Below, piece by piece: positions 1 through 64,000 of a stretch of 64,000 nt of DNA (the first letter of the stretch is position 1; each line of letters opens with the position of its first letter). The stretch is taken from assembly GCA_018830005.1 (NCBI GenBank), contig JAHJTE010000001.1, positions 642,287-706,286 on the forward strand, written 5' to 3'. The stretch comes from Candidatus Omnitrophota bacterium. GTDB lineage: Bacteria; Omnitrophota; Gorgyraeia; JAHJTE01. Both the position numbers and the translations under genes were made by a program. The notes under the pieces are model-generated. The model saw only the letters and a list, made by a program, of their open reading frames with translations, did not search any database and was not told the DNA's origin.

Positions 1-264
1 AAAGGCGTAGAGATGATTTTAGCCCATCTCTATGAACTATTAAAGAAACAGGGCGTTAAGCCGATTGATGCAAAAGACAAAAAGTTTGATCCACTTTTTC
101 ATGAGGCGCTTATGAGCGTTGAATCAGATAAAGATGAAGATAGCAAAATAATTGAGGAACTTCAAAAAGGATATATCTTAGATGATAGGGTTATTCGTAC
201 AGCTAAGGTTAAGGTGGCAAAGAAATCAGGGGTCAAAGACATAGGGCCTGAAGAAAATAAATAG
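1..264 (+). CDS. grpE: GrpE nucleotide exchange factor, C-terminal part (5' end lies upstream of the window)
   Basis: Open frame runs off the 5' edge; translation ...GYILDDRVIRTAKVKV... resembles the GrpE C-terminal domain; immediately upstream of dnaK-dnaJ. Confidence 0.6.
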   Translation, partial: KGVEMILAHLYELLKKQGVKPIDAKDKKFDPLFHEALMSVESDKDEDSKIIEELQKGYILDDRVIRTAKVKVAKKSGVKDIGPEENK

Positions 265-348
265 AATTTGTTAGAAGATTAAGAAATCTGATTCTAACAC
301 CTGGAGGCTTAAGGCCTACAGCGAAAATTTAAGAAGGAGGTAGTAAAG

Positions 349-2247
349 ATGGCAAAGGTAATCGGAATTGATTTAGGTACTTCAAATTCAGCCGCAGCTG
401 TTATGGAAGGCTCAAGGCCTGTTATAATTCCGTCTGCTGAAGGCGCAGGTGTGGCCAGTGGTAAGGCATTTCCTTCTGTTGTTGCCTTTACAAAAGACGG
501 CCAGCGTCTTGTAGGCGAGCCAGCTCGTCGGCAGGCAGCAATAAATCCTGAAGGTACAATTATGGCTGCCAAAAGAAGGATGGGTGAGGATTTTAAATTT
601 AAGGCCTATGATAAGGAGTTTACACCTCAGCAGGTTTCAGCATTTATCCTGCAGAAGATAAAGGCTGACGCAGAGGCCTTTCTTGGTGAAGAGGTTAAGG
701 AAGCAGTTATAACCTGTCCTGCCTATTTTGACGATAACCAGAGAACAGCAACAAAGGATGCGGGTGAAATTGCAGGGTTAAAGGTTTTAAGAATTATAAA
801 TGAACCTACTGCTGCCTGTCTTGCCTATGGGTTGCAAAAGGCAGACAAAGAGCAGAAGATTATGGTGTTTGATTTTGGCGGCGGGACCTTAGACGTCACG
901 ATAATGGAGATGGCACAAGGCGTATTCGAGGTCAAATCCACCCACGGTGATACACACTTGGGCGGCACAGATATGGATAATGTGCTTCTCGATTATATAG
1001 CAGAGCAATTCAAGCGCGAAAACGGTATTGATTTACGCAACGACAAGATGGCGATGCAGAGATTGCGGGAGGCAGCTGAGAAGGCAAAGGTTGAACTTTC
1101 CAGTACCGTAGCTACTGACATAAATCTGCCGTTTATTACCGCAGATGCTACTGGTCCTAAACATTTGACGATGTCAATAACCAGGGCTAAATTAGAAGAA
1201 TTGGTTATGCCAATCGTAGAAAAATGTAAAGGCCCCTTGGAAATCGCATTTAGTGATGCGAAATTTTCTGGCAGTGATATTGATAGAATCATTATGGTGG
1301 GCGGACCAACGCGAATGCCCTGTGTTCAGAAATTCCTCGAAGATTTTGTGGGCAAAAAGATTGAGCGCGGTATTGATCCTATGGAATGCGTTGCCTTAGG
1401 TGCTGCAGTTCAGTCAGCAATAATTAAAGGGGATATGAAAGATGTCCTGCTTTTAGATGTTACGCCATTGTCTTTAGGTATTGAGACCTTAGGTGGAGTA
1501 TCTACCAAGCTTATTGAGCGTAATACAACCATTCCCACTAAGAAGGCTCAAATTTTTTCTACAGCAGCAGATAATCAGACAGCAGTTACGATTAGGGTCT
1601 TGCAGGGCGAACGCCAAATGGCTAGCGACAATGTCGAGCTGGGAAGATTTGATTTAGTAGGGATTCCTCCTGCTCCGCGTGGCGTGCCACAGGTAGAGGT
1701 TGCTTTTGATATTGATGCCAATGGTATTGTGCACGTTAACGCAAAAGATTTAGGCACAGGAAAGGAACAGTCCATCAAGATCACTGCTCCTAAAAAGCTC
1801 TCTAAAGAAGAGATCGAAAAGATGGTTAAGGAAGCAGAGAAGTTTTCTGACCAAGATGTAAAAAAGAAAGAAGAGGTAGAGACGCGTAATCAGGCAGATA
1901 CTCTTTTATACTCCACTGAGAAATCATTAAAGGAGTTCGGCGATAAGATTAATGATGCGGATAAAAAAGGAATCCAGACAAAACTTGATAGTCTACGTGA
2001 AGCGCTTAAGGGTTCAGATATAGGCGTGATCAAGACCAAGACGGAGGAATTGACCAAGGCATCGCATAAATTAGCCGAGGCAGTATATAAAGAGGCAGCA
2101 AAGAGACAGCAGGCCACTGGCCCGAGTGCGCATCCAGCAGGAGATACCAAGGCTAGTGAGCAGAAAGCCGAAGAAGGGCCTAAGAAGGCAAAAGAAGAAG
2201 ATATTATAGAAGCTGAATATAAAGAAGAAGGCGAGAAAAAGTCCTGA
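349..2247 (+). CDS. dnaK: Molecular chaperone DnaK (Hsp70)
   Basis: 632 aa; N-terminus [10 protein letters not shown], full Hsp70 ATPase and substrate-binding signatures; GGAGG-type RBS upstream. Confidence 0.97.
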
Positions 2248-2278
2248 GTTATAATTAAACTCCCGAGCGGAGCGAGGG

Positions 2279-3436
2279 ATGATGACCACACAAGGCGATT
2301 ATTATGCAATTTTGGGCGTTAGTCGTAATGCCACAACCGATGAGATTAAAAAATCATATCGGAATCTGGCTATGAAGTATCATCCAGACAGAGTAGTTGA
2401 TTCAGAGAAAAAGCAGGCAGAGGAAAAGTTCAAGGAGATTTCAGAGGCCTATGCTGTTCTTTCTGATTCCAGTAAACGCTCTCTCTATGACCAGTATGGA
2501 CATGCAGGAATAGACCAGAGATATAGTACTGAAGATATATTCCGCGGTGCAGATTTTGGTTCTATCTTCAAAGACTTTGGAGATTTTGGCTCTGGCGGCG
2601 GCAGTTCTATCTTTGAGGAATTATTTGGTGGATTTGATATCTTTGGCAGCTCAGGCCGCAGGAGAACAAGAGGTAGCGGGCGTAGGCGCGGAAGTGATTT
2701 ACATTATGAATTGGAGATCAGCCTGGAGGAGGCAGCTTCTGACACTCAGAAGGTAATAAGTGTGCCGCGTCTTGAGCTGTGTAAGGATTGTAAGGGCCAG
2801 GGAATAAAACCAGGCACGAAGAGAAAGACGTGTCCAAACTGTAAGGGTGCAGGTCAAATTGCACGCTCAAGCGGCTTTTTTAGCATAGCAACTACATGCG
2901 GCCACTGTCAAGGAGCAGGCACTATTATAACCAATCCCTGTTCAATCTGTAGCGGAGGAGGCTATATCAGTAAAACTAAGAGAATCGAGGTAAAGATTCC
3001 GGCAGGGGTGGATACAGGCAATAGGTTACGACTAAGTGGCGAGGGAGATGCTGCAACCGGCGGCAGAGGTGATTTGTATATAACTGTTTATGTAAAGTCT
3101 CATTCGATATTTAAGCGTCAAGAAAACCACATTATTTTCAAACTTGATATTAGCTTTATTAAATTGATCTTGGGTTCTTCAGTAGTAGTCCCGACTCTAA
3201 ATGGTAAAGTAACAATGAAGATTCCTCCCGGAACTCAGACCGGAAAGGTATTTAGGCTTCGCGGTAAAGGTATTAAGGATTTACGCGGACTATGTCAAGG
3301 AGACGAACTAGTTGTTGTTAACGTTACTATCCCCACTAATTTAAACAGACAACAACGCAAATTGCTAGAGGAGTACGCTAAGATAACGAGTGAAGATTCT
3401 TCTTTTACTGAAAAGATTAAGAGGGTATTCGAGTAA
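2279..3436 (+). CDS. dnaJ: Molecular chaperone DnaJ (Hsp40)
   Basis: J-domain with HPD motif (KYHPDR), G/F-rich linker, four CxxCxGxG zinc-finger repeats. Confidence 0.95.
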
Positions 3437-3720
3437 TGCCGACATACGAATATAGATGTAAAAATTGCAAACATGAATTTGAGTTGTTTCAGGCAATGTC
3501 TGATGCACCGGTAAAGAAATGTCCTAAGTGCAAAAAATTAAGTGCCAGGCGCCTGATTTCAGCTGGGGCTGGTATTATCTTTAAAGGAAGCGGGTTTTAC
3601 GCCACTGATTATAAAAAGAAGAGTCCGCCTCAGGAAAAGAATAATGCCCCTACTGGTGCTAAAGAAGACTGTAATAGATGCAGCCATGGTCGGAATAATT
3701 GCCCAAATTATAAAAAATAA
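3436..3720 (+). CDS. FmdB-family zinc-ribbon protein
   Basis: N-terminus [11 protein letters not shown]...CPKC is the FmdB/regulatory zinc-ribbon signature; start overlaps dnaJ stop (TAATG). Confidence 0.7.
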   Translation: MPTYEYRCKNCKHEFELFQAMSDAPVKKCPKCKKLSARRLISAGAGIIFKGSGFYATDYKKKSPPQEKNNAPTGAKEDCNRCSHGRNNCPNYKK

Positions 3721-3745
3721 TATTGGCCAGGGACTTAGAATATTT

Positions 3746-4204
3746 TTGAAAAAACAAAATACTAAATTTGCCATCTCTACACTAAAGGATGAGACGTTTT
3801 CCGATGCAAGAGGCTATTCTTCTTTAAGATCTCAAGTAGCGCTCTGGCTTCCGGTTTTAGCATATGCTGCTTTTATATTTTATCTGTCATCACTTAGCGA
3901 TACTGGTTCTTTAATAGAATTTCCTTTTCTTGATAAAATATTGCACACACTAGAATATTCAATCCTTGGCTTTTTGTTTATGCGTGCATTTTCTAACTTT
4001 AAACCTAAATTCAAGATTGAAGATGCGTTTGCTTTTTCAGTTATCTTTTCTTTTTTGTACGCAATAAGCGATGAGATTCATCAGATCTTCGTTGTCGCAA
4101 GAAGCGCTAGTCTCCCTGACGCTATATTCGATTTAATCGGAGCTAGCCTAGGCGCTTATTTTTACTACCGCAGGATATCTTATGACCGATATAAAAGCAT
4201 TTAA
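3746..4204 (+). CDS. VanZ-family membrane protein (start uncertain, probably non-ATG)
   Basis: Hydrophobic segments and DEIHQ motif typical of VanZ-like proteins; the ORF-track ATG at 3644 lies inside the FmdB gene, the first in-frame TTG after the FmdB stop is 3746. Confidence 0.5.
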   Translation: MKKQNTKFAISTLKDETFSDARGYSSLRSQVALWLPVLAYAAFIFYLSSLSDTGSLIEFPFLDKILHTLEYSILGFLFMRAFSNFKPKFKIEDAFAFSVIFSFLYAISDEIHQIFVVARSASLPDAIFDLIGASLGAYFYYRRISYDRYKSI

Positions 4205-5459
4205 AGGATTCATCTATAACCAGAAGAAGATTAAGAATCTTTCCGATGTAGCTTGTCCGCCCTATGATGTTATCTCGGAAAAAGAACTAACTGAGCTTTA
4301 CAAAATGAATAATTTTAATTTCGTGAAGCTACTTCTGGCTAAAAATGTGCGCAAAAAAAATAAAAGAGTACTTAATAGATACGCCAATGCAAAGCAGACA
4401 TTTGCAAGATGGTTAAAAGAAGATATCTTAATTAGCGATACCAAAGATGCCATATATTTCTATTTACAGGAATTCACTTTTAAGGGTGAGCGAAAAAGCA
4501 GATTGGGTTTTATTTCATTGATGCGGCTTAGGGATCAAAAACAGAGTACTGTTTACCCGCATGAGTCAACCCGTAAGGAACCAAAGGACGACCGTTATGC
4601 CTTGTTGAGGTCAGTTCGGGCAAATCTAAGTCCCATATTTACCTTATTTTCCGATGATGAACGACGCATTAACATGATATTTGAAAATTACCTTATGAGA
4701 CAAAAGCCAATGCTTGCACTTCGCGATAAAGAAGGTGACGTTCATAAAATTTGGCCATTGAGAGAACCAAAATTAATTAAGCGTCTACAAGATTATATAC
4801 AGGGTAAAAGCATTGTTATTGCTGATGGTCATCATCGTTATGAGGTTGCCTGTGATTTCAGGAATGCGATGTTGCGACCTAAGGGCAATCGGCGAAAGTT
4901 TAAGACCGCAGCATTCAATTATATTATGACCTATTTTTCAGATATAAATTCTCGCGGACTTACAGTTTTATCCATCCACAGGCTTTTAAAGAAGATACCG
5001 AGTAATTTTCTGGAAAGATTGGATGAATTTTTTAAAATTGAAAAGATTAAGGATCAATTCCAGCTTAGATTCCTTCTGGCAAAGGCAGCGCGTTATGAAC
5101 ATGCCTTCGGACTCTATGTAAAAGGCTATTTTTATTTATTGCGTTTGAAAAGCGAATATATTATTGATAGACTTCTGGAAGGAGACTCCAAGGATTATAA
5201 TCGCTTGGATGTGGTATTATTGAATAAGTTGATTTTTAAAAGGCTTTTTTCTTTTAACTCTGCTGATTTGGTTTTTATCAAGGACGAAGAAGAGGCTATT
5301 GCCGCAGTCAACAAGGGAACATTTGCGGCCTGTTTTTTCTTATGGCCGACTAAGTTAGAGCAAATTAAGACGATTGCCTTAAATAACGAGAGGATGCCGC
5401 CCAAGTCCACGTATTTTTACCCCAAGCTTTTGAGCGGTCTGTTGATTCATAAATTCTAA
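4182..5459 (+). CDS. DUF1015-family protein
   Basis: 425 aa; N-terminal ...CPPYDVIS... and internal GHHRYE resemble the DUF1015 family. Confidence 0.6.
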   Translation: MTDIKAFKGFIYNQKKIKNLSDVACPPYDVISEKELTELYKMNNFNFVKLLLAKNVRKKNKRVLNRYANAKQTFARWLKEDILISDTKDAIYFYLQEFTFKGERKSRLGFISLMRLRDQKQSTVYPHESTRKEPKDDRYALLRSVRANLSPIFTLFSDDERRINMIFENYLMRQKPMLALRDKEGDVHKIWPLREPKLIKRLQDYIQGKSIVIADGHHRYEVACDFRNAMLRPKGNRRKFKTAAFNYIMTYFSDINSRGLTVLSIHRLLKKIPSNFLERLDEFFKIEKIKDQFQLRFLLAKAARYEHAFGLYVKGYFYLLRLKSEYIIDRLLEGDSKDYNRLDVVLLNKLIFKRLFSFNSADLVFIKDEEEAIAAVNKGTFAACFFLWPTKLEQIKTIALNNERMPPKSTYFYPKLLSGLLIHKF

Positions 5460-5519
5460 CTCCAGAGAGGATGGATGATGTTTATCTTCGCAACTTCTCT
5501 GGTATGAACGAAGCAAGCT

Positions 5520-6359
5520 ATGGCAATTTTCGGCAAATCTAAATATACAATAGTTCATGTTAAGAGGAAGAAGATGCCTGATGGCATCTGGGCAAAATGT
5601 GAGGACTGCTCTAGCGTCCTTTACAATAAGCAGCTGCAGGAGAATTTAAAGGTTTGCAATAAATGCAATTATCATTTTACTCTTAATAGCCAGGAGCGAA
5701 TTCACCAACTTATTGATAGAGGGACATTCAAAGAGCTTTATAGTAACATTTCTTCTGTCGATCCACTACAGTTTAAAGGGCCTAAGACTTACAAGGATAA
5801 ATTAAAGGCAGATCAAAAAGCAACAGGTTTAAAAGAGGCAGTAATAACAGGTATGGGAAAGACGCAAAATAAAAAATGTGCAATTGCCGTAACTGACTCA
5901 CGTTTTATAATGGGTTCTATGGGTTCTGTTGTGGGGGAGAAGATTACGCGCATTACTGAAAAAGCAACAAAGGAGAAATTGCCGTTAATTATAGTTTCTG
6001 GTTCCGGAGGCGGGGCAAGGATGTATGAGGGCATGTTTTCACTAATGCAGATGGCAAAGACCTCTGCAGCGCTTTCTCGTCATCAAGAGAAGCACTTACT
6101 TTTTATATCCATTTTAACAAATCCGACCATGGCTGGGGTTATGGCTTCTTTTGCTGCTTTAGGAGATGTTATTATTGCTGAACCAAAGGCCTTAATTGGT
6201 TTTACCGGTCCTAGGGTTATTGAACAGACTATAGGCCAGAAATTACCTGTTGATTTTCAACGTAGTGAATTTTTGTTGAAGCATGGACTTATCGATATGA
6301 TTGTAGAGCGAAAAAATTTGAAAAATGTTGTATCTGAAATAATTGAGTATTTAGGTTAA
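5520..6359 (+). CDS. accD: Acetyl-CoA carboxylase carboxyltransferase subunit beta
   Basis: N-terminal C4 zinc finger (CEDC...CNKC) followed by carboxyltransferase domain ([14 protein letters not shown]); alternative start at 5575 has a stronger RBS. Confidence 0.9.
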
Positions 6360-6375
6360 CAGAGGAAGGGGTATT

Positions 6376-7479
6376 ATGGCACAGGTAAGTTTAAAAGGGA
6401 TTATTAAGGTTTATCCGGGTAATGTCAAGGCAGTAAAAGGCATCAGTCTAGATATTAAAGATAAAGAATTCATTGTATTAGTTGGGCCTTCCGGATGTGG
6501 CAAATCAACGACGTTAAGGATGATTGCCGGTCTTGAGGAGGTCACAAGCGGCGATATTCTTATTTCTGACAGGTGCGTTAATAACGTTCCGGCAAAAGAT
6601 AGAAATATTGCTATGGTTTTTCAGAATTATGCCCTCTATCCGCATATGAACGTTTTTGAAAATATGTCGTTTGGTTTACGCCTGCGTCGTTATCCACGTG
6701 AAGAAATAAAAGAAAGAGTGAATGAAGCAGCCCAGATTCTCAATATCGCTAAGTACTTAGGGAGGTATCCGCGTGAACTTTCTGGTGGCGAAAGGCAAAG
6801 AGTCGCCTTAGGTAGAGCAATTGTACGTAAACCAGATGTATTTTTGTTTGATGAACCTTTAAGCAATCTGGATGCAAAACTGCGGGTTCAAATGCGCACC
6901 GAGATTCATAAACTGCATATAAGATTGCAGACGACTATGATTTATGTAACTCATGATCAGATTGAAGCAATGACTTTGGGTCAGAAAATTGCTATATTGC
7001 AAGGTGGTGAAATTCAGCAATTTGGTGATCCTATTTCTATATATGATAGGCCGGTAAATAAATTCGTGGCTGGATTTATGGGCACACCGCCAATGAATTT
7101 TTTAAATGGTTCGATTAGAAAGAACGACGGCCGCCTTTATTTTGATGAGGGCCAGATTAAGGTTAAGCTCGTTGAAGAGATGAATGAAAAACTAAAGTCC
7201 TATGTGGGTAAAGAAGTCATCTTTGGTATTAGAAGCGAAGATATATACGATAAGCTCTTTGTCTCAGAGGCGCCACCGGAAAATATCGTTAAGGCCACCT
7301 GTGAGGTAGTTGAGCCAATGGGCTCAGAGGTACACCTTTATCTAAGAACACCTCGTAATTACTTTATTGCCAAAGTTGGTGCACACGATAGGCCTCCTCT
7401 AAATGAAGACATGGATTTGGTTTTTGATATGAGCAAGGTACATTTCTTTGATAAGAATACTGAAGCGATCATTATTTAG
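6376..7479 (+). CDS. Sugar-type ABC transporter ATP-binding protein (MalK/UgpC/MsmX-like)
   Basis: Walker [10 protein letters not shown], signature LSGGERQRV, Walker B FLFDEP, C-terminal MalK-like regulatory extension; 367 aa. Confidence 0.85.
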
Positions 7480-8746
7480 TAGTCTAGGATTATCCCTGTT
7501 TTTCCTGCTTATCTTTCTCTTCCTACCACTAGTTTATTCTCTGGAGACAGGAGGGTTTCGTCTCCGTCTAATATTTACCTATCCTTATCTTTTTTTGGTT
7601 ATTAGCATTTTAATTTCCAAAATAAGCACTGACAGAAAAGAACGTACTTGCCATCTAAGCTGCGATAGCATTGTTGAAGAGATTAATACACTACAAGATA
7701 GCATAAGCAATCGAAAGAAGTTGGTAACCTCTTTTACAACAAGATTGAAGCGGTATTCTCAGTTAAAGGACTACACCAATAGATTAACTACAGTAGTGTC
7801 TTTAGATGAGACTGCAAATATTGTCCTTGAAGAAACAATGCGGATTATTCCAGAGTTTTCATCCTGTATTCTTTATTTAGTAAATCCAGAGACATATGAG
7901 TTAAATTGTTTTTTAAGTAAATCTAAAGAGCACCTCGCAATTAAATCTAAAAAAGGAGACATATTTGATCACTGGGTCTTAAAGAAGATGCAGCCGCTTA
8001 TAGTCGAAGACGTGAATAAGGATTTTCGCTTTGATGTCGAAAAAATAGATAAAGAAGAGTTACGCAATGTTCATTCCCTAGTTGCCGCTCCTTTAATTAC
8101 ATATAATAAACTGATCGGTGTTCTAAGGGTTGACTCTCGCAATATTACTGAGTTTAACCAGGAAGATTTAAGGCTTTTGTCAACACTATCCGATTTAGCT
8201 GCTGCTGCTATTGACAATGCTTTTTTGTATAAGCGCACTCTAGATTTTGCCATCCGCGATGGACTTACCTCTTTGTATCTAAAGGGATATTTTATGGAAC
8301 GCCTGGAGGAAGAATTACATCGAGCAAGTAGTAAAAAGATCCCGCTTTCATTGCTGATGCTTGACATTGATAGATTTAAGGATTTTAATGACAAATTTGG
8401 ACATATTGCCGGCGACATTATTTTAAAGATAGTAAGTAAGATGCTAGTCGATATTGCAGGCAGCGTAGGCAACATTGTCTGTAGATTCGGAGGGGAAGAG
8501 TTTGTTATGCTCTTGGTCGGCGCTGAAAAGAAGGAGGCAATTCGGGTAGCGGAAGATTTAAGACGTAAAATTAAGTCCAAAAGGATAACCTTAAGAAGGC
8601 AGAAGATAGGGATTTCAGTATCCTTGGGTGTTGTAAGCTGTCCAAAGGACGGTTATGAATTACAGGATTTGATGAGAAAGGTCGATGCATTATTATATGA
8701 GGCCAAAAAGACAGGACGCGATAAGGTATGTTTTCTAGAGAAGTAA
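7448..8746 (+). CDS. Membrane-anchored GAF-GGDEF diguanylate cyclase
   Basis: N-terminal hydrophobic segments, central GAF-like region, C-terminal GGDEF domain with intact GGEEF motif (RFGGEEF). Confidence 0.85.
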
Positions 8747-9750
8747 TCTATATAATTCTTAGTTATAGTCTATCGGCAATTCTACTATATATTGGCCTGC
8801 AGTCTATGCGAGAAAGGAATCTGAAGAATCTATCAAGGCATAAATTCTATAAAGAAAAGCATGCCGATTACAAGCGGCAGCTTAAGACCTTAAGCCAAGA
8901 TTTAGAAAAGTTAAATGCCCAGGTTACAGGTATAACCCTCCTTTATGAAACTACCAGAGATGTATCTCAGACTCTAGAAGAGGATGAGGCCCTTACGCTT
9001 TTAAAGATTAAACTTAAACAATTCATAGATTTTGATGATTGTTTTTTAGTAAAAGCTAAGAAGGAAGAAAAGCCAGATGAATCAATATATTATCATTTGC
9101 CTCTTTTAGTCGAAGGCAAGATTACCTCATATTTGGCTATAAAGAATTTGAACATAAAAGATTTATCAATTGAACATTTGCACATTGTCGCTGGTCAGTT
9201 CGCCCTCGTTCTTAAAAGGATAGGATTATACCGTAGGTTACAAGAGCTTGCTATAACGGACGGCCTGACGCAGACATTGAGTAGAAGATATCTAATGGAA
9301 AGATTTATGGAAGAGTATAGACGTTGTTTGAAATTCTCACTTAAGCTTTCGTTCTTGATGTTAGACGTAGACAATTTTAAGAAATGTAATGACAAATTCG
9401 GTCATCTCGTAGGTGATATAGTCTTGGTTAACATTGCTGATGAGATTAAGAAGAATATCCGCCAGGTTGATTTTGTGGGAAGATTTGGCGGTGAGGAATT
9501 TGCAATAATCCTGCCAGAGACAGATAAGGAAGGCGCTAAATTTAGCGCTGAACGAATTCGCTCTGCTATAGAAGCTATAACAATTAAGGCCTATGATGAG
9601 GCAATTAGAGTTACCGTAAGTCTGGGTGTGGCTACGTTTCCTGAAGATGGTAGAGTGGCTGAGGAACTTATTGATCGTTCAGATTGGTCGTTGTATCGTG
9701 CAAAGCAGACAGGCCGGAATCGCGTCTGTGTTTATGGCATTTTTAAGTGA
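8728..9750 (+). CDS. GAF-GGDEF diguanylate cyclase (tandem paralog)
   Basis: GGDEF domain with RFGGEEF; same domain order as the upstream gene, one N-terminal hydrophobic segment. Confidence 0.85.
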   Translation: MFSREVIYIILSYSLSAILLYIGLQSMRERNLKNLSRHKFYKEKHADYKRQLKTLSQDLEKLNAQVTGITLLYETTRDVSQTLEEDEALTLLKIKLKQFIDFDDCFLVKAKKEEKPDESIYYHLPLLVEGKITSYLAIKNLNIKDLSIEHLHIVAGQFALVLKRIGLYRRLQELAITDGLTQTLSRRYLMERFMEEYRRCLKFSLKLSFLMLDVDNFKKCNDKFGHLVGDIVLVNIADEIKKNIRQVDFVGRFGGEEFAIILPETDKEGAKFSAERIRSAIEAITIKAYDEAIRVTVSLGVATFPEDGRVAEELIDRSDWSLYRAKQTGRNRVCVYGIFK

Positions 9751-9805
9751 ACTGACTCTAAAATGGTTGCAATTAAGCAGTTTTTAAGTTACAATTAATT
9801 TCTAA

Positions 9806-10741
9806 ATGGCTTCTACAAAATATATCATAACTATTGATCTGGGTGGCACTAATGTAAAATTGGCGCTTTTGCGAAGACGATCGAAACAGATTATCCGCCT
9901 TTGCAAATTTTCAACCAAAAATTTCCCCACCAAGAGACTGCTATTCAATAAGCTAGTTGAGGCAATCAAGGATATTATCGCCAACTCTCGCCTTAAGTAT
10001 TCTGATATTTTAGGCATAGGCATAGGCGTTCCTGGTCCTGTAGATAAACAAAGAGGCTTGGTTTATTATTTTCCTAATATTCCCGGCTGGAAGAATGTGG
10101 CTTTGAAGAAGATGTTAGAGGCCAGATTAAAATTCCCTGTTTTCGTAGATAATGATGTCAATCTAATGGCCTTAGCAGAACTTAAATTTGGCGCAGCTAA
10201 AAATGCGCGAAATTGTATATGTCTTACCTTGGGTACAGGTGTGGGTGGGGCCCTAATTACAAACAGTTCAGTTTTTCGTGGAAGTGCATCTGTTGCCGGA
10301 GAGATTGGCCATATTCCCATTAGTCTAAAAGGGCCTGTCTGTAATTGTGGCGGCAGAGGTTGCCTTGAGCGTTTTATCGGAAATAAGATAATCTTAGCCC
10401 AGGCAAGGCGGATATTTGGAAAGTCAATAAGCCTTGAGCAATTATCTAAGCTAGCAAGAGGCGGAAACAGGAAAGCGCTTCTTATCTGGAAGGATATGGC
10501 GCAAAAGTTGGGTATAGCTCTGAGCGGTTTAATAAATGTTTTCAACCCTGAGCTTATTGTTATCGGCGGTGGCTTGGCTAATGCAGGAGATATTCTTTTT
10601 AGCAAAGTGCGCCAGACGGTTAAAGAAAGGGCGATGCGGCCTCATAGCGAAGTAGTAAAGATTGTAAGGGCGAGCTTAGGAGTAAACGCTGGCTCTATTG
10701 GAGCGAGCGTTCTTGTAGAAACAGAATTAGCTGGAAGTTAG
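9806..10741 (+). CDS. ROK-family sugar kinase (glucokinase-like)
   Basis: ATP-binding DLGGTN, GEIGH, and CxCGxxGC zinc motif (CNCGGRGC) typical of ROK kinases. Confidence 0.8.
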   Translation: MASTKYIITIDLGGTNVKLALLRRRSKQIIRLCKFSTKNFPTKRLLFNKLVEAIKDIIANSRLKYSDILGIGIGVPGPVDKQRGLVYYFPNIPGWKNVALKKMLEARLKFPVFVDNDVNLMALAELKFGAAKNARNCICLTLGTGVGGALITNSSVFRGSASVAGEIGHIPISLKGPVCNCGGRGCLERFIGNKIILAQARRIFGKSISLEQLSKLARGGNRKALLIWKDMAQKLGIALSGLINVFNPELIVIGGGLANAGDILFSKVRQTVKERAMRPHSEVVKIVRASLGVNAGSIGASVLVETELAGS

Positions 10742-10751
10742 CAGCATTTTT

Positions 10752-12845
10752 ATGCAAAGATATACATTTTTTATTTTATTTTTTTTATTCATAATTCTTC
10801 CTTCCTACAGTTTTTCCCAGGAAGCGAAAATTCCCATAGTAGTTGATGGGGAGCACGTAGAGTTTTTTAATGATGAGAAAAAGATTATAGCAGAGGGCAA
10901 TGTTGTTATTAATTATAAAGGCACAAATTTAGTTGCCGATAAGGTTGTTGTTTATTTAGAGAAGAACGATGTGATTGCCCAAGGAAATGTAAGATTAGAA
11001 TATGAAAAAGGAATCTTAGAAGGAGACAAAATAGTTTATAATTTTGAGAAAAATACCGGGACAATTATAAATGCAAACATAGAATCTCCGCCTTTTTATT
11101 CTAAGGGCCCATTTTCGAAAAAAATAAGTGACAGGCAATTGATTATGCGCCGCAGCTATATAACGACTTGCGATTTAGATCATCCTCATTGGCGAGTCGT
11201 TTCAAAGCGATTACTGATTTTTCCAGAGGACAGGATAATAGCTGAGGATGCCTCTTTGTTTATTGGCAATTGGCCGATTATTACATTGCCTAGGTATGTT
11301 CAAGTATTGAATGATAGAAGGCCGCGGGTAACGGTTATACCTGGTAAGGATAAAGAATGGGGTCTTTATTTGTTGACTGCTTGGCGATTTTATCTTACTA
11401 AATATGCCAGCGGAAGGCTACATCTTGATTATAGAGAAAGAAAGGACTCTGCAAGCGGAGTAGATCTTCACTATGAATCAGAAGGATTCGGAGAGGGGCT
11501 ATTGCGTACCTATTATATGCACGAGAGGAATATACAGACAAGGCATCTCTACAATGAACCAAGGGACACAGAAGAAAAAGAACGCTTCCGCGTTGAATAC
11601 AGACATAAATGGCAGATAGATCCCAGAAGAACTGTTTTGTGGCAGTACAATAAGCTTAAAGACGCAGAATTCTTGAAGGACTATTTTGAACGCGAACATG
11701 AGATAGTTTCAGATCCTGCTACGTATATGCAGTTTACCGAAGCGCAAGACCTCTACTCATTAAATTTTTTGATGGAAAAACACATTAACGATTTCGCGAC
11801 TACTATAGAAAAATTGCCCGAGGTAAGTTTAGAGACGGTTAATTTCAAATTAGGAGAAAGCAGGTTATATTTTAAAAGCGATAATAAATTTTCTAACCTT
11901 AGAAAAGAGGAGCCGGGAGGCGCTGCTTTTGATGATATCGTAAATAGACTCGACACCTTTAATAACTTTACCTATCCGACTAAGTTAGGCTTTTTGTATG
12001 TCTCTCCTTATGCAGGAAGCCGCAGTACATATTATTCGGAAGATTCAAATGAGAACAAAGATGTATTACGGGGTATCTTCTATAGCGGTGTTGATATTTC
12101 AACTCGTTTTTTCAAGGTCTTTGATGTAAAGGGAGAATTTTTGGGCGCTGAGATTAATGGGCTGCGCCATATTATTAACCCCATTGTAGAATATTCTTAT
12201 ATCCATCAGCCTACAGTTAGTAATTCTCACTTACACAACTTTGATAGCATTGATTCCATTAGTAAGCAAAATTCAGCTGCTATTGCCCTAGAGAATAAAT
12301 TACAGACTAAACGAGGCAGCACAAGCATTGATTTAATAAGCCATATTTTAAGCTCTTCTTATTTCTTCGAAGATAAAGGCTTGGGGGGGTATTTTTCCGA
12401 TACGCTAAGCTCTTATCTGGAACTTAGGCCCCTAGAAGGTCTGCGTTTTGACATTGACACAGATTACGACAGGAAAAGAGGTCAGGTAATAACTAATGGC
12501 ACTGACTTTTATATTGACAAAGGCGATAAATTCTCTTTAGGCGTTGGCCATCGTTATCAAAGGGATGAAGACAACCAATTTACTTTTGATGTTGCTTATC
12601 GCGTTAATCCAAAGTGGAAGTTTAGAGTTTATGAACGTCTTGATTTTACGGGTGGCGGGCTTAGTGAACAGCAGTATACGATAAGCCGGGATTTGCACTG
12701 TTGGCTGATGGATGTTATCTATAGTGTGGATAGAGAAAAAGGTGAATCTATTTGGTTCGGGTTTAAGATTAAGGCATTTCCAGAGCTTGGTTTTGAGTTT
12801 GATACTAGTTATCATGAGCCCAAGGCAGGCTCACAAAGTTATTAA
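10752..12845 (+). CDS. lptD: LptD/OstA-like LPS-assembly outer membrane protein
   Basis: Signal peptide, N-terminal OstA-like fold region, long C-terminal region rich in aromatic/alternating residues ending in an aromatic-rich tail; 697 aa. Confidence 0.6.
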   Translation: MQRYTFFILFFLFIILPSYSFSQEAKIPIVVDGEHVEFFNDEKKIIAEGNVVINYKGTNLVADKVVVYLEKNDVIAQGNVRLEYEKGILEGDKIVYNFEKNTGTIINANIESPPFYSKGPFSKKISDRQLIMRRSYITTCDLDHPHWRVVSKRLLIFPEDRIIAEDASLFIGNWPIITLPRYVQVLNDRRPRVTVIPGKDKEWGLYLLTAWRFYLTKYASGRLHLDYRERKDSASGVDLHYESEGFGEGLLRTYYMHERNIQTRHLYNEPRDTEEKERFRVEYRHKWQIDPRRTVLWQYNKLKDAEFLKDYFEREHEIVSDPATYMQFTEAQDLYSLNFLMEKHINDFATTIEKLPEVSLETVNFKLGESRLYFKSDNKFSNLRKEEPGGAAFDDIVNRLDTFNNFTYPTKLGFLYVSPYAGSRSTYYSEDSNENKDVLRGIFYSGVDISTRFFKVFDVKGEFLGAEINGLRHIINPIVEYSYIHQPTVSNSHLHNFDSIDSISKQNSAAIALENKLQTKRGSTSIDLISHILSSSYFFEDKGLGGYFSDTLSSYLELRPLEGLRFDIDTDYDRKRGQVITNGTDFYIDKGDKFSLGVGHRYQRDEDNQFTFDVAYRVNPKWKFRVYERLDFTGGGLSEQQYTISRDLHCWLMDVIYSVDREKGESIWFGFKIKAFPELGFEFDTSYHEPKAGSQSY

Positions 12846-12854
12846 GGGGTAATT

Positions 12855-14144
12855 ATGAATATAGCAGTCATCGGTAGTGGTTATGTTGGGTTGGTAACAG
12901 GTGCCTGTTTCGCCCATTTGGGTAATCAGGTTATCTGTGTGGATAAGGATAGAGCTAAAATAGCAAAATTAAAAAAAGGCATTATACCTATCTTTGAGCC
13001 AGGATTAAAGGAAATGATTCAGCGTAATAAAAAAGAAGGCAGACTTAAGTTTACTACAAGTATTCCAGATGCAGTAAAAAAATCCGAGTGCATCTTTATT
13101 GCTGTGAGCACGCCGCCTAAAGAAAATGGCGAAGCTGATTTGACAGCGATTGAAAACGTTGCTATCCAAATCGCAAGGGCAATGCGTTCCTATAGACTTA
13201 TCGTAGAGAAGTCGACCGTGCCTGTAAAAACCGGAATGTGGGTGGAGCACACTATTAGATTAAATCATCGTAAGAACGTAAAATTTGACGTTGCTTCAAA
13301 CCCTGAATTCTTGAGAGAAGGCCAGGCCTTATCTGATTTTCTGCATCCGGATAGGATTGTTATCGGCGTTGAATCAAAGCGTGCACTCAAAATCCTGAAA
13401 GGTTTGTACAGGCCACTACACGCACCAATTTTAGTTACAGATATAAAGTCAGCAGAATTGATTAAACATGCTTGTAATTCTTTTTTGGCGGCAAAGATAT
13501 CTTTTATTAATGCAATATCTCGAATCTGTGAACTTACCGGGGCGGATATAGGAAAGGTTGCCGAAGGCATGGGGCTCGATAAAAGAATCGGTGCCAATTT
13601 CCTAGAGGCAGGTGTGGGTTATGGGGGATTTTGTTTCCCTAAGGATTTAGATGCGTTCATAAGCATAGCGACAAGTTGCGGCTATGATTTCCGGCTTTTA
13701 AAAGAGGTCAGGGCCATTAATAAAGAACAGAGAGAATTTTTCATCAAAAAGGTAGAATCTGCATTGTGGAATATTAAGAGCAAAACTATCTGCATCTTAG
13801 GTCTTTCTTTTAAGCCCGGTACAGACGATATAAGGTTTACGCCGGCGCTCTATATTATTCGCAAACTTCAGGCCGAAGGTGCAAAGATAAAGGCCTATGA
13901 TCCAAAGGCAATGTTTAAGTTCAAAAAAGAAGTTAAAGGAGTAAGCTTCTGTCGTAATCCATATGATGCAGCCTCCAAGGCAGATTGTCTGGTTATCATC
14001 ACTGACTGGCCAGAATTCAAAAGTTTGGATATCAAGCGATTGAAAAAACTCATGAAACATCCTCTGATTATTGATGGAAGGAATATTTTCGATAAAGGTC
14101 TATTAGAAAGATCCGGTTTTCGTTATATTGGGGTTGGGCGTTGA
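12855..14144 (+). CDS. ugd: UDP-glucose 6-dehydrogenase
   Basis: N-terminal Rossmann GSGYVGL, catalytic GFCFPKD region; nucleotide-sugar dehydrogenase family, 429 aa. Confidence 0.85.
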   Translation: MNIAVIGSGYVGLVTGACFAHLGNQVICVDKDRAKIAKLKKGIIPIFEPGLKEMIQRNKKEGRLKFTTSIPDAVKKSECIFIAVSTPPKENGEADLTAIENVAIQIARAMRSYRLIVEKSTVPVKTGMWVEHTIRLNHRKNVKFDVASNPEFLREGQALSDFLHPDRIVIGVESKRALKILKGLYRPLHAPILVTDIKSAELIKHACNSFLAAKISFINAISRICELTGADIGKVAEGMGLDKRIGANFLEAGVGYGGFCFPKDLDAFISIATSCGYDFRLLKEVRAINKEQREFFIKKVESALWNIKSKTICILGLSFKPGTDDIRFTPALYIIRKLQAEGAKIKAYDPKAMFKFKKEVKGVSFCRNPYDAASKADCLVIITDWPEFKSLDIKRLKKLMKHPLIIDGRNIFDKGLLERSGFRYIGVGR

Positions 14145-14198
14145 AGAAGTCAGGGTGAGTCCGCCTTAAGAATTAGAGCATCTATGCGAGGTAAAACA

Positions 14199-15500
14199 AT
14201 GAAATCAGATTTAATAAAGAAGATAACTAGTAAGCGATTCAAGCTTGCTGTTATTGGTCTAGGTTATGTGGGTTTGCCTCTGGCAGTAGAATTTGCTAAA
14301 CGCGGTTACTCAGTCCTAGGCATTGATGTGGACAATAAGAAAATTACTCAACTTTGTTCAAAAAAATCTTATATTCAGGATGTGTCTTCAAGAGACATAA
14401 TTGAAATTGTTAATAGGGGTAGATTTAAGGCCACGACAGATTTTACACAGTTAAAAAATCAGGATGGAGTAATTATTTGCGTGCCGACACCTTTAAGCAA
14501 AACTAGAGAACCGGACATTTCTTTCATTATCGATGCCACAGAAAAAATAGCTAATTTCCTGCATCGTAAGCAGATAATTGTTTTAGAAAGCACAACCTTC
14601 CCTGGTACTACTGAAGAAATAGTTCTACCTATTTTAGAAAAGAAAGGATTTAAAGTCGGCAGGGATTTCTATCTTGGTTTTTCTCCTGAGAGGGTAGATC
14701 CGGCGAATAAGTTATTTTCCACCACAAATATACCCAAGGTTATTGGTGGCGTCACTACCGTCTGTACAAAAATGATCAAGCAGTTGTATTCACAGGTTAT
14801 TGGTGTTGTTGTTCCGGTTTCAAGTGCAAAGGTTGCGGAGATGGTAAAATTACTTGAGAATACATTTCGGGCAGTGAATATTGCCTTAATTAATGAAATA
14901 TGTCTAATGGCAAGTCGCCTTAATGTTGATGTCTGGGAGGTTATCCGGGCAGCTGGCACTAAGCCGTTTGGTTTTATGACTTTCAAGCCTGGACCGGGCC
15001 TGGGTGGACACTGTCTTCCAATAGATCCTTTATACTTATCTTGGAAAGCAAGGTTGCATGGTTTTGAGTCTCGCTTCATACAGTTGGCAGATGAAATAAA
15101 CTCTTCAATGCCAGCTTATGTTGTGGATAGGATTACTCAAGGGCTAAACGTATATTCAAAATCACTTAAAGACTCAAAGATTTTAATTATAGGTGTTTCT
15201 TATAAACCAGGTGTTTCTGATATACGTGAGTCGCCGGCAATTGAGATAATCAGACAGCTTAGGGAGAAAAAGGCCAAGGTTTCTTTCCATGATCCTATGG
15301 TCAAAAGTATAAGAATCGATAATACATCACTACGTTCTATGAGTCTTAATAAGTCTTCCATTAAAAATAAGGATTGCGTAGTTATAGTTACGCCACATAG
15401 ATCCATTGATTATGGACTGATTAGAAAAAACGCCCAACTAATTTTTGATACACGAAATGTATTTAATGGCAAAAAAGGAGAGAGGATAATAACATTATGA
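14199..15500 (+). CDS. Nucleotide-sugar dehydrogenase (UDP-GlcNAc/ManNAc 6-dehydrogenase, TviB/WecC-like)
   Basis: GLGYVGLP Rossmann motif, GGHCLPID catalytic region; start moved to ATG 14199, which has a GAGG RBS. Confidence 0.8.
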   Translation: MKSDLIKKITSKRFKLAVIGLGYVGLPLAVEFAKRGYSVLGIDVDNKKITQLCSKKSYIQDVSSRDIIEIVNRGRFKATTDFTQLKNQDGVIICVPTPLSKTREPDISFIIDATEKIANFLHRKQIIVLESTTFPGTTEEIVLPILEKKGFKVGRDFYLGFSPERVDPANKLFSTTNIPKVIGGVTTVCTKMIKQLYSQVIGVVVPVSSAKVAEMVKLLENTFRAVNIALINEICLMASRLNVDVWEVIRAAGTKPFGFMTFKPGPGLGGHCLPIDPLYLSWKARLHGFESRFIQLADEINSSMPAYVVDRITQGLNVYSKSLKDSKILIIGVSYKPGVSDIRESPAIEIIRQLREKKAKVSFHDPMVKSIRIDNTSLRSMSLNKSSIKNKDCVVIVTPHRSIDYGLIRKNAQLIFDTRNVFNGKKGERIITL

Positions 15501-16432
15501 AAAAGGTCTTAGTTACAGGTGGTGCAGGATTTATTGGTTCACATATTGTTGATAGGCTTGTCTTTGAGAATTATGAGGTTGTTGTTATTGACGATTTTTC
15601 TTCCGGCCGAATTGAAAATCTCAAGTCCTCGATTAATAAGATCAAGCTCATAAAAGGAGATATCAGAAACGATAAACTTATTAAAAGACTCTTGAAGCGA
15701 ACGGATTATGTGTTGCATCAGGCAGCCTTACGTTCTGTGCCAAAGTCAGTTAAATATCCACTTCGTTATAATGAGGTTAATGTGACAGCAACACTTAATC
15801 TTCTTAAGCGCTCAGCTGAGGCAGGCGTTAAGCGTTTTGTCTTTGCCTCCTCAAGTTCTGTCTACGGAGAATCCTCCAAGCCCAAACAGAAAGAGACTGA
15901 TCTGCCTTTATTGATTTCTCCTTATGCGGCCACAAAATTAGCGGGTGAATATTATTGTCGCGTTTTTTCTAAGATCTATTCTTTACAGACAGTAAGTTTG
16001 CGCTATTTTAATGTATTTGGACCGAGGCAGTCATTGGAATCACAATATGCAGTAGTTGTGCCTAAATTTATTGCCTGTCTCCTAAAGGCTGAGAGACCGC
16101 CAATCCATGGCACAGGAAAACAGTCTCGAGATTTCACATACATTGATAATGTTGTTGAGGCTAATATCCTGGCGATGAAAAGAAAAGGTGTTTCAGGCTG
16201 CGTTTTTAATATAGCCTGCGGAAAGACCCAAAGCGTAAATACACTCTTTTCGCAAATTAAGACGATTTTAAATTCAAAGGTAAATCCTATATTTACTGAA
16301 CTCCGTGCGGGTGATGTTGCCCGCACCTGCGCAGACATAAGTCAGGCTCAGAGGTTATTGCGCTTTAAGGTAGGAGTCGAGTTTAATGATGGATTAAAGA
16401 GGGCAATTAAATGGTTTCAAGAAAAAAAGTAG
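15497..16432 (+). CDS. NAD-dependent nucleotide-sugar 4-epimerase (TviC/WbpP-like SDR)
   Basis: [10 protein letters not shown]-terminus, YxxxK catalytic region; directly downstream of the TviB-like dehydrogenase. Confidence 0.8.
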
Positions 16433-17355
16433 CAGTAGTTACAGGTGGGGCTGGATTCTTGGGTTCGCATTTATGTACGCGATTAATTGAAAAAGGCATT
16501 AAGGTTATCTGTATTGATAATCTTATAACAGGTAAGCTAGATAATATTAGGCATCTGAGGCGATCTAAATTATTTAGATTCCTCAAGCATGACGTATCAA
16601 AATATATAAAAGTCAGAGAAAATGTTGATTATGTTTTGCATCTTGCCTCTCCCGCAAGTCCGGATGATTATCTGAAATTTCCCATTCAGACCCTTAAGGT
16701 TGGCTCTTTAGGAACGCACAATGCATTAGGATTAGCAAGGCTTAAAAAGGCAAGGTTTTTATTGGCATCAACCTCTGAAATTTATGGTGATCCCCTAGAG
16801 CATCCTCAGAAGGAAACCTATTGGGGAAATGTAAATAGCGTAGGTCCGCGCGGCGTCTATGATGAAAGCAAGCGATTTGCAGAAAGTATAACCTTGGCCT
16901 ATAAAAGACAGCATAAGATGGATGTGCGTATTGTACGAATCTTTAATACCTTTGGGCCTAGGATGCGACAGGATGATGGTCGGGCAATGCCAAATTTTAT
17001 TACGCAGGCCTTAGTCAATAAACCCATAACCGTCTACGGAAAAGGTACGCAGACACGTTCCTTCTGCTACGTTGATGATTTGATTGATGGTTTAATAAAA
17101 TTGTTATTTTCAAATTATAGTTTACCAGTTAATATCGGCAATCAGCATGAGATAACGATATTGCAATTGGCGCATATAATTATTAAATTAAGCAACTCAA
17201 AGAGCAGAATCGTTTTTAAGGCCTTACCTAAAGATGATCCTAAACTGCGCTGTCCGGATATCAGCCTGGCAAAGCGAAAGCTAGGTTGGAAGCCGCGTGT
17301 AAAGCTAGAGCAGGGTATTAAAAGAACTCTAGAGGATTTTTGCAAACGCCAGTAA
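16411..17355 (+). CDS. UDP-glucuronate decarboxylase (UDP-xylose synthase)
   Basis: [28 protein letters not shown]...YDESKR region characteristic of UXS-type extended SDRs. Confidence 0.8.
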
Positions 17356-17388
17356 AATTTATTAATTGACTTAAATCAAGGACAAGAT

Positions 17389-18591
17389 ATGAAATCTTCA
17401 AAATCGAAAAAGAAATTGCTAAAAAAAGGTTATTTTGGGCAATTCGGCGGTCAATTCGCTCCCGAGACATTGATGTATGCCTTGGATGAATTGGAAAGTG
17501 AGTATTTATCAGCTAAAAAAGATAAAAAGTTTCAAAACCAGCTTAACTATTATCTAAAGAATTTCGCGGGAAGGCCGTCTCCGCTTTATTTAGCTGAGAA
17601 TCTCAGCCGTTATCTGGGCAAAATGAAGGTATATCTTAAGAGAGAGGATTTAGTCCATACAGGAGCGCACAAGATTAACAATACCTTAGGTCAGATCCTC
17701 CTGGCACGCCGCATGAAAAAGACAAGGATTATTGCCGAGACTGGTGCAGGTCAGCATGGTGTGGCTACGGCAACCGTGGCAGCGATGTTTGGTTTTGATT
17801 GTGATGTTTATATGGGTGAAGAGGATATCATACGTCAAAGATTGAACGTCTTTCGCATGAAGATACTAGGAGCGCGCGTTAGGCCAGTATCAAGTGGTTC
17901 AAAAACATTAAAAGACGCTACTTCAGAAGCAATTCGAGATTGGGTCGCAAACGTTAATACCACACATTATATTATTGGTTCAGTTGTTGGACCGCATCCT
18001 TTTCCGCTGTTAGTGCGGGATTTCCAGAGTGTAATCGGAAAAGAGGCAAGACAGGAGATATTAAGATTAGAAAAAAGACTGCCTGATTATTTAGTGGCTT
18101 GTGTTGGCGGCGGTAGCAATTCAATAGGATTGTTTCATCCGTTTTTTAAGGATAGAGGAGTTAAGTTTATCGGAGTAGAAGCTGCTGGTAGGAGTCTAGG
18201 TAGTGGAAAACATGCTGCCAGTTTATTGAGTGGAAGGGTAGGGGTTTTACATGGCTCTAAAAGTAAGGTCTTACAAGACAAATACGGCCAGATAAAAATT
18301 GCACATTCAGTTGCCGCAGGCCTGGATTATCCTGGGGTTGGACCAGAACATGCCTATTATCAACGCATAAACAGGGCAAGATATGTTGCAGTGGATGATA
18401 GGGCAGCCTTGGAGGGATTCCAGTTGCTTTCGCAGCTTGAAGGTATTATCCCGGCGCTTGAGCCAGCACACGCCATCTATTATTTGAAGAGATTAGCTAG
18501 GAGAGTTAAGAAGAATTCACTCGTTATTCTTTGTCTATCCGGACGCGGCGATAAAGACGTTACCACGGTCTCAGAATTAATGAAGATATGA
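17389..18591 (+). CDS. trpB: Tryptophan synthase beta chain
   Basis: [13 protein letters not shown] and PLP-lysine motif HTGAHKINN; 400 aa. Confidence 0.95.
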
Positions 18592-19376
18592 AAAATAGAA
18601 TTCAATCAAAATTTAAGGCATTGAAGAAACATAAACATAAGGCATTGATCGCCTATATTATGGCCGGCGATCCATCTATTGGCATGACTGAAAAAATAGT
18701 TTTGTCATTGGAAAAATGTGGAGTTGATTTAATAGAATTAGGAGTTCCATTTAGCGATCCCTTGGCAGACGGGCCTACTATTCAGGCAGCTGACACACGC
18801 ACATTGAAAAAAGGTATAAACATTGAAAATGTATTTGCACTTTCCAAGAAACTCAGGAAAAGAACGCAAATACCATTGATCTTGATGATCTATTATAATC
18901 TGATATTAAATGTGGGCGAAGAAAGATTCACAAGGCTTGCTAGTGCCTCGGGCATAGATGGATTAATCGTGCCTGATTTGCCGCCAGAGGAAGCAAGAAA
19001 TCTAATAAAGTGTTGCCGAAGGTTTAATTTAGCTACAATATTTTTTGTTGCCCCTACAAGCAGCACAAAGCGAATTAGAAGTGCTGTTTCAAATTCCACT
19101 GGTTTTATCTATTATATATCAAGGACAGGCGTTACTGGAAAAAAGACAGAGATTGGATATGAGCTAAATAAGCAGATTAAAAAGATAAAAAAGTTGACTA
19201 AGAAACCGATCTGCGTTGGTTTTGGCATTAGAACCAGAGAGCAGGTTAGAATGATTAAGGAAATCGCTGATGGCGTTATTGTAGGAAGTGCAATAGTAGA
19301 TGTAATTTCTCGATATTCTAGAGATAAACAGATCTTGGATAAAGTGGAGGGGTTCTTAGGGAGGCTAGATGTATAA
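18588..19376 (+). CDS. trpA: Tryptophan synthase alpha chain
   Basis: TIM-barrel TrpA signature ([17 protein letters not shown]); start overlaps trpB stop. Confidence 0.93.
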
Positions 19377-20634
19377 GAAGGTTAGATTGCCTAACGGTCT
19401 GCGTATTATTGTCAAGAATCTAAGTGATAGAGAGGCAGTTTCTTTAGGTATCTGGATTGGTGTTGGTGGCAGGTTCGAGCAAGATCTCAATAAAGGTATA
19501 TCGCACTATCTGGAACATATTTTATTTAAAGGTTCCAAGAAGTATACCTGCCGTAGTATTAAGGAGACGATCGAGGGTAAGGGCGGCTCCTTAAATGGTT
19601 TTACCTCTGAAGAATACACCTGTTATTTAGTTAAGGTATTAAAGGAGAATCTTTATCAGGCCTTGGAAATTCTCTCGGATATGGTCTTATATCCACGTTT
19701 GGAGGATCTTGAGATCAACAAGGAACGCACTGTTATCATAGAAGAGATCAAGATGTATAAAGACCTGCCGCAGTATCATGTTTTGGAGATATTAGATTCT
19801 CTTATCTTTCCCAGCCATCCCTTAGGGCAAAATTTAGCAGGCACACTTGAAAGTGTGGCATCAATTGACAGGTGTGCACTTGATGATTTTCAGAGGAAGT
19901 TTTACAAACCTTCTAATATTGTTATTTCTGTATGTGGCGCCTTTAAGATTGAGGAGCTGATCAAGAAGATAGAGACAATATTTATCGCTAAAGATAAAGC
20001 CGATCATATTAAGCCACTAGCCTCAGGGAAGCAAAAGACATCACCTCAGGTAAAATTCGTTAGCAAGCAAATAGAACAGTCGCATTTAGCTATAGGTTTT
20101 CGTTCTTACAGCCGTAGCCATCCTGATCGTCATGCAATAGATCTATTACATGTTATTATGGGCGCTAACATGAGCAGCCGTTTGTTTCAGGAGGTACGTG
20201 AAAAAAGAGGCCTTGCCTATTCTATAGGCACAACAGCAAAGCGATTTTCTGATTCAGGTGCGTTTATCGTACATGCTGGTGTAGATAATTCAAAGGTAGC
20301 AGAGGCGGTTGATGTAATAATAGAAGAACTTGAAAAAATCAAGAAGAGCTTAAACGTAGCAGAATTAAAAAGGGCTAAGGATTTTTTACTTGGTCAACTC
20401 ACTATTGCCTTGGAGGATGTTGCTGATCATATGCTTTTTATGGGTGAGGCTACTATTTCTTTAAATAAAGTAGATACATTAGATCAAATAAAAGATATGG
20501 TGAGTAAAATAAATACTCAAGATATTAAGAGGGTAGCAGGAGAGATTTTCAATTTGGAGAAGATTAATTTATCCGGCATAGGGCCTTTTAAAGATGAACA
20601 GGTAAAGTCGTTGAAAGAGAGGTTATTAAAATAG
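19369..20634 (+). CDS. M16-family zinc peptidase (pitrilysin-like)
   Basis: Inverted zinc-binding motif HxxEH (HYLEH) near N-terminus; 421 aa. Confidence 0.85.
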   Translation: MYKKVRLPNGLRIIVKNLSDREAVSLGIWIGVGGRFEQDLNKGISHYLEHILFKGSKKYTCRSIKETIEGKGGSLNGFTSEEYTCYLVKVLKENLYQALEILSDMVLYPRLEDLEINKERTVIIEEIKMYKDLPQYHVLEILDSLIFPSHPLGQNLAGTLESVASIDRCALDDFQRKFYKPSNIVISVCGAFKIEELIKKIETIFIAKDKADHIKPLASGKQKTSPQVKFVSKQIEQSHLAIGFRSYSRSHPDRHAIDLLHVIMGANMSSRLFQEVREKRGLAYSIGTTAKRFSDSGAFIVHAGVDNSKVAEAVDVIIEELEKIKKSLNVAELKRAKDFLLGQLTIALEDVADHMLFMGEATISLNKVDTLDQIKDMVSKINTQDIKRVAGEIFNLEKINLSGIGPFKDEQVKSLKERLLK

Positions 20635-20702
20635 AAGCTCTAGAGAAAGCAAAATTAATTGTACACCTGGCGCAGGAGGAAAAGTGCGAAGACTCAGTTG
20701 TC

Positions 20703-20969
20703 TTGGGAATGAAGAATGTCGCTGACTTCTGCGATTTTTTTGTAATCTTAAGCGGAGATTCTCATCGGCAGGTAAAGGCACTTGCAGATGCACTCCAGGA
20801 GGAATTGTTTAAGAAAAAAATTAAAGTCTATAAGCGACAGGACGACCGTGAGTCTTCTTGGGTGGTTTTAGACTTTTTTGATGTAGTAGTGCATATATTT
20901 TATAGAGAGCTACGCGAATTTTACAGCCTGGAACGTCTCTGGGCTGATGCTGAACGTATTAATTTTTAA
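20703..20969 (+). CDS. rsfS: Ribosome silencing factor RsfS (Iojap); true start probably upstream at a non-canonical codon
   Basis: DFFVILSGDSHRQVKALADAL...VVLDFFDVVVHIF matches RsfS; conserved N-terminal residues are encoded in-frame upstream of the first ATG. Confidence 0.8.
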   Translation: MGMKNVADFCDFFVILSGDSHRQVKALADALQEELFKKKIKVYKRQDDRESSWVVLDFFDVVVHIFYRELREFYSLERLWADAERINF

Positions 20970-20978
20970 ATAGTTAGA

Positions 20979-22640
20979 ATGAAGACTAAGAAAGAGGTTG
21001 CCCGCCTATTAAAAACATCACTTGAACAAGCCCTTGGTAAACTATCAGATTTTAATCTTGAGGATATAGAGCTAGAGCTTCCTAAGGCCAAGGCGCACGG
21101 TGATTTTTCCAGCAATCTGGCGATGAAGCTTGCTCGTAAACTTAAGAGGCCTCCTCTTGATATTGCTAATTCTATTCGCGAAGTTATTTCGGAAAAGATT
21201 GATGAAAAATCAATCTTAAGTAGCGTCCGAATAGAAAAACCCGGCTATATAAATTTTTTCTTGAAACAAGGCACTTATCATAAATTCCTGGAAGGTATCC
21301 TTAAAAATCGCAAGGGCTTATTGAATCATCAGGATATAGGTAAGGGCGCTAAGGTGCAGATTGAATTTGTCAGCGCAAATCCCACAGGACCTTTAAGCGT
21401 TGCGCATGGAAGGCAGGCTGCAGTAGGCGAATCATTAAGCAGGATATTAGAGGCATTTAACTTCAAAACAACCAAGGAATATTATCTAAACGATGAAGGC
21501 AATCAGATCAATCTCCTGGGTGCGTCTATCTTGGCTCGAATCCAGGAATTAAGAAATGAGGCTTATAGGTTTCCTGAAGGCGGTTATGAAGGAGAGTATA
21601 TCAGGGACATCGCAAGAGAAATCTTAAAAAGGAAAAAGCAAGCTAAGTATAATATTGATGAATGCGCTGATTTTGGCTTAAAGTTTATTTTTGATACTAT
21701 CAAAAAAGATTTGGATGATTTCGGAGTAAAGTTTGACGTCTGGTATTCTCAAAAGTCTTTAAGAAAATCAGGTAATATCGACAAGGTGTTAAAACTACTT
21801 AAAGATAAAGGTTACTCCTATGAAAAGGATGCTGCTGTTTGGTTTGCTTCAACTCGTTTTGGCGACGATAAGGATAGAGTATTAATTAAAAGCGATGCTA
21901 GCGCAACCTACATTACCCCGGACATTGCCTATCATCAGGATAAATTCAAGCGCAAATTTTCACGCGTAATAAATATCTGGGGGCCTGATCACCATGGTTA
22001 TATTTCCCGCCTAAAGGCAGCTGTAGAGGCATTGGGAATCGATAGAGAGCGTCTGTCAATTATCATAGTTCAGTTAGCACGTATCTTTAGAGGCGGTAAG
22101 CCTCTGGCAATGTCCACGCGAAAGGCTCAATATATTACATTGCGTGAAGTCATGGATGAGGTCGGTGCGGATGTTGCAAAGTTCTTCTTCCTGACTCGGC
22201 GCACAGACAGTCATCTTGATTTTGATTTGGAATTAGCAAAGAGTCAAAGTAAAGAAAATCCTGTATATTATATCCAATATGCTTACGCAAGGATTTTTGG
22301 TGTTTTTAAGCAAGCAAAGGATAAAAAAATAAAAGAATTACCGTTTTCAAAGGTTGATTTGAATTTATTGAAGGAAGAAGAGGAGGCTATACTTCTTCGC
22401 CTGATTTTTAGATTCCCATTTTCTTTATTCACGGCTTATAAGATTCTTGATCCTTATCCTGTATGCCAATATCTTATAGAATTGGCTGGTGAATTCCACA
22501 AGTTTTATGACCGGCATAAGATATTGCTTGAAGACAATCTCCCCTTAGCAAATGCGCGCATGGCGTTAGCTAAAGCAGCAGGTATTGTTATTTCAAATGG
22601 CCTAGCCTGCCTTGCGATTAAAAGCCCTGAAAGGATGTAG
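20979..22640 (+). CDS. argS: Arginine--tRNA ligase
   Basis: Class I HIGH-type motif region SANPTGPLSVAHGR, anticodon-binding C-terminus; 553 aa. Confidence 0.95.
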   Translation: MKTKKEVARLLKTSLEQALGKLSDFNLEDIELELPKAKAHGDFSSNLAMKLARKLKRPPLDIANSIREVISEKIDEKSILSSVRIEKPGYINFFLKQGTYHKFLEGILKNRKGLLNHQDIGKGAKVQIEFVSANPTGPLSVAHGRQAAVGESLSRILEAFNFKTTKEYYLNDEGNQINLLGASILARIQELRNEAYRFPEGGYEGEYIRDIAREILKRKKQAKYNIDECADFGLKFIFDTIKKDLDDFGVKFDVWYSQKSLRKSGNIDKVLKLLKDKGYSYEKDAAVWFASTRFGDDKDRVLIKSDASATYITPDIAYHQDKFKRKFSRVINIWGPDHHGYISRLKAAVEALGIDRERLSIIIVQLARIFRGGKPLAMSTRKAQYITLREVMDEVGADVAKFFFLTRRTDSHLDFDLELAKSQSKENPVYYIQYAYARIFGVFKQAKDKKIKELPFSKVDLNLLKEEEEAILLRLIFRFPFSLFTAYKILDPYPVCQYLIELAGEFHKFYDRHKILLEDNLPLANARMALAKAAGIVISNGLACLAIKSPERM

Positions 22641-22643
22641 CAG

Positions 22644-24323
22644 ATGAAGTGGTGCATTCGAGAAGTTGATAAACAATTATTATCTTATTTTTCAAATGAG
22701 ATAAATTTGCATCCTTTAATTGCAACCCTTCTTATAAATCGTAATATTAAGGATAAAGATGAGGCTGAAATTTTTCTCGCAAGCCAGATTTCTCAACTAT
22801 CTGACCCGCACAAGATCAAGGGTGTAGATAAGGCGCTAGAGAGGATCAAGATTGCTAAGGAAAAAGCAGAAAAGGTATTTATATTCGGAGATTATGACGT
22901 TGATGGGATTTCTGCCTGTGCACTTTTAGAATCTAGTCTTAAAAAGTTAGGTATTGAGACTGTTGTTTATTTACCGCACCGTATGGAAGAAGGTTATGGT
23001 CTCAATATGAAGGCTGTTAATGAGGCCAAGGCATTAAAGGCAAGGCTTTTCATAAGCGTTGATTGTGGTATAGGCAGCTTTGAAGAAATCGAGAAACTCA
23101 ATAGTTACAAAATTGATTCAATAATCATTGATCACCATCAGCCTAAATCGAAAAAATTACCAAAGGCAGTTGCCATAATAAATCCGAAGGTTAATAAAAA
23201 TGAGGCTAATCTTTCGAGTCTGGCTGCTGTTGGACTGGTTTTTAAGCTGGTTCAGGCGCTTTTTGATTCTAATCTAGAGGAGGATTTAGACTTCGTTGCC
23301 TTAGGAACAATTTGTGATGTAGTTCCTCTTATTGGAGAAAATCGTATTTTTGTAAAGGAAGGCTTAAAGCGAATCTCACAAACAAAAAGAGTCGGTATTC
23401 GTGCATTAAAAGAAGTTGCAGGTATTAAAGACAGGAAGATAACCGCAGGACTAATAGGATTTACATTGGGGCCGCGACTTAATGCCTCAGGAAGGATTGA
23501 TTCAGCGCAAAAGTCTTTAAAACTCCTGACTTGTTCTGACGAAGCTGAAGCAATGCTTCTTGCCAAAGGCCTCAATGAAGCAAACAGGAAGAGACAGCGA
23601 ATTGAAGATAAAATTCTGAAAGAGGCATTGACCAAGGTAGAGCGGGAAGTAAATTTTAAAGAGCATTCGGTAATTGTAGTTGGAGGTGATGATTGGCATC
23701 CTGGTGTGGTTGGAATTATTGCCTCAAAACTTGCCAATAGATATTACAGGCCAGCCTTTGTATTAGGTTTGGAGACTGGGGTCTATCGCGGTTCTGGTAG
23801 GTCAATAAACAATTTCCATTTATTCGAGGCCCTTAGCGAGTGCGACTCTTTATTAGAAAGCTATGGAGGTCATCGCGGGGCAGCTGGATTAAAGCTTCTT
23901 GAAAAAGATTTGGAGGAATTTAGGAAATCAATTAATGCTGTTGCGAAGGCAAAATTAAAACCAGAAGATTTAGTCCCAATATTAAATATAGATGCAGAGG
24001 TTGATCTGTCCCTCTGGCAGGATAGGCAGCTTATAGACAGAATAGAGGAATTTGCGCCTTTTGGAATAGGGAATCCGCGTCCTGTATTTTGTTCCAGGAA
24101 TCTTTTTCTTAAAAGCGCTCCTCTTGCTATAGGTAAGAGGTCTTTGCGTTTCTGGGTAAGCGATGGAAGCTTTACGGCTAAGGCTATTGGTTTTGGGATG
24201 GCTGAGTATGCCAATCTATTGAATGAGAATTCTCGTATTGACTTGGCTTATTCTGTATCGATAGATACCTGGGGAGAACCTGTTGTGCAATTAGAGATAA
24301 AGGCCATAAAAGAGAGGATTTAG
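22644..24323 (+). CDS. recJ: Single-stranded-DNA-specific exonuclease RecJ
   Basis: DHH motifs (FGDYDVDG, IIDHHQ) and DHHA1 region; 559 aa. Confidence 0.93.
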   Translation: MKWCIREVDKQLLSYFSNEINLHPLIATLLINRNIKDKDEAEIFLASQISQLSDPHKIKGVDKALERIKIAKEKAEKVFIFGDYDVDGISACALLESSLKKLGIETVVYLPHRMEEGYGLNMKAVNEAKALKARLFISVDCGIGSFEEIEKLNSYKIDSIIIDHHQPKSKKLPKAVAIINPKVNKNEANLSSLAAVGLVFKLVQALFDSNLEEDLDFVALGTICDVVPLIGENRIFVKEGLKRISQTKRVGIRALKEVAGIKDRKITAGLIGFTLGPRLNASGRIDSAQKSLKLLTCSDEAEAMLLAKGLNEANRKRQRIEDKILKEALTKVEREVNFKEHSVIVVGGDDWHPGVVGIIASKLANRYYRPAFVLGLETGVYRGSGRSINNFHLFEALSECDSLLESYGGHRGAAGLKLLEKDLEEFRKSINAVAKAKLKPEDLVPILNIDAEVDLSLWQDRQLIDRIEEFAPFGIGNPRPVFCSRNLFLKSAPLAIGKRSLRFWVSDGSFTAKAIGFGMAEYANLLNENSRIDLAYSVSIDTWGEPVVQLEIKAIKERI

Positions 24324-24547
24324 GCCTTTGTAATTTTGCCCGCCTTTATACATTTAACGCAGACACAGGCTTTTTTACGTCTATTATTACTGATAATATT
24401 TATAAGCTGCAGATTAGGTAAGAATACGCGTTTTGTTATTCCTGTTATCTTTTGTCCAGCGCCGCCTTTTTTCTTGGCCATACCGCGTCTTACAATCTTA
24501 TTGCCTCTCATGGTGCCTTTACCGCAGACTGAACATACTTTTTTCAT
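24320..24547 (-). CDS. rpmB: 50S ribosomal protein L28
   Basis: 75 aa; MKKVCSVCGK...RRGMAKKKGG...RVFLPNLQ pattern of L28; converges on recJ with a 4-nt overlap. Confidence 0.85.
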   Translation of the reverse strand: MKKVCSVCGKGTMRGNKIVRRGMAKKKGGAGQKITGITKRVFLPNLQLINIISNNRRKKACVCVKCIKAGKITKA

Positions 24548-24592
24548 AGTAATTCTCTCTTTTTAAAGATTCTTTTTAGACAGTCAGTATAC

Positions 24593-24621
24593 TTGAAAAT
24601 CACTTTTTGTCAAGGTAAAAT
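24593..24621 (+). promoter_or_regulatory. Putative sigma70-type promoter upstream of the helicase-nuclease gene (TTGAAA-N17-TAAAAT)
   Basis: Hexamers read directly from sequence, 17-nt spacer, about 38 nt upstream of the ATG at 24659. Confidence 0.4.
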
Positions 24622-24658
24622 ACATGAAGGTAGGGCAAACTTAAGTTATTAATTAACT

Positions 24659-27571
24659 ATGTCTGGAGATATCCTAAAAGACTTAAACGAAGAACAAAGG
24701 CAATCTGTTGTCTATATTGAGGGTCCGCTTTTGATAATTGCCGGTGCAGGAACAGGTAAGACCAGTGTTATAACGCGTAAGATTGCTTACTTGATAAAGA
24801 ATGGCCTTGCTAGCCAAGATGAAATACTTGCCTTAACCTTTACTGATCGGGCAGCAGCAGAGATGACTGAAAGAGTAGATATCCTTGTCCCTTATGGTTA
24901 TACGGATATTTGGATATCGACCTTTCATGCCTTTGGAGATAAGATCTTGCGTGAAAATGCTGTAGAGATTGGCCTCAATCCTGACTTTAAGGTTTTGACG
25001 CGGCCTGAGGCAGCGGTTTTGGTGCGGCAGCATCTTTTTGATTTTCCCCTAGATTATTTGCGGCCGGCAAGTGATCCTACTAAATTTATCAACGATATAT
25101 TGAGGGTATTTTCTCGTTTGCGAGACGAAGATGTATCAGTCGAGGAATATAAACAATTCCTCCAAAAGTTGACTAAAGGGCTTAAGGATAATGAGGATGA
25201 CCCAGCGCATGAATTTCATCGTCTCCATAAAGAACTCTCAGGCTGTTTTGCGACTTACCTTAATATCTTGCATAAAGAAGGAAAGGTTGATTTTGCAAAT
25301 CAGTTCTATTTGGCATTAGCAATGCTTCGAAAATACAAGAAGATCTTGGAATTCTATCAGAATAAATTTAAGTATATTCTTATTGATGAATTTCAGGATA
25401 CAAATTATGCCCAGTTTCAGTTAGTTAAATTATTGGCAGAAAAACACAAGAATATAACTGTTGTTGCTGATGATGATCAATCCATATATAGATTTCGGGG
25501 AGCTGCCTACAGCAATATCTTGAGTTTTGACCAAACCTATCCTGATGCCAAACGCATAACATTAATCCGCAATTACCGCTCTCAGCAGGCAATTCTTGAT
25601 TCTGCTTATAGGCTTATTCAATTTAATAATCCTGACAGATTTGAAGTAAAATCTAAGATTGACAAGCGCCTCATCGGCAGAGAGAAAGAGAAGGAGGTTA
25701 CATATCTGCATTTTGACCGCCATTCTAACGAGGCTGATCAGGTTGCGAAGATTATTAAAGAAAAAGTAAGAGACGCTAAGTATTCATATGATGATATCGC
25801 AATCCTTGTACGTTCTAACAATGATGCCGATGAATTTATTTCAAGTTTGAATATGGTAGGTATACCTTGGCGATTTAGCGGCAATCAAGGATTGTATTCC
25901 CGGTCAGAAGTAAAACTCTGTATTTCATTTTTAAGATTTATGGCAAATATCTCTGATTCTTTAAGCTTGTATTATTTGGCAGCAAGCGCGATCTATAAAA
26001 TACCTACAATAGAGCTGGGTTATCTTAATAGCTTTGCGCGCAGACGTAATTATGATCTCTTCTGGTGTCTAAGGCATTTTAATGAAATAGAAGAGTTGAG
26101 AGAGAAGGTGGCCGGGGCAGCTGAATTAATCCAAAAATTTACTGAGGAGCTGGAGAAATTTCTTGCTTGTAGCTTAGAAGTCAGCACAGGCAGACTCCTG
26201 TATCTTTTCCTGACCCAGACTAAATTCCTAAAAGATTTAGTCAAGCATCCATCTGTAGCCAATGAGGAAAAGGTAGAAAATCTAGCTAGGTTTTTTGAGA
26301 TTGTGAAGGAATTTGAAGGCGTTGCCCATGAGGATAGGGTAGTTGCGTTTATTGAATATTTGGATATGCTCATACGCAGCGGCGATGATCCAGCTACAGT
26401 TGAGGCAGATCTTGATATACCGGCAGTTAACATCTCGACAGTTCATAAGGCAAAGGGTTTAGAGTTTAAAGTTGTATTTATGGTGGGTCTAGTCAACGGG
26501 CGCTTCCCCTGGCCTAAACGCCGTAATCCTTTAGAGTTGGCAGAGGAATTGATCAAAGAGGTCTTACCTGAAGGTGATTTTCATATTCAGGAGGAACGCA
26601 GGTTATTCTATGTTGGAATGACACGGGCTAAAGACGAGCTCATATTTACCAACGCCTTAGATTACGGCGGAATGAGGCTGCGCAAACCCAGCGGTTTTAT
26701 CTTTGAGGCCTTAGGCAAAGAGAAAAAACAAATTCAGGCTAAAATTAAATCCAGCGCCTTGGAATCTATCCATAGGTTTAAGGAGGAGACACAAGGAAAA
26801 AAGACAAAACAGACACCTAAAAAGAGCGATTCAGAAATATTGCGTTTAAGCTTTTATCAGATTGATGATTATTTGACCTGTCCTCTAAAATATAAGTATG
26901 TGCATATTTTGCATGTGCCGATTTTAACGCATCACACTGTAGTATATGGCAAGGCATTACATGATGCAGTAGCAAAATATCTACAGTTCAAGATCAAAAA
27001 TAATACGATTCCCTTAAAAGAACTTATCGACACCTTTGATGCCTCTTTTTCTGATGAGGGTTTCTTAAGCAAGGAGCACCGCCAGAATCGCAAGGCCTTA
27101 GCGCATGAGGCCTTAAAGAGATTTTATAAACAGGAGGAGTCAGCTGAAAGGCCGCCTACATTTGTAGAGAAGGATTTTTCTTTTACACTGGATAATAATA
27201 GGATCGTTGGTCGCTGGGATAGAGTAGATTTTATCTCTAAGCAAGAGGCAGTAATAATTGACTACAAATCTTCTCATATAAACAAACAAAAAGATGCTGA
27301 CCGAAAGGCTAAACTGAGCTTACAGCTTGCGATTTATGCCATGGCCTTTAATGAGCTATTTGGATTCTTTCCAAAGCAAACAGAGTTACATTTTTTGGAA
27401 TCTTCCTTGGTTGGCAGAGATAGTAAGGACGAGAAGGCGTTTAAAAAGGCGCATGAGGAGATTGCTATTGCATCAGCTGGTATAAGAAGCGGAAAATTCG
27501 ATGCCAATCCTAGTTATATGGCATGTAATTATTGCGCTTACAGAGAGATCTGCAATTTTGCTAAGGTCTGA
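24659..27571 (+). CDS. UvrD/PcrA-type SF1 helicase fused to a C-terminal PD-(D/E)xK (Cas4/AddB-like) nuclease with four-Cys cluster
   Basis: Helicase motifs I (AGAGTGKT), II (DEFQDT), III (DDDQSIYRFRGA), V, VI (YVGMTRA); C-terminus has GRWDRVD, IIDYKS, QLAIY and Cys at CPLKY plus CNYCAYREIC. Confidence 0.85.
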   Translation: MSGDILKDLNEEQRQSVVYIEGPLLIIAGAGTGKTSVITRKIAYLIKNGLASQDEILALTFTDRAAAEMTERVDILVPYGYTDIWISTFHAFGDKILRENAVEIGLNPDFKVLTRPEAAVLVRQHLFDFPLDYLRPASDPTKFINDILRVFSRLRDEDVSVEEYKQFLQKLTKGLKDNEDDPAHEFHRLHKELSGCFATYLNILHKEGKVDFANQFYLALAMLRKYKKILEFYQNKFKYILIDEFQDTNYAQFQLVKLLAEKHKNITVVADDDQSIYRFRGAAYSNILSFDQTYPDAKRITLIRNYRSQQAILDSAYRLIQFNNPDRFEVKSKIDKRLIGREKEKEVTYLHFDRHSNEADQVAKIIKEKVRDAKYSYDDIAILVRSNNDADEFISSLNMVGIPWRFSGNQGLYSRSEVKLCISFLRFMANISDSLSLYYLAASAIYKIPTIELGYLNSFARRRNYDLFWCLRHFNEIEELREKVAGAAELIQKFTEELEKFLACSLEVSTGRLLYLFLTQTKFLKDLVKHPSVANEEKVENLARFFEIVKEFEGVAHEDRVVAFIEYLDMLIRSGDDPATVEADLDIPAVNISTVHKAKGLEFKVVFMVGLVNGRFPWPKRRNPLELAEELIKEVLPEGDFHIQEERRLFYVGMTRAKDELIFTNALDYGGMRLRKPSGFIFEALGKEKKQIQAKIKSSALESIHRFKEETQGKKTKQTPKKSDSEILRLSFYQIDDYLTCPLKYKYVHILHVPILTHHTVVYGKALHDAVAKYLQFKIKNNTIPLKELIDTFDASFSDEGFLSKEHRQNRKALAHEALKRFYKQEESAERPPTFVEKDFSFTLDNNRIVGRWDRVDFISKQEAVIIDYKSSHINKQKDADRKAKLSLQLAIYAMAFNELFGFFPKQTELHFLESSLVGRDSKDEKAFKKAHEEIAIASAGIRSGKFDANPSYMACNYCAYREICNFAKV

Positions 27572-27587
27572 GTGTGATTTCTTTTTC

Positions 27588-27616
27588 TTGACTTAGAGTT
27601 TTAGGCGGTGTATACT
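27588..27616 (+). promoter_or_regulatory. Near-consensus sigma70-type promoter of rpsO (TTGACT-N17-TATACT)
   Basis: Hexamers and spacer counted directly; about 90 nt upstream of the rpsO start. Confidence 0.55.
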
Positions 27617-27654
27617 CCCTTTACTAATATAGAAAAATATAGTATAGTAAAGGG
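27617..27654 (+). promoter_or_regulatory. rpsO 5' leader hairpin (10-bp stem CCCTTTACTA/TAGTAAAGGG, 18-nt loop)
   Basis: Perfect inverted repeat read from sequence, directly downstream of the -10 box. Confidence 0.4.
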
Positions 27655-27706
27655 AATAGGCATGTTAAATATCCTATATTACTAAATATGAAAGGGAGGT
27701 GTAAAG

Positions 27707-27976
27707 TTGTCGCTGCTTAAGGATAATAAGAAAAAACTAATCGAAAAATTTAAACTGCATTCTGCTGATACGGGTTCTTCGCAGGTTCAGATTGCCATTC
27801 TTACAGAAAGGATTAGCTTTTTGAGTGAGCATTTGAAGCGTCATAAAAAAGACCATAATTCGCGAAGAGGACTTCTGAAACTAGTAAGCAGACGTCGTCG
27901 CCTATTGGACTATCTTAAGAAGGATGCACCACGCAGATATGAAGAAATAATAGATAAATTGAAATTGCGTAAATAA
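27707..27976 (+). CDS. rpsO: 30S ribosomal protein S15
   Basis: 89 aa; [15 protein letters not shown]...[15 protein letters not shown] is the S15 signature; TTG start. Confidence 0.93.
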
Positions 27977-28002
27977 CCAATAATTAGAGAGGAATCGTTA
28001 AT

Positions 28003-30090
28003 ATGCAGACTGAAGATGTTAAAGTAAAATTCGCTAAAGAGGATTTGATTCTAGAAACAGGTGAACTTGCCAAACAGGCAAATGGTTCTGTCTTGGTGCG
28101 TTATGGTGGTACTGTTGTCTTGGTAAGTGTCTGTTGTTCAAAACAGCCTAGGGAGGGAATAGATTTTCTTCCTCTATTCGTAGAATACCAAGAAAAGACT
28201 TATGCCGCAGGTAGGATTCCAGGAGGCTTTTTTAAACGGGAAGGAAGACCTTCTGAAAATGAAATATTGATTTCGCGACTTATAGATAGGCCGTTGCGGC
28301 CATTATTTGATAAAAATATTCGCAATGAAATTCAGATAGTAGCTGTTGTCTTATCAAGCGACGGTTCTAATGATCCTGATATCTTGAGTGTAATTGGTGC
28401 ATCATGCGCAGTATCTATTTCTGGGATACCTTTTGCCGGACCAGTAGGCGCTTGTCGCGTTGGATTCATAGAGTCAGATTTTGTTCTTAATCCTACTTAT
28501 GAAGAATTAGAAAAAAGCTCTTTGAATCTTGTTGTTGCTGCTTCCAGAGAGGGTATCATAATGCTTGAGGCAGATGCAAAAGAGGAGACAGATGAGACTG
28601 TGTTTGCCGCTATTGAATTTGCCCTTAGCCACATTCCAAAGGTTATTGATTTACAGGAAGAGCTTATAAAAAAGGTAAAGAAGCCGGCTTTAGAGTTAGC
28701 CTTAAGCAAGGCATATAAAGATTTGTTATCCGGGATTGATGATGCGTTTAAAGAGAGAATCAAAAAAAGCGCACTGATTGCCAATAAGGATGAATATGAA
28801 AAATGCACGAAAGAAATAGTCGAGGAACTTGTTGAAAAGCTCTCTACTGATACTGAAAAGCCAGAGGTCTCAGGCGTTAAAGATGCAGTGGCAGAGATGC
28901 AGGAACAAGGCTTACGTAATTTTATATTAAAAGAACATAAAAGGGTTGATGGTAGAGAGTTTGATGAAGTGCGTCCGATAACTTGCCGCGTCTCTAACCT
29001 TCCGCGCACGCATGGCTCTAGTATTTTTACTCGAGGCCAGACTCAAAGCCTTGCAGTCACAACATTGGGCACGCGTTCAGATGAGCAGATGATCGAGGCC
29101 TTAGAAGGCAAGACCTATGAGTCTTTCCTGCTGCATTATAGTTTTCCTCCATTCAGTGTAGGTGAGGTAAAGCCAATGAGGGGTCCTGGTCGCAGGGAGA
29201 TAGGGCATGGTGCCTTGGCAAGAAAGGCATTGGCAGTAGTCATGCCGGAAAAAGACGATTTTCCTTATACCGTAAGAGTTGTATCAGAGATACTTGAATC
29301 AAATGGTTCTTCAAGTATGGCTACGGTTTGTGCTGCTACCCTTTCACTTATGGATGCTGGTGTTCCAATAAAATCTCCGGTTGCAGGGGTTGCCTTAGGG
29401 TTAGTCAAAGAAGGAAAGACGCAAGCAATCCTTACTGATATTTCAGGCGGAGAGGATCATTTCGGGGATATGGATTTTAAGATTGCTGGGACAAAAAATG
29501 GCATTACAGCATTACAGCTTGATCTTAAAATTGACGGTGTAGACTTAGCGTTGATAAAGGATGCTATGGAGCAATCTCGTAAGGCTAGGACTTTGATACT
29601 TGATAAGATCTCTCAGACGTTAGATGCACCGCGAAAAGAAATATCGGATTATGCCCCACGCATTAAGATTTTACAGATTAACACTGAAAAGATCGGCGAT
29701 TTGATTGGTCCAGGTGGTAAGGTAATAAAAAAGATAATCAACTCTACAGGTGTAACTATTGATATTGATGACGATGGCAGGGTATTGATTGGCTCTGATA
29801 AAAAGGAGAATCTGCAAGCTGCCTTGGATACGATTCGCATGATAGTAGAGGACGTAGAAGTGGGTAAGGTTTACGCTGGGAAAGTTGTGAAGATAACAAA
29901 TTTTGGTGCCTTTTGTGAAATTGCTCCTGGAAAAGAAGGCCTAGTCCATGTTTCAGAGATCTCTGATAGCTATGTTAAGAACGTCAGCGATGTATTAAAG
30001 GTTAATGATGAAGTTAAGGTCAAGGTAATTGCCATTGATGAATTAGGTAGGATAAACCTGAGTTTAAAAAAGGCAAAGGATGATAAATAG
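28003..30090 (+). CDS. pnp: Polyribonucleotide nucleotidyltransferase (PNPase)
   Basis: Two RNase PH-like domains, KH and S1 domains; conserved rpsO-pnp arrangement. Confidence 0.96.
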   Translation: MQTEDVKVKFAKEDLILETGELAKQANGSVLVRYGGTVVLVSVCCSKQPREGIDFLPLFVEYQEKTYAAGRIPGGFFKREGRPSENEILISRLIDRPLRPLFDKNIRNEIQIVAVVLSSDGSNDPDILSVIGASCAVSISGIPFAGPVGACRVGFIESDFVLNPTYEELEKSSLNLVVAASREGIIMLEADAKEETDETVFAAIEFALSHIPKVIDLQEELIKKVKKPALELALSKAYKDLLSGIDDAFKERIKKSALIANKDEYEKCTKEIVEELVEKLSTDTEKPEVSGVKDAVAEMQEQGLRNFILKEHKRVDGREFDEVRPITCRVSNLPRTHGSSIFTRGQTQSLAVTTLGTRSDEQMIEALEGKTYESFLLHYSFPPFSVGEVKPMRGPGRREIGHGALARKALAVVMPEKDDFPYTVRVVSEILESNGSSSMATVCAATLSLMDAGVPIKSPVAGVALGLVKEGKTQAILTDISGGEDHFGDMDFKIAGTKNGITALQLDLKIDGVDLALIKDAMEQSRKARTLILDKISQTLDAPRKEISDYAPRIKILQINTEKIGDLIGPGGKVIKKIINSTGVTIDIDDDGRVLIGSDKKENLQAALDTIRMIVEDVEVGKVYAGKVVKITNFGAFCEIAPGKEGLVHVSEISDSYVKNVSDVLKVNDEVKVKVIAIDELGRINLSLKKAKDDK

Positions 30091-32326
30091 GGACCGCCTA
30101 AATGAAATAAAAGCGCTTCTCTTACTTAGCGCGAGCCTTCTAATTTTTATTTCTTTGGTTTCTTTTACGCCTGAGGATTTAGCCTTTTACACCTCCACTC
30201 CTAATGTACCCGCCCATAATCTTGCCCGGATTTTTGGTGCCAGGATTGCTGGAACCTTAATGTTTTTCTCTGGTTGGGGCTCGTATCTATTTGTGCTTTT
30301 CTTTCTTCTCTGGGCAAAGGAGTTATTCCAGAAGAAAAGCGCAAGCGCACTAAGATTTATTAATATCCTGAGTTTTTTTGTTTTTCTCTTTTCTGTCTCC
30401 AGCTTTCTTTGCATTTTTGGTCCTGAATTGGCAAGTAGTCGATTCTTGCGCGGCGGGCTTATCGGCCTGGTTTTTTCCGATTTCCTGTTAAGATATTTTG
30501 GTAGGTCAGGAGCAACTATAATACTTTTAACCTTAATTAGCATCTCTTTTATTGTGGCTGAAGAGATGGTAATCTTGCCGTTTTTACTAAAACTAGGCCA
30601 GAGGCTGAAAACATTCTTTTCAAATTTTGATCTTAGATTATTTATTCGAAGATTGATCAATGCATTAAAGGTTTCCCCTTCAAAAAGAATAGTTTCAGTT
30701 GCTAAATTAAGGAAAACCACCCTCAGTCCAGACGAAGTCCTCACTTCCCAAAAAATCTCTAAATTAGAAAAAATCCAAACAAAGATTAATATTAAACAAA
30801 AGCCAAGACCTACAGTCGTAGCCTCTTTACGCTCTAAGGTCTCTAAAGATGAAATAAATAAAGTATTTGCTCCTGCAGAGGTTGAGGGTTTTGCAGCGGG
30901 TGAATATAAATTACCAACCCTTGATCTTTTGGATGATCCACCCGCCCTTAGCGAGCGGACGCTAAAAGATGATTTAGCTGCCAATGCACGTATTTTAGAA
31001 GATACATTATCAGATTTTGGCATTAGTGCACGTGTTACAGATATTGAACGCGGCCCTGTTATTACTAGATATGAATTAGAGCCTGCCCCTGGTATAAAAT
31101 TGCAAAAGATAGTCAATCTCAATGATGATATTGCCTTGACAATGAAGGCTCAAAGCGTAAGAATAGTTGCACCAATTCCTGGTAAGGCAAGGGTGGGAAT
31201 AGAGGTGCCTAATTCGTCTACTAATTTAGTTTATTTCAAGGATGTTGTTTCAGATAAGGATTTTCATACTGCTGATAAAAGATTAACTATGGCGATTGGC
31301 AAGGACATTGCGGGTAGCCCAGTTATTGCTGATTTAGGTGAGATGCCGCATCTTTTAATTGCCGGAACCACAGGTAGTGGTAAGACCGTATGTGTAAACT
31401 CGTTGATTATGTCTTTTCTTTATCGGCTCAGCCCAGATGAAGTTAAATTTATTTTAGTAGATCCAAAGATGGTAGAATTAGCCCATTTTAATAACATACC
31501 TCATCTGCTTTGTCCTGTTGTTACTGCTGCTAATAAGGTTTCTGGTGCGCTTAACTGGTTGGTAGGAGAAATGGAGAGGCGCTATAAGCTTCTGGCAGAG
31601 GTAGGGGTGAGAAATATTGAATATTTTAATAAGCGTGAAGACTCTGAAAAGCTGCCATTTATTATAGTAATTATTGATGAACTTGCTGATCTTATGTCTG
31701 TTGCTGCAAACCATATTGAAAATGCAATAACCCGTCTAGCGCAGCTCTCACGCGCTGTTGGAATACACTTGATTTTAGCTACTCAAAGACCATCAGTGGA
31801 TGTTGTTACTGGGGTTATCAAGGCTAATTTTCCTGCCCGCATTTCTTTTAAAGTAGCTTCGAAGGTTGATTCCAGGACAGTGCTTGACAGAAACGGTGCG
31901 GATAAACTTTTAGGTAGAGGCGATTTGCTTTTTCTTCAACCTGGCGATTCAAAATTGATTCGGGCTCAAGGCTGTCTCATAAAAGATAGTGAGATTGAGC
32001 GCGTCACAGAGTTTATAAGGAGACAAGGAGAGCCGCGTTATGATAGTGAGGTTCTAAAAGGAACAGATAAGTCAAGGGCTCGCTTTGCCCAGAAAGATGA
32101 ACTGTTTGATGAGGCTGTAAGGATGGTTATAGAAAGCAACCAGGCCTCTGTCTCAATACTTCAGAGACGAATGCGTTTAGGTTATACGCGGGCAGCACGT
32201 TTAATTGATTCTATGGAAGAAGAGGGCATTATAGGGTCTTTCCAAGGCAGCAAACCCAGAGAGATACTTGTGGATAGAGAATCCTGGTTAGAAAAATCTG
32301 ATACAAAAGAGGAAAAGTATGATTGA
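30080..32326 (+). CDS. ftsK: DNA translocase FtsK/SpoIIIE
   Basis: N-terminal membrane segments, motor domain with Walker A GTTGSGKT, C-terminal winged-helix gamma-like region. Confidence 0.93.
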   Translation: MINRDRLNEIKALLLLSASLLIFISLVSFTPEDLAFYTSTPNVPAHNLARIFGARIAGTLMFFSGWGSYLFVLFFLLWAKELFQKKSASALRFINILSFFVFLFSVSSFLCIFGPELASSRFLRGGLIGLVFSDFLLRYFGRSGATIILLTLISISFIVAEEMVILPFLLKLGQRLKTFFSNFDLRLFIRRLINALKVSPSKRIVSVAKLRKTTLSPDEVLTSQKISKLEKIQTKINIKQKPRPTVVASLRSKVSKDEINKVFAPAEVEGFAAGEYKLPTLDLLDDPPALSERTLKDDLAANARILEDTLSDFGISARVTDIERGPVITRYELEPAPGIKLQKIVNLNDDIALTMKAQSVRIVAPIPGKARVGIEVPNSSTNLVYFKDVVSDKDFHTADKRLTMAIGKDIAGSPVIADLGEMPHLLIAGTTGSGKTVCVNSLIMSFLYRLSPDEVKFILVDPKMVELAHFNNIPHLLCPVVTAANKVSGALNWLVGEMERRYKLLAEVGVRNIEYFNKREDSEKLPFIIVIIDELADLMSVAANHIENAITRLAQLSRAVGIHLILATQRPSVDVVTGVIKANFPARISFKVASKVDSRTVLDRNGADKLLGRGDLLFLQPGDSKLIRAQGCLIKDSEIERVTEFIRRQGEPRYDSEVLKGTDKSRARFAQKDELFDEAVRMVIESNQASVSILQRRMRLGYTRAARLIDSMEEEGIIGSFQGSKPREILVDRESWLEKSDTKEEKYD

Positions 32327-33110
32327 TGCTCTAGGCAAGATATTTAAGGATGCCCGTAGGGGGAAAGGCCTCTCTATTGGTCAGGTTTGCAAAAAGACCA
32401 AGGTCAATCACAATATTATTTCAGCGATTGAAGAAGATAATTTCGAGGCCTTAAATCCTGTTTACATGAAAAGCTTCATAAAGATTTATGCTAGATTTTT
32501 AGGCTTGGATGCTGAAGAGGTCATCAGTAAATATTGTGAATATATGCAATTAGAGCCTGAGAAACACCTCTTGCGAGAAAAACTTAAAAAGGACGAGAGC
32601 AAGCTTGAACCTTTAGAGAGTAAATCTTTAAGGACGCTCATTGATGAAGGGATTTTAAGGGACATTTCAAAACTGTTTAGAGGAAAGAAAAAATTTTTTA
32701 TTACTATTTTATTTATTTTAATTAGCGTAGTTTTATTAAATTATTTATTTTTTGCAAGAATTAAAAAAGCTCCGATTAAGTCTGTAGGGCTAAAGGAGAA
32801 AATAGTTAAAGATAGCAAGCTTACTAAGCAGAGCATAGTTAAGTTTAAAGATTCTTTAAGGCTATCTGTGCGTGCTAAAAAAGATTGCTGGATGCGAGTT
32901 AGGGTTGATGGTAAGTTAATCTTCCAGACTACTCTTAAGAAAGGCGAAGTTGAGAGCTGGCAGGCAAAAGAGAAGATTGAGCTAAAGCTGGGTAATCCGG
33001 CTGGCGTAGACCTGGAGTTGAATGGAGAGCTCTTAGAGCAATTTGGCAGGCGTAGCTCCAAATCGCGTTATGCAACAATAACAAAGGAAGGCATAAAAAT
33101 TGCTAGATGA
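32319..33110 (+). CDS. RodZ-like HTH (XRE-type) membrane protein
   Basis: N-terminal HTH (LSIGQVCKKTKV), single hydrophobic segment, C-terminal DUF4115-like region. Confidence 0.6.
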   Translation: MIDALGKIFKDARRGKGLSIGQVCKKTKVNHNIISAIEEDNFEALNPVYMKSFIKIYARFLGLDAEEVISKYCEYMQLEPEKHLLREKLKKDESKLEPLESKSLRTLIDEGILRDISKLFRGKKKFFITILFILISVVLLNYLFFARIKKAPIKSVGLKEKIVKDSKLTKQSIVKFKDSLRLSVRAKKDCWMRVRVDGKLIFQTTLKKGEVESWQAKEKIELKLGNPAGVDLELNGELLEQFGRRSSKSRYATITKEGIKIAR

Positions 33111-34366
33111 GTACAAAGACAAAGGTTGGAATCTTAAGTTTAGGTTGCCCGCGAAATATTGTAGATTCGGAAGGTATCACAAGCCGCCTTTATTTAAAAA
33201 ATTTTCAAATAGTTGATATAAATCAAGCTGAAATAGCAATTATTAATACTTGCGCATTTTTAAAAGAAGCAGTAGAAGAATCAATTGACAAGATCCTAGA
33301 TTTAGTCGAGCTTAAAAAACAAGGCAGATTACGTAAGATTATAGTTTCCGGTTGCCTTCCGAGTCGTTATAAATCTCAACTGATCCACTCCTTGCCAGAA
33401 ATAGATGCCTTCATCGGTCCCCAGAAGCTGTCAGAAAAAAATACACCAATCTTAAGACTTACACCCAAGCACTATAGTTATGTTAAGATTACCGAAGGCT
33501 GTTTAAATAAATGTAGTTTTTGTATTATCCCCAAGCTAAAGGGGAAATTTGCCAGCCGTTCTATAGAATCAATTCTAGAAGAAATCCAATCCATTGATAT
33601 AAATGGAAAAAAAGAGATAGATATCATAGGCCAAGATATAAGTCAATACGGACTTGATCTTTATAAAGAATATGCGCTTGATCGCTTATTAGCGAATATT
33701 TGCAAAAAACTAAAGTATATAAAATGGATTCGACTTCTCTATTTACATCCATCTCACATAACAGATGAACTTATTAGAGTTGTAGCGGGAGAGAAGGCTA
33801 TTTGTAAGTATATAGATTTGCCACTACAGCACATTAATGATGTTATCCTTAAAAGAATGAACAGGCAAATTTCCAAGCGCCAAATCATTAATTTGATTGA
33901 AAATATTAGAAAAGAGATTCCCGATGTCGCCATTAGGACATCTTTTATTATTGGTTTTCCGGGTGAGACTGATAAACAATTCAAGGAACTTCTGAAATTT
34001 ATAGAAGAGATGCGTTTTGAACGTTTGGGGGTGTTTCTTTATTCCCGAGAAGAAGACACGCCTGCCTATCATTTCAAAGAACAGATTCCTGAAAAGGTAA
34101 AACGCAGGCGTTTTGATGAACTTATGGGTTTACAGCAATCTGTTGCTAGTAGTTTATGTAGAGAATCTCTCAATACGACTTGCGATGTAATAATTGATGA
34201 AAAATGCAAGGATGACCCAGATACTTATTTAGGCAGAACCAGTCAGGACGCACCTGAAGTGGACGGTGTTGTTTATGTTAAGGCTAAGGATTTAAAAATC
34301 GGTGATATTGTGTCGGTCAGAATTACAGACAGTCTAGAGTATGATTTGATAGGAGAGGTAGTTTGA
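33107..34366 (+). CDS. rimO: Ribosomal protein S12 methylthiotransferase RimO
   Basis: N-terminal ILSLGCPRNIVDSE, radical-SAM CxxxCxxC (CLNKCSFC), C-terminal TRAM domain. Confidence 0.8.
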   Translation: MSTKTKVGILSLGCPRNIVDSEGITSRLYLKNFQIVDINQAEIAIINTCAFLKEAVEESIDKILDLVELKKQGRLRKIIVSGCLPSRYKSQLIHSLPEIDAFIGPQKLSEKNTPILRLTPKHYSYVKITEGCLNKCSFCIIPKLKGKFASRSIESILEEIQSIDINGKKEIDIIGQDISQYGLDLYKEYALDRLLANICKKLKYIKWIRLLYLHPSHITDELIRVVAGEKAICKYIDLPLQHINDVILKRMNRQISKRQIINLIENIRKEIPDVAIRTSFIIGFPGETDKQFKELLKFIEEMRFERLGVFLYSREEDTPAYHFKEQIPEKVKRRRFDELMGLQQSVASSLCRESLNTTCDVIIDEKCKDDPDTYLGRTSQDAPEVDGVVYVKAKDLKIGDIVSVRITDSLEYDLIGEVV

Positions 34367-34947
34367 ATATTGCCAATAAACTTACATTAACTCGTATAGG
34401 ACTTACGTTTGTATTTATGTTTTTTCTTTTTCTGCCGGGTTTAATCTTTAAGTCCTTGGCCTTATCGATTTTTTGCCTTGCATGTCTTTCAGATTATCTA
34501 GATGGATTTTTGGCCAGAAGACACAATGTGATTTCAAACTTCGGAATTATTATGGATCCGATTGCTGATAAGATTTTAGTTTTAGCATCATTTTTATCTT
34601 TTGTAGAGATGAAGTTGATTCCTGCCTGGATGGTGGTTATTGTGATCTTAAGAGAGTTTTTGATTACGGGCTTGAGAATATTTGCCTTAAGTAAAGGTAG
34701 GGCCTTGAAGGCAGAGCGGGCAGGAAAACATAAAACCATGTCTCAGATGTTCACGATATTTGTAATCTTATTGTTTTTAATTGTTAAGGAGATAGGTTTA
34801 AAGTACGCTCTCTGGAATGATTTGATTCAGTCTAGGGCAATAGCGTTTATTACATTACTTATGATGCTAACAGTAATTTTTACAGCAACTAGTGGCATAA
34901 GCTTTCTTTTGGGCAATAGGCATTTAATCCTAAGGGACAACACTTGA
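34363..34947 (+). CDS. pgsA: CDP-diacylglycerol--glycerol-3-phosphate 3-phosphatidyltransferase
   Basis: CDP-alcohol phosphatidyltransferase motif DYLDGFLAR...GIIMDPIADK. Confidence 0.85.
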   Translation: MNIANKLTLTRIGLTFVFMFFLFLPGLIFKSLALSIFCLACLSDYLDGFLARRHNVISNFGIIMDPIADKILVLASFLSFVEMKLIPAWMVVIVILREFLITGLRIFALSKGRALKAERAGKHKTMSQMFTIFVILLFLIVKEIGLKYALWNDLIQSRAIAFITLLMMLTVIFTATSGISFLLGNRHLILRDNT

Positions 34948-34966
34948 TTAGAGAGTATTTAAAAGA

Positions 34967-35437
34967 ATGAATGAAAAATTGATTAAGCTACTTGCAACTT
35001 TTTTCGGGGCAGGCCTTCTTCCTCTGATTGAGGGTACCTGGGGTTCATTGGCCGGGATTATAGTTTATTTCTTATTTTTAAAGGGAAATAGCATTATTCA
35101 TTTATGCTTTTTCTTGATAATCACTGTTGTTGGTTTTGCGGTATGTGCTCCGGCTGAAAGGATTTTTAAAAAAAAGGATGCCGGAGCTATTGTTATTGAT
35201 GAAGTAGCAGGTATTTCACTTTCACTTCTTTTTATCCCTCCTAAACCATTATATATATTAATAGGTTTTTTTCTCTTTCGCTTATATGATACGATTAAGC
35301 CTCCTCCCACGCATTCTATTGAAAAACTTTCCGGCTCATACGGGATAATGGGTGATGATTTAATTGCAGGCGTTTATACCAACATCTCTCTGCATATAAT
35401 AATCTTTGTTTTGAGTTTTTCAGGAGTGTTATCCTAG
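34967..35437 (+). CDS. pgpA: Phosphatidylglycerophosphatase A
   Basis: FGAGLLP...GTWGSLAG...IDEVAG pattern of PgpA; 156 aa. Confidence 0.8.
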   Translation: MNEKLIKLLATFFGAGLLPLIEGTWGSLAGIIVYFLFLKGNSIIHLCFFLIITVVGFAVCAPAERIFKKKDAGAIVIDEVAGISLSLLFIPPKPLYILIGFFLFRLYDTIKPPPTHSIEKLSGSYGIMGDDLIAGVYTNISLHIIIFVLSFSGVLS

Positions 35438-35992
35438 TTTGATAGTGGAGAGGACTTCATAATGCGGGCCAGCTGATGAAAGCGCACTTTTAAAAAGGCT
35501 CACCGCCTCAGTCATCATTTCTTTCTGGCAAATATCGGTTTTCTCAAACACACCAGATAATTTTTCCCGGTTGCGATTACTCCTTACCCTTCCTAATGTA
35601 ATGTGAGATTTAAACGTTCGTTTCTCTTTGGGAAATTTTAAACTCACCAAGGCTGCCTCAGTTGAGGCGGCTAGTTTTTCTAGGGCGTTATCGGCTGATA
35701 CTGCATTAATCCAGATTACTCGAGGATTAGCAATCTTAGGAAATATCCCTAGGCTATTGAGCTTAAGAGAAAATGGCTTAAAGTAAGACAGACAGCCGAT
35801 GAGTGCATCTTTAATTTTCTCTATTTTTTCCTGCTGGACGTTCCCTAGGAATTTTAAGGTTATATGCAGATTTTCAGGTTTCACCCATTTTACATCAGCC
35901 TCACTTGTCTTTAAAATATCCTGAATGCGCAAGATCTCATCCTTGATCTCCGCCTCTAATTCTACTGCAATAAAAGCCCTTATCGTATGCAT
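35429..35992 (-). CDS. thpR: RNA 2',3'-cyclic phosphodiesterase (2H family, ThpR/LigT)
   Basis: Two HxT/S motifs (HITLKFLG and HITLGRV); 187 aa. Confidence 0.85.
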   Translation of the reverse strand: MHTIRAFIAVELEAEIKDEILRIQDILKTSEADVKWVKPENLHITLKFLGNVQQEKIEKIKDALIGCLSYFKPFSLKLNSLGIFPKIANPRVIWINAVSADNALEKLAASTEAALVSLKFPKEKRTFKSHITLGRVRSNRNREKLSGVFEKTDICQKEMMTEAVSLFKSALSSAGPHYEVLSTIKLG

Positions 35993-36483
35993 TCTTTTAT
36001 CAGATTTAATGCGGCAGTCTTTGCCTCCCGTCGTATCTTTTGACGATTACCCTTGAAATTAAACTTACGACAAATTATTCCTTTCGGGGATGAAACCGCA
36101 ATATAAACCAAGCCTACAGGCTTATGGGTCTTTGCGCCTGTAGGGCCGGCAACACCGGTAATGCCTACGCCTAAGTTAGTTTTTGCCAGATTTCTGATGT
36201 TTTCAGCCATTGCCATAGCAACGTCTTTGCTTACTGCACCTTTAGAATTTATGAGAGAGCGTTTGATTTTCAATATCTCTATTTTGGCCTTATTGCTGTA
36301 GGCAACAATTCCCATTACAAAAAATTTAGAACTTCCTGAGATATCGGTTAGAAGGCTAGCGAGTAGCCCTCCCGTGCATGATTCGCAAGTTGCGATAGTG
36401 AGTTTTTTCTTGATAAGCAGATTATATAGCTGTAGCTGGGCTTTCATACAATCCATTATAGAGACTTTTAATACTATTGACAA
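35980..36483 (-). CDS. pncC: CinA C-terminal domain protein (nicotinamide-nucleotide amidohydrolase PncC-like)
   Basis: TIATCESCTGGLLA...GVGITGVAGP signature of the CinA C-terminal domain; 167 aa. Confidence 0.8.
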   Translation of the reverse strand: MSIVLKVSIMDCMKAQLQLYNLLIKKKLTIATCESCTGGLLASLLTDISGSSKFFVMGIVAYSNKAKIEILKIKRSLINSKGAVSKDVAMAMAENIRNLAKTNLGVGITGVAGPTGAKTHKPVGLVYIAVSSPKGIICRKFNFKGNRQKIRREAKTAALNLIKECIR

Positions 36484-36504
36484 TAGGATAAAATTTGCTA
36501 TAAT
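36477..36504 (+). promoter_or_regulatory. Consensus sigma70-type promoter of the rib leader (TTGACA-N16-TATAAT)
   Basis: Perfect hexamers counted from sequence; -35 overlaps the pncC start codon on the opposite strand. Confidence 0.55.
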
Positions 36505-36511
36505 AAGTTTC

Positions 36512-36655
36512 TAATCTTCGGGGAGAGGTGTGATTCCTTACCGGCGGTTAAGCCCGCGAATCTCCACCGTTTTGTTTCGATAAAACGAAACAGTGGGGAT
36601 GGATCTGGTAAGATTCCAGAGCCGATGGTAAAAGTCCAGATGAGAGAAGATTAAG
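36512..36655 (+). promoter_or_regulatory. FMN riboswitch (RFN element)
   Basis: CTTCGGGGAGAGGTG.GATTCC..ACCGGCGGT.AAGCCCGCGA ... GATTCCAGAGCCGATGGTAAAAGTCCAGATGAGAGAAGAT matches the conserved RFN cores; lies in the ribBA leader. Confidence 0.85.
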
Positions 36656-36661
36656 TGTATA

Positions 36662-36690
36662 CCCGAAGATTCCTCTTCGGGTTTTTTTAT
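36662..36690 (+). terminator. Intrinsic terminator / riboswitch expression platform (CCCGAAGA-TTCC-TCTTCGGG followed by a T-run)
   Basis: 8-bp GC-rich stem, 4-nt loop, 7 T's, immediately before the ribBA start. Confidence 0.75.
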
Positions 36691-36692
36691 TT

Positions 36693-37907
36693 ATGTTTAA
36701 TTCCATATCAGAGATAATCAGAGACCTTAAGGCCGGCAAGATGGCCATAGTAGTTGATGATGAAGGCCGCGAAAACGAAGGCGATCTGCTTATAGCTGCA
36801 CAGAAGGTTAAGTCAGCAGATATCAATTTTATGGCTAGATTTGGACGAGGTCTAATTTGTGTTCCAATGTCTAAGGAAAGATCGGATTATTTAGGTCTTC
36901 ATCCTATGCTGGATAAGGCATACGCTAGGCCTTTGTTCAGAGATAGATTTAATACGGCCTGGATGATCTCTGTGGATGCGCGCAGCGGTATTACTACAGG
37001 CATCTCTGCTTATGATCGTGCAAAGACAATCAAGATTTTGGCTGATAAGCAAACAGGACTTCAGGATTTAGTGCGGCCTGGTCATATCTTTCCCTTGGTA
37101 GCTCAGGAGGGAGGGGTATTAGTCAGGGCAGGTCATACTGAGGCCTGTATTGATTTATTGAAACTTGCTAAGATGCGGCCGACGGGAGTAATCTGTGAGA
37201 TAATGAATGCAGACGGTTCCATGGCCAGGACCAAAGATTTAATTAAATTTTCCAAGAAATTTAAATTAAAAATCTGTACGATCGCAAGTCTAATAGAATA
37301 CAGAAGAAAAAAAGAGTCGTTGATTAAGAGAATAACCAAGGTCAAGCTACCAACAGAATTCGGTAGATTTAAATTATGGATATACGAATCCAGTATTGAT
37401 AAATCGCATCATCTTGCTTTGATCAAAGGGCGTATTGATAGCAAAAAGACTATCCTAGTAAGAGTGCATTCTCAGTGTTTGACGGGAGATGTCTTTTCAT
37501 CTTTACGTTGCGATTGCGGGGCGCAACTTAGAAAGGCATTAGAAATGATTTCGCGCCATCGGGAAGGCATACTTTTATATATGCATCAGGAGGGTCGTGG
37601 TATAGGCCTGCTTAACAAATTGCACGCCTATGCACTTCAGGATAAGGGCATGGATACCGTAGAGGCTAATAAGGCCTTAGGATTCGCGCCTGACCTGCGT
37701 GATTACGGTATTGGTGCACAGATCCTTTTTGATTTGGGTGTAAGAAAAATAAGACTGCTTACTAATAATCCCAAAAAGATTATAGGCCTTGAGGGTTACG
37801 GGCTAGAAGTGAAAGAGAGAGTGTCAATTGAGATTCCAGCCTCAAAGCTAAATCTAGGATACCTGCGTACGAAGAAAAAGAAATTAGGTCATATGTTGAA
37901 CGTTTAA
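36693..37907 (+). CDS. ribBA: Bifunctional 3,4-dihydroxy-2-butanone-4-phosphate synthase / GTP cyclohydrolase II
   Basis: RibB N-terminal half ([11 protein letters not shown]) and RibA C-terminal half with zinc cysteines (SQCLTGD...CDCG). Confidence 0.95.
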
Positions 37908-37925
37908 AAAAAGGAGGGAAGAAGA

Positions 37926-38390
37926 ATGGTAAAAGTAATATCAGGATCATTGTTGGCAAAGGGTAAGAAGTTTGCTATTGTAGCTTCGCGCTTTAATGAG
38001 TTTATAACTGCAAAGTTAATAGAGGGAGCAATTGACACATTAACTCGTCATGAAGTCCTAGATAATGACATCTCTTTAGTTTGGGTACCGGGTTCGTTTG
38101 AGATACCTACTGTAGTTAGCAAGTTACTAAAGTCAAAAAAGTTTGATGCGGTTATCTGCTTAGGGACTTTAATACGCGGCTCAACTAGTCATTTTGAGTA
38201 TATTGCGAGTCAGCTTTCCCGCGGCATATCCCAGCTTTCAGTTGACTCTGGAATTCCAGTAATCTTTGGAGTTATTACTGCTGATACAATTGAGCAGTCG
38301 ATAGAGCGAGCTGGTACTAAAGAAGGCAACAGGGGCCGTGATGCTGCAGTTAGTGCAATAGAGATGGTAAACGTAACAGAGAAGATATAA
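37926..38390 (+). CDS. ribH: 6,7-dimethyl-8-ribityllumazine synthase
   Basis: 154 aa; [14 protein letters not shown] lumazine synthase signature. Confidence 0.93.
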
Positions 38391-38461
38391 GGAAATCACA
38401 AAATAATCGCAAAGGTTCAAAAGATTTTTGTGTTTTTGCGGTTATAAATTATTTTTTAGCT

Positions 38462-38896
38462 ATGCGTAAACGTACAAAGGCAAGGGAATTAGCCCTGCAG
38501 GTTCTTTTCCAGATTGATATAACTGGTGAGGATCCTGATAGCGCCCTTAAGGTTTTCCTGCAAAATCAGATACGGCCTATAGAGGCAAGTGTAAGCGAAT
38601 TCTGCCAGTGTCTAATTCAAGGTACAACTTCTAATATGAAGAAAATTGATGAGGTTGTAAGTCGTTATGCAATGAATTGGCTCATCAAACGCATGGCTGT
38701 TATCGATCGCAATATCTTGCGAATGGCAACATACGAGATTATTTATTTATCTGATATACCGGTGAATGTGTCAATAAATGAGGCCGTTGATTTAGCTAAA
38801 AAATTCGGTGATATTGATTCAGGAAAATTTGTCAACGGCATATTAGATAAGATCTCTAAATCAGAAAAGGTTAATAAAAACTCCGCTAAAGATTAA
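38462..38896 (+). CDS. nusB: Transcription antitermination factor NusB
   Basis: RTKARELALQVLFQ N-terminus typical of NusB; 144 aa. Confidence 0.9.
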   Translation: MRKRTKARELALQVLFQIDITGEDPDSALKVFLQNQIRPIEASVSEFCQCLIQGTTSNMKKIDEVVSRYAMNWLIKRMAVIDRNILRMATYEIIYLSDIPVNVSINEAVDLAKKFGDIDSGKFVNGILDKISKSEKVNKNSAKD

Positions 38897-39007
38897 ATAG
38901 CAGGGCTTGTATTTTATTCTAAGAGTTTGAACACTGGATTCTGTTTATGTCCGTTAAGGAGTCAAGGAGCCAAAGATATGTGGCGGACTATTTCTAATGA
39001 GGTAATA

Positions 39008-39835
39008 ATGCCCGAAGCTAAGTTTGCAGATTTACACCTACATACCTATTATTCAGATGGCACATTCTCTCCCCAAGAGTTAATGCATAGAGCCTTAGAA
39101 TCCGGCATCAGCTGCATTTCAATTAATGATCATGATACAGTCAGTGCCTTAGTACCTGCCTTTTCCCAGAGGCCTGAGGATTTAGAATTAATACCAGGGA
39201 TTGAAGTATCCTGTGATTGGCAGGATAAAGAAGTCCACCTCTTGGGATATTACATTGATTATGAAAATAAAGAATTATTGTCTAAGCTAGAGGAAATTGG
39301 CAAACAACGCATTGAGAGGATTCGTATTATGGTAGATAGATTGAAGCAGATGAAGGTTGATATACCTGTCGAGGAAGTATTCGGCCTAGCTAAATATGGC
39401 ACAGTCGGAAGGCTGCATTTAGCCAGAGTCCTTTTAAAAAGAAATATAGTCTCAAACATCCGCGAGGCCTTTATAAGATTTATAGGCGAAGGTTGCCCTG
39501 CATATGTTTCAAGATTCAGGATGAGCGTGAAAGAAGCGATAGAGATGATTGCTAACTACGGTGGCATTCCAGTTCTGGCCCATCCTTTCACTGTTGGCGG
39601 CGATGATTTTATTGAAGGATTAGTACCCTTTGGCCTTAAAGGTATAGAGGTTTATTATCCTGAGCATTCTCGAGGCCAGGTTGAGCATTATAAGGCTCTT
39701 AGCGAACATCTTGGTCTTGTGACAACGGGTGGTTCTGACTGTCATGGTGAGGTTAAAAAGAATATTAAGGTAGGCTTAGTTCGCATTCCCTACGAGATAG
39801 TAAATAGACTAAAAAAAATAAAAGAAGCCCTCTAA
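39008..39835 (+). CDS. PHP-domain phosphoesterase (TrpH/YciV-like)
   Basis: DLHLHTYYSDG, INDHDT, VLAHP and GGSDCHG metal-binding motifs of the PHP family; start moved to ATG 39008 (GAGGT RBS). Confidence 0.8.
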   Translation: MPEAKFADLHLHTYYSDGTFSPQELMHRALESGISCISINDHDTVSALVPAFSQRPEDLELIPGIEVSCDWQDKEVHLLGYYIDYENKELLSKLEEIGKQRIERIRIMVDRLKQMKVDIPVEEVFGLAKYGTVGRLHLARVLLKRNIVSNIREAFIRFIGEGCPAYVSRFRMSVKEAIEMIANYGGIPVLAHPFTVGGDDFIEGLVPFGLKGIEVYYPEHSRGQVEHYKALSEHLGLVTTGGSDCHGEVKKNIKVGLVRIPYEIVNRLKKIKEAL

Positions 39836-39839
39836 AAGA

Positions 39840-40937
39840 ATGAGAAAATCGCAGCATGAATATTTTACGAGAAAGGCATTAGAGCTTGCCATAAAGGCCA
39901 AAGGCAAGACTTCCCCAAACCCTCTTGTGGGTGCTGTGGTAGTAAAAAATAATCGTATAATAGGTAGCGGATATCATAAAAAGGCTGGCTTGGTTCATGC
40001 TGAAGTTGAGGCGCTTAGACAAGCTGGCAGGAGAGCTCAAGGAAGCACCCTCTATGTTAGCCTAGAGCCTTGCTGTTTTTTTGGAAGAACTCCACCTTGT
40101 ACAGATGCAATTATAAATTCCGGAATAAAAAAGGTTATTATTGGAATGTGTGATCCGAATCCAAAGAACAATGGAAGAGGGATTAAGATTCTGCGCCATG
40201 AAGGAATATCAGTTAAGGAAGGTTATTTGCAAAATGAGTTAAAAAAGATAAACGAGCATTTTATAAAATATATTTCTAAAAAAATTCCCTTTGTTACGAT
40301 AAAGGTTGGTCAGAGTCTTGATGGTAAGATTGCGACTAAGACAGGTGATTCTGAGTGGATAACCTCTTATTCAGCCAGAAGTTATGCTAAGAGTCTGCGT
40401 GCTGACTACGACGCAATAATGCTAGGAATAAATACTGTAATTAATGATGATCCAGAATTGGCAGCGCCAGAGAAGAAGCGATTTTTTAAAATTGTTGTTG
40501 ATCCGCATTTAAGGATACCTTTAAAATCACAAATCATACGCAAAAATAGCAAATCTGTTATTATTGCCACAGGACTAAATAGTTCTACCTATAAAAAAAA
40601 GGCATTGGAAAAATTGGGCGTTAAGATTATAAAGGTACCAAGCAGGCTTAAGAATTTAAATCTAAGATATCTATTGAGCAAGTTAGCCAGCTTAGAGATA
40701 ACCAGTGTTTTAGTTGAAGGCGGCGGCAGAATGATTGGTTCGCTCCTGGAACAGCATCTTGTAGATAAGGTTCTTTTTTTTATCGCACCAAAGATTATTG
40801 GCGGTGAATCTGCAATAAGTTCAGTGATGGGTAAAGGGATTAGGAAGATAAAGAATGCTATTAAGCTCGATAATATTAAACTGAAACAGATTGGCAGTGA
40901 TTATTTGTTTGAGGCCTATATTAAGTCCATAGCATAA
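39840..40937 (+). CDS. ribD: Bifunctional riboflavin biosynthesis deaminase/reductase RibD
   Basis: CMP/dCMP-type deaminase zinc motifs (HAEVEAL, PCxxC as LEPCCFFGRTPPC) plus C-terminal reductase domain. Confidence 0.93.
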   Translation: MRKSQHEYFTRKALELAIKAKGKTSPNPLVGAVVVKNNRIIGSGYHKKAGLVHAEVEALRQAGRRAQGSTLYVSLEPCCFFGRTPPCTDAIINSGIKKVIIGMCDPNPKNNGRGIKILRHEGISVKEGYLQNELKKINEHFIKYISKKIPFVTIKVGQSLDGKIATKTGDSEWITSYSARSYAKSLRADYDAIMLGINTVINDDPELAAPEKKRFFKIVVDPHLRIPLKSQIIRKNSKSVIIATGLNSSTYKKKALEKLGVKIIKVPSRLKNLNLRYLLSKLASLEITSVLVEGGGRMIGSLLEQHLVDKVLFFIAPKIIGGESAISSVMGKGIRKIKNAIKLDNIKLKQIGSDYLFEAYIKSIA

Positions 40938-40953
40938 ATTTAGGATTTTAGTT

Positions 40954-41523
40954 ATGTTCACAGGTATTATAGAAGAATTAGGAAAGGTTAAGGCACTAGA
41001 AAGAAGAGGCAGACTTTTTCGTCTTGGAATCGAAGCAGAAAAGATCACCCAAGATATTAAAATCGGTGATAGCATCTCTGTAAATGGCGTATGCCTGACC
41101 TTGGTTGCTGTAGAGAATAATTTAATTAGCTTTGATGTTCTCAATGAAACTGTACAGAGGAGCAATATTGGAGGTTTAAGAACGCTTGAGAATGTTAATC
41201 TAGAGCGCGCCTTAAAAGTCGGCGACAGACTCAGCGGTCATTTTGTGAATGGTCACATTGATTGTATGGGTATTATCCGTAAAAAGACCTATAAAGACAA
41301 CAACCTCTGTTATGAGATTAGTTTTCCTAGCGAGTTTTCAAGTTACGCGGTAGAGAAAGGCTCAATTGCTGTTGATGGTATAAGCCTAACAATTTCACAG
41401 ATACGCGGTGGTTCTTTTAGTGTAAATGTCATACCTCACACCCTCGTGAATACCACTCTTAAATTCAAAGGCCCTTCCAGCAAAGTCAATCTCGAATTTG
41501 ATATCCTTCTGAAACGCAAATAA
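40954..41523 (+). CDS. ribE: Riboflavin synthase alpha subunit
   Basis: MFTGIIEELGKV N-terminus and internal repeat (GDSISVNGVCLT / GSIAVDGISLT). Confidence 0.93.
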   Translation: MFTGIIEELGKVKALERRGRLFRLGIEAEKITQDIKIGDSISVNGVCLTLVAVENNLISFDVLNETVQRSNIGGLRTLENVNLERALKVGDRLSGHFVNGHIDCMGIIRKKTYKDNNLCYEISFPSEFSSYAVEKGSIAVDGISLTISQIRGGSFSVNVIPHTLVNTTLKFKGPSSKVNLEFDILLKRK

Positions 41524-41557
41524 TCACAGATAATGCATCTTTAACACATTGCCTTTA

Positions 41558-41586
41558 TTGCCTTTAGCTTTATTTTCTGCTATACT
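41558..41586 (+). promoter_or_regulatory. Putative sigma70-type promoter of tRNA-Pro (TTGCCT-N17-TATACT)
   Basis: Hexamers and spacer counted from sequence; -10 ends about 22 nt before the mature tRNA 5' end. Confidence 0.45.
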
Positions 41587-41608
41587 AAAGCGTTAAACAG
41601 TAATATTC

Positions 41609-41683
41609 CGGGGAGTAGCGCAGTTTGGCTAGCGCGCTTGCTTCGGGAGCAAGAGGTCGACGGTTCAAGTCCGTCCTCCCCGA
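41609..41683 (+). tRNA. tRNA-Pro (anticodon CGG), 3' CCA not encoded
   Basis: Cloverleaf folded by hand: acceptor CGGGGAG/CTCCCCG, D-stem GCGC, anticodon stem CTTGC/GCAAG with loop TTCGGGA, T-arm GACGG-TTCAAGT-CCGTC, discriminator A. Confidence 0.85.
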
Positions 41684-41702
41684 TTTCTCAAAGCACGTTA
41701 TT

Positions 41703-41978
41703 ATGGCTAAAAGGAGAATTCATATATATTTTTCAGGAAGGGTGCAGGGGGTAGGTTTTCGCTTCACTGCTGAACGCCTAGCTCGTAATTTAAAGATAGC
41801 TGGCTGGGCAAAGAATCTCTTTGATGGCCAGGTAGAGGTGGTGGCTGAGGCCGAGGAAAACACCTTAAATGATTTCTTGCAGCAGATGAAGGATAATTTC
41901 CATAATTATATTGAAGATATTGAGATTGATTGGAAAGATAATTGTGAAGGCCTAGTTGATTTTCAAATAAGGTTTTAA
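41703..41978 (+). CDS. acyP: Acylphosphatase
   Basis: 91 aa; ...[13 protein letters not shown]...[14 protein letters not shown]... matches acylphosphatase motifs; start placed at the ATG after the tRNA, not the ORF-track start that overlaps it. Confidence 0.8.
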
Positions 41979-41985
41979 TTAAAAT

Positions 41986-42360
41986 ATGAAGATAGACCTG
42001 AATAAAATTACCGCAGAATGTAATGGTTGCCGTAGCGGCGCATGCTGTACTGATGGGGTTGAGCTAAGCAAACAGGAGATGGCAAGAATTCAAGCTTTCA
42101 ATCCCAATCTAAAGAAACCTTGGTTTAGAAAAACACCCAAGATTCATGAGTCAGCGCCAGGCTTTGAGTACGAAACAAGGATACGTCAAGGCAGATGTGT
42201 ATTTTTATCTAGCGATAGACTTTGTGCGATATATCCTGTAAGGCCTTCTAACTGTAGGGAATTCCCGCTTGAGGACGGCGAGATAGCTGAATTTTATAAA
42301 TTATTGTGCGACAAAGCTCCAAAATTCATCAATTCAAAAAATAAACGAGGGCTAGTATGA
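41986..42360 (+). CDS. YkgJ-family cysteine-cluster protein (CxxCxxCC putative metal-chelating domain)
   Basis: CNGCRSGACC near N-terminus plus downstream Cys residues; 124 aa. Confidence 0.6.
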   Translation: MKIDLNKITAECNGCRSGACCTDGVELSKQEMARIQAFNPNLKKPWFRKTPKIHESAPGFEYETRIRQGRCVFLSSDRLCAIYPVRPSNCREFPLEDGEIAEFYKLLCDKAPKFINSKNKRGLV

Positions 42361-43343
42361 TTGTATTAATTATTCTTATCTTGAGCATTCTTATCTTATC
42401 AGGCTTATGTTCGATGACCGAGGCTGCTATTTTGAGTTTGCCATTTGCACGTGCTAGAATTTTTCGCGAGGAAAAGAGAAAAGGCGCAGATGATCTCCTT
42501 TTTGTTAAAGAGCACATCCATACAGCGATTGCAACAGTTGTTATTTTAAATAACAGCATTAATATTATTGGTGCTATTTTTGTTGGTCAGAAAGTTGCTG
42601 GTCTATTTGGCAATCAATGGCTGGGGATCACCTCAGCTGTCTTTACCTTTGCCATTATTATAGTGGCTGAAATTATCCCCAAGACTATTGGCGAGACATA
42701 TAAGACGAGGATTTCGCTCTCAAGTGCTAAGATTCTGAAGATCGTTATGCATATATTTCGACCTCTGGTATCTGCTTTGATCTTTATGATAAGACCCTTG
42801 AAAAAGAAAAAAGGACAATTTAGGATAACAGAACAAGAGATAAAGATGATGTTAAGGCTTGGTAAGGATATGGGTACAGTAGAGGTTGACGAAGAAGCCC
42901 TTATCAATAGAGTTTTTAAATTAAATGATTTAACTGCCTTGCAAATGATGAAGCCGATTGAGCAAATCTACTCTTTGCCATATGGGATGACACTTTCAGA
43001 ATTAAAAGATAAAATCATAAATTCTCCTTATAGTCGGATTGCTGTATATAAAAAGGATATCTCTGATATAGTTGGTATTGTCCAGCAAAGAATACTCCTG
43101 CGTGAGATTGCAAAAGATAATTATGGGGTATTGGTTGATGAGTTCATTGCTATGCCTGTTTTTATTTACGAGAATGAAAAGGCAGATACCCTGCTTGAAA
43201 AATTTCGCTCCTATCATCAGCACCTTTTTATTGTTAAGAGCATGAAGGAGGCTAATATTGGAATTATTACAATGGAAGATTGCCTAGAGGAGCTTTTTGG
43301 TGAAATTTATGATGAGAAGGACTTATCGCGCAGGAGCAGATAG
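42357..43343 (+). CDS. DUF21-CBS membrane protein (CNNM/HlyC-CorC family, lacking the C-terminal CorC_HlyC domain)
   Basis: N-terminal multi-pass hydrophobic region followed by CBS-pair-like region; ends at 328 aa. Confidence 0.65.
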   Translation: MIVLIILILSILILSGLCSMTEAAILSLPFARARIFREEKRKGADDLLFVKEHIHTAIATVVILNNSINIIGAIFVGQKVAGLFGNQWLGITSAVFTFAIIIVAEIIPKTIGETYKTRISLSSAKILKIVMHIFRPLVSALIFMIRPLKKKKGQFRITEQEIKMMLRLGKDMGTVEVDEEALINRVFKLNDLTALQMMKPIEQIYSLPYGMTLSELKDKIINSPYSRIAVYKKDISDIVGIVQQRILLREIAKDNYGVLVDEFIAMPVFIYENEKADTLLEKFRSYHQHLFIVKSMKEANIGIITMEDCLEELFGEIYDEKDLSRRSR

Positions 43344-43406
43344 GTTTTTGTTTTGGCTATTTGTATATAAATCCTTGAAAGTATCTTAAGTCTTAGAGGG
43401 GCTGAT

Positions 43407-44135
43407 ATGCGCTACGGGATTTTTGCAGATATACATTCTAATATAGAGGCCCTAGAGGCAGTATTGACTGCCCTTGAATCTGAAAATATTGATAAGTATC
43501 TGTGTGTAGGTGATGTTATTGGCTATGCTGCAAATCCTTGTGAGTGTATAAAAAGGGTTAAGGAGATAGCGTCGGTTTGTGTTGCCGGGAATCACGATTG
43601 GGCAGCAATAGGAAAATTTAATCTAGATTTTTTTAATCCCCTTGCGAAGACAGCTATTGTCAAGAATAGCCTAAAACTATCTGAAGAAGATAAAAAGTTT
43701 CTGGATAGCTTAAAACTAACTTATGAGAATGAAGATTTGACGTTGGTACACGGCACCTTGCAGGATGCGGCAAGCTTTCATTATCTTAGGGGAGAATTTG
43801 AGGCAGTGTGGACATGCAGGTTGATGGAGACGCCTGTTTGTTTTGTCGGTCACACCCATATCCCGCAAATTTTCGAGTTTAGAAATTACTCATCAATCTC
43901 TGAATTGTTTACCTCAGAGCTAAGAATAGAGGCCAATAATAAATATATAGTTAATGTAGGTAGCGTTGGTCAGCCTCGCGATAATGATTCAAGGGCCTGT
44001 TATTGCGTTTTTGATGCAGAAAAAGGTGAGATTTCATTAAAACGCAGCGGTTATGATATAAAAGGAGCGCAAGGTGAGATGCTCAAAGCAGGTATGCCTG
44101 AATTTTTGGCTAGACGACTTACCTTTGGACAATAA
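43407..44135 (+). CDS. Calcineurin-like metallophosphoesterase
   Basis: DIHSN, GDVIGY, GNHD, GHTH motifs. Confidence 0.75.
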   Translation: MRYGIFADIHSNIEALEAVLTALESENIDKYLCVGDVIGYAANPCECIKRVKEIASVCVAGNHDWAAIGKFNLDFFNPLAKTAIVKNSLKLSEEDKKFLDSLKLTYENEDLTLVHGTLQDAASFHYLRGEFEAVWTCRLMETPVCFVGHTHIPQIFEFRNYSSISELFTSELRIEANNKYIVNVGSVGQPRDNDSRACYCVFDAEKGEISLKRSGYDIKGAQGEMLKAGMPEFLARRLTFGQ

Positions 44136-44148
44136 GCTTAGGTTAAAA

Positions 44149-46161
44149 ATGGATAAGAAAAAGATCAAAGAGAAAATCGAAAAATTAAAAAAGGAGATTC
44201 GCCACCATGATTATCTCTACTATGGTTTAGGTGAAGTCGAAGTCGCTGACAAGGAATATGATTTGTTAATGAAACAACTCAAAGACTTAGAAGTTGCCTA
44301 CCCTGAATATAAAAGTGATGATTCTCCTACGCAGCGAGTCTCAGGTGTGGTATTAGAGAAATTCACTACAGTAAGACACAAACAGAAAATGCTCTCTTTA
44401 GATAATACATATTCGCAAGAGGAATTGAGACAGTGGGATGAGCGCATCAGGAAGGGTCTTGGAGGCAGTAGATTTGAATATGTCGCTGAATTAAAAATTG
44501 ACGGCGTAAGCGCCAATCTCTTATATGAAAATGGAAAGTTAAAAATGGCAGCTACCAGGGGCGATGGCCAGAGCGGTGAAGACGTAACCTTAAATATCAA
44601 GACAATTCGCGCAATTCCCCTGCTGCTTAATGGGGCAGAGAATTTTAAGTCTTTTGAGATTCGGGGCGAAGTATATATGGAAATAGCGGATTTTAAAAAG
44701 TTAAATAAGGAAAGACAAGAACAAGGACTTAGTCTTTTTGCCAATCCCAGGAATGCGACCAGCGGTTCTTTGAAATTACTGGATTCAGGGATTGTAGCAG
44801 GGCGAAGATTGAGTTTCTTTGCCCATTCCTTAGGCGCCTCTACTAAAGAAGTCGCCAAGGGGCAGTGGGAATTTTTACAGACAATAAAAGAATGCGGTAT
44901 GCGCATAAATCCAGAAAGTAAAAAATTCTCTAAGCTAGAGGATGTTTTAGCATTTTATCGACTCTGGCAGAAAAAAAGGGATAAATTGCCTTATGAGGCA
45001 GATGGATTGGTCATTAAGATTAATTCATTTAAACAACAGAAAGACTTAGGTACAACACTTAAAAGTCCTCGTTGGGCAGTGGCCTATAAATTTCCCGCAC
45101 ATCAAGCCACTACCAAGGTATTAGATATAAATGTCAATGTGGGAAGGACCGGAGTCATAACTCCTGTAGCTGTACTTAGGCCTGTAGAATGCGGCGGAGT
45201 TATTATCCGTAATTCTACCCTGCATAATTTTGATGAAATTAAACGTTTAGATGTAAAGATCGGCGATCAGGTGTTGATAGAGCGTGCTGGAGACGTAATC
45301 CCTAAGGTTATCAAGGTAATCAAGTCTCTGCGTAGAGGAGGCGAAAAAGTATTTAAAGTACCTAAGACCTGCCCTGCTTGTAAAGGAGCTATAGTTAAAG
45401 AAAAGGAGGAGGATGTTGCTTATGTCTGCACTAATCCTTCTTGTCCGGCCCAGCTGGAAAGAGGCCTAGAGCATTTTGCCTCGCGTAGTACCATGGATAT
45501 CGAAGGTATGGGTGAGTCTGTAGTAAAACAGTTGATAGATAAAAAGATCGTTAGAAGTTTTGCTGATATATACAAACTAAAGGCAGACGATTTATCTAAA
45601 TTGGAACTTTTCAAAGATAGAAAGATTGATAACCTTCTGAATGCTATTTCCAAAAGTAAGAATCAACCCCTTTCGCGTCTGATCTTTGCTTTAGGAATCA
45701 GAGGAGTAGGAGAAAAGTGCGCTATTACTCTGGCTGAAAAATTCAAGGCCCTAGATAATATTGTGGCTGCCAACAGGGAGACCCTAGAGGGGATTCCAGA
45801 AGTAGGACCAGTAATGACAGGCTCGATATTTGAGTTTTTCCGCAAGGATGAAACAAAGCGGCTTATTGCCGAGTTAAAGCAGGCTGGATTAAATATGCAA
45901 GAGGAGGCATCAAAAAGAGAGTCTAAGATTAGCGGTAAACGCATTGTCTTTACTGGTACTTTCTCTGGCCTTGACCGCAGAGGAGCGCAAGAACTAGCAA
46001 GAAGTTATGGCGCAGAGGTATCTTCTAGTGTATCTAGCAATACAGATTATGTTGTGGCAGGCCAAAGCCCTGGTTCGAAGTTTAAAGAGGCAGAGGAGCT
46101 TTCGATAAAGATTATTAATGAAAAAGAGTTTTTGGCCTTGCTCGGGAGGCAGAAGAGATGA
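44149..46161 (+). CDS. ligA: NAD-dependent DNA ligase LigA
   Basis: Adenylation lysine motif KIDG, OB fold, Cys4 zinc finger (CPACKG...CTNPSCPAQ), HhH and C-terminal BRCT; start at ATG 44149 rather than the overlapping ORF-track start. Confidence 0.93.
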   Translation: MDKKKIKEKIEKLKKEIRHHDYLYYGLGEVEVADKEYDLLMKQLKDLEVAYPEYKSDDSPTQRVSGVVLEKFTTVRHKQKMLSLDNTYSQEELRQWDERIRKGLGGSRFEYVAELKIDGVSANLLYENGKLKMAATRGDGQSGEDVTLNIKTIRAIPLLLNGAENFKSFEIRGEVYMEIADFKKLNKERQEQGLSLFANPRNATSGSLKLLDSGIVAGRRLSFFAHSLGASTKEVAKGQWEFLQTIKECGMRINPESKKFSKLEDVLAFYRLWQKKRDKLPYEADGLVIKINSFKQQKDLGTTLKSPRWAVAYKFPAHQATTKVLDINVNVGRTGVITPVAVLRPVECGGVIIRNSTLHNFDEIKRLDVKIGDQVLIERAGDVIPKVIKVIKSLRRGGEKVFKVPKTCPACKGAIVKEKEEDVAYVCTNPSCPAQLERGLEHFASRSTMDIEGMGESVVKQLIDKKIVRSFADIYKLKADDLSKLELFKDRKIDNLLNAISKSKNQPLSRLIFALGIRGVGEKCAITLAEKFKALDNIVAANRETLEGIPEVGPVMTGSIFEFFRKDETKRLIAELKQAGLNMQEEASKRESKISGKRIVFTGTFSGLDRRGAQELARSYGAEVSSSVSSNTDYVVAGQSPGSKFKEAEELSIKIINEKEFLALLGRQKR

Positions 46162-46652
46162 TTGAAAAAGTCAGGAAATTATTTTTATGGATGATAGTCA
46201 TACTGTTAATTAGTAATAGCTTTGGTTGTGATGCCTTTAGGAGAAAGATCACTCGCAAGAATAAAAAAGAAATAATCGAACCAGTCCTGCGGCCTGAGGA
46301 AGATGCCGGACTTTTTTATGACAATGAGACTAGGTATAGAAACTATTTTGCTTATTGGCGCGGCTGGCATGATGAGTTGATTCAGGCTATACCAGGAAAA
46401 AGCAAAAAGCGTAAAAAATATTCCTTTGGCCAGACAATGGATAATCTCTATCTCATGCAGGACTTACTTAGAGAAGGTGAAAAGAAGAAGGAATTGACAG
46501 AATATATGGATAAGTTAGAAAAAATTCAAAGGCAGATAGATACAAATCAGGCGTTTAATGAGAGGACGCTGATCCAGCAGCTTTCCAGTATTAGATTAGC
46601 CATAAATAAGAAGCTGCATTATAGTAAGGTGAAGGATTGGATAAAAGAATAG
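46158..46652 (+). CDS. Hypothetical lipoprotein
   Basis: Signal peptide with lipobox-like SFGC; Lys-rich, no recognised domain. Confidence 0.4.
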   Translation: MIEKVRKLFLWMIVILLISNSFGCDAFRRKITRKNKKEIIEPVLRPEEDAGLFYDNETRYRNYFAYWRGWHDELIQAIPGKSKKRKKYSFGQTMDNLYLMQDLLREGEKKKELTEYMDKLEKIQRQIDTNQAFNERTLIQQLSSIRLAINKKLHYSKVKDWIKE

Positions 46653-47266
46653 CCATAGAAAGAATCATCGTCGGTCCCCTAGGGTCCAATTGTTATCTGT
46701 TTGCAAACAGAGAAAACAAGAAGGCAGTTCTTATTGATGTAGGTGATGAGGCAGAGCTAATCAAGCGAAAGGTGAAGGGTCTAAGGCTAGAGGCGATATT
46801 CTTGACACACGGACACATTGATCATATCGGAGCGGTTAATTTTTTTGATGTACCAATTTTTATCCATCAAGATGAACTAGAATTCTTAAATGATCAAGAG
46901 AAGAATATGTCTTCTTTTTTAGGCTCTTCCTTCTCACTCTCAAAAGACAAGGATATCCGGACTGTGCATGATGGCCAGATTATTAATATCTGCGATTTTA
47001 ACTTGCGGATTATTCATACCCCTGGACATACGCCTGGCTCGATTACGATTCAATTTGAGGATATTCTTTTTACTGGCGATGCCCTTTTTGCCGGAAGCAT
47101 TGGCCGCACTGATTTGCCTTATGGTTCTACAGAGGATTTGATCAAGGCTATTAAGAATAAATTGTTGGTTTTACCTCCTGACACGAAAGTCTATCCCGGG
47201 CACGGAGAGCAAACGACTATCGCAGACGAGAAAAATAATAATCCTTTTTTAAGTTTGCAGGTTTAA
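46637..47266 (+). CDS. MBL-fold metallo-hydrolase
   Basis: THGHIDH metal-binding motif and downstream HTPGHTPG. Confidence 0.8.
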   Translation: MDKRIAIERIIVGPLGSNCYLFANRENKKAVLIDVGDEAELIKRKVKGLRLEAIFLTHGHIDHIGAVNFFDVPIFIHQDELEFLNDQEKNMSSFLGSSFSLSKDKDIRTVHDGQIINICDFNLRIIHTPGHTPGSITIQFEDILFTGDALFAGSIGRTDLPYGSTEDLIKAIKNKLLVLPPDTKVYPGHGEQTTIADEKNNNPFLSLQV

Positions 47267-47272
47267 TTTTAT

Positions 47273-48160
47273 ATGGAAGAGTTAATTAATATCTTTCTGG
47301 ATTATTTAGCGGCTGAACGCGGCCTGGCAATTAATACTATAGCTGCCTATCGCAGTGACCTCCTTAATTTTTTAAATTATCTAAAAAAAAGAGGCATAAA
47401 GTCTATTAACGATGTTAAGCGGGATAATATTCGTCAATTTATGCTCGCCTCTAGAGATAAAGGCCTAACAGCAAACTCTGTAAGTAGGGCATTAGTGGCA
47501 ATTAAGGTATTCTATAGATTTCTTATGCGGGAAAAGATTATTAATAAAGATCCTTCTAATCTTATAGATTCTCCCAAATTATGGAGTCGGCTTCCAGAGG
47601 TCTTGAATCTTAAAGAAGTGGAGCGTTTACTTTCCGTGCCAAATTTAAGGGATTCTGCCGGGATTCGTAATAAGGCTATACTGGAATTAATGTATGGTAC
47701 TGGCATTCGTGTTTCCGAGGCAAGTAATTTACGTCAGGATGGCTTGAATCTTGATGTTGGCTTCTTGCGTTGCATTGGTAAAGGCTCTAAGGAGAGAGTC
47801 GTTCCCTTAGGCGAGAAGGCTATCATTGCCGTAAAAAGATATTTAAATTCAGCAAGAACAAGATTAAGTAAAAATAAGGATAATGAATACCTTTTTTTAA
47901 ATCGTTCTGGCAATAGATTGAGTCGTCAGAGTATTTGGAAGATAATTAGCCGTTGCGCCAGAGAGGCAAAGATAAAAAAGAAGATAAAGCCACATACACT
48001 TAGGCATTCCTTTGCTACACATCTTTTGGAACGCGGTGCAGATTTAAGAAGTGTACAGGAGATGCTGGGACATGCCGATATCTCCACAACCCAGATTTAT
48101 ACACATATTGATAAAGATAGACTAAAGGCAATTCATCAGAAGTTTCATCCGCGTCCATAA
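47273..48160 (+). CDS. xerD: Tyrosine recombinase XerC/XerD family
   Basis: C-terminal catalytic RHSFATHLL...HADISTTQIYTH with Tyr nucleophile; N-terminal core-binding domain; gene symbol is a guess between xerC and xerD. Confidence 0.8.
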   Translation: MEELINIFLDYLAAERGLAINTIAAYRSDLLNFLNYLKKRGIKSINDVKRDNIRQFMLASRDKGLTANSVSRALVAIKVFYRFLMREKIINKDPSNLIDSPKLWSRLPEVLNLKEVERLLSVPNLRDSAGIRNKAILELMYGTGIRVSEASNLRQDGLNLDVGFLRCIGKGSKERVVPLGEKAIIAVKRYLNSARTRLSKNKDNEYLFLNRSGNRLSRQSIWKIISRCAREAKIKKKIKPHTLRHSFATHLLERGADLRSVQEMLGHADISTTQIYTHIDKDRLKAIHQKFHPRP

Positions 48161-48172
48161 AAAGAGAAAAGT

Positions 48173-49447
48173 ATGAATATTAAAAAACGTATTTACGTAC
48201 TCGATGCTAGATTGCTTAAATATATTAAGGCAATAGGTGCACTTGCCGACAAAAAAGGCATTCGGGCTTGCCTTGTAGGCGGATTCGTCAGAGATATGTT
48301 CCTAAATTTAGATAATTTTGACGTTGATATTATCTTAGAGCGTGACGGCATTAAATTTGCCAATCTAGTTAGTAAGACATTAAAGTTAAATATGATTTCT
48401 CATGAGCGTTTTGGCACTGCTGTTCTTGCCAATAACAGCATAAAGATTGATATAGCTACTTTTAGAAAGGAAAGATATCCTTATCCTGGAAGTCTACCTG
48501 TTGTATCAAGAGGTTCTTTAATTGAGGATTTAGCCCGTCGCGACTTTACTATTAACGCAATGGCAGTGAGTATAAACAAAAATGATTTTGGTCTTGTTTT
48601 CGATTATATTAATGGCCTGACCGATCTTAAACAAAGACGGCTGCGCATCCTGCATAAGAAGAGCTTCCTTGATGATCCTACGAGAATTTTGCGTCTGGTG
48701 AGATTTAAGGCCAGGTTTAACTTTTCTGTTGAAAACAAGACCCTAGGCTATATTAGGCAGGCAAAGAAGAGTAAGGCCTTAGAGAAGATGCAGAGACATC
48801 GTATTCGCGATGAACTCATACTTATATTTAAAGAGGCAAAACCTGAAAATGCGATTAAAGATTTAAGTAAGGTTTATGGTTTAGATTTCATTCATAAAAA
48901 GCTACAGTTTAAAAAATCCGATTCTAAAAAATTCTTGCAAGTACGGCGTATCATTGTCTGGTTTGAGGCTAATTTTAAAGAGCGCAGACAGCTTGATGTC
49001 TGGCTCATATATTTTATTGTCTTTTTGTCTAGATTGAACCTTAAGCAAATAAGGCAGGTGGCTACTACTTTTGGTTTTAAGCGAGGAGAATCAATAAGGC
49101 TTCTTTCCTGCCAGAAGAGTCTTAATAAGGTTAGCCGCCTCTTAAATAATTCGGGTCTTTCGCCAAGCTATGTTTATAAGATTTTGAATCCTTTAAGTTA
49201 TGAAGTAATTCTTATTTTATTATGCACCTTAACCAATAGCGGCCCAAAGAAATATATAAAGAATTTTCTTAGATTCTATAACCTTATACGTATAAAATCA
49301 GGTGGAGATGACCTGAAGAAATTAGGCATTAAGCCAGGACCGAATTTTAAGATTTTACTTGAAAAGGTGAAAGAGGAAAAATTGAATCTGGGTTTTTCTT
49401 CTAAGAGAGAAGAGCTTACACTTTTAAAGAAATTAATAAAGAAATGA
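48173..49447 (+). CDS. tRNA nucleotidyltransferase (CCA-adding) / poly(A) polymerase family
   Basis: Pol-beta-type head motifs GGFVRD...DxD (DVDI) and RRDFTINA. Confidence 0.75.
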   Translation: MNIKKRIYVLDARLLKYIKAIGALADKKGIRACLVGGFVRDMFLNLDNFDVDIILERDGIKFANLVSKTLKLNMISHERFGTAVLANNSIKIDIATFRKERYPYPGSLPVVSRGSLIEDLARRDFTINAMAVSINKNDFGLVFDYINGLTDLKQRRLRILHKKSFLDDPTRILRLVRFKARFNFSVENKTLGYIRQAKKSKALEKMQRHRIRDELILIFKEAKPENAIKDLSKVYGLDFIHKKLQFKKSDSKKFLQVRRIIVWFEANFKERRQLDVWLIYFIVFLSRLNLKQIRQVATTFGFKRGESIRLLSCQKSLNKVSRLLNNSGLSPSYVYKILNPLSYEVILILLCTLTNSGPKKYIKNFLRFYNLIRIKSGGDDLKKLGIKPGPNFKILLEKVKEEKLNLGFSSKREELTLLKKLIKK

Positions 49448-49725
49448 CTGTAGGCATATTAACGCTTTCGCTTTTTATACCTGGGTCCAACTCCCTTAAA
49501 CAAAAGCGCTCGGTTTTGAAGGCACTGAAGTCGAGACTAATTCTTAAATTTAATGTCTGCGTTGCTGAAATTGATCTTCATGAGAAATGGCAGAGAGCAG
49601 TCTTGGCTGTAGGATTTATTAATACTGATAGAGGAGTCATCGATGCCTTATTTAGTAAGATTTTAAAATTCATGGAAAAATCTGCTGGTTGTGATCTAGT
49701 TGATTTTCATCAGCAGTTAATATGA
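49444..49725 (+). CDS. DUF503-family protein (YlxP-like)
   Basis: 93 aa; ...SLKQKRSVLKAL..RL..KFNV.VAE.D... pattern; conserved position directly upstream of rbfA. Confidence 0.6.
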   Translation: MTVGILTLSLFIPGSNSLKQKRSVLKALKSRLILKFNVCVAEIDLHEKWQRAVLAVGFINTDRGVIDALFSKILKFMEKSAGCDLVDFHQQLI

Positions 49726-49736
49726 GAGTTTAAAAA

Positions 49737-50081
49737 ATGAGACTAGAACGAGTTGCAAGTGAAATAAAGAAGGAAATAAGTCTAATCCTTTCTCAGGAAT
49801 TAAGAGATCCTAGGTTAGGATTTGTCACCATTACCAGAGTAAAAATGAGTCCTGATCTAAGAGAGGCCTGGGTCTACTTTAGCGTGCTCGCAGATAAGGC
49901 CAAACAAGAGGATTCTCTTAAGGTTTTAAGCGGAGCTGCAGGATATATAAGAAGGTTGATTGGGCAGCGTCTAAGATTACGTTTTAACCCCGAAATTAAA
50001 TTTAAATTCGATAAATCTATAGCCTATAGTATAGAGATCGAAGAAAGGATTAGGGAATTAAAAGATGAAAAAGAACAATAG
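49737..50081 (+). CDS. rbfA: Ribosome-binding factor A
   Basis: RLERVASEIKKEISLIL...DPRLGFVTITRVKMSPDL matches RbfA. Confidence 0.9.
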   Translation: MRLERVASEIKKEISLILSQELRDPRLGFVTITRVKMSPDLREAWVYFSVLADKAKQEDSLKVLSGAAGYIRRLIGQRLRLRFNPEIKFKFDKSIAYSIEIEERIRELKDEKEQ

Positions 50082-51036
50082 ATTGCTAAATCTAAAGAAT
50101 TTAATAGAGAACAGCAGTCGATTCCTATTAACGACACACATAAATCCTGAGCCCGACGCCTTGGGGAGTGAACTGGCCTTTGCTAGGCTTCTTAAAATGT
50201 TCGGCAAGCAGGTAAAAATAATAAATAATGATAAGGTACCTCAAAGGTTTAAGTTCATGCCGGGGGTTAATGAGGTGAGCGTAACTGGAACTTCAAAGAT
50301 TGATTTTGACGTTTCGGTTGTTCTTGATTGTTCTGATTTAGGTCGCATTGGTAAGGTGCGTGATTTCTTGCATGAGAATAAGCCAATCGTTAATATAGAT
50401 CACCATATAAGTAATACCAGATTTGGTAGATTGAACTTGATTGATACGCAGGCCTCTTCTGCCTGCGAGATAATCTATGAGATATTTAAAAATTTTGAAT
50501 TAAAAATAGATAAACAGACCGCAATGAATTTATATTGCGGTATACTTACAGATACTGGCTCTTTTCGTTATTCTAATGCAGGTTCTAAAAGCTTTAAAAT
50601 TGCATCAGAATTGGTTAGTTTGGGTCTTGATGTAAATGAGATATATCGAAAGGTATATAGGATAGATGATGTAGAGAGCGCAAAGATTATCGGCAGGCTC
50701 TTGCAGTGTGCCAAGACTGCCTTTGACGGAAAGGTCGTGTATCTGGCCATTCCAGAGGACATCTATATAGAGGAGACGCTCCTAAAGGATTTAGGCGAAC
50801 AGGCGCTTAATACTTTACGTTTAATCTATGGGGCAAAGGTTTTTCTTCTCTTGAGAAAATCAATAAATAACAATTATGTTCGTATAAACTTGCGTTCTAA
50901 TTGTAATGTTGATGTGAATAAGATTGCATCTTATTTTGATGGCGGAGGGCATGCGCGTGCAGCAAGTGCTAAAATCGAAGGCAACTTAAGTTATGCCAAG
51001 AAAACTATACTTAAAGAGATAGGAAAGAGGTTATAG
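50065..51036 (+). CDS. nrnA: DHH/DHHA1 phosphoesterase NrnA (oligoribonuclease / pAp phosphatase)
   Basis: DHH motif (IDHHISN), C-terminal GGGHARAASA DHHA1 motif. Confidence 0.8.
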   Translation: MKKNNRLLNLKNLIENSSRFLLTTHINPEPDALGSELAFARLLKMFGKQVKIINNDKVPQRFKFMPGVNEVSVTGTSKIDFDVSVVLDCSDLGRIGKVRDFLHENKPIVNIDHHISNTRFGRLNLIDTQASSACEIIYEIFKNFELKIDKQTAMNLYCGILTDTGSFRYSNAGSKSFKIASELVSLGLDVNEIYRKVYRIDDVESAKIIGRLLQCAKTAFDGKVVYLAIPEDIYIEETLLKDLGEQALNTLRLIYGAKVFLLLRKSINNNYVRINLRSNCNVDVNKIASYFDGGGHARAASAKIEGNLSYAKKTILKEIGKRL

Positions 51037-51037
51037 A

Positions 51038-51691
51038 ATGGATGGTTTTTTAATTATTGATAAACCAACAGGAATAACAAGTCATGATGTTGTGAATTTT
51101 GTAAGGGGAAGATTCAAGATGAGGCGTGTTGGTCATGCCGGCACACTTGATCCTATGGCCACAGGTGTATTAATAATTTTGGTTGGTAAATGGACTAAAT
51201 TTTTCTCTCATTTTTCTAATTTCGATAAGGAATATTTAGTAACGGCAAGTTTTGCAGCTGTTACCAGCACAGGAGACGCCGAAGGCAAGATCTTAAAAGA
51301 GTTTGATTATTCGCATGTGAGTATTGTTGATGTCAAGGCGACATTTAGTAAATTCAAAGGCAATATCGAACAGGTTCCTCCTATGGTTTCGGCAATAAAG
51401 AAAGGAGGCAAGCGATTATACGAATTGGCCAGAAACGGAATAGAGTTAAAGAGACAGGCGCGTCCAATCTTTATCAAAGAAATAGAATTGCTTAAATTCT
51501 ACCCGCCCTTGATAGATTTTAAAGTTAACTGTTCAAAGGGAACATATATTAGAAGCCTGTGTGAGGATGTTGGCAGGAGTCTTGGCTGCGGTGGATATGA
51601 GACATCTTTAAGAAGAACACGTGTCGGTGAATTTAGTATTGAACAGGCCCTGCATTTAGAAAAGATAAATGAAAGTCATATACGTCAATAA
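51038..51691 (+). CDS. truB: tRNA pseudouridine(55) synthase TruB
   Basis: Catalytic GHAGTLDPMATGVL motif. Confidence 0.9.
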   Translation: MDGFLIIDKPTGITSHDVVNFVRGRFKMRRVGHAGTLDPMATGVLIILVGKWTKFFSHFSNFDKEYLVTASFAAVTSTGDAEGKILKEFDYSHVSIVDVKATFSKFKGNIEQVPPMVSAIKKGGKRLYELARNGIELKRQARPIFIKEIELLKFYPPLIDFKVNCSKGTYIRSLCEDVGRSLGCGGYETSLRRTRVGEFSIEQALHLEKINESHIRQ

Positions 51692-52619
51692 GAAAAACAC
51701 CTCCCTTGCCAATGCCTGTATACTTTGTTTGGGAAACTTTGATGGCTTGCATTTAGGCCACCAATATATTATTAAAAAAGTAATAGAAGAGGCAAGGTCC
51801 TCTAAATATCCTGCCGCAGTTCTTACCTTTAGACCTCACCCCGGCAATGTATTAAATATAAAGCAGCCAATTAAGATGTTGATGAGATTCCAGGAACGCC
51901 TGAAATTATTAGAAAGACTGGGAGTTGATTTATGCTATGTAATTAACTTTGATAAACAATTTTCTAAATTGACTCCTAAATGCTTCATAAGAGATATCCT
52001 CATCGCTAAGATAAATCCAGGGAAAGTAATTGTCGGCAGGAATTTTCGCTTTGGCAAAAATGGCGCAGGGGATATTAGGCTGTTAGCCAATTATGGATTT
52101 AGATTAAAGGTTATTAATGCACGCAAGATCTCAAGACAGAAAATCTCAAGCTCTCTTATCCGAAGATTATTAGAGCATTCAAGGATAGAAGAGGCAAATA
52201 GATTTTTAGGTCGGTCTTATTCGATACAAGGAGAGATTGTAAGCGGCAGGCGCTTCGGTAGGAGAATCGGTTTTCCCACGCTAAACATAAATTACGATTC
52301 GGGAGTAGTTTTGCCCCTGGGTATCTTTAGTGGTTTTATTAATATCGCAGGCAGATTCCATAGGGCGGCTATAAATATTGGATTCCAGCCTACTTTAAAC
52401 AAGAGAAGAACTAGGCCTGTATTAGAGGTGCACGTGCTTAGGTTTAAAAAAAATATTTTTAATAAAAAAGTAGAAGTTTTTCTGACAAAAAAGATCCGCA
52501 GTGAAAAGAAATTTAGCTCGATTTTAGGTTTAAAAAGAGCAATAAAACAAGATTTGAAAAAGATAAGTGCCTCAAAGATTATTGTTCCTGCCTTGATTAA
52601 AAAGCTTAAAAAAGGCTAA
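51669..52619 (+). CDS. ribF: Bifunctional riboflavin kinase / FMN adenylyltransferase
   Basis: N-terminal FAD synthetase GNFDGLHLGHQ, C-terminal riboflavin kinase region (GRRFGRRIGFPT). Confidence 0.9.
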   Translation: MKVIYVNKKNTSLANACILCLGNFDGLHLGHQYIIKKVIEEARSSKYPAAVLTFRPHPGNVLNIKQPIKMLMRFQERLKLLERLGVDLCYVINFDKQFSKLTPKCFIRDILIAKINPGKVIVGRNFRFGKNGAGDIRLLANYGFRLKVINARKISRQKISSSLIRRLLEHSRIEEANRFLGRSYSIQGEIVSGRRFGRRIGFPTLNINYDSGVVLPLGIFSGFINIAGRFHRAAINIGFQPTLNKRRTRPVLEVHVLRFKKNIFNKKVEVFLTKKIRSEKKFSSILGLKRAIKQDLKKISASKIIVPALIKKLKKG

Positions 52620-52750
52620 AAATTCAATCTTGACTCTAAGTTAAATATTTCCCTCCACATTTTTTTTAAGCTTCCACCACTACATTTAGTTAATAACTGA
52701 CAAATTACCCCCAATAAGTTGTATCTTATTGAAAAATCAATAATTTACAC

Positions 52751-52779
52751 TTGACAAAGAATATCTGATAGTTTATACT
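52751..52779 (+). promoter_or_regulatory. Consensus sigma70-type promoter of the dcw cluster (TTGACA-N17-TATACT) upstream of mraZ
   Basis: Hexamers and spacer counted from sequence; lies in the 180-nt ribF-mraZ gap. Confidence 0.55.
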
Positions 52780-52813
52780 TGTAGGCAAGTGGAAGAGAGT
52801 GGAGGATAGTGGA

Positions 52814-53257
52814 ATGTTCTATGGAGAGTTTGAACATCAGCTGGATAGGAAGAGCAGATTAATACTTCCCGCTAAAATCAGAGAAACCGCAAAAAATAAT
52901 TACGTTGAGAAATTCTTCCTTACGCGTGGTCTGGATAAGTGTCTTTTTATGTTACCAGAAGAAGAATGGAAGAACCAAGAACGCAAATTTAAATCCATGC
53001 CATTTACCAAACAGGAGGTCAGAAGTTTTAACCGCCTGTTTTTTTCTGGGGCACAGGAGGTAATACCTGACAAGCAGGGAAGGGTTCACATACCGCAATA
53101 TCTAAAAGAATTTGCAGGGATTAAGAAGGATGTAGTAGTGATAGGTATTTCCAATAGAATCGAAATTTGGGATAGAGAAACTTGGCGTGATTTTTATTCG
53201 AACTCAAAAGACGCCTTTGAAGAGATTGCACAAAATTTATTGGATAAATCAGAGTAA
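52814..53257 (+). CDS. mraZ: Transcriptional regulator MraZ
   Basis: MFYGEFEHQLDRKSRLILP N-terminus typical of MraZ; start at ATG 52814 with GGAGG RBS (ORF-track start 52799 is less likely). Confidence 0.85.
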   Translation: MFYGEFEHQLDRKSRLILPAKIRETAKNNYVEKFFLTRGLDKCLFMLPEEEWKNQERKFKSMPFTKQEVRSFNRLFFSGAQEVIPDKQGRVHIPQYLKEFAGIKKDVVVIGISNRIEIWDRETWRDFYSNSKDAFEEIAQNLLDKSE

Positions 53258-54142
53258 GTGCACAAGCCAATTATGCGCAAAGAGATTTTAGAATATCTAA
53301 AGATAAAGCAAGGCGATTGTATTCTTGATGCAACTATTGGAACAGGAGGCCATGCCGAGGTGATATTAGATGCAGTTGGAACCAAGGGCAGGCTTATCGG
53401 AATTGACAGGGATTTAGATTCGTTGCTTTTTGCCAAAAATAGACTCTCAAAATATAGTGAGAATTTTTCATTGGTTCACGATGATTTTCGCAATCTTGAT
53501 AAGGTCTTGAGAGATGCCAAGATTAAAAGGGTGGATGGGATCCTTTTTGATTTAGGCATATCAAGTTTTCAGCTTGATAACCCTGAGCGGGGTTTTAGTT
53601 TTCGCTTTGACTCTCCCTTAGATATGCGCATGGATAGGTCAAGCTACATTTCAGCATATGATTTAATAAATTATCTCTCAGAAGAAGAGCTCTCTTCGAT
53701 TTTAAAAACATTTGGTGAGGAAAGATGGCATAATCGCATTGCCCATGTCCTGGTAGAGGAAAGGCATAAGTCGCCAATTACTAGCACAGGACAACTGGCA
53801 CAGCTAGTCACCAAGGCCCTACCTTATAGAAGCCAGTTTATGAAGATTCATCCTGCAACACGCACATTTCAGGCAATCCGGATTGCTGTTAATCGAGAAT
53901 TAGAATCGCTTGACGAGGCCCTGGATAGATCTTTTGAATTTATAAAGCCGGCAGGAAGAATTTGTGTTATTGCCTTTCATTCTTTGGAGGATAGGATTGT
54001 CAAACGAAAATTTAAATTGTTATTTCAAGAGGGGATAGTAAACATAATTACCCCCAAGCCTGTCTATCCTGCTGAAAGCGAGATCGAGGATAATCCTCGC
54101 TCACGCAGCGCCAAACTAAGGGTAGCCGAGAGGTTGCAATGA
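53258..54142 (+). CDS. rsmH: 16S rRNA (cytosine1402-N4)-methyltransferase RsmH
   Basis: DATIGTGGH SAM-binding motif; GTG start. Confidence 0.93.
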   Translation: MHKPIMRKEILEYLKIKQGDCILDATIGTGGHAEVILDAVGTKGRLIGIDRDLDSLLFAKNRLSKYSENFSLVHDDFRNLDKVLRDAKIKRVDGILFDLGISSFQLDNPERGFSFRFDSPLDMRMDRSSYISAYDLINYLSEEELSSILKTFGEERWHNRIAHVLVEERHKSPITSTGQLAQLVTKALPYRSQFMKIHPATRTFQAIRIAVNRELESLDEALDRSFEFIKPAGRICVIAFHSLEDRIVKRKFKLLFQEGIVNIITPKPVYPAESEIEDNPRSRSAKLRVAERLQ

Positions 54143-54519
54143 GGCTAAACAAGGTTTTTTCAATAATTGTATTTTTGAACCTTTTCGCCTTACTTCTTGT
54201 ATTTCAGAGAACTGAAATTACAAAATTTAGCTATAAAAACAAAGAGCAGCAAGATTACTTCAAAGAGCTTTCCGATGAGCGCAGCCGATTGAAAGATAAG
54301 CTCGAATACTGTAAATCTTTAGAAAATATAAATGAGCAGCTACTTGTTCAGGCAGGAAATTTTGAGTTGCCGAATGAATCTCAAATTATGCTGATAAGTT
54401 CAGCCGCTGTAGTCTCTGGAGGCGCTGCAGTCCCGATAAGCTCTTTTAAAGAACGTAATTTCTTCTCCAAGGTCCTTTTCTGGCTTGAGCATGAGGCTCA
54501 GGCTAAATCTAAAGAATAG
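54139..54519 (+). CDS. ftsL: Cell division protein FtsL-like
   Basis: Small bitopic protein: N-terminal hydrophobic helix then coiled-coil-like region; position between rsmH and ftsI. Confidence 0.6.
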   Translation: MRLNKVFSIIVFLNLFALLLVFQRTEITKFSYKNKEQQDYFKELSDERSRLKDKLEYCKSLENINEQLLVQAGNFELPNESQIMLISSAAVVSGGAAVPISSFKERNFFSKVLFWLEHEAQAKSKE

Positions 54520-54536
54520 ATTTATTTTTTTCCATT

Positions 54537-56246
54537 GTGTACAAAAGGATAAAATCTCGCCGGGAAGTTTTCGTCTACATTTCTTTCGCCGTCCTTTTAT
54601 TATCGCTTTTAATTCGTCTTGCCTACATCCATTTTTACCGCTCAGATTTCCTAAGAGAAATTGCCAAGAAGCAACATAGTATCTTTGTTGAGATTGAGCC
54701 AAAAAGAGGCGCGATACTGGATCGCAACTTATCATCCCTTGCTTTAAATATTTGCGTTGATTCACTCTATGCAGTGCCTTATGAGATAAATGATAAAGAG
54801 GCCACTGCTCAATACCTAGCAGATATCTTAAGGTTAGATTATTCGTCAACTCTAGAAAGGCTAAAAAGAGACAAATCCTTTGTCTGGATAGCAAGAAAGA
54901 TTTCCCAACAGGATAGCCAAACAATAAAAAAGGCTAATATTAAAGGATTGGGTTTTATAAAGGAGAGTAAGCGTTCTTATCCTAAAGGGGTTTTATCTTC
55001 GCATGTTATCGGATTCGCTGGTTTGGACAATTATGGCCTAGAGGGATTAGAGCTGTTTTATAATGAACAGCTTAGCGGTAAGAAGGGTTGGTCGGTATTT
55101 CTGCGAGACGCGCGGCAGAGAAAGCTAATTGAGACAAGCGTCTTGCCTGCCAAAGATGGATTTTCACTCCTTTTAAATATTGATGAGGTAATTCAGTTTA
55201 TTGCTGAGACAGAATTAGATAAGGCATTTAAGAAAACCAAGGCAAAAGGTGCTAGCATTATCATAATAGAGCCTTCCAGTGGACGCATACTTGCTATGGC
55301 AAACCGCCCTACATATGATCCTAATGATTTCGCAAATAGCTCTCATGATGAACGTAGAAACAGGGCTATCTGTAACTTTTTTGAACCAGGCTCTGTCTTT
55401 AAAATAGTAACAGCCTCTGCAGCGTTGGCTGAAAATAAGGTATCTGAGGAAGATAAATTTTTCTGTGAAAATGGTGAATATAGAGTTGCCAATAATATTT
55501 TGCATGATCATAGGCCACATGGCTGGTTGACATTCCGCGGCATAATACGTGAGTCAAGTAATATCGGCGTAACAAAAATCGCCCAAATCTTAGGACCGGA
55601 ATTGATATATAGGTATATAAAACTTTATGGTTTTGGTGATCTATTGGGAATAGATTTGAATGGCGAGGTAGAAGGCATCATCAGGCCTTCCAGGACATGG
55701 TCGAAGACATCAATTGGCGCTATACCCATAGGCCATGAGGTCTGTGTATCAGCGCTTCAACTCGTGAGTGCTGTGGCAGCGATTGCAAACGGTGGCTTGC
55801 TTATGCAGCCGTTTTTAGTTGACTCTGTAGTTGATGAGAATAATAATAAGATAAAGGAGAATCAGCCTTGGGTCATTAGAAGGGTTATGAGTCAGGATAC
55901 GGCAAGGCGCGTTAAAGATATGCTTGTTGAAGTTGTTGAGTCTGGGACCGGAAGAATGGGCAAGATTGCCTCTGTCAAGGTTGCGGGAAAAACAGGCACA
56001 GCCCAGAAGATTGATAAGGCGGGTGGATATTCCCATTCTAAATTTATTGCTTCTTTTATTGGATTCGCGCCTGCGGATGAGCCTGAGATTGCTATGGTGG
56101 TGACACTTGATGAGCCGTATCCTTACTATGGTGGCGTAGTAGCAGCTCCCGTATTTAAAGAAGTTACGACTGAGGTATTAAAATATTTAAAGAGTCGGCA
56201 TTTTAACAGTAAATTATTCTATGAAGCTAAGAGAACTACTCCATAA
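54537..56246 (+). CDS. ftsI: Peptidoglycan D,D-transpeptidase FtsI (PBP3-like class B PBP)
   Basis: Transpeptidase motifs SxxK (SVFK), SxN (SSN), KTG (KTGT); N-terminal membrane anchor. Confidence 0.9.
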   Translation: MYKRIKSRREVFVYISFAVLLLSLLIRLAYIHFYRSDFLREIAKKQHSIFVEIEPKRGAILDRNLSSLALNICVDSLYAVPYEINDKEATAQYLADILRLDYSSTLERLKRDKSFVWIARKISQQDSQTIKKANIKGLGFIKESKRSYPKGVLSSHVIGFAGLDNYGLEGLELFYNEQLSGKKGWSVFLRDARQRKLIETSVLPAKDGFSLLLNIDEVIQFIAETELDKAFKKTKAKGASIIIIEPSSGRILAMANRPTYDPNDFANSSHDERRNRAICNFFEPGSVFKIVTASAALAENKVSEEDKFFCENGEYRVANNILHDHRPHGWLTFRGIIRESSNIGVTKIAQILGPELIYRYIKLYGFGDLLGIDLNGEVEGIIRPSRTWSKTSIGAIPIGHEVCVSALQLVSAVAAIANGGLLMQPFLVDSVVDENNNKIKENQPWVIRRVMSQDTARRVKDMLVEVVESGTGRMGKIASVKVAGKTGTAQKIDKAGGYSHSKFIASFIGFAPADEPEIAMVVTLDEPYPYYGGVVAAPVFKEVTTEVLKYLKSRHFNSKLFYEAKRTTP

Positions 56247-57699
56247 CATAAACACAAAGCAGATTGACAATTTTAAAAATATAGACATAAAAGGTGTTTC
56301 TTGCGATTCGAGGTTTATACGCAAGGGTGAAATTTTTATTGCCCTGAAAGGTTCATTAACTGATGGCCATCAATATTTAAATGAGGCAATAGAGGCCGGA
56401 GCAATTTGTCTAGTCATAGATTACAAAAGATCACCTCTTTTTAAGTCCCTGTCAAAAGAAATAATCCTCGTCAGAGTAAATGATACCAAACGCGCGCTTA
56501 TCTTGATAGCCCATAATTTTTATAAACGCAAAATTAAAGATCTTAAATTGATCGGGGTTACTGGCACTAATGGTAAGACAACAATCACCTATCTTGTTGA
56601 AAGTATCTTGCAAACGTCAGGCTTCAAGACAGGCCTTATAGGCACAATAGAATATTGTCTGCCAAATCATAAACAGATCTCAATTAATACTACGCCCGGA
56701 TTAATTGAGCTTTACAGATATTTTCTTGAGATGGAAAAGGAGAATATCGACTATTGCATCATGGAGGTTTCTTCACATGCCTTAGATCAGGGCAGACTTG
56801 GAAATTTAGGATTTCAGCGTGCAATATTTACAAACATTAGCCGTGATCACTTGGATTATCATAAGAATTTCAAAGATTACTTTATGGCTAAATCTAAGCT
56901 GTTTTCAATGCTTGCACCTGATAAAGGCTGCGGTATCATTAATGTTGATGATAGCTATGGCAGAAGATTATTGAGAAAGAAAATGCCCCATAAGCTTAGT
57001 TATGCTATTTCAAGGAAAGCTAATGTCCTAGCAAGTGATATAAAACTAGATATAGATAAGACAAAATTCTTAATTAAATACAAAGATGTAATCTTGCCTA
57101 TTAAGAGCAAATTATTGGGCCTGCATAATGTTTATAATATATTGGCAGCAACGGCATTAGCCTTAAGCATGAATATTAAACCAGGACACATAATTAAAGG
57201 CATCAATAATTTAAAAGAAGTCGTGGGCAGACTCCAATTGGCAGGCAGGAAAGGAGATGTCAAAATATTTATTGATTATGCCCATACACCAGTAGCCTTA
57301 AAAATGGCACTTAAGTCCTTTTCTGTATTAAAGAATAGAGAAAGAAAATGTAAAATAATCCTAGTCTTTGGTTGTGGCGGAGAACGAGATAGGGCCAAGA
57401 GACCTCAAATGGGGAGGATTGCATCTTGTTTTTCTGATTTGACATTTATTACGACAGATAATCCGCGCAGCGAGAATCCGGATGACATAATTGCCGATAT
57501 AAGAAGAGGATTTTTAAGGAAAAATTATATAGTTGTTAAGGATAGATATAAGGCGATAAAAAAGGCTATCCATAAGGCCAAAGAGAATGATGTTGTTCTG
57601 ATTGCTGGTAAAGGCCATGAGTGTGTTCAGATTTTTGACAGCAGGGTTGTGGACTTTGATGATAAAAAGGCTGTTTATCGCGCATTAGATGAGGCATGA
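56221..57699 (+). CDS. murE: UDP-N-acetylmuramoyl-L-alanyl-D-glutamate--2,6-diaminopimelate ligase
   Basis: Mur ligase P-loop GVTGTNGKTT; first Mur ligase after ftsI in a conserved dcw order. Confidence 0.88.
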   Translation: MKLRELLHNINTKQIDNFKNIDIKGVSCDSRFIRKGEIFIALKGSLTDGHQYLNEAIEAGAICLVIDYKRSPLFKSLSKEIILVRVNDTKRALILIAHNFYKRKIKDLKLIGVTGTNGKTTITYLVESILQTSGFKTGLIGTIEYCLPNHKQISINTTPGLIELYRYFLEMEKENIDYCIMEVSSHALDQGRLGNLGFQRAIFTNISRDHLDYHKNFKDYFMAKSKLFSMLAPDKGCGIINVDDSYGRRLLRKKMPHKLSYAISRKANVLASDIKLDIDKTKFLIKYKDVILPIKSKLLGLHNVYNILAATALALSMNIKPGHIIKGINNLKEVVGRLQLAGRKGDVKIFIDYAHTPVALKMALKSFSVLKNRERKCKIILVFGCGGERDRAKRPQMGRIASCFSDLTFITTDNPRSENPDDIIADIRRGFLRKNYIVVKDRYKAIKKAIHKAKENDVVLIAGKGHECVQIFDSRVVDFDDKKAVYRALDEA

Positions 57700-59101
57700 G
57701 GTTCGAATGTTTAGGCTAGAGGATATAGCTAGAGAAACTAAAGGAAGAATCATTCAAGGCGCAAGGACTGCTAATATAGGCGTTATTTGTACTGATTCCA
57801 GAAAAATAAAAAAAAGGGAAGCCTTTCTTGCCTTAAGAGGTGAACGTTTTAATGGACATGACTTCATATCTAGCGCTATCAAAAAAGAGGCCAAGGCCCT
57901 GATAATAGAGGAGAGATATTTTAAAAAAGAGCCGAATATAGTTAAGGGATTAAGGGCTGATATTAGCTGTATAATTGTGGCTGATACCTTGCGCGCCTTG
58001 GGTGATTTAGCGCATGCCAACCGTAATAAATTTCGAATACCAATCATTGCTGTTACAGGAAGCAGCGGAAAAACTACGACAAAGGAAATGATCGCTAAGG
58101 TGTTGAGCGCGCGATATCGAACCTTAAAGAATGAAGGGACGCAAAACAATCTCATCGGTGTTCCGCTTAATTTGTTAAGATTAAATACCAATCATCAGCT
58201 TGCCTGTTTGGAATTCGGCATGAGTCTCCCGGGTGAGATTTCAAGGCTTACGCAAATCACAAAACCTACGCTGGGAGTGATCACGAATATCGGCCAAGCA
58301 CATTTAGAAAACTTAAAAAGCAAAAGGGGAGTTTTTAAGGAGAAGGGTAGTCTCTTAAAAGGACTCAAAGCTCCTGCCGCAGGGCTAATTAATTACGATG
58401 ACCCTTATTTAAGGACGTTAGCCACTAAATATAGGAAAGTATTTTCATTCGGCCTTAAGAAATCTTGCGATTTTTCTGCACGCACTGTTTCTTTTGATAG
58501 ATACGGCGTTTCCTTTAAATTAGCCAAAACTAAACAAAGATTTGCAATTAAGAGCTTTGGGGTGCATAATATTTATAATGCACTTGCAGCAATAGCTGTA
58601 GGAACTATCTTTGGCATTAGTCAGAGCTCAATAGCAAAAAGACTAAAATATTTTAAATTTCCACGTGGCAGATTTGTTTATTCAAAGAAAGGCAGATTAG
58701 AAATCATAGATGACACTTATAATGCCAATCCACTTTCTTTAAAATATGCCCTGCAGTCTTTTAGCGCGATTAAAAGAGGCGGTAGAAAGATTTTAGTGCT
58801 GGCTGATATGCTGGAATTAGGCAGTCAAGCCGCTTGCCTGCATCGGCAGGCAGGCAGACTTCTAAATGATTCAGATATTGATTATATCTTAACTATTGGA
58901 GGCCTAGCTCATATTGCGGCTAGCTCTAGCATAAAATATGGTTTTAAAAAAAATAAGGTTTATCAGAGTCAGGACTTTACTGATTTAAAGATTAAGCTTT
59001 CTTCGCTTTTAAGAGGTGGGGATTTGATTTTGGTTAAAGGTTCGCATGCCATGCGCATGGAACGTATCGTAATTTTTTTGCGCAATATGAGCAAGGAATA
59101 G
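57689..59101 (+). CDS. murF: UDP-N-acetylmuramoyl-tripeptide--D-alanyl-D-alanine ligase
   Basis: Mur ligase P-loop AVTGSSGKTTTKEM; position after murE. Confidence 0.88.
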   Translation: MRHEVRMFRLEDIARETKGRIIQGARTANIGVICTDSRKIKKREAFLALRGERFNGHDFISSAIKKEAKALIIEERYFKKEPNIVKGLRADISCIIVADTLRALGDLAHANRNKFRIPIIAVTGSSGKTTTKEMIAKVLSARYRTLKNEGTQNNLIGVPLNLLRLNTNHQLACLEFGMSLPGEISRLTQITKPTLGVITNIGQAHLENLKSKRGVFKEKGSLLKGLKAPAAGLINYDDPYLRTLATKYRKVFSFGLKKSCDFSARTVSFDRYGVSFKLAKTKQRFAIKSFGVHNIYNALAAIAVGTIFGISQSSIAKRLKYFKFPRGRFVYSKKGRLEIIDDTYNANPLSLKYALQSFSAIKRGGRKILVLADMLELGSQAACLHRQAGRLLNDSDIDYILTIGGLAHIAASSSIKYGFKKNKVYQSQDFTDLKIKLSSLLRGGDLILVKGSHAMRMERIVIFLRNMSKE

Positions 59102-59107
59102 AAGAAG

Positions 59108-60196
59108 ATGCTATATTCATTTCTTTATTATCTCAGAGATGTCTTTTCTGGATTCAATGTATTTAGGTATATTACATTTCGTGCAATTTTAGCGGTTGTT
59201 ACCTCATTTAGTCTAACTGTGTTTCTGGGTCCCTTTCTGATTGCCAAACTAAAAAACCTAAAGATAGGAGAAATTATAAAGAGAGACGAGTGCATTTCAC
59301 TTTATGAGATTCAACATCATAAACAAGGCACACCAACAATGGGAGGAATCCTTATTGTAGTTTCCGTGCTTTTCTCTACTATGCTTTGGGCAGATTTAAG
59401 TAATAAATTTATTAGTATGGTTATATTTGCTTGTTTTTGGTTAAGTCTTTTAGGTTTCCTTGATGATTATCTAAAGATAAAAAGGAATTCATCAAGCGGT
59501 TTAAGCGCAAATCTCATTTTCTTCGGTCAGGTCTCCTTGGCGTTACTTTTGGCCTGTATGCTCTTTTTAGATAAAGGATTTAATTCCAGCATTTATTTTC
59601 CTTTTTTGAAAGGCGCTGTATTTAACATGGGTACATTTTTTATTATCTTTGTAATTTTAGTCATTGTGGGTAGTTCCAATGCAGTGAATTTAACCGATGG
59701 TTTGGATGGATTGGCTTGCGGTTGTATGATTATGGTTGCCCTTGCCTATGGCGCCCTAAGTTATATTGTGGGTCACAAATTATTCAGTAGTTATTTGTTT
59801 ATACATTATGTTGAAGGAGCAGGGGAGCTGGCTGTATTCTGCGCAAGTATCTTTGGTGCGGTCTTGGGCTTTTTGTGGTTTAATTGCTATCCGGCAAGTA
59901 TCTTTATGGGTAATGTTGGTTCGCTAGCGCTGGGAGGAGCGATTGGTCTGGTTGCGGTGTTAATAAAACAGGAGTTTCTCTTGTTTGTTGTTGGCGGAGT
60001 ATTTGTAATAGAGGTGATCTCAGTAATATTGCAGGTTTTATTTTTCCGCTTTAAGGGTAAACGAATTTTCAAGATGACACCCCTGCACCATCATTTTCAG
60101 TTGTTAGGATGGTCGGAATCCAAGATTATAGTTCGTTTCTGGATTGTCGCTGTCATATTTGCCCTCCTCGCATTAGCCACACTGAAGTTAAGATGA
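59108..60196 (+). CDS. mraY: Phospho-N-acetylmuramoyl-pentapeptide transferase
   Basis: Polytopic membrane protein with NAVNLTDGLDGLA motif. Confidence 0.93.
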   Translation: MLYSFLYYLRDVFSGFNVFRYITFRAILAVVTSFSLTVFLGPFLIAKLKNLKIGEIIKRDECISLYEIQHHKQGTPTMGGILIVVSVLFSTMLWADLSNKFISMVIFACFWLSLLGFLDDYLKIKRNSSSGLSANLIFFGQVSLALLLACMLFLDKGFNSSIYFPFLKGAVFNMGTFFIIFVILVIVGSSNAVNLTDGLDGLACGCMIMVALAYGALSYIVGHKLFSSYLFIHYVEGAGELAVFCASIFGAVLGFLWFNCYPASIFMGNVGSLALGGAIGLVAVLIKQEFLLFVVGGVFVIEVISVILQVLFFRFKGKRIFKMTPLHHHFQLLGWSESKIIVRFWIVAVIFALLALATLKLR

Positions 60197-61476
60197 TCTA
60201 TAATTTTAAAGGTTTGAAGGTAACAGTAGTAGGCATGGCACGAAGTGGTTTGCCTGCCGGTCTATTATTAAAACAGCTGGAGGCTTATGTAAGTGTTGTT
60301 GATTCTGGTGATTCCGCTGATTTAAGCCAGAATCGCGAGAGGCTTTTAAGGCAGGGTGTTAAAGCAGAGGTTAATGCAGATGAAAGGGACTTTATTAAGG
60401 TAAGTGATCTTGTAGTAGTAAGTCCGGGCGTAGATGAATCATCGGAGCCTATCAAGTTTGCCAAGGAAAAGAATATTCCCGTAATCAGTGAATTAGAACT
60501 TGCCTTCCAAAATTGCTCTGCACCTATTATTGCTGTAACCGGGACAAATGGCAAGACAACCGTTAGTACTTTAATCGCCGAGGTCTTAAAGGCAAATGGA
60601 AAAAAAGTATTCCTCTGCGGCAATATTGGAACTGCATTTAGTTCCCAGGTGTTAAAAGCGGATAAAGATGATTTTGTTGTTTTAGAAGTCAGCTCCTTTC
60701 AATTGGAAAAGATTGAGGAATTCAGACCCAAGATCTCTTTGTTTCTTAATTTTAGTCCGGATCATTTAGACCGCTATAAAACCATAGATGAATATTTAGA
60801 GGCTAAAAAGAGAATCTACCTAAATCAGAAGGATACAGATTGGGTGGTTTTAAATTTTGCTGATAAAATAGTAGGGGGCCTGGAATCTTCGATCAAGGCC
60901 AACGTTAGATTCTTTAATAAACCTACGAATAGAGATTATCCTAGCAATCTTGATTCAAATCAACAGGCAGTTATGGCTATTGTGTCTATACTTAGTCTTA
61001 ACAGGCAGACTTCTCTGGCGGTATTGTCTGATTTTAAAGGTATTGCGCATCGTTTGGAATTTGTGCGTAGGCTTTCCGACATAGATTTTATTAATGATTC
61101 AAAGGCGACGAATATCTCCTCAACCAGATGGGCGCTGGAGCGAATTCAGCAGGCGGTTATCTTAATTGCCGGCGGCAGAAATAAAGGCGCTGATTTTTCA
61201 CAACTAAAAGATATTGTCAGAAAAAAGATTAAACTCATGTTCGTAATCGGTGAGAGCAAAGATGAGCTCTTCGATACATTCGCCAATGTGACCAGCGTCT
61301 CTAAAGCTGATTCCCTAGAGGCAGCCCTCAAGAATGCCTTCAAGAGCGCAGAATCAGGCGATTGTATTTTACTTTCTCCTATGTGTGCAAGTTTTGATAT
61401 GTTTGGGGATTACCAAGAGCGGGGGGAGAAATTCAAGCAATTCGTGAGGAGTCTTAATGAAGCAGATAAGAAATAG
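60193..61476 (+). CDS. murD: UDP-N-acetylmuramoylalanine--D-glutamate ligase
   Basis: Mur ligase P-loop AVTGTNGKTT; start at ATG 60193 overlapping the mraY stop. Confidence 0.88.
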   Translation: MIYNFKGLKVTVVGMARSGLPAGLLLKQLEAYVSVVDSGDSADLSQNRERLLRQGVKAEVNADERDFIKVSDLVVVSPGVDESSEPIKFAKEKNIPVISELELAFQNCSAPIIAVTGTNGKTTVSTLIAEVLKANGKKVFLCGNIGTAFSSQVLKADKDDFVVLEVSSFQLEKIEEFRPKISLFLNFSPDHLDRYKTIDEYLEAKKRIYLNQKDTDWVVLNFADKIVGGLESSIKANVRFFNKPTNRDYPSNLDSNQQAVMAIVSILSLNRQTSLAVLSDFKGIAHRLEFVRRLSDIDFINDSKATNISSTRWALERIQQAVILIAGGRNKGADFSQLKDIVRKKIKLMFVIGESKDELFDTFANVTSVSKADSLEAALKNAFKSAESGDCILLSPMCASFDMFGDYQERGEKFKQFVRSLNEADKK

Positions 61477-62566
61477 ACTGGCGATAATAACACTTTTATT
61501 ATTAAGCTTTGGTCTGGTTATGGTCTACAGCGCAAGTTCAATCTATGCCTGGGAGAACATTGGTGACAGCGCTTATTTTTTAAAACGTCACATATTTTTT
61601 CTTATCATCGGGTTTTTGCTTACCTCGCTTATTATGAGTTGGGATTATAACAGATTGCGTAAATTCATAAAACCACTTTTGATTTTATCGATTATTTTGC
61701 TTTTTTTGGTTCTTGTCCCGGGCATCGGCAAACAGGTGGGGGGTGCCCGGAGATGGTTTAGAATTTTAGGGGTAGGCTTTCAGCCTTCAGAATTAGCCGG
61801 GTTTATGTTAATTCTTTACTTAGCTGACTTTCTTTCCCGAAAAGGAAAGTCAATAGATAATTTCAAGAAGGGAGTCTTTCCCGGGCTTCTGGTTTTAGCT
61901 GTTATGGTCATATTACTATTATTGCAGCCGGATTTGGGAACACCTATTTCCTTTATTCTCATTTGGCTGATTATGTTCTTTGTTGCTGGTATGAAATTGG
62001 GACATTTGTTTTTGCTTTTTGCTTCAGGTATTCCCTTTCTTTATTTATTAATATTTAGCGTTCCATATCGCAGGAAACGTATACTGACTTTTTTAAATCC
62101 ATGGGCTGACCCCCGCGGCAATGGGTTCCAAATTATTCAGGCACAGATTGCCTTGGGTTCAGGTGGGATTTTTGGTTTAGGCTTAGGACAAAGCAAACAA
62201 AAACTTTTCTATTTACCTGCGGCCCATACTGATTTTATTTTTTCCATAATCTCTGAGGAATTAGGAATCTTAGGCGCAGCAGCATTGATAATTCTATTTT
62301 TTCTTTTCCTTTGGCAAGGCATTATCATTACTATAAACGCAAAGAGTGATTTTGCAAAAATGCTTAGTTTCGGCCTGACCCTGAAGATTGTCTTAGAGGT
62401 AATTATTAATATTGGTGTAAATTTAGGCCTTTTTCCTACCAAGGGCATGCCTTTACCGTTTGTCGGATACGGCGGATCATCCCTGGTTTTTGATATGCTT
62501 TCTGTCGGGCTCTTACTAAATATCGCTAAGCACGAGGAAGATAATGAAGATATTATTCGCCCTTAG
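61457..62566 (+). CDS. ftsW: Peptidoglycan glycosyltransferase FtsW (SEDS family)
   Basis: About 10 hydrophobic segments, SEDS-family pattern; position between murD and murG. Confidence 0.88.
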   Translation: MKQIRNRLAIITLLLLSFGLVMVYSASSIYAWENIGDSAYFLKRHIFFLIIGFLLTSLIMSWDYNRLRKFIKPLLILSIILLFLVLVPGIGKQVGGARRWFRILGVGFQPSELAGFMLILYLADFLSRKGKSIDNFKKGVFPGLLVLAVMVILLLLQPDLGTPISFILIWLIMFFVAGMKLGHLFLLFASGIPFLYLLIFSVPYRRKRILTFLNPWADPRGNGFQIIQAQIALGSGGIFGLGLGQSKQKLFYLPAAHTDFIFSIISEELGILGAAALIILFFLFLWQGIIITINAKSDFAKMLSFGLTLKIVLEVIINIGVNLGLFPTKGMPLPFVGYGGSSLVFDMLSVGLLLNIAKHEEDNEDIIRP

Positions 62567-63632
62567 TGGTTCTGGCGGCCATATATTTCCTGCCTTGAGC
62601 ACAGCAGAAAAACTTGCTAAAGGAAGCAGTCAGGCGGATATAGTTTTTTTAACAGAAAAAAACAAGATAAGCCTTGAGATATTAGGTAATAGCGAATTTA
62701 AGGTATTTTTTCTAGACTCTAAACTCGCACGCCGCCTTCCTTTACAAGCATTCTCATCCATTGTAAAATTATTAATGACATCTTTCGAGAGCTTGCGCAT
62801 TGTAAGAGAAATCCGGCCTGACGTCGTTGTTGGCTTTGGAGGCTATATAAGTATAATACCTATATTTTTGGCAAAATTATTCAGGCTTAAAAGCATTATC
62901 CATGAACAGAATGTTTCTTTAGGTAGGGCAAATTATCTTCTATCCTTAATTTGCAATTGTCTGGCAGTAAGTTTTAAGGCCACAGAAGGCAGATTTAAAA
63001 ACTCAAGACTTAATAAAAAAATTATTTATACGGGATTACCACTTCGGGAGGGTCTAAAAGAGGTAAGTTCATCGGAGGCTATTCGTTTTTTTGATTTTGA
63101 TTCCAATATTTTTACAATCCTTGTTCTGGGTGGTTCGCAAGGCTCACAACATATAAATAAAGACTTTATTGATTGTTTAGAAGATTTACCCTTTAAGGAT
63201 AAATTACAGATTATCCATATCTCTGGATTTAAGGATGAGGCTTGGATTAAATCTTTTTATGATAAGTCTCCTCAACTGAAGGTGAAAACCTTCCCGTTTT
63301 TAAGCCAGATGAGTTTTGCCTTTAGCGCTGCAGATCTTTGTATCTGTCGCAGCGGAGCCTCAACTATTAATGAGCTAAGCTTATTTAAACTTCCGGCAAT
63401 GCTTATCCCTTACCCGGGAACACATGTTCATCAGCGTGAGAATGCCCAAATTCTAGTAAAGGCTGGGGCAGCAGTTCTTCTTGAGGAAAGAAAATTAGCA
63501 TTTTCTCTAAAGGAGAATTTAAAACGCCTATATAACCAGAGAGAAATAATTAAGGATATGAAGGAGTCTTTTCCTAAGGATGTGATATTTAATGCCAGCG
63601 ATCGATTGTCGGAGGTAATTATAAACATATGA
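62544..63632 (+). CDS. murG: Undecaprenyldiphospho-muramoylpentapeptide beta-N-acetylglucosaminyltransferase
   Basis: N-terminal GGSGGHIFPAL glycine-rich motif of MurG. Confidence 0.9.
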   Translation: MKILFALSGSGGHIFPALSTAEKLAKGSSQADIVFLTEKNKISLEILGNSEFKVFFLDSKLARRLPLQAFSSIVKLLMTSFESLRIVREIRPDVVVGFGGYISIIPIFLAKLFRLKSIIHEQNVSLGRANYLLSLICNCLAVSFKATEGRFKNSRLNKKIIYTGLPLREGLKEVSSSEAIRFFDFDSNIFTILVLGGSQGSQHINKDFIDCLEDLPFKDKLQIIHISGFKDEAWIKSFYDKSPQLKVKTFPFLSQMSFAFSAADLCICRSGASTINELSLFKLPAMLIPYPGTHVHQRENAQILVKAGAAVLLEERKLAFSLKENLKRLYNQREIIKDMKESFPKDVIFNASDRLSEVIINI

Positions 63633-64000
63633 TGAGACTAATTAAGATTTCTATTATCCTGAATTTGGCTGCTTTATTATTAGTGTCTTCCTTAGGAAGG
63701 TGCGAAGAGGAATGGTCTGTTACGAGAAGCAGACATTTTATTCTATATTATCATGAAGATATCAATAAAGGTTTTCTTTCAAAGGCTGTTTCTTCTGCGG
63801 AAAGGTATTATGATGAAATTACTGACAGATTAGGCTTTAAGCGATATGAATATTGGCTCTGGGATAATAGGGCTAAGCTTTATATTTATAAGGATAGAGA
63901 ATCTTATATTAAGGCTACAGGAATGCCTAGCTGGTCAGGAGGCCGGGCTATTTATAAAGACAAGATTATTGAATCCTTTCCTTGGTCTAAAGGTTTTTTT
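63629..64000 (+). CDS. Hypothetical secreted protein (3' end beyond the window)
   Basis: ATGATG start overlapping the murG stop; hydrophobic signal-like N-terminus (MMRLIKISIILNLAALLLVSS); frame open to the window edge; no domain recognised. Confidence 0.4.
   Translation, partial: MMRLIKISIILNLAALLLVSSLGRCEEEWSVTRSRHFILYYHEDINKGFLSKAVSSAERYYDEITDRLGFKRYEYWLWDNRAKLYIYKDRESYIKATGMPSWSGGRAIYKDKIIESFPWSKGFF

Follow-up and report, generated by a model that had tools for sequence, protein, structure and literature searches.

A single-chain UvrD/PcrA-type helicase joined to a predicted iron-staple nuclease in the core genome of Omnitrophota

The gene at positions 24659..27571 (+ strand) of the window, i.e. 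the whole 64,000-nucleotide stretch of Candidatus Omnitrophota DNA analysed here, encodes a 970-aa protein in which a UvrD/PcrA-type helicase motor is joined to a predicted iron-staple nuclease. The reading that we favour, at about even confidence, is a stand-alone chromosomal helicase–nuclease of DNA repair or recombination. The enzyme probably acts on broken or damaged DNA in the course of its repair, and we infer an end-resection role for the family.

The reading frame starts with ATG and ends with the stop codon at 27569-27571. Stop codons are present throughout the antisense strand of the ORF. The product is 100% identical to the database protein P0001, 'ATP-dependent helicase [Candidatus Omnitrophica bacterium]', encoded on an 848-kb contig. 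According to the Pfam analysis, UvrD-helicase (aa 9–295, E = 5e-74), UvrD_C (aa 300–665, E = 2e-53) and PDDEXK_1 (PF12705, aa 729–966, E = 3e-32, 113 bits) are arranged in this order in the one ORF, and the PDDEXK_1 match covers the entire model length. Three regions are distinguished on the + strand. The SF1A UvrD/PcrA-type motor core (aa 1–690, 24659..26728) is delimited by PF00580, PF13361 and the match to PcrA (1pjr). It is followed by a Lys/Ser/Glu-rich linker (aa 691–728, 26729..26842) with low pLDDT and a poorly conserved consensus, and by the PD-(D/E)XK nuclease of the RecB family (aa 729–966, 26843..27556), which is assigned to the iron-staple class from PF12705, the AF2 model and Foldseek. 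The predicted domains and motifs match far beyond chance.

Both helicase domains exceed their gathering thresholds (PF00580, 249.8 bits, cut-off 23; PF13361, 182.4 bits, cut-off 25.6), and their presence in the correct order places the product among the SF1A UvrD-like helicases. Motifs I, II, III, IV, V and VI are all located with intact catalytic residues, and they are invariant or nearly so in the alignments of the family. The Walker A motif (motif I, AGAGTGKT, aa 28–35, 24740..24763) is invariant in alignments A1 and A4. In the Walker B motif (motif II, DEFQDT, aa 243–248, 25385..25402), D243, E244, Q246, D247 and T248 are invariant in A1 and A4, and F245 is invariant in A1. The NYRS, HKAKGLEF and YVGMTRA motifs were mapped to 25571-25582, 26444-26467 and 26609-26629, respectively. 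Motif III (DDDQSIYRFRGA, aa 271–282, 25469..25504) was placed by motif mapping and by the alignments. UvrD, Rep and PcrA have a Trp in motif III, as do the E. coli sequences. The 'ratchet pawl' position, occupied by this Trp in UvrD, PcrA and AdnB, is F279 in our protein. Because the AdnB mutant W325F keeps 90% of the wild-type resection velocity (PMC8789073), an active motor is compatible with the Phe at the pawl position of the family. In the full-length AF2 model (pTM 0.47), residues 693–722 show pLDDT < 50. This linker of ~35 aa is flexible and connects helicase domain 2A with the nuclease.

In AddB, the iron staple consists of one N-terminal and three C-terminal Cys (PMC3378879). The same '1+3' signature is present in the Omnitrophota protein. 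C741 (26879..26881), in the CPLKY motif (26879-26893), is located on the N-terminal side of the nuclease fold, and C956-x2-C959-x5-C965 (CNYCAYREIC, 27524..27553) is located after it. These candidate Fe–S ligands are invariant in every alignment: all four show 100% conservation in 115 homologs (55–74% identity) and remain invariant in 37 sequences with nuclease-domain identity down to 29%. The catalytic core (27218..27268), assigned by conservation and profile alignment, contains D854 (GRWDRVD, 27209-27229) and D868-Y-K870 (DYK, 27260-27268) in the form D...DxK. The QxxxY motif, Q889–Y893 (QLAIY, 27323..27337), is at least 90% conserved, and the catalytic nuclease residues of the family as a whole are invariant or at least 90% conserved.

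The family profile aligns 'CeyCaykeiCp' with 'CANCPVRSSCP' of AdnA, aligns its catalytic segment with those of AdnB and AdnA, and extends into residues 1080–1133 of AddB. The search of this profile against the PDB gave AdnB (9e-10), AdnA (1.5e-7, with the Cys triad aligned), Cas4 (0.019) and AddB (0.12). The domain-only AF2 model of the nuclease has a pLDDT of 96.0 and a pTM of 0.91. According to Foldseek, its best match is the AdnA nuclease (E = 6e-10, TM 0.74–0.76), followed by ACE1, AddB (3u44_B, 4.6e-7), Dna2 (9e-6) and Cas4, and Exo5 is also among the top matches. The cluster-less nucleases AddA (1.6e-4), RecB (5.9e-3) and AdnB (1.5e-2) rank much lower. With the D...(D/E)xK and QxxxY motifs, four Cys in the 1+3 layout and a modelled fold nearest to the Fe–S members, the nuclease is assigned to the iron-staple Fe–S class, nearest to AdnA. 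The four Cys would bind a cluster, probably 4Fe–4S.

The initial annotation had described a single-chain helicase–nuclease with an active-looking motor and with four Cys arranged as in Fe–S clusters. These points agree with the domain, motif and fold results above, and every motor and nuclease motif that it quoted is present at verified coordinates. The adverse case that it had named, with Cys away from the Fe–S positions and substituted catalytic residues, was not seen; the residues map to these positions and are conserved.

The gene is flanked by recJ (22644-24323, +) and rpmB (~24330-24547, −) on one side, and by rpsO (27707-27976), pnp and ftsK on the other. The order argS-recJ-rpmB(−)-gene-rpsO-pnp-ftsK is kept in most of the 80 Omnitrophota loci, with protein identities of 53–74%. 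Housekeeping genes account for all ten neighbours within ~7 kb and for the twenty larger ORFs of the window annotated further out. The location in Omnitrophota is a core-genome one and is vertically conserved. As synteny extends over the whole block, the position of recJ next to the gene may be incidental. In about 100 loci (the 64-kb window, about 80 from Omnitrophota and 22 from other phyla), the gene has next to it neither another UvrD-like or nuclease gene nor an identifiable AddB/RecC-like partner; a few unrelated large genes are present near it in the loci inspected. The housekeeping flanks (recJ, rpmB, rpsO-pnp) and the lack of a nearby partner gene had both been pointed out in the initial annotation, and the coordinates and the wider set of loci bear this out. 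Judged from the gene annotation of the ten neighbours and the twenty further ORFs, there is no association with cas1/cas2 or a CRISPR locus, and the product scores below the cut-offs for Cas4 proper (PF01930, 21.7 bits against 22.7; TIGR00372, 42.3 bits against 65).

The protein shares features with several known systems. In AdnA of AdnAB, too, a UvrD-like SF1A module precedes a RecB-type nuclease at the C terminus of a single chain; its nuclease is the best structural match, its Fe–S Cys triad aligns with C956/C959/C965, and for the catalytic core the best sequence match is AdnB. The two Adn subunits form an obligate heterodimer, in which the Fe–S cluster belongs to AdnA, with a motor-like domain that does not power translocation, and the active motor AdnB bears a cluster-less nuclease (PMC13000450). 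In contrast, an intact motor and an Fe–S-type nuclease are present together in the Omnitrophota chain, no partner gene is nearby, and PcrA (2e-93) is a much closer match of the helicase than AdnB (6e-40). AddB shares the iron-staple Cys layout around a RecB-family nuclease fold (PMC3378879) and is a strong fold match (3u44_B), but its helicase-like domain is inactive, and the AddA nuclease has no cluster. This contrast with AddA and AddB had been drawn accurately in the initial annotation, and it extends to AdnAB, with the Fe–S nuclease on the motor-dead AdnA (PMC13000450). RecB resembles our protein in that a flexible tether joins its SF1A motor to a PD-(D/E)XK nuclease at the C terminus, whereas its nuclease lacks the Fe–S cysteines, it needs RecC and RecD, and its fold match is weak. 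Dna2 and bacterial Bad also combine an SF1 helicase and an iron-staple nuclease in a single polypeptide; however, their nuclease is N-terminal and their helicase is of the SF1B type (5'-to-3') (PMC7430649), whereas the Omnitrophota helicase is SF1A and N-terminal.

The initial annotation had implied that the fusion is novel, which is not the case: according to the databases and one 2017 comparative study, the architecture of helicase plus Fe–S nuclease is not new. Hudaiberdiev et al. 2017 (PMC5704561) described fusions of UvrD-helicase and Cas4-like nuclease as the largest pfam12705 branch, noted stand-alone copies, proposed a RecB/AddB-like nuclease role, and tied the fusions to loci of Type III restriction-modification and of Dcm/Vsr. 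In their Cas4 tree, the leaves from Omnitrophica carry the label 'NA' and not Cas4-UvrD (PMC5704561). The domain architecture of our protein, a UvrD-like SF1 helicase with a pfam12705 domain, is identical to that of their UvrD-Cas4 fusions. More than 7,700 database proteins were matched, with an identical Pfam domain set in all 120 matches listed per search, and 'ATP-dependent helicase' is the annotation given to thousands of copies. Proteins equal in length and architecture are found in at least 12 bacterial phyla, and the conserved residues point to purifying selection on both modules across them. No biochemistry on any family member was found in the literature. In a neighbour-joining tree of the helicase (623 columns, 100 bootstraps), the family forms its own clade with short branches and 93% bootstrap, outside which E. 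coli UvrD and Rep are placed (93% and 85%, respectively). Plasmid and viral fusions form several other groups, the deep nodes having support of at most 62%.

In the mechanism that we propose, the PcrA/UvrD-type SF1A motor would hydrolyse ATP, move 3'-to-5' along one strand and open the duplex. The C-terminal PD-(D/E)XK nuclease, on its flexible tether of ~35 aa and with its fold stapled by a cluster on C741, C956, C959 and C965, would thread and cut the displaced 5'-ended strand or 5' flaps. This would leave a 3' single-stranded tail or gap usable by RecA, presumably loaded by RecFOR-type mediators. The enzyme would act without an AddB/RecC-type partner, possibly as a monomer or a homo-oligomer, and the pathway may be double-strand-break end resection, as for the minimal end-resection enzyme proposed in the initial annotation, or gap, fork or flap processing. 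The helicase–nuclease inter-domain geometry is not reliably predicted in the AF2 model (pTM 0.47), and therefore we infer the strand that reaches the nuclease rather than take it from the model. An argument against cutting of the 5' strand comes from RecB, AddA and AdnB, where the 3' strand rather than the 5' one is cut by the nuclease at the C terminus of the active motor chain. In favour of it, the 5'-strand nucleases are AdnA in AdnAB (PMC13000450) and AddB in AddAB (PMC3378879). Because the four Cys are invariant and the catalytic residues are at least 90% conserved across the family, the nuclease is predicted to be central to the function, not decoration.

It is possible, although we consider it rather unlikely, that the protein is the UvrD/PcrA orthologue of the lineage, a general accessory helicase in which the RNA-polymerase-binding tail is swapped for an auxiliary nuclease. 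Its roles would then be nucleotide excision repair, mismatch repair, RecA filament removal and replication–transcription conflicts, and end resection would not be its main job; this overlaps with the explanation favoured here, and neither excludes the other. PcrA (1pjr, E = 2e-93) is the best motor match, with every motif and collinear over aa 2–683, and the NCBIfam scores of the core for PcrA (448 bits), Rep (377) and UvrD (about 348–355) are far above those for AddA (193) and RecB (145). In JGI it is named 'DNA helicase-2/ATP-dependent DNA helicase PcrA', and no second UvrD-like gene is present in any neighbourhood inspected. Inteins usually insert in essential replication and repair proteins, and some homologs have an intein between aa 275 and 276, in motif III. 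In locus L093, uvrC and ogt are directly upstream, and in the Armatimonadota locus L089, recA-recX is directly upstream, with sbcD-like and sbcC-like genes downstream. However, the equivalog cut-offs for PcrA (911), Rep (951) and UvrD (1144) are missed (TIGR01073 and TIGR01075 tested), the PcrA and UvrD scores being about half or less of the cut-off. The family is a clade apart from E. coli UvrD and Rep, and it has Phe for the motif III Trp. The PcrA/UvrD C-terminal tail is the RNA-polymerase-binding region; it has no counterpart here, as the alignments end at about aa 683 and residues 691–970 are the linker and PDDEXK_1. The invariant Cys and conserved catalytic residues also speak against an auxiliary nuclease. 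Because only gene neighbourhoods were inspected, the helicase–nuclease could be redundant with RecBCD, AddAB, AdnAB or UvrD, or be the UvrD of the lineage.

The same scope bears on a highly improbable reading, that the protein is one subunit of a two-subunit machine like AddAB or AdnAB, with an AddB-, AdnA- or RecC-like partner elsewhere in the genome. All characterised bacterial helicase–nuclease resection machines (RecBCD, AddAB and AdnAB) are hetero-oligomers (PMC3378879, PMC13000450), and in the PDB the nuclease domain has its best sequence matches in AdnB and AdnA. But the known systems have the Fe–S nuclease on a dead-motor chain, and all the motor motifs are intact here. In AddAB, AdnAB and RecBCD, the genes for the partners normally adjoin each other, and no partner-like gene adjoins in the loci from Omnitrophota and other phyla. 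One MAG has two copies of the gene, which are 82.6% identical and both intact, unlike an active/degenerate pair. The NCBIfam scores are far below the equivalog cut-offs for AddA (193 against 708), AddB (61 against 904) and RecB (145 against 696). The least probable reading is an anti-phage or anti-plasmid effector, a UvrD-Cas4 defence fusion or a Gabija GajB-like helicase degrading invading DNA. The architecture is shared with the defence-context fusions of Athalassotoga (beside a methyltransferase gene and a gene of the DEAD-box helicase family), Priestia (beside Dcm/Vsr/MspI) and Methanomethylovorans. In addition, Nitrospirota copies of the family are amid restriction-modification and toxin-antitoxin genes, and solo enzymes of the Cas4 family can have a role in immunity (PMC12094033). 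In PADLOC, the helicase is matched by GajB models at 8e-95, but these are the only PADLOC matches and are limited to the generic helicase region. GajA is an OLD-family ATPase/TOPRIM nuclease, and no GajA-like partner gene was found among the annotated neighbours. The sampled defence-context fusions are outside the family clade, with nuclease identities of 23–26%; the helicase identities to plasmid fusions are 25–30% (130–254 bits) against 40–49% within the family. Type III Mod/Res or Dcm/Vsr genes are absent from the window and the Omnitrophota loci and occur only with distant plasmid relatives, and no close relative was found on viral contigs (best match 32% identical). In contrast with the defence fusions, the Omnitrophota family is syntenic in core-genome positions, in wholly housekeeping surroundings. 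These results agree with the initial annotation, which had considered a housekeeping role likelier than defence.

Beyond Omnitrophota, the neighbourhoods vary, and many are uninformative (L095, L096 and most metagenome loci). Several contain repair genes, which supports the favoured reading and also argues against defence; in Omnitrophota itself, the repair gene upstream is recJ. In addition to L089 and L093, rmuC is directly downstream in three lineages (L090, L091 and L092), an SprT-like gene overlaps the start of the helicase–nuclease gene in L094, and radC is nearby in four loci. In the window, a weak promoter-like site (TTGAAA-17-TAAAAT, 24593..24621, +) is located 38 nt 5' of the ATG, overlapping a similarly weak divergent site for rpmB (24613-24586, −); both are matches to the consensus alone, of which the region contains 17 against 10.3 expected. 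The predicted site upstream of the ATG is consistent with a monocistronic helicase–nuclease gene diverging from rpmB.

The helicase–nuclease gene is an ORF at 24659–27571 (+) of the window, which has an ATG start and encodes 970 residues; the antisense strand is stop-rich. Every motif string quoted in the initial annotation was found, and the nucleotide coordinates of each were verified. According to Pfam, the protein consists of UvrD-helicase (residues 9–295, 5e-74), UvrD_C (residues 300–665, 2e-53) and PDDEXK_1 (residues 729–966, 3e-32), the last being matched over the full model length. Cas_Cas4 scores slightly under its threshold (21.7 bits versus 22.7 bits). By NCBIfam, the motor is nearest to PcrA (448 bits), followed by Rep (377) and UvrD (355), with AddA (193) and RecB (145) far behind, and none of the equivalog cut-offs is attained by the window protein. 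The PDB search detected PcrA (1pjr, 2e-93 over residues 2–683), AdnB (6e-40) and AddA (1e-24). All SF1A motifs are intact, and the helicase motif set is thus as complete as had been claimed. UvrD, Rep, PcrA and AdnB have a 'ratchet pawl' Trp in motif III, whereas the helicase–nuclease family has a Phe, which is F279 in the window protein (window 25493–25495) and is conserved in the family alignments A1, A2 and A4. As AdnB W325F keeps 90% of the wild-type resection velocity (PMC8789073), this analogy suggests that Phe is tolerated at the pawl position and compatible with motor activity. Promoter-like sites, which as consensus matches are weak evidence, are located 38 nt upstream of the start of the gene and before rpsO. 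Because such sites precede both genes, the gene fits a monocistronic unit.

The candidate Fe-S ligands C741, C956, C959 and C965 are 100% conserved in 115 homologs with 55–74% identity, and the four Cys residues are still invariant in an alignment that extends to 29% identity in the nuclease domain. Conservation is at least 90% for the nuclease residues D854, D868, K870, Q889 and Y893 and for the motor motifs. Since the Cys residues are invariant and the catalytic and motor residues are conserved to this degree, both the helicase and nuclease modules are under purifying selection.

A single-sequence PDB search with the nuclease domain gave almost no matches (best E = 0.31), and a family profile was needed. 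The profile matches the AdnB nuclease core (9e-10), the AdnA nuclease (1.5e-7), Cas4 SSO0001 (0.019) and the AddB segment 1080–1133 (0.12). The nuclease domain alone was modeled by AlphaFold2 with very high confidence (pLDDT 96.0, pTM 0.91). The top Foldseek match of the model is AdnA (E = 6e-10, TM 0.74–0.76), followed in order by ACE1, AddB, RecE, Dna2, Cas4, the dead RecC nuclease and Exo5, and the cluster-less nucleases of AddA, RecB and AdnB are located much further down the list. One N-terminal plus three C-terminal Cys residues define the 'iron staple' of AddB and Dna2 (PMC3378879), and the same arrangement is present in Cas4-family enzymes and AdnAB (PMC12094033). The likeness of the Cys arrangement to that of AddB, Cas4 and Dna2, pointed out in the initial annotation, therefore holds, as the one-plus-three pattern matches the iron staple and the C-terminal CxxCx5C is aligned by the profile with the corresponding Cys triad of AdnA, which is the Fe-S cluster subunit of AdnAB. 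The profile searches proposed there were run, and they identified a UvrD-type motor and an AdnA/AddB/Cas4-class nuclease. According to the sequence and the model, the nuclease is of the AdnA/AddB/Cas4 Fe-S class with a predicted cluster.

An NCBI entry of a Candidatus Omnitrophota MAG (P0001, 848-kb contig), named only 'ATP-dependent helicase', has exactly the sequence of the window protein. The flanks, which had been described as housekeeping, are trpBA, an M16 peptidase gene, argS, recJ and rpmB (−) on one side, and rpsO, pnp, ftsK, rodZ and a miaB-like gene on the other, in agreement with that description. The rest of the annotated window (dnaK/dnaJ, sugar-nucleotide enzymes, riboflavin genes, ligA, cca, ftsI and murE/F) is also core housekeeping. 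The order argS–recJ–rpmB(−)–gene–rpsO–pnp–ftsK–rodZ–miaB, with a variable insert of 0–7.5 kb between the gene and rpsO, is kept in most of 80 Omnitrophota loci (protein identity 53–74%). The inserts carry small housekeeping-type genes only, with no helicase or nuclease among them. A hidden partner in this gap was thus rejected, the genes being small and, for example, acyltransferase-like or ArfB-like. When the ORFs of the window and the 80 loci were searched for paralogues or partners by phmmer, 81 of the 81 matches were the orthologue itself. The rmuC gene was not found in the window or in these 80 loci.

Several minor features of these loci were observed. In many Omnitrophota, the gap before rpsO holds a recurrent block of four or five small genes (about 245, sometimes 257, then 354, 218 and 137 residues). 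The block is seen in L010, L016, L018, L021, L022, L024, L041, L046, L047, L053, L056, L057, L067, L069 and other loci, and is absent from the window. By eye, the sequences resemble a PlsC-like acyltransferase, an AsmA-like protein and an ArfB/RF-1-domain protein. In the window, a 697-residue ORF at 10752–12845 (+) has no Pfam match at E ≤ 1e-5; its neighbours are a 311-residue ORF (9806–10741) and UDP-glucose dehydrogenase-like genes. The MAG JAZDEW01 has two full-length copies of the helicase–nuclease (L063 1196–4123 and L065 8744–11665). The motor, catalytic and Cys motifs are intact in both copies, and the copies are 82.6% identical. An active/inactive pair was rejected for these reasons, and a bin mixing two related populations is more likely than a pair of functional paralogs.

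The family is large and widely distributed, and is so far known from sequence. A total of 7,999 database proteins match the window protein at E ≤ 1e-10, and the domain set PF00580/PF13361/PF12705 is present in 120 of 120 among the matches listed. For the nuclease domain, 3,546 representative relatives were detected at E ≤ 1e-3 (167 at E ≤ 1e-30), and the dominant form is a protein of 950–1000 residues with the domain at the C-terminus. Members were found in at least 12 phyla, and those named include Elusimicrobiota, Acidobacteriota/Aminicenantes, Aerophobetes, KSB1, Calditrichaeota, Nitrospinota, Nitrospirota, Armatimonadota, Deltaproteobacteria, a Firmicutes MAG and bins labelled Patescibacteria.

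Outside Omnitrophota, the neighbourhoods of nine loci were analyzed, together with about 13 usable family loci from metagenomes; most of the 80 metagenome loci sampled hold ordinary PcrA/UvrD genes and were set aside. The Armatimonadota locus L089 (6199–14825) is a compact recombination-gene cluster, in which cinA, ligT, recA, recX, the helicase–nuclease gene, a WYL-domain gene, an sbcD-like gene (Metallophos) and an sbcC-like gene (SMC_N/AAA_23) form a same-strand run. The rmuC gene (PF02646) is located directly downstream of the helicase–nuclease gene in L090 (10909–12111), L091 (11091–12167) and L092 (9943–10980), with gaps of 13, 147 and 5 bp, respectively. These loci belong to unrelated lineages (Deltaproteobacteria, Elusimicrobia and an unclassified bacterium), and the two genes may be a functional pair. 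The radC gene is within 7 kb in L090, L091, L185 and L189; xseAB and radC are upstream in the Elusimicrobia locus, and uvrC and ogt are immediately upstream in one JGI contig. In Nitrospinota, an SprT-like gene overlaps the start of the helicase–nuclease gene, and the Nitrospirota copy is surrounded by restriction-modification and toxin–antitoxin genes. The remaining contexts of the nine loci are uninformative, and the 13 further metagenome loci added two radC genes and one distant rmuC.

In classical systems, the gene for the AddB-, AdnA- or RecC-like partner is usually adjacent. No such partner was identified beside the gene in about 100 loci, consistent with the initial claim of a partner-less gene. 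Large neighbouring ORFs were considered as AddB-like partners and rejected, as they encode a PAS histidine kinase, a TPR/FHA protein kinase, an alpha-2-macroglobulin-like protein and a GPI-domain protein. The 1,200-residue ORF of L183 (2168–5770), which stops 8 bp before the helicase–nuclease start, was likewise rejected as AddB/RecC-like, since it is Ala/Glu-rich and Cys-free and belongs to no Pfam family.

The helicase–nuclease architecture itself is already known: it has been described computationally, and thousands of database entries carry it under generic names. The fusion of a Cas4-like nuclease and a UvrD-like helicase is the largest branch of pfam12705, occurs in many bacteria and mesophilic archaea, either stand-alone or with Type III restriction-modification or Dcm/Vsr genes as neighbours, and was predicted to have defence or ancillary repair roles; the leaves from Omnitrophica in the Cas4 tree of that study bear the label 'NA', not Cas4-UvrD (Hudaiberdiev et al., 2017). 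Beyond that study, the literature search found nothing on RecBCD in Omnitrophota and no experimentally characterised family member. A defence assignment by PADLOC was rejected, as only the generic GajB and DRT helicase models match. A search of 2.9 million viral contigs gave relatives of at most 32% identity, and the nuclease is missing from most of the matches. Fusions on plasmids were recovered from Athalassotoga, where the gene adjoins a methyltransferase gene and a DEAD-box helicase-family gene in a Type III Mod/Res-like arrangement, from Priestia, with Dcm, Vsr and MspI, and from Methanomethylovorans and Agrobacterium. The plasmid fusions are 23–26% identical to the Omnitrophota protein in the nuclease and 25–30% in the helicase (130–254 bits). 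Members of the family of about 970 residues in other phyla are 40–49% identical to it in the helicase. When the helicase cores were compared in a neighbour-joining tree (623 columns, 100 bootstraps), the chromosomal family grouped in a single short-branched clade (93% support), and a second clade (85%) united E. coli UvrD and Rep with viral proteins that have the helicase only. Fusions from plasmids and viruses scatter over several further groups, and since the deep nodes have at most 62% support, a common origin of the family with the defence-type fusions is neither supported nor contradicted by the tree.

The features reported initially are genuine and correctly described: the protein is a housekeeping UvrD/PcrA-like helicase joined to an AdnA/AddB/Cas4-class Fe-S nuclease with a predicted cluster. 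In both AddAB and AdnAB, the 5' strand is cut by the Fe-S nuclease, which belongs to the chain with the dead motor (AddB, AdnA), and the 3' strand is left to a cluster-less nuclease on the chain with the active motor (AddA, AdnB) (PMC3378879, PMC13000450). Thus, the contrast drawn at first between AddA and AddB is correct and holds for the two systems alike. In the family described here, by contrast, a live-looking motor and an Fe-S-type nuclease are in one chain, encoded by a single gene with no adjoining partner. To our knowledge, every bacterial end-resection helicase–nuclease studied to date is a multi-subunit complex, and the Fe-S nuclease is always on the subunit with the dead motor.

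From what is established, namely the architecture, the conservation, the nuclease class, the core-genome status and the absence of an adjacent partner, a mechanism may be proposed by analogy. The PcrA-like motor would translocate 3'-to-5' and open the DNA, the tethered iron-staple nuclease would thread and cut the displaced 5' strand or 5' flaps, and the product would be 3' single-stranded DNA for RecA. The 5' preference is suggested by the related enzymes, since AddB and AdnA cut the 5' strand and Dna2 and Exo5 have a 5' preference. Cas4 points in the same direction, being described as a 5'-to-3' exonuclease in the title of PMC3466216. The full-length AlphaFold2 model has a pTM of 0.47 and a disordered tether at residues 693–722, so the placement of the nuclease relative to the motor is not reliably readable; the model was unusable as a guide to docking and decides for neither 5'-strand nor 3'-strand delivery. 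The main caveat to the 5' reading comes from RecB, AddA and AdnB, in which it is the 3' strand that reaches a nuclease at the C-terminus of the active motor chain.

The helicase–nuclease is a testable candidate for a single-chain end-resection enzyme, because the motor looks live, the nuclease is of the iron-staple type, and the gene is partner-less, belongs to the core genome and is sometimes beside recombination genes. The strongest rival is that the protein is simply the UvrD/PcrA of the lineage with a nuclease added. This possibility, which overlaps the repair-nuclease explanation, is somewhat doubtful, and the uvrC–ogt and recA–recX neighbourhoods fit it equally well. The choice between the two depends on the presence of canonical UvrD/PcrA, RecBCD, AddAB and AdnAB in the carrier genomes. 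At its widest, the end-resection proposal would make the family a fourth bacterial double-strand-break resection machine beside RecBCD, AddAB and AdnAB: a single polypeptide, monomer or homodimer, in which the Fe-S nuclease would receive the displaced 5' strand from the active PcrA-like motor of the same chain. In Omnitrophota and a dozen further phyla, mostly uncultured and without the classical complexes, it would be the sole enzyme of this kind. Such an enzyme might resemble a single-gene ancestor whose duplication gave rise to two-subunit motor-nucleases such as AdnAB. We consider this wide form improbable.

The family, which is conserved, vertically inherited and single-gene, spans at least 12 phyla, and it adjoins recA–recX, sbcCD-like genes, rmuC, radC, uvrC or recJ in several of them. 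Should the enzyme work without a partner, it would reveal how recombinational repair is initiated across large and poorly studied regions of the bacterial tree, and would offer a minimal system for the coupling of a motor with an iron-staple nuclease. Should it be no more than a redundant paralogue of UvrD, the result is an ordinary refinement of the annotation from 'ATP-dependent helicase' to 'UvrD-like helicase / Fe-S PD-(D/E)XK nuclease'. Nothing in the finding is astonishing to a specialist.

Two variations among the homologs were also observed. The window copy is without an intein, and in some homologs an intein of about 360 residues (PF14890, sometimes with PF01079) splits helicase motif III between DDDQ(S/C) and IY.FRGA. 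In P0017, P0018, P0036, P0044, P0140 and P0221, which are 37–60% identical to the window protein, the mapped site is the same in all six and corresponds to window 25481/25484, between residues 275 and 276. The same Pfam signature, with the site unmapped, is present in P0347, P0348, P0351, P0368 and P0379. In the relative P0257 (1297 residues), five separate stretches match the nuclease domain, the best at residues 57–306 with 24% identity, and the protein may thus consist of Cas4-like nuclease domains arranged in tandem.

Follow-up and report, generated by a model that had tools for sequence, protein, structure and literature searches.

The locus described here raises the question of whether an FMN riboswitch governs the riboflavin genes alone or also a gene for the antitermination factor NusB and a PHP-domain phosphoesterase gene that lie among them. 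It was found in a 64 000-nucleotide stretch of DNA (the window) from a Candidatus Omnitrophota MAG. In our view it is probable, on the strength of comparative sequence analysis, that an OFF-type FMN riboswitch renders the entire six-gene operon FMN-repressible, including nusB and the gene for an RNase AM-like PHP protein. The unusual element is the set of genes apparently controlled; the riboswitch itself is routine.

A six-gene unit conserved across Omnitrophota

The unit has the order ribBA–ribH–nusB–PHP–ribD–ribE, with all six genes on the + strand (scores in bits, cut-offs in parentheses).

36693–37907, +, ribBA, bifunctional DHBP synthase/GTP cyclohydrolase II; NF006803 587.3 (569), Pfam PF00926 and PF00925
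37926–38390, +, ribH, 6,7-dimethyl-8-ribityllumazine synthase; TIGR00114 177.9 (84.6)
38403–38445, +, A/U-rich hairpin in the 71-nt ribH–nusB gap; −15 kcal/mol, z −3.45
38462–38896, +, nusB, transcription antitermination factor NusB; TIGR01951 142.4 (88.35), Pfam PF01029 136
39008–39835, +, PHP-domain phosphoesterase, TrpH/YciV (RNase AM/3',5'-bisphosphate nucleotidase) family; Pfam PF02811
39840–40937, +, ribD, bifunctional deaminase/reductase; TIGR00326 362 (156.35)
40954–41523, +, ribE, riboflavin synthase, final gene of the unit; NF006767 221.4 (155)

RibBA, RibH, NusB, RibD and RibE were identified by scores above the curated NCBIfam cut-offs; with the Pfam match of the PHP protein, these bear out both the gene order and the placement of nusB inside the riboswitch-headed unit that had been proposed from an unaided reading of the letters (the sequence-only reading). 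The most likely start of the PHP gene is ATG 39008 and not TTG 38927: the gene call agrees with it, GAGG lies 7 nt upstream of it and homologues begin there (MKFADLHLHT). This start gives a nusB–PHP gap of 111 nt; the gaps along the operon are, in order, 18, 71, 111, 4 and 16 nt. The ribH gene is served by a strong ribosome-binding site (AGGAGG), ribD starts 4 nt past the PHP stop codon and the ribE stop codon lies at position 41523.

In a comparison set of 80 related genome loci, the full six-gene order is present in 55 and an in-order subset in a further 20. This layout is the norm throughout Omnitrophota, an unusual, phylum-wide variant. The phylum median gaps from ribBA through ribE are 53, 15, −4, −4 and 2.5 nt, the two values of −4 nt (nusB–PHP and PHP–ribD) reflecting overlapping start and stop codons. 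The ribH–nusB and nusB–PHP gaps of the window are thus outliers against medians of 15 and −4 nt. Long gaps in relatives are occupied by palindromic elements without promoter-like sequence.

The leader, a predicted FMN-responsive switch

The region ahead of ribBA contains the following elements.

36477–36504, +, sigma-70-type promoter TTGACA-N16-(TG)TATAAT with extended −10 TG; 12/12 match
36510–36655, +, FMN riboswitch aptamer (RFN element), Rfam RF00050
36514–36522, +, P1 5' strand of the aptamer, AUCUUCGGG; alternative partner 36662–36670 in a predicted 9-bp anti-terminator
36661–36692, +, predicted intrinsic terminator ACCCGAAGA-TTCC-TCTTCGGGT, with stem 36661–36682 and T-rich tail 36683–36692

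The covariance-model scan with RF00050 returned a full-length match (1–138 of 138) of 107.6 bits, above the gathering score of 66.2 and with an E value of 4.7e-24, which confirms the aptamer previously placed at about 36512–36655. Among 54 related aptamer matches, 95.6% of helix cells are paired, compared with 35–50% in slid controls, and compensatory changes that alter both sides occur at 23 of 31 pairs, in an alignment that was fitted to the RF00050 model and so favours the structure somewhat. The promoter and the TTCC-loop terminator with its T-run directly before ribBA, both named in the sequence-only reading, are likewise present. The promoter is the sole 12/12 match within 35900–42500 and predicts a transcription start at ∼36510–36512, at the initial aptamer bases. 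The terminator stem comprises nine pairs, five of them G-C, and is followed by seven consecutive U's if its last base is counted in; the hairpin has a predicted stability of −13.7 kcal/mol (z −4.9).

Nine bases of the terminator 5' arm can pair with the P1 5' strand, and the alternative duplex (36514–36522 with 36662–36670) has a predicted energy of −14.9 kcal/mol. The folded leader reaches −59.6 kcal/mol with the anti-terminator enforced versus −65.8 kcal/mol with aptamer plus terminator. An aptamer precedes ribBA in 49 of the 52 loci having enough upstream DNA. Of 52 leaders, 51 share the expression platform, with the CCCGAAGA/TCTTCGGG terminator hairpin plus T-run. By covariation and predicted folding, this is a genuine, ordinary FMN riboswitch, probably of the classical transcription-termination OFF type. 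Transcription from the near-consensus sigma-70 promoter would begin with the opening aptamer bases. With FMN bound, P1 would close and sequester AUCUUCGGG, the CCCGAAGA...UCUUCGGG hairpin would form and polymerase would stop at the U-tract. At low FMN, the P1 5' strand would be left free to pair with the terminator 5' arm as the 9-bp anti-terminator and allow read-through into all six genes. Between the aptamer and ribBA lie 37 nt, and the terminator tail directly abuts the ribBA start codon (ATG 36693), ahead of which no Shine–Dalgarno sequence is visible; the hairpin may therefore also hinder initiation of ribBA translation.

Transcription of nusB and its neighbors

The distribution of promoter-like sites bears directly on whether nusB belongs to the same transcript. 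Ahead of the aptamer, 47 of 49 loci have a site scoring at least 10/12 (median distance 5 nt), compared with 5/74 upstream of nusB, 1/79 upstream of PHP, 0/72 upstream of ribD and 0/209 in coding controls. The best internal sites of the window score 7.5–8.5 of 12, and those before nusB and PHP reach 7.5, equal to coding background. A consensus scan, which is insensitive to weak or alternative-sigma promoters, found no sigma-70-like site above coding background inside the window operon, nor was a canonical internal terminator or any terminator-like site of note found there. The A/U-rich hairpin after ribH was equalled in stability by 0 of 200 shuffles, and its sequence recurs neither elsewhere in the window nor among the loci. 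It is not a canonical terminator, since the U-run starts ∼7 nt past the stem, and may be a stabilizer, a processing site or a partial attenuator. The nusB–PHP gap has no special structure (z 0.24).

Given the near-consensus promoter before the aptamer and the background scores upstream of nusB, PHP and ribD, we infer that the best-supported reading has nusB transcribed together with the riboflavin genes, starting at the riboswitch-controlled promoter. Since nusB and PHP are sandwiched between riboflavin genes and translationally coupled in most relatives, both would most likely be read from the riboswitch-controlled transcript, so that NusB and the PHP enzyme would be FMN-repressible. The FMN dependence of nusB that the sequence-only reading had posed is accordingly favored by the phylum-wide order, the overlapping codons and the background internal promoter scores. 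Basal supply of the two proteins would come from terminator read-through. The operon may be regarded as a fusion of two modules, [FMN leader–ribBA–ribH] and [nusB–PHP–ribD–ribE]; some Omnitrophota, and Verrucomicrobiota too, have the second by itself or in a related form.

The main competing explanation is that an internal promoter, located in the 3' part of ribH or in the 71- or 111-nt gap, drives nusB–PHP–ribD–ribE constitutively, with the riboswitch tightly controlling ribBA–ribH only and NusB independent of FMN. Both gaps are long for this operon family and offer more space than usual to a promoter that is weak or departs from consensus; operons of this family do gain internal promoters, as seen from a conserved promoter-like TTGAAA-N16-TATAAT 36–44 nt ahead of nusB in one clade (L036–L038); L055, L081 and Verrucomicrobiota have the downstream module but not the riboswitch one; and published surveys hold that control by an FMN riboswitch and the presence of nusB tend to be mutually exclusive (PMC5312566). 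Against this, the real promoters of the phylum are evidently near consensus, so unlike the background-level sites before nusB and PHP in the window, and the junctions in most relatives are 0–20 nt or overlapping, without intergenic room. Where relatives do have long gaps, palindromic elements fill them, and the nusB–PHP gap of the window is without special structure. We thus consider an internal promoter unlikely. It is very unlikely that the order is a neutral historical accident in which high terminator read-through makes the six genes effectively constitutive and the riboswitch merely trims expression. Three loci (L044, L061 and L079) do keep the six-gene order without any aptamer, one of them (L044) with a perfect TTGACA-N17-TATAAT immediately ahead of ribBA, so riboswitch control is dispensable and the operon works without it. 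However, the terminator is strong, and ∼50 divergent genomes have kept the aptamer (with compensatory changes), the P1-complementary arm and the U-tract, which indicates that a functional switch has been under lasting selection.

The PHP protein and comparison with known systems

The best PDB matches of the PHP protein are 7UG9 (RNase AM), 9ETK, 3E0F and 2YB1, with profile E values of 1e-40 to 1e-46 for RNase AM (7UG9) and Cv1693 (2YB1). Its metal ligands (H10, H12, D17, H42, E66, H77, H192, D244 and H246) and 5'-phosphate pocket (R101, R104, R135 and F155) do not vary among 26 homologues and align with H13, H15, D20, H45, E72, H83, H198, D255 and H257 and with R107, R110, R141 and F161 of RNase AM, respectively (residue roles from PMC9410882). 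The trinuclear metal ligands and Arg/Arg/Arg/Phe pocket place the protein in the TrpH/YciV branch, and the gene, whose family the sequence-only reading had left open, is by these residues a TrpH/RNase AM-family phosphoesterase. It falls below the equivalog cut-offs both for RNase AM/RNase RNM (NF047791, 158.1 versus 375 bits) and for the PHP-type, Cv1693-like 3',5'-nucleoside bisphosphate phosphatase (NF041577, 167.7 versus 400 bits), and has T195 in place of an equivalent of RNase AM Arg201. The product most likely resembles RNase AM in being a 5'-phosphate-dependent phosphoesterase (a pAp phosphatase or 5'–3' exoribonuclease).

Genomic context might instead suggest that the PHP gene encodes the lineage-variable ARAPDP phosphatase, in which case the operon would encode the complete riboflavin pathway with nusB as the sole unrelated gene. 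PHP lies directly upstream of ribD, usually translationally coupled, in ∼70 loci and remains in the vicinity of ribD/ribE in Verrucomicrobiota as well (L076 and L078). This activity has been recruited from different families (HAD in E. coli, B. subtilis and plants; histidine-family in Aquifex; PMC12051542), and failure at both equivalog cut-offs of the nearest characterized relatives leaves room for a different function. The invariant pocket, however, fits a bisphosphate or 5'-P-RNA and not a monophosphate ribityl compound, and a PHP-family enzyme of this kind was not found in the literature searched. Moreover, the constant neighbor of PHP is nusB: the adjacency persists where ribH/ribBA are absent (L074, L076–L078, L055 and L081) and is retained even outside Omnitrophota, whereas in Verrucomicrobiota ftsY intervenes between PHP and ribD, and L074 and L077 lack ribD. 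The PHP gene is therefore a candidate for this phosphatase, but quite an unlikely one; if true, it would be a third independent answer to the long-missing step of the pathway. A broader proposal is also rather doubtful: that PHP has a flavin-related role, as a PHP-family ARAPDP phosphatase or a flavin-linked RNA enzyme, and/or that the FMN pool serves as a growth proxy co-regulating ribosome-biogenesis factors (NusB and the RNase AM-like protein) with cofactor synthesis. RNase AM of E. coli takes FAD caps off RNA selectively, with release of intact FAD (PMC9410882). The PHP protein more plausibly works alongside NusB, in the synthesis and maturation of rRNA, than in the riboflavin pathway, and the conserved nusB–PHP pair offers a new genomic-context clue to TrpH/RNase AM-family function.

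E. coli RNase AM (YciV/TrpH) and Chromobacterium violaceum Cv1693 share the PHP fold, metal ligands and Arg/Arg/Arg/Phe pocket with the window protein, which differs in its moderate identity, its sub-cut-off scores and the missing Arg201 equivalent; a position after nusB and before ribD is not known for these characterized enzymes. The leader most closely recalls that of the Bacillus subtilis ribDEAHT operon, with the same aptamer family, a like OFF logic (P1 5' strand versus terminator arm, then a U-tract) and feedback control of riboflavin biosynthesis from a single promoter. The B. subtilis order is ribD–ribE–ribBA–ribH, whereas ribBA–ribH come first and ribD–ribE last in the window, where nusB and PHP are embedded mid-unit and ribBA lacks a visible Shine–Dalgarno sequence. 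In the proteobacterial cluster nrdR–ribD–ribE–ribBA–ribH–nusB–thiL–pgpA (E. coli, Vibrio cholerae and Pseudomonas), nusB directly follows ribH, as in the window, and ribH–nusB co-transcription was demonstrated in V. cholerae by RT-PCR (PMC5312566). A pgpA gene, also a member of that cluster, lies in the window at 34967–35437, ∼1.2 kb upstream. Proteobacterial clusters, unlike the window, have no FMN riboswitch and no PHP gene after nusB. A boxA precedes ribH–nusB in pseudomonads (PMC5725501); none was found at the present locus.

A survey found nusB in five of 651 FMN-riboswitch transcription units and offered the explanation that flavin levels ought not to govern a global regulator (PMC5312566). 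The phylum-wide layout, in which overlapping codons lock nusB and an RNase AM-like gene between riboflavin genes as the conserved state of an uncultured phylum, runs counter to this negative correlation. If our reading is correct, expression of a core transcription factor depends on FMN in Omnitrophota, which tolerate or exploit this and provide a testable counter-example concerning which genes may sit behind metabolite riboswitches.

The riboswitch leader and the genes behind it

The rib operon of the window has the following parts, with the gene of a PHP-domain phosphoesterase (PHP) lying between nusB and ribD.

Features of the rib operon (window coordinates)
36477-36504, sigma-70 promoter TTGACA-N16-TATAAT with an extended -10 TG, 12/12 match
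36510-36655, FMN aptamer, full-length match to the Rfam model RF00050, 107.6 bits against a gathering score of 66.2, E 4.7e-24
36661-36682, terminator hairpin ACCCGAAGA-TTCC-TCTTCGGGT, 9 bp, -13.7 kcal/mol, z -4.9
36693-37907, ribBA, above the NCBIfam curated cut-off
37926-38390, ribH, above the NCBIfam curated cut-off
38462-38896, nusB, above the NCBIfam curated cut-off
39008-39835, PHP gene, from its most likely start
39840-40937, ribD, above the NCBIfam curated cut-off
40954-41523, ribE, above the NCBIfam curated cut-off

A sequence-only reading of this DNA had proposed the order ribBA-ribH-nusB-PHP-ribD-ribE, which is borne out, with every gene except PHP exceeding its NCBIfam curated cut-off. 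The proposed RFN aptamer was likewise confirmed by its covariance-model score, as were the promoter and the terminator directly before ribBA, the stem of which is followed by a T-rich tail that reaches the ribBA ATG at 36693. The rib promoter is the sole perfect sigma-70 match within 35900-42500. Among members of RF00050 the riboswitch is unremarkable.

The minimum-free-energy fold of 36510-36715 consists of the closed aptamer and the terminator (-65.8 kcal/mol). The 5' strand of P1, AUCUUCGGG (36514-36522), is invariant and is a perfect complement of the terminator 5' arm (36662-36670); pairing of the two would give an anti-terminator of 9 bp, for which the duplex energy is -14.9 kcal/mol. 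Enforcing this pairing gives a leader fold of -59.6 kcal/mol. The predicted folds are those of a classical FMN OFF switch. The terminator hairpin may also affect translation initiation of ribBA, since this gene has no visible Shine-Dalgarno sequence (36683-36695) and its ATG immediately follows the U-tract; ribH, by contrast, is preceded by a strong AGGAGG. For its translation, ribBA may depend on the A/U-rich leader.

ATG 39008 is the most likely start of the PHP gene: it agrees with the gene call, has a GAGG 7 nt before it and matches the N-terminus MKFADLHLHT of homologues; an N-terminally extended reading frame from TTG 38927 is supported by neither the gene call nor the homologues. With the start at 39008, the internal gaps measure 18, 71, 111, 4 and 16 nt, of which those at ribH-nusB (71 nt) and nusB-PHP (111 nt) are atypically long compared with related loci. 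The ribH-nusB gap contains a significant A/U-rich hairpin (38403-38445; -15 kcal/mol, z -3.45), which is not a canonical terminator, the U-rich stretch beginning ~7 nt past the stem, and is a candidate stabilizer, processing site or weak attenuator. The nusB-PHP gap is no more stable than its shuffles (z 0.24). In the internal gaps, Rfam (E-value mode, 38300-39100) gave no credible sign of another structured RNA or of any known family, and the gap sequences belong to no repeat family, being unique within the window and the related loci. Autoregulation by NusB through boxA, as proposed for ribH-nusB of Pseudomonas, was rejected, as no boxA (GYTCTTTAANA, up to one mismatch) is present in 36477-41523; over the whole window this pattern occurs 24 times, with 24 expected.

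Conservation of the operon and transcription of nusB

Searching with a profile built from 26 PHP homologues gave 80 genome loci, nearly all of them carrying an Omnitrophota label or assigned to Planctomycetes-like bins; gene order in these loci was assigned by tblastn with the six window proteins. The complete order is present in 55 of the 80, and 20 more contain a contiguous in-order subset, mostly at truncated contigs. Of 16 short loci, 7 gave an aptamer match with Rfam, and from these matches a clade-specific covariance model (R1) was built. Among the 52 loci in which upstream DNA exceeds 450 nt, R1 places an aptamer before ribBA in 49. The apparent absence of the aptamer from L004, L031 and L069 at the Rfam gathering score was a false negative caused by large insertions and deletions in variable loops, and R1 recovered all three. 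No aptamer was found in L044, L061 or L079 even in the permissive mode of Rfam; L044 has a perfect promoter directly before ribBA. Pairing holds in 95.6% of cells over the 54 aptamer matches (35-50% in slid controls), and 23 of 31 pairs show compensatory changes; because the matches were aligned by fitting to the model, these figures somewhat favour the structure. The CCCGAAGA/TCTTCGGG hairpin and T-run recur in 51 of 52 leaders.

Some Omnitrophota aptamers carry very large variable-loop insertions (L004:3935-4279, L031:384-652 and L030:7316-7780); these aptamers have a total span of 270-345 nt and score below the Rfam gathering score. L030 contains two adjacent model matches, at 24.5 and 40.7 bits, which may be a duplicate aptamer, tandem or degenerate. 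The riboswitch-free leader of L079 (5200-5577) extends for ~360 nt between a TTGACA-N17-TATATT promoter and ribBA and includes a ~45-nt repeat (...GGGGTATTTAGATGACGGTTAACCCCCGAAAATGCTCTGGCATTTGCTA...) in three or more tandem copies.

The sequence-only reading had also placed nusB within the riboswitch-controlled unit. Its position there stands, and its co-transcription can be judged from the junctions, from promoter-like sequences and from terminators. The ribH-nusB gap has a median of 15 nt (20 nt or less in 41 of 66 loci), and the medians of the nusB-PHP gap (20 nt or less in 66 of 76) and of the PHP-ribD gap are both -4 nt, so that in most genomes ribD and ribE, which are genuine pathway genes, are reached only via nusB and PHP. 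By a simple sigma-70 hexamer score of at least 10 of 12, the aptamer is closely preceded by a promoter in 47 of 49 loci, and the median distance from the end of the -10 to the aptamer is 5 nt. Within the 120 nt upstream of each internal gene, this score was reached for ribH in 1/65, nusB in 5/74, PHP in 1/79, ribD in 0/72 and ribE in 1/66 loci, and in coding controls in 0/209. The best internal scores in the window (7-8.5) are at background, and the window operon has no internal terminator-like site of note. An identical TTGAAA-N16-TATAAT lies 36-44 nt before nusB in L036, L037 and L038 and is probably a clade-specific internal promoter. Long gaps in other loci mostly contain strong palindromes rather than promoter-like sequence. 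Despite the exceptions, the junctions, the promoter scores and the lack of an internal terminator make co-transcription of nusB from the riboswitch promoter the best-supported reading, and on these sequence features we consider it probable.

The palindromes in enlarged ribH-nusB or ribBA-ribH gaps (L020, L025, L026, L028, L002, L022 and L031) are very stable, with z down to -11, and some are built up from short repeats, CGTTAA being one example. Related copies are shared between related genomes (L020/L025 and L026/L028), and the palindromes resemble REP/MITE-like insertions.

The PHP protein

In sequence searches of solved structures, PHP best matches E. coli RNase AM (7UG9), 9ETK, 3E0F and the Chromobacterium violaceum enzyme Cv1693 (2YB1), with profile E values of 1e-40 to 1e-46, and these matches are decisive for its fold. 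RNase AM binds its metals through H13, D20, H45, E72, H83, H198, D255 and H257, and its 5'-phosphate pocket is formed by R107, R110, R141 and F161 (PMC9410882). Aligned with the former, together with H15 of the HxH motif, are the invariant PHP residues H10, H12, D17, H42, E66, H77, H192, D244 and H246, and with the latter the invariant R101, R104, R135 and F155; Arg201 of RNase AM has no equivalent in PHP. Yet PHP falls below the NCBIfam equivalog cut-offs for both RNase RNM (158 versus 375) and PHP-type 3',5'-bisphosphate phosphatase (168 versus 400). These matches and retained residues, with both cut-offs failed, assign PHP by homology to a distinct subfamily of the TrpH family.

The only constant neighbour of PHP is nusB. 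RNase AM carries out 5'-end maturation of 5S, 16S and 23S rRNA (PMC7261194), and by analogy the nusB-PHP pair would fit a common role in rRNA synthesis and maturation. Alternatively, PHP, whose gene directly precedes ribD, could be the ARAPDP phosphatase of the riboflavin pathway, a step catalysed by different families in different lineages (PMC12051542); a simple ARAPDP phosphatase is made less likely by the retained pocket of bisphosphate type, and no PHP-family enzyme with this activity was found in the literature searched. A flavin-linked role of another kind, removal of FAD caps from RNA, is a further alternative, as RNase AM strips RNA of FAD caps while leaving NAD caps in place (PMC9410882).

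Operon history and comparison with known systems

L055 and L081 contain nusB-PHP-ribD-ribE with neither ribBA-ribH nor an aptamer; directly before this block lies a gene with DUF362 and 4Fe-4S ferredoxin domains (L055:5422-6534 and L081:1624-2727). The order nusB-PHP-ftsY is found in Verrucomicrobiota (L076-L078) and in an acidobacterial-labelled metagenome-assembled genome (L074), and is followed by ribD(-ribE) in L076 and L078. Because the nusB-PHP block occurs without ribBA-ribH in all of these loci, the Omnitrophota operon reads as an FMN leader-ribBA-ribH unit joined to an older nusB-PHP-(ribD-ribE) block.

At the upstream border, a divergent promoter (TTGTCA-N17-TATAAT, 11/12, minus strand 36483-36455) overlaps the -35 of the rib promoter with its own -35. 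The ATG of the minus-strand cinA/pncC-like gene (36447) lies just 8 nt past the divergent -10, pointing to an mRNA that is leaderless or nearly so. At the downstream border (41524-41683), tRNA-Pro(CGG) (41609-41683) begins 85 nt past ribE and is preceded by a promoter-like TTGCCT-N17-TATACT with TG (41558-41586). No terminator was found between ribE and the tRNA, and read-through of rib operon transcription into it is possible. Several relatives (L009, L012, L013, L020, L052 and L072) have a tRNA in the same position.

The Omnitrophota genome survey mentions riboflavin biosynthesis merely as present (PMC10066038). No earlier description of a riboswitch-nusB operon in Omnitrophota, and nothing pairing 'RFN element' with nusB, was found in the literature searched. 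The riboswitch itself is of a known type; the novelty is an operon variant that is conserved across an uncultured phylum and in which the TrpH/RNase AM family appears in a new conserved setting. Adjacency of ribH and nusB is well known in Proteobacteria (PMC5312566; PMC5725501). As in the proteobacterial ribH-nusB-thiL-pgpA cluster, pgpA lies near the rib operon of the window (34967-35437, same strand, ~1.2 kb upstream), and it is 1-4 kb upstream in ~45 related loci; in the window, however, a ligT-like and a cinA-like gene, both on the minus strand, lie between it and the operon. Cisternas et al. surveyed 651 FMN-riboswitch transcription units, found nusB in just 5 of them and nrdR in none, and proposed that riboswitch control is avoided where global regulators share the operon (PMC5312566). 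The operon variant contradicts this generalization, and the Omnitrophota arrangement constitutes a phylum-wide counter-example to it.

Follow-up and report, generated by a model that had tools for sequence, protein, structure and literature searches.

The TrpH/YciV-type PHP phosphoesterase gene at positions 39008 to 39835 of the window (the whole 64-kb stretch of DNA that was analysed, from a Candidatus Omnitrophota MAG) is a true member of a riboflavin (rib) operon that is preceded by an FMN riboswitch. This gene context is real and apparently new; the searchable literature contains no report of nusB and an RNase AM-like gene standing under an FMN riboswitch throughout a phylum. The encoded protein is, with a probability of roughly 55 %, a housekeeping enzyme of nucleotide or RNA-end metabolism that is carried in the riboflavin operon as a passenger together with nusB, rather than a riboflavin phosphatase.

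Dephosphorylation of ARPP (ARAPDP) is the sole step in riboflavin biosynthesis to which no enzyme is universally assigned. Where the enzyme is known, it is a promiscuous HAD protein or, in Aquifex, a phosphatase of the histidine family. A phosphatase anchored throughout a candidate phylum in a rib operon under riboswitch control would be a clean candidate for an enzyme that is dedicated to this step and has a new fold. Should the passenger reading prove right, the locus is instead a cautionary case for guilt-by-association, in which one ancient rearrangement combined with operon inertia mimics functional linkage.

The riboflavin operon in the window

The block comprises the following features, all located on the forward (+) strand:

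36477-36504, +, sigma-70-like promoter, TTGACA-16-TATAAT with TG extension (12/12 consensus matches; a consensus match only)
36510-36655, +, FMN riboswitch aptamer or RFN element (RF00050, 107.6 bits, gathering score 66.2, E 4.7e-24, full model 1-138)
36661-36692, +, terminator-like hairpin and T-run, the expression platform (9-bp stem with 5 GC pairs, then TTTTTTTATTT)
36693-37907, +, ribBA, DHBP synthase / GTP cyclohydrolase II (PF00926 8.4e-78, PF00925 2.6e-73)
37926-38390, +, ribH, lumazine synthase (PF00885 5.8e-57)
38462-38896, +, nusB, transcription antitermination factor, a non-riboflavin gene (PF01029 1.1e-39; TIGR01951 142 bits, cutoff 88)
38897-39007, +, nusB-PHP spacer of 111 nt
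39008-39835, +, TrpH/YciV-type PHP phosphoesterase gene (275 aa, ATG start)
39840-40937, +, ribD, deaminase/reductase (TIGR00326 362 bits, cutoff 156), 4 nt 3' of the PHP stop codon
40954-41523, +, ribE, riboflavin synthase, final gene of the block (PF00677 twice, 7.6e-46)
41609-41683, +, tRNA-Pro(CGG), the downstream operon boundary

The promoter-like site lies directly 5' of the riboswitch, and the terminator-like hairpin ends 1 nt 5' of the ribBA ATG. The RF00050 aptamer and its expression platform thus precede a co-directional series of rib genes, the arrangement of an FMN-riboswitch-regulated rib operon. No terminator-like sites were found from ribH to ribE, and a further promoter-like site (41558-41586) lies 5' of the tRNA gene. 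Cotranscription of the PHP gene with the rib genes is predicted from this layout. The preliminary description had placed the gene between nusB and ribD, with gaps of 111 and 4 nt, in a co-directional block starting at an FMN riboswitch, and had noted that none of the rib genes of the block is assigned to ARPP dephosphorylation. The coordinates and the RF00050 match bear out the layout, and the rib genes of the block indeed encode no phosphatase. A pgpA gene is located close by in the window (34967-35437).

The open reading frame of the PHP gene extends in frame further 5', to a TTG start at 38927. An alternative in-frame ATG is present within the spacer at 38978, 3' of tandem AAGGAG motifs. 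Composition of the gene is like that of its neighbours, and no PHP paralogue was found within the 64-kb window.

Conservation and origin of the linkage

The order ribBA-ribH-nusB-PHP-ribD-ribE was found in 35/35 retrieved Omnitrophota species genomes and in ~33 metagenome contigs, with gene order and strand invariant across ~70 Omnitrophota-type loci. The FMN riboswitch is located 5' of ribBA in 34/36 of the Omnitrophota loci. The linkage is kept at PHP identities down to ~40 %, and the broader synteny, from rimO-pgsA-pgpA through the rib genes to acyP-ligA, is conserved as well. Start and stop codons of nusB and PHP overlap in 23/38 loci, and PHP overlaps or abuts ribD in 31/37. The translational coupling, the upstream riboswitch and the conservation in every locus recovered together show that the PHP gene truly belongs to the operon rather than lying there by chance. 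The preliminary description had made its proposal dependent on conservation of the rib-PHP linkage in relatives, and the linkage proved to be conserved in every Omnitrophota locus recovered. Its alternative, an RNase AM or pAp-phosphatase homologue co-located by chance, fits the protein sequence better, but the gene is anchored in the operon more firmly than the word chance conveys.

These spacings also bear on the suggestion that the PHP gene is merely adjacent to the rib genes, with a promoter in the nusB-PHP spacer that makes its transcription independent of them and of the riboswitch. The spacer of 111 nt, and of 99 nt in the closest relative, would leave room for a promoter. However, neither a promoter-like nor a terminator-like site was predicted at 38897-39007, and a spacer of such length is usually absent in relatives: the median nusB-PHP distance is -4 nt, most relatives showing an overlap of 1-20 nt. 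Since PHP also overlaps ribD there, no intergenic space is left. Together with the invariant gene order and strand, this makes independent transcription very improbable.

A bootstrapped tree showed that the rib-PHP linkage is limited to one clade, and it therefore counts as a single evolutionary event. The nearest homologues outside the clade (39-45 % identity, 45 genomes) lack both rib genes and nusB up to 10 kb from PHP. Their PHP genes are found beside sigma-70, EamA, radical-SAM and AzlCD genes, or in a YmdB-SpoVS-dipeptidase cluster. Overall, rib linkage was zero in 45 + ~40 outside homologues versus 100 % inside the one Omnitrophota-type clade. One orthologue (L035) is nested in the clade (59/60 bootstraps), and its coupling is with rpsF-rplI-dnaB instead of rib genes. 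A ribE gene lies 3.3 kb 3' of this PHP gene, but a tRNA gene, Thi4 and a TIM-barrel protein intervene, so that it was not counted as rib linkage. A metagenome scan for further relatives of L035 recovered the same contig only; all other near relatives are rib-embedded. Two other leads were rejected. In a locus from Limnochordia (L077) an FMN riboswitch is located 7 kb 5' of PHP, but it controls an ECF RibU transporter and opposite-strand genes lie between, indicating coincidence. Two PHP sequences from one MAG, Omnitrophica WOR_2 SM23_72 (P0045 and P0119), are located in identical rib operons and thus reflect a mixed-strain bin and not paralogues.

The rib operons of relatives also contain unrelated inserts: L001, the closest relative, has a BNR/sortilin-repeat protein there and L005 a GGDEF protein. 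Together with nusB, these sporadic inserts show that the operon carries passengers.

Fold, active site and probable activity

The 275-aa protein matches the PHP profile PF02811 with 33.2 bits (cutoff 26.4). The best NCBIfam model, NF041577 (3',5'-nucleoside bisphosphate phosphatase), scores 168.2 bits, below its equivalog cutoff of 400, and the second best, NF047791 (RNase Rnm), 158.6 bits, below its equivalog cutoff of 375. Sequence matches in the PDB were E. coli RNase AM (7UG9, E 2.6e-32), V. cholerae RNase AM (9ETK), BAD_1165 and Cv1693. An AF2 model (pLDDT 94.8) superimposes on 9ETK, 3E0F and 2YB1 with TM values of 0.84-0.87 over 264-278 columns, covering the whole protein with its insertion domain. 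The protein thus displays the distorted (beta/alpha)7 PHP barrel and the helical insertion domain of the TrpH/YciV (COG0613) group, and is a native Omnitrophota member of this branch, in the group of RNase AM and Cv1693.

Residue roles were assigned from work on RNase AM, in which the metal ligands, a 5'-phosphate pocket (R107/R110/R141) and a stacking residue (F161) have been defined (PMC9410882). The predicted metal ligands H10, H12, D17, H42, E66, H77, H192, D244 and H246 align with H13, H15, D20, H45, E72, H83, H198, D255 and H257 of the E. coli enzyme. All nine are unchanged across 131 homologues (66 rib-linked, 65 unlinked), as are the predicted 5'-phosphate pocket R101, R104 and R135 and the stacking residue F155. 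The scissile-phosphate arginine (R201 in E. coli) is not present. The aligned residue is T195, in a column that varies among M, I and T in rib-linked and between T and L in unlinked homologues. A motif E214-VYYPE-H220 (EVYYPEH) is invariant in the subfamily. These sequences point to a COG0613 subfamily with the EVYYPEH motif and without an R201 equivalent that appears to be unreported in the searchable literature, and for which any substrate is a prediction from the active site.

Because the protein combines the metal centre, the arginine pocket and the stacking phenylalanine, hydrolysis of a 3'-phospho(di)ester next to a 5'-phosphorylated nucleoside is its most likely activity. The trinuclear metal centre would hydrolyse the phosphoester, while the buried pocket of three arginines would grip a 5'-phosphate one nucleoside away and the phenylalanine would stack on the base. 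The reactions may be conversion of pAp to AMP and Pi, removal of nucleotides in the 5'-to-3' direction from short 5'-monophosphorylated RNA in the manner of RNase AM, or both. An architecture of this kind would suit pAp or short RNA bearing a 5'-phosphate, but not ARPP, which has a single phosphate. Against this reading, the two NCBIfam equivalog cutoffs lie far above the scores obtained, the R201 equivalent is missing and the subfamily has its own EVYYPEH motif.

A strict search for specificity-determining positions returned one I/L column. A relaxed search over the 131 sequences returned ~8 mild clade-specific positions, among them Y194 and E75 near the metal site; Y194, the position most proximal to the active site, is missing from the window protein itself. 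An altered substrate pocket in the rib-linked clade was signalled by neither search.

Riboflavin enzyme or passenger

The preliminary description put the PHP enzyme forward, by guilt-by-association, as the phosphatase for ARPP. According to this proposal the enzyme, either dedicated to the step or moonlighting beside an ancestral activity, takes the 5'-phosphate off the RibD product and so turns it into a substrate for lumazine synthase. Several observations agree with this. The gene is embedded among rib genes in all ~70 Omnitrophota-type loci, is closely joined to ribD and mostly stands under an FMN riboswitch. The operon contains no second phosphatase, and a crude regex scan of the open reading frames of the 64-kb window, which is weak evidence, found neither HAD motif I nor the histidine-phosphatase RHG signature. 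COG0613 enzymes are bona fide phosphomonoesterases acting on a ribose phosphate (pAp), and the few clade-specific residues by the metal site (Y194 and E75) could be read in the same direction. Furthermore, the step is filled by unrelated folds in different organisms: HAD enzymes, a histidine phosphatase and an IMPase (PMC12051542, PMC13151069). If the proposal were true, the PHP enzyme would represent a fourth structural family for the step, and the first with a PHP fold, with a phosphatase for this reaction encoded within the rib operon and under FMN-riboswitch control.

The operon linkage on which the proposal was built is genuine, but the protein, the single origin of the linkage within a larger syntenic block and the other passengers speak against it. 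With the lone phosphate of ARPP placed at the metal centre, Arg101, Arg104, Arg135 and F155 would be left without an obvious ligand. These residues have nevertheless stayed invariant over deep divergence and are identical in unlinked homologues, from which the rib-linked proteins have essentially not diverged, so that a function in ARPP dephosphorylation is unsupported by the protein. The absence of rib linkage in all outside homologues and the dnaB/ribosomal-protein context of the nested orthologue point the same way, and literature searches on the PHP/COG0613 family and riboflavin found no link. The proposal is therefore weakened and has become unlikely.

Another suggestion is that the substrate is a nucleotide or an RNA end that contains flavin, the enzyme for instance removing FAD caps with release of intact FAD. 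The FMN riboswitch would then tie flavin scarcity to flavin recovery or, with NusB, to RNA 5'-end metabolism. E. coli RNase AM shows a deFADding rate comparable to its decay of 5'-P RNA and releases intact FAD, and its knockout alters cellular FAD-cap levels (PMC9410882). PHP and nusB share the FMN riboswitch here, and nusB is otherwise rare in FMN-riboswitch units (5/651; PMC5312566), suggesting that the regulation may be meaningful. However, the deFADding and 5'-P activities of RNase AM have resisted separation and are apparently general to 5'-3' exonucleases (PMC9410882). The suggestion is purely analogical, no sequence feature points to flavin binding, and unlinked homologues have the same active site, all of which makes it quite improbable. 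FAD-capped RNA is not known from such organisms, which also counts against it. In a related variant, flavin status would deliberately control both NusB and an RNase AM-like enzyme of RNA 5' ends or FAD caps; that the PHP enzyme is either a recruited ARPP phosphatase or such a flavin-controlled enzyme is unlikely.

As its active site looks like that of a nucleotide or RNA-end enzyme, the PHP gene probably rides along in the operon as nusB does, rather than supplying the missing phosphatase of riboflavin synthesis. Indeed, nusB is found in the same operon with the same coupling. The arrangement would have arisen once, in an ancestor of the Omnitrophota, and the tight operon structure, not a role in riboflavin biosynthesis, would have held the gene in place. 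Against the passenger reading, every member with a rib-type locus keeps the genes together, and exceptionally tightly, whereas sporadic passengers are not so conserved. Furthermore, PHP is located directly 5' of ribD, whose product is the substrate of the orphan phosphatase, and a housekeeping enzyme together with nusB under an FMN riboswitch is unusual.

Among characterized proteins, RNase AM (YciV/TrpH/Rnm) of E. coli (7UG9) and of V. cholerae / P. aeruginosa (9ETK) is closest: the (beta/alpha)7 barrel with insertion domain is the same (TM 0.87 to 9ETK), and all nine metal ligands, the arginine pocket and the stacking phenylalanine are conserved. Identity is only ~31 %, R201 is replaced by T, M or I, and the EVYYPEH motif is distinct to the PHP subfamily. 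E. coli rnm adjoins trpL and yciO, whereas the gene described here is located within a rib operon. The pAp phosphatase Cv1693 of Chromobacterium violaceum (2YB1) has the same fold (TM 0.84), and its R99, R102 and R134 align with R101, R104 and R135. Identity is ~28 %, and the corresponding NCBIfam model matches below its cutoff, so the protein is not an equivalog. Histidinol-phosphate phosphatase of the HisK/HisJ type, a monoesterase on a singly phosphorylated substrate, shares the PHP superfamily and the trinuclear metal site but is remote (TM 0.29 to 2YXO; NF004981 28.6 bits versus 117). It presumably has no insertion domain bearing an arginine pocket.

Known ARPP phosphatases, which are grouped by their activity alone, have no sequence or fold kinship to PHP, whether HAD, histidine-family or IMPase, and literature searches returned no report of a PHP enzyme for this step. 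HAD-type enzymes comprise YigB/YbjI of E. coli, YcsE/YwtE/YitU of B. subtilis, an Arabidopsis enzyme and a B. thetaiotaomicron HAD protein. The earlier statement that the step is performed by HAD-family phosphatases holds for these but is slightly outdated, since a histidine-family phosphatase and an IMPase of Aquifex were reported in 2025 (PMC12051542; PMC13151069 (review)). The rib operon of B. subtilis supplies every required enzyme but the ARAPDP phosphatase (PMC13151069 (2026 review)).

Housekeeping genes cotranscribed with rib genes have been described before: rib operons are documented to include the non-riboflavin genes nusB, nrdR, thiL and pgpA, as in the V. cholerae operon proBA-nrdR-ribD-ribE-ribA-ribH-nusB-thiL-pgpA (PMC5312566). 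In operons of this type nusB is located 3' of ribH, and it follows ribH in the Omnitrophota as well. V. cholerae-type operons are generally without an FMN riboswitch, whereas in the Omnitrophota operon the riboswitch, nusB and PHP coexist and, unlike in the V. cholerae type, nusB and PHP sit mid-way among the rib genes.

Layout of the gene block

The PHP gene lies in a co-directional block on the + strand (36.4-41.6 kb of the window), listed here with its flanks.

Features of the riboflavin gene block and its neighbourhood
34967-35437, PgpA, conserved synteny near the operon
35429-35992, -, LigT 2',5'-RNA-ligase-like phosphoesterase, conserved synteny
35980-36483, -, CinA, conserved synteny near the operon
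36477-36504, +, sigma-70-like promoter, 12/12 consensus match
36510-36655, +, FMN riboswitch (RF00050, 107.6 bits)
36661-36692, +, GC-rich hairpin with T-run (terminator-like)
36693-37907, +, ribBA
37926-38390, +, ribH
38462-38896, +, nusB
39008-39835, +, PHP-domain gene
39840-40937, +, ribD
40954-41523, +, ribE
41609-41683, tRNA-Pro, end of block
41700-41978, acylphosphatase, conserved synteny near the operon
43407-44135, YfcE-like metallophosphoesterase, conserved synteny near the operon

The preliminary description placed PHP between nusB and ribD with gaps of 111 nt and 4 nt, and this is exact. No terminator-like sites were predicted in the window from ribH to ribE, and the spacing of the block genes suggests that they are co-transcribed. 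Transcription of PHP on its own, starting from the nusB-PHP spacer, is highly improbable, since no promoter-like site was predicted in this spacer. The GC and GC3 contents of PHP are those of its neighbour genes, and no paralogue is present in the 64-kb window. At 100 % identity, its product matches a PHP domain-containing protein from a Candidatus Omnitrophota MAG. None of the five flanking genes, all of phosphoesterase type (PgpA, LigT-like, CinA, acylphosphatase and YfcE-like) lies within the riboswitch-controlled block.

The start of PHP at 39008 is matched by the N-termini of its homologues. An alternative in-frame ATG at 38978, with tandem AAGGAG motifs upstream (region 38957-38980), would add 10 residues and reduce the nusB-PHP gap to 81 nt; this extension is not common to the homologues. 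The ribBA start codon (36683-36695 region) is located 10 nt past the terminator stem, directly 3' of the T-run, and no Shine-Dalgarno sequence is recognisable before it.

Conservation and single origin of the linkage

A genome scan with PHP-centred sampling (one genome per GTDB species) yielded 80 loci as the best 80 matches. Among these, the order ribBA-ribH-nusB-PHP-ribD(-ribE) and its strand were kept in all 35 Omnitrophota-type loci, with PHP proteins 42-67 % identical to that of the window. About 33 further loci of identical order were found among the best 80 matches of a metagenome scan seeded with a boundary sequence. The linkage from which the preliminary description argued is thus kept in relatives, which makes PHP a true member of the operon; the rib-PHP arrangement is real and strongly conserved. 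With proper start/stop placement, the median gaps of nusB-PHP and PHP-ribD are both -4 nt, with overlaps in 23/38 and 31/37 loci, respectively, and that of ribD-ribE is 0 nt. Of 13 loci sampled, Rfam recognised an FMN riboswitch in 9; a search by nhmmer with a profile of these Rfam-confirmed elements located it 5' of ribBA in 34 of the 36 loci with upstream sequence, with no match in L022 and L033 and only a partial one in L034.

Some loci stand out in other respects. Long FMN aptamers of 265-275 nt (146 nt in the window) occur at L009:2624-2896, L012:6377-6644, L028:7434-7708 and L031:7467-7730, which implies large insertions in a variable stem. Four loci titled 'uncultured Planctomycetia/Planctomycetales' (L016, L017, L030 and L031) display full Omnitrophota-type synteny and belong to the PHP clade; these labels are probably wrong. 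The window contig itself was seen again in a JGI metagenome (L129).

Conservation by itself is weak evidence for a riboflavin function here. The synteny in the same genomes extends more widely, with rimO-pgsA-pgpA, the rib block and acyP-(metallophosphoesterase)-ligA. In NJ trees, the only trees calculated, the rib-linked PHPs plus one exception (L035) were monophyletic in 59 of 60 bootstraps, with unlinked Thermodesulfobacteriota sequences as sister group. Because the linkage is limited to a single clade, the ~70 linked loci represent one evolutionary event. The nearest homologues outside this clade, 45 in number (39-45 % identity; among the best 80 matches), have no rib or nusB genes within 10 kb. 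Those of Thermodesulfobacteriota adjoin a divergent sigma-70 gene and EamA, radical-SAM and AzlC/D genes, and those of Clostridia lie within a YmdB-SpoVS-M19 dipeptidase cluster. The exception, from a Desantisbacteria MAG (L035:4680-5531, = L086), is ~50 % identical to the Omnitrophota PHPs and nested in their clade; it overlaps the end of dnaB, preceded by rpsF and rplI. It is a singleton among the metagenome scan matches listed and could be the result of horizontal transfer or a mis-binned contig. An FMN riboswitch in Limnochordia (L077:2640-3445, 75.9 bits) was rejected as PHP-linked: it lies 7 kb from the PHP homologue and controls an ECF-type RibU riboflavin transporter.

The operon also carries passengers, nusB being a non-riboflavin member. 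In L001 a gene for a 761-aa BNR/sortilin-repeat protein (5606-7891) is found between ribBA and ribH, and in L005 one for a GGDEF-domain protein (11976-12791) between ribD and ribE. It is plausible that the history started from the common order ribD-ribE-ribBA-ribH-nusB-X, and that a rearrangement put ribD-ribE behind X.

Active site and probable function

In E. coli RNase AM the metals are bound by H13, D20, H45, E72, H83, H198, D255 and H257, the 5'-phosphate is held in a buried pocket of R107, R110 and R141, F161 stacks on the base and R201 contacts the scissile phosphate; the binding of AMP by Cv1693 is alike (PMC9410882). Rib-linked and unlinked PHPs were aligned (36 + 45, then 66 + 65 sequences). 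The equivalent residues of the window protein, H10, H12, D17, H42, E66, H77, H192, D244 and H246 for the metals and R101, R104, R135 and F155 for the pocket and base, are invariant in both groups. H15 of RNase AM, the second His of the HxH motif, we take to be a further metal ligand. An equivalent of R201, the scissile-phosphate arginine of RNase AM and Cv1693, is absent in both groups (T/M/I/L instead), and an E214-V-Y-Y-P-E-H220 motif (192-220 region) is invariant across the 131 sequences. A strict search for group-specific residues returned a single I/L column, and a relaxed one eight mild positions (A7, S35, L67, E75, I159, L172, Y194 and D199; the window PHP has F at 194). Judged by these sequences, rib-linked and unlinked PHPs form an uncharacterised COG0613 subfamily of Omnitrophota, Thermodesulfobacteriota and Clostridia.

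Characterised family members act as pAp phosphatases, hydrolyse short 5'-phosphorylated RNA and diribonucleotides from 5' to 3', mature rRNA 5' ends and remove FAD caps (PMC9410882, PMC11528712, PMC8268124). When the substrate is a nucleotide or RNA, a 5'-phosphorylated nucleoside occupies the Arg pocket and a second phospho(di)ester lies at the metals; the conserved residues suggest a substrate of this kind. FAD caps cannot bind in this manner and require a different mode (PMC9410882). PHP would be a housekeeping nucleotide/RNA-end phosphoesterase, a pAp phosphatase and/or RNase AM-like enzyme, that became fixed, along with nusB, in the rib operon of Omnitrophota (probability about 0.55). The preliminary description proposed PHP as a candidate for the dephosphorylation of 5-amino-6-ribitylamino-uracil 5'-phosphate (ARPP). 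This function, whether dedicated or moonlighting, is possible but disfavoured, and we consider it unlikely. ARPP has one phosphate, and if this were bound at the metals, no evident ligand would be left for the strictly conserved pocket, which is the main argument against this reading; moonlighting would be compatible with it. Still less probable is a role on flavin nucleotides or FAD caps tied to the riboswitch control.

Comparison with known proteins and operons

The best NCBIfam models were 3',5'-nucleoside bisphosphate phosphatase (168 bits, equivalog cutoff 400) and RNase Rnm (159 bits, cutoff 375), PHP remaining far below both cutoffs. Its sequence relatives in the PDB are RNase AM of E. 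coli and V. cholerae, B. adolescentis BAD_1165 and Cv1693. The AlphaFold2 model (pLDDT 94.8) resembles 9ETK, 3E0F and 2YB1 over its full length, including the insertion domain (TM 0.84-0.87), whereas it is remote from the PHP monoesterase histidinol-phosphate phosphatase (TM 0.29). The protein adds a new member to a known family. Its gene context is apparently unreported, since the searchable literature yielded no paper connecting PHP/COG0613 with FMN riboswitches or riboflavin operons, and the only folds given for the ARPP step in a 2026 pathway review are HAD, histidine-phosphatase and IMPase (PMC13151069).

Documented non-riboflavin members of rib operons are nusB, nrdR, thiL and pgpA; nusB and the FMN riboswitch have been argued to be negatively correlated (PMC5312566). 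Flavin-dependent control of nusB, a global antitermination factor, would be unusual. In 34 of 36 Omnitrophota loci, nusB is part of an operon under FMN riboswitch control (36510-38896 in the window), often abutting ribH, and riboswitch, nusB and PHP occur together in nearly every locus. This co-occurrence is unusual in its own right: of 651 FMN-riboswitch transcription units surveyed in PMC5312566, only 5 contained nusB.
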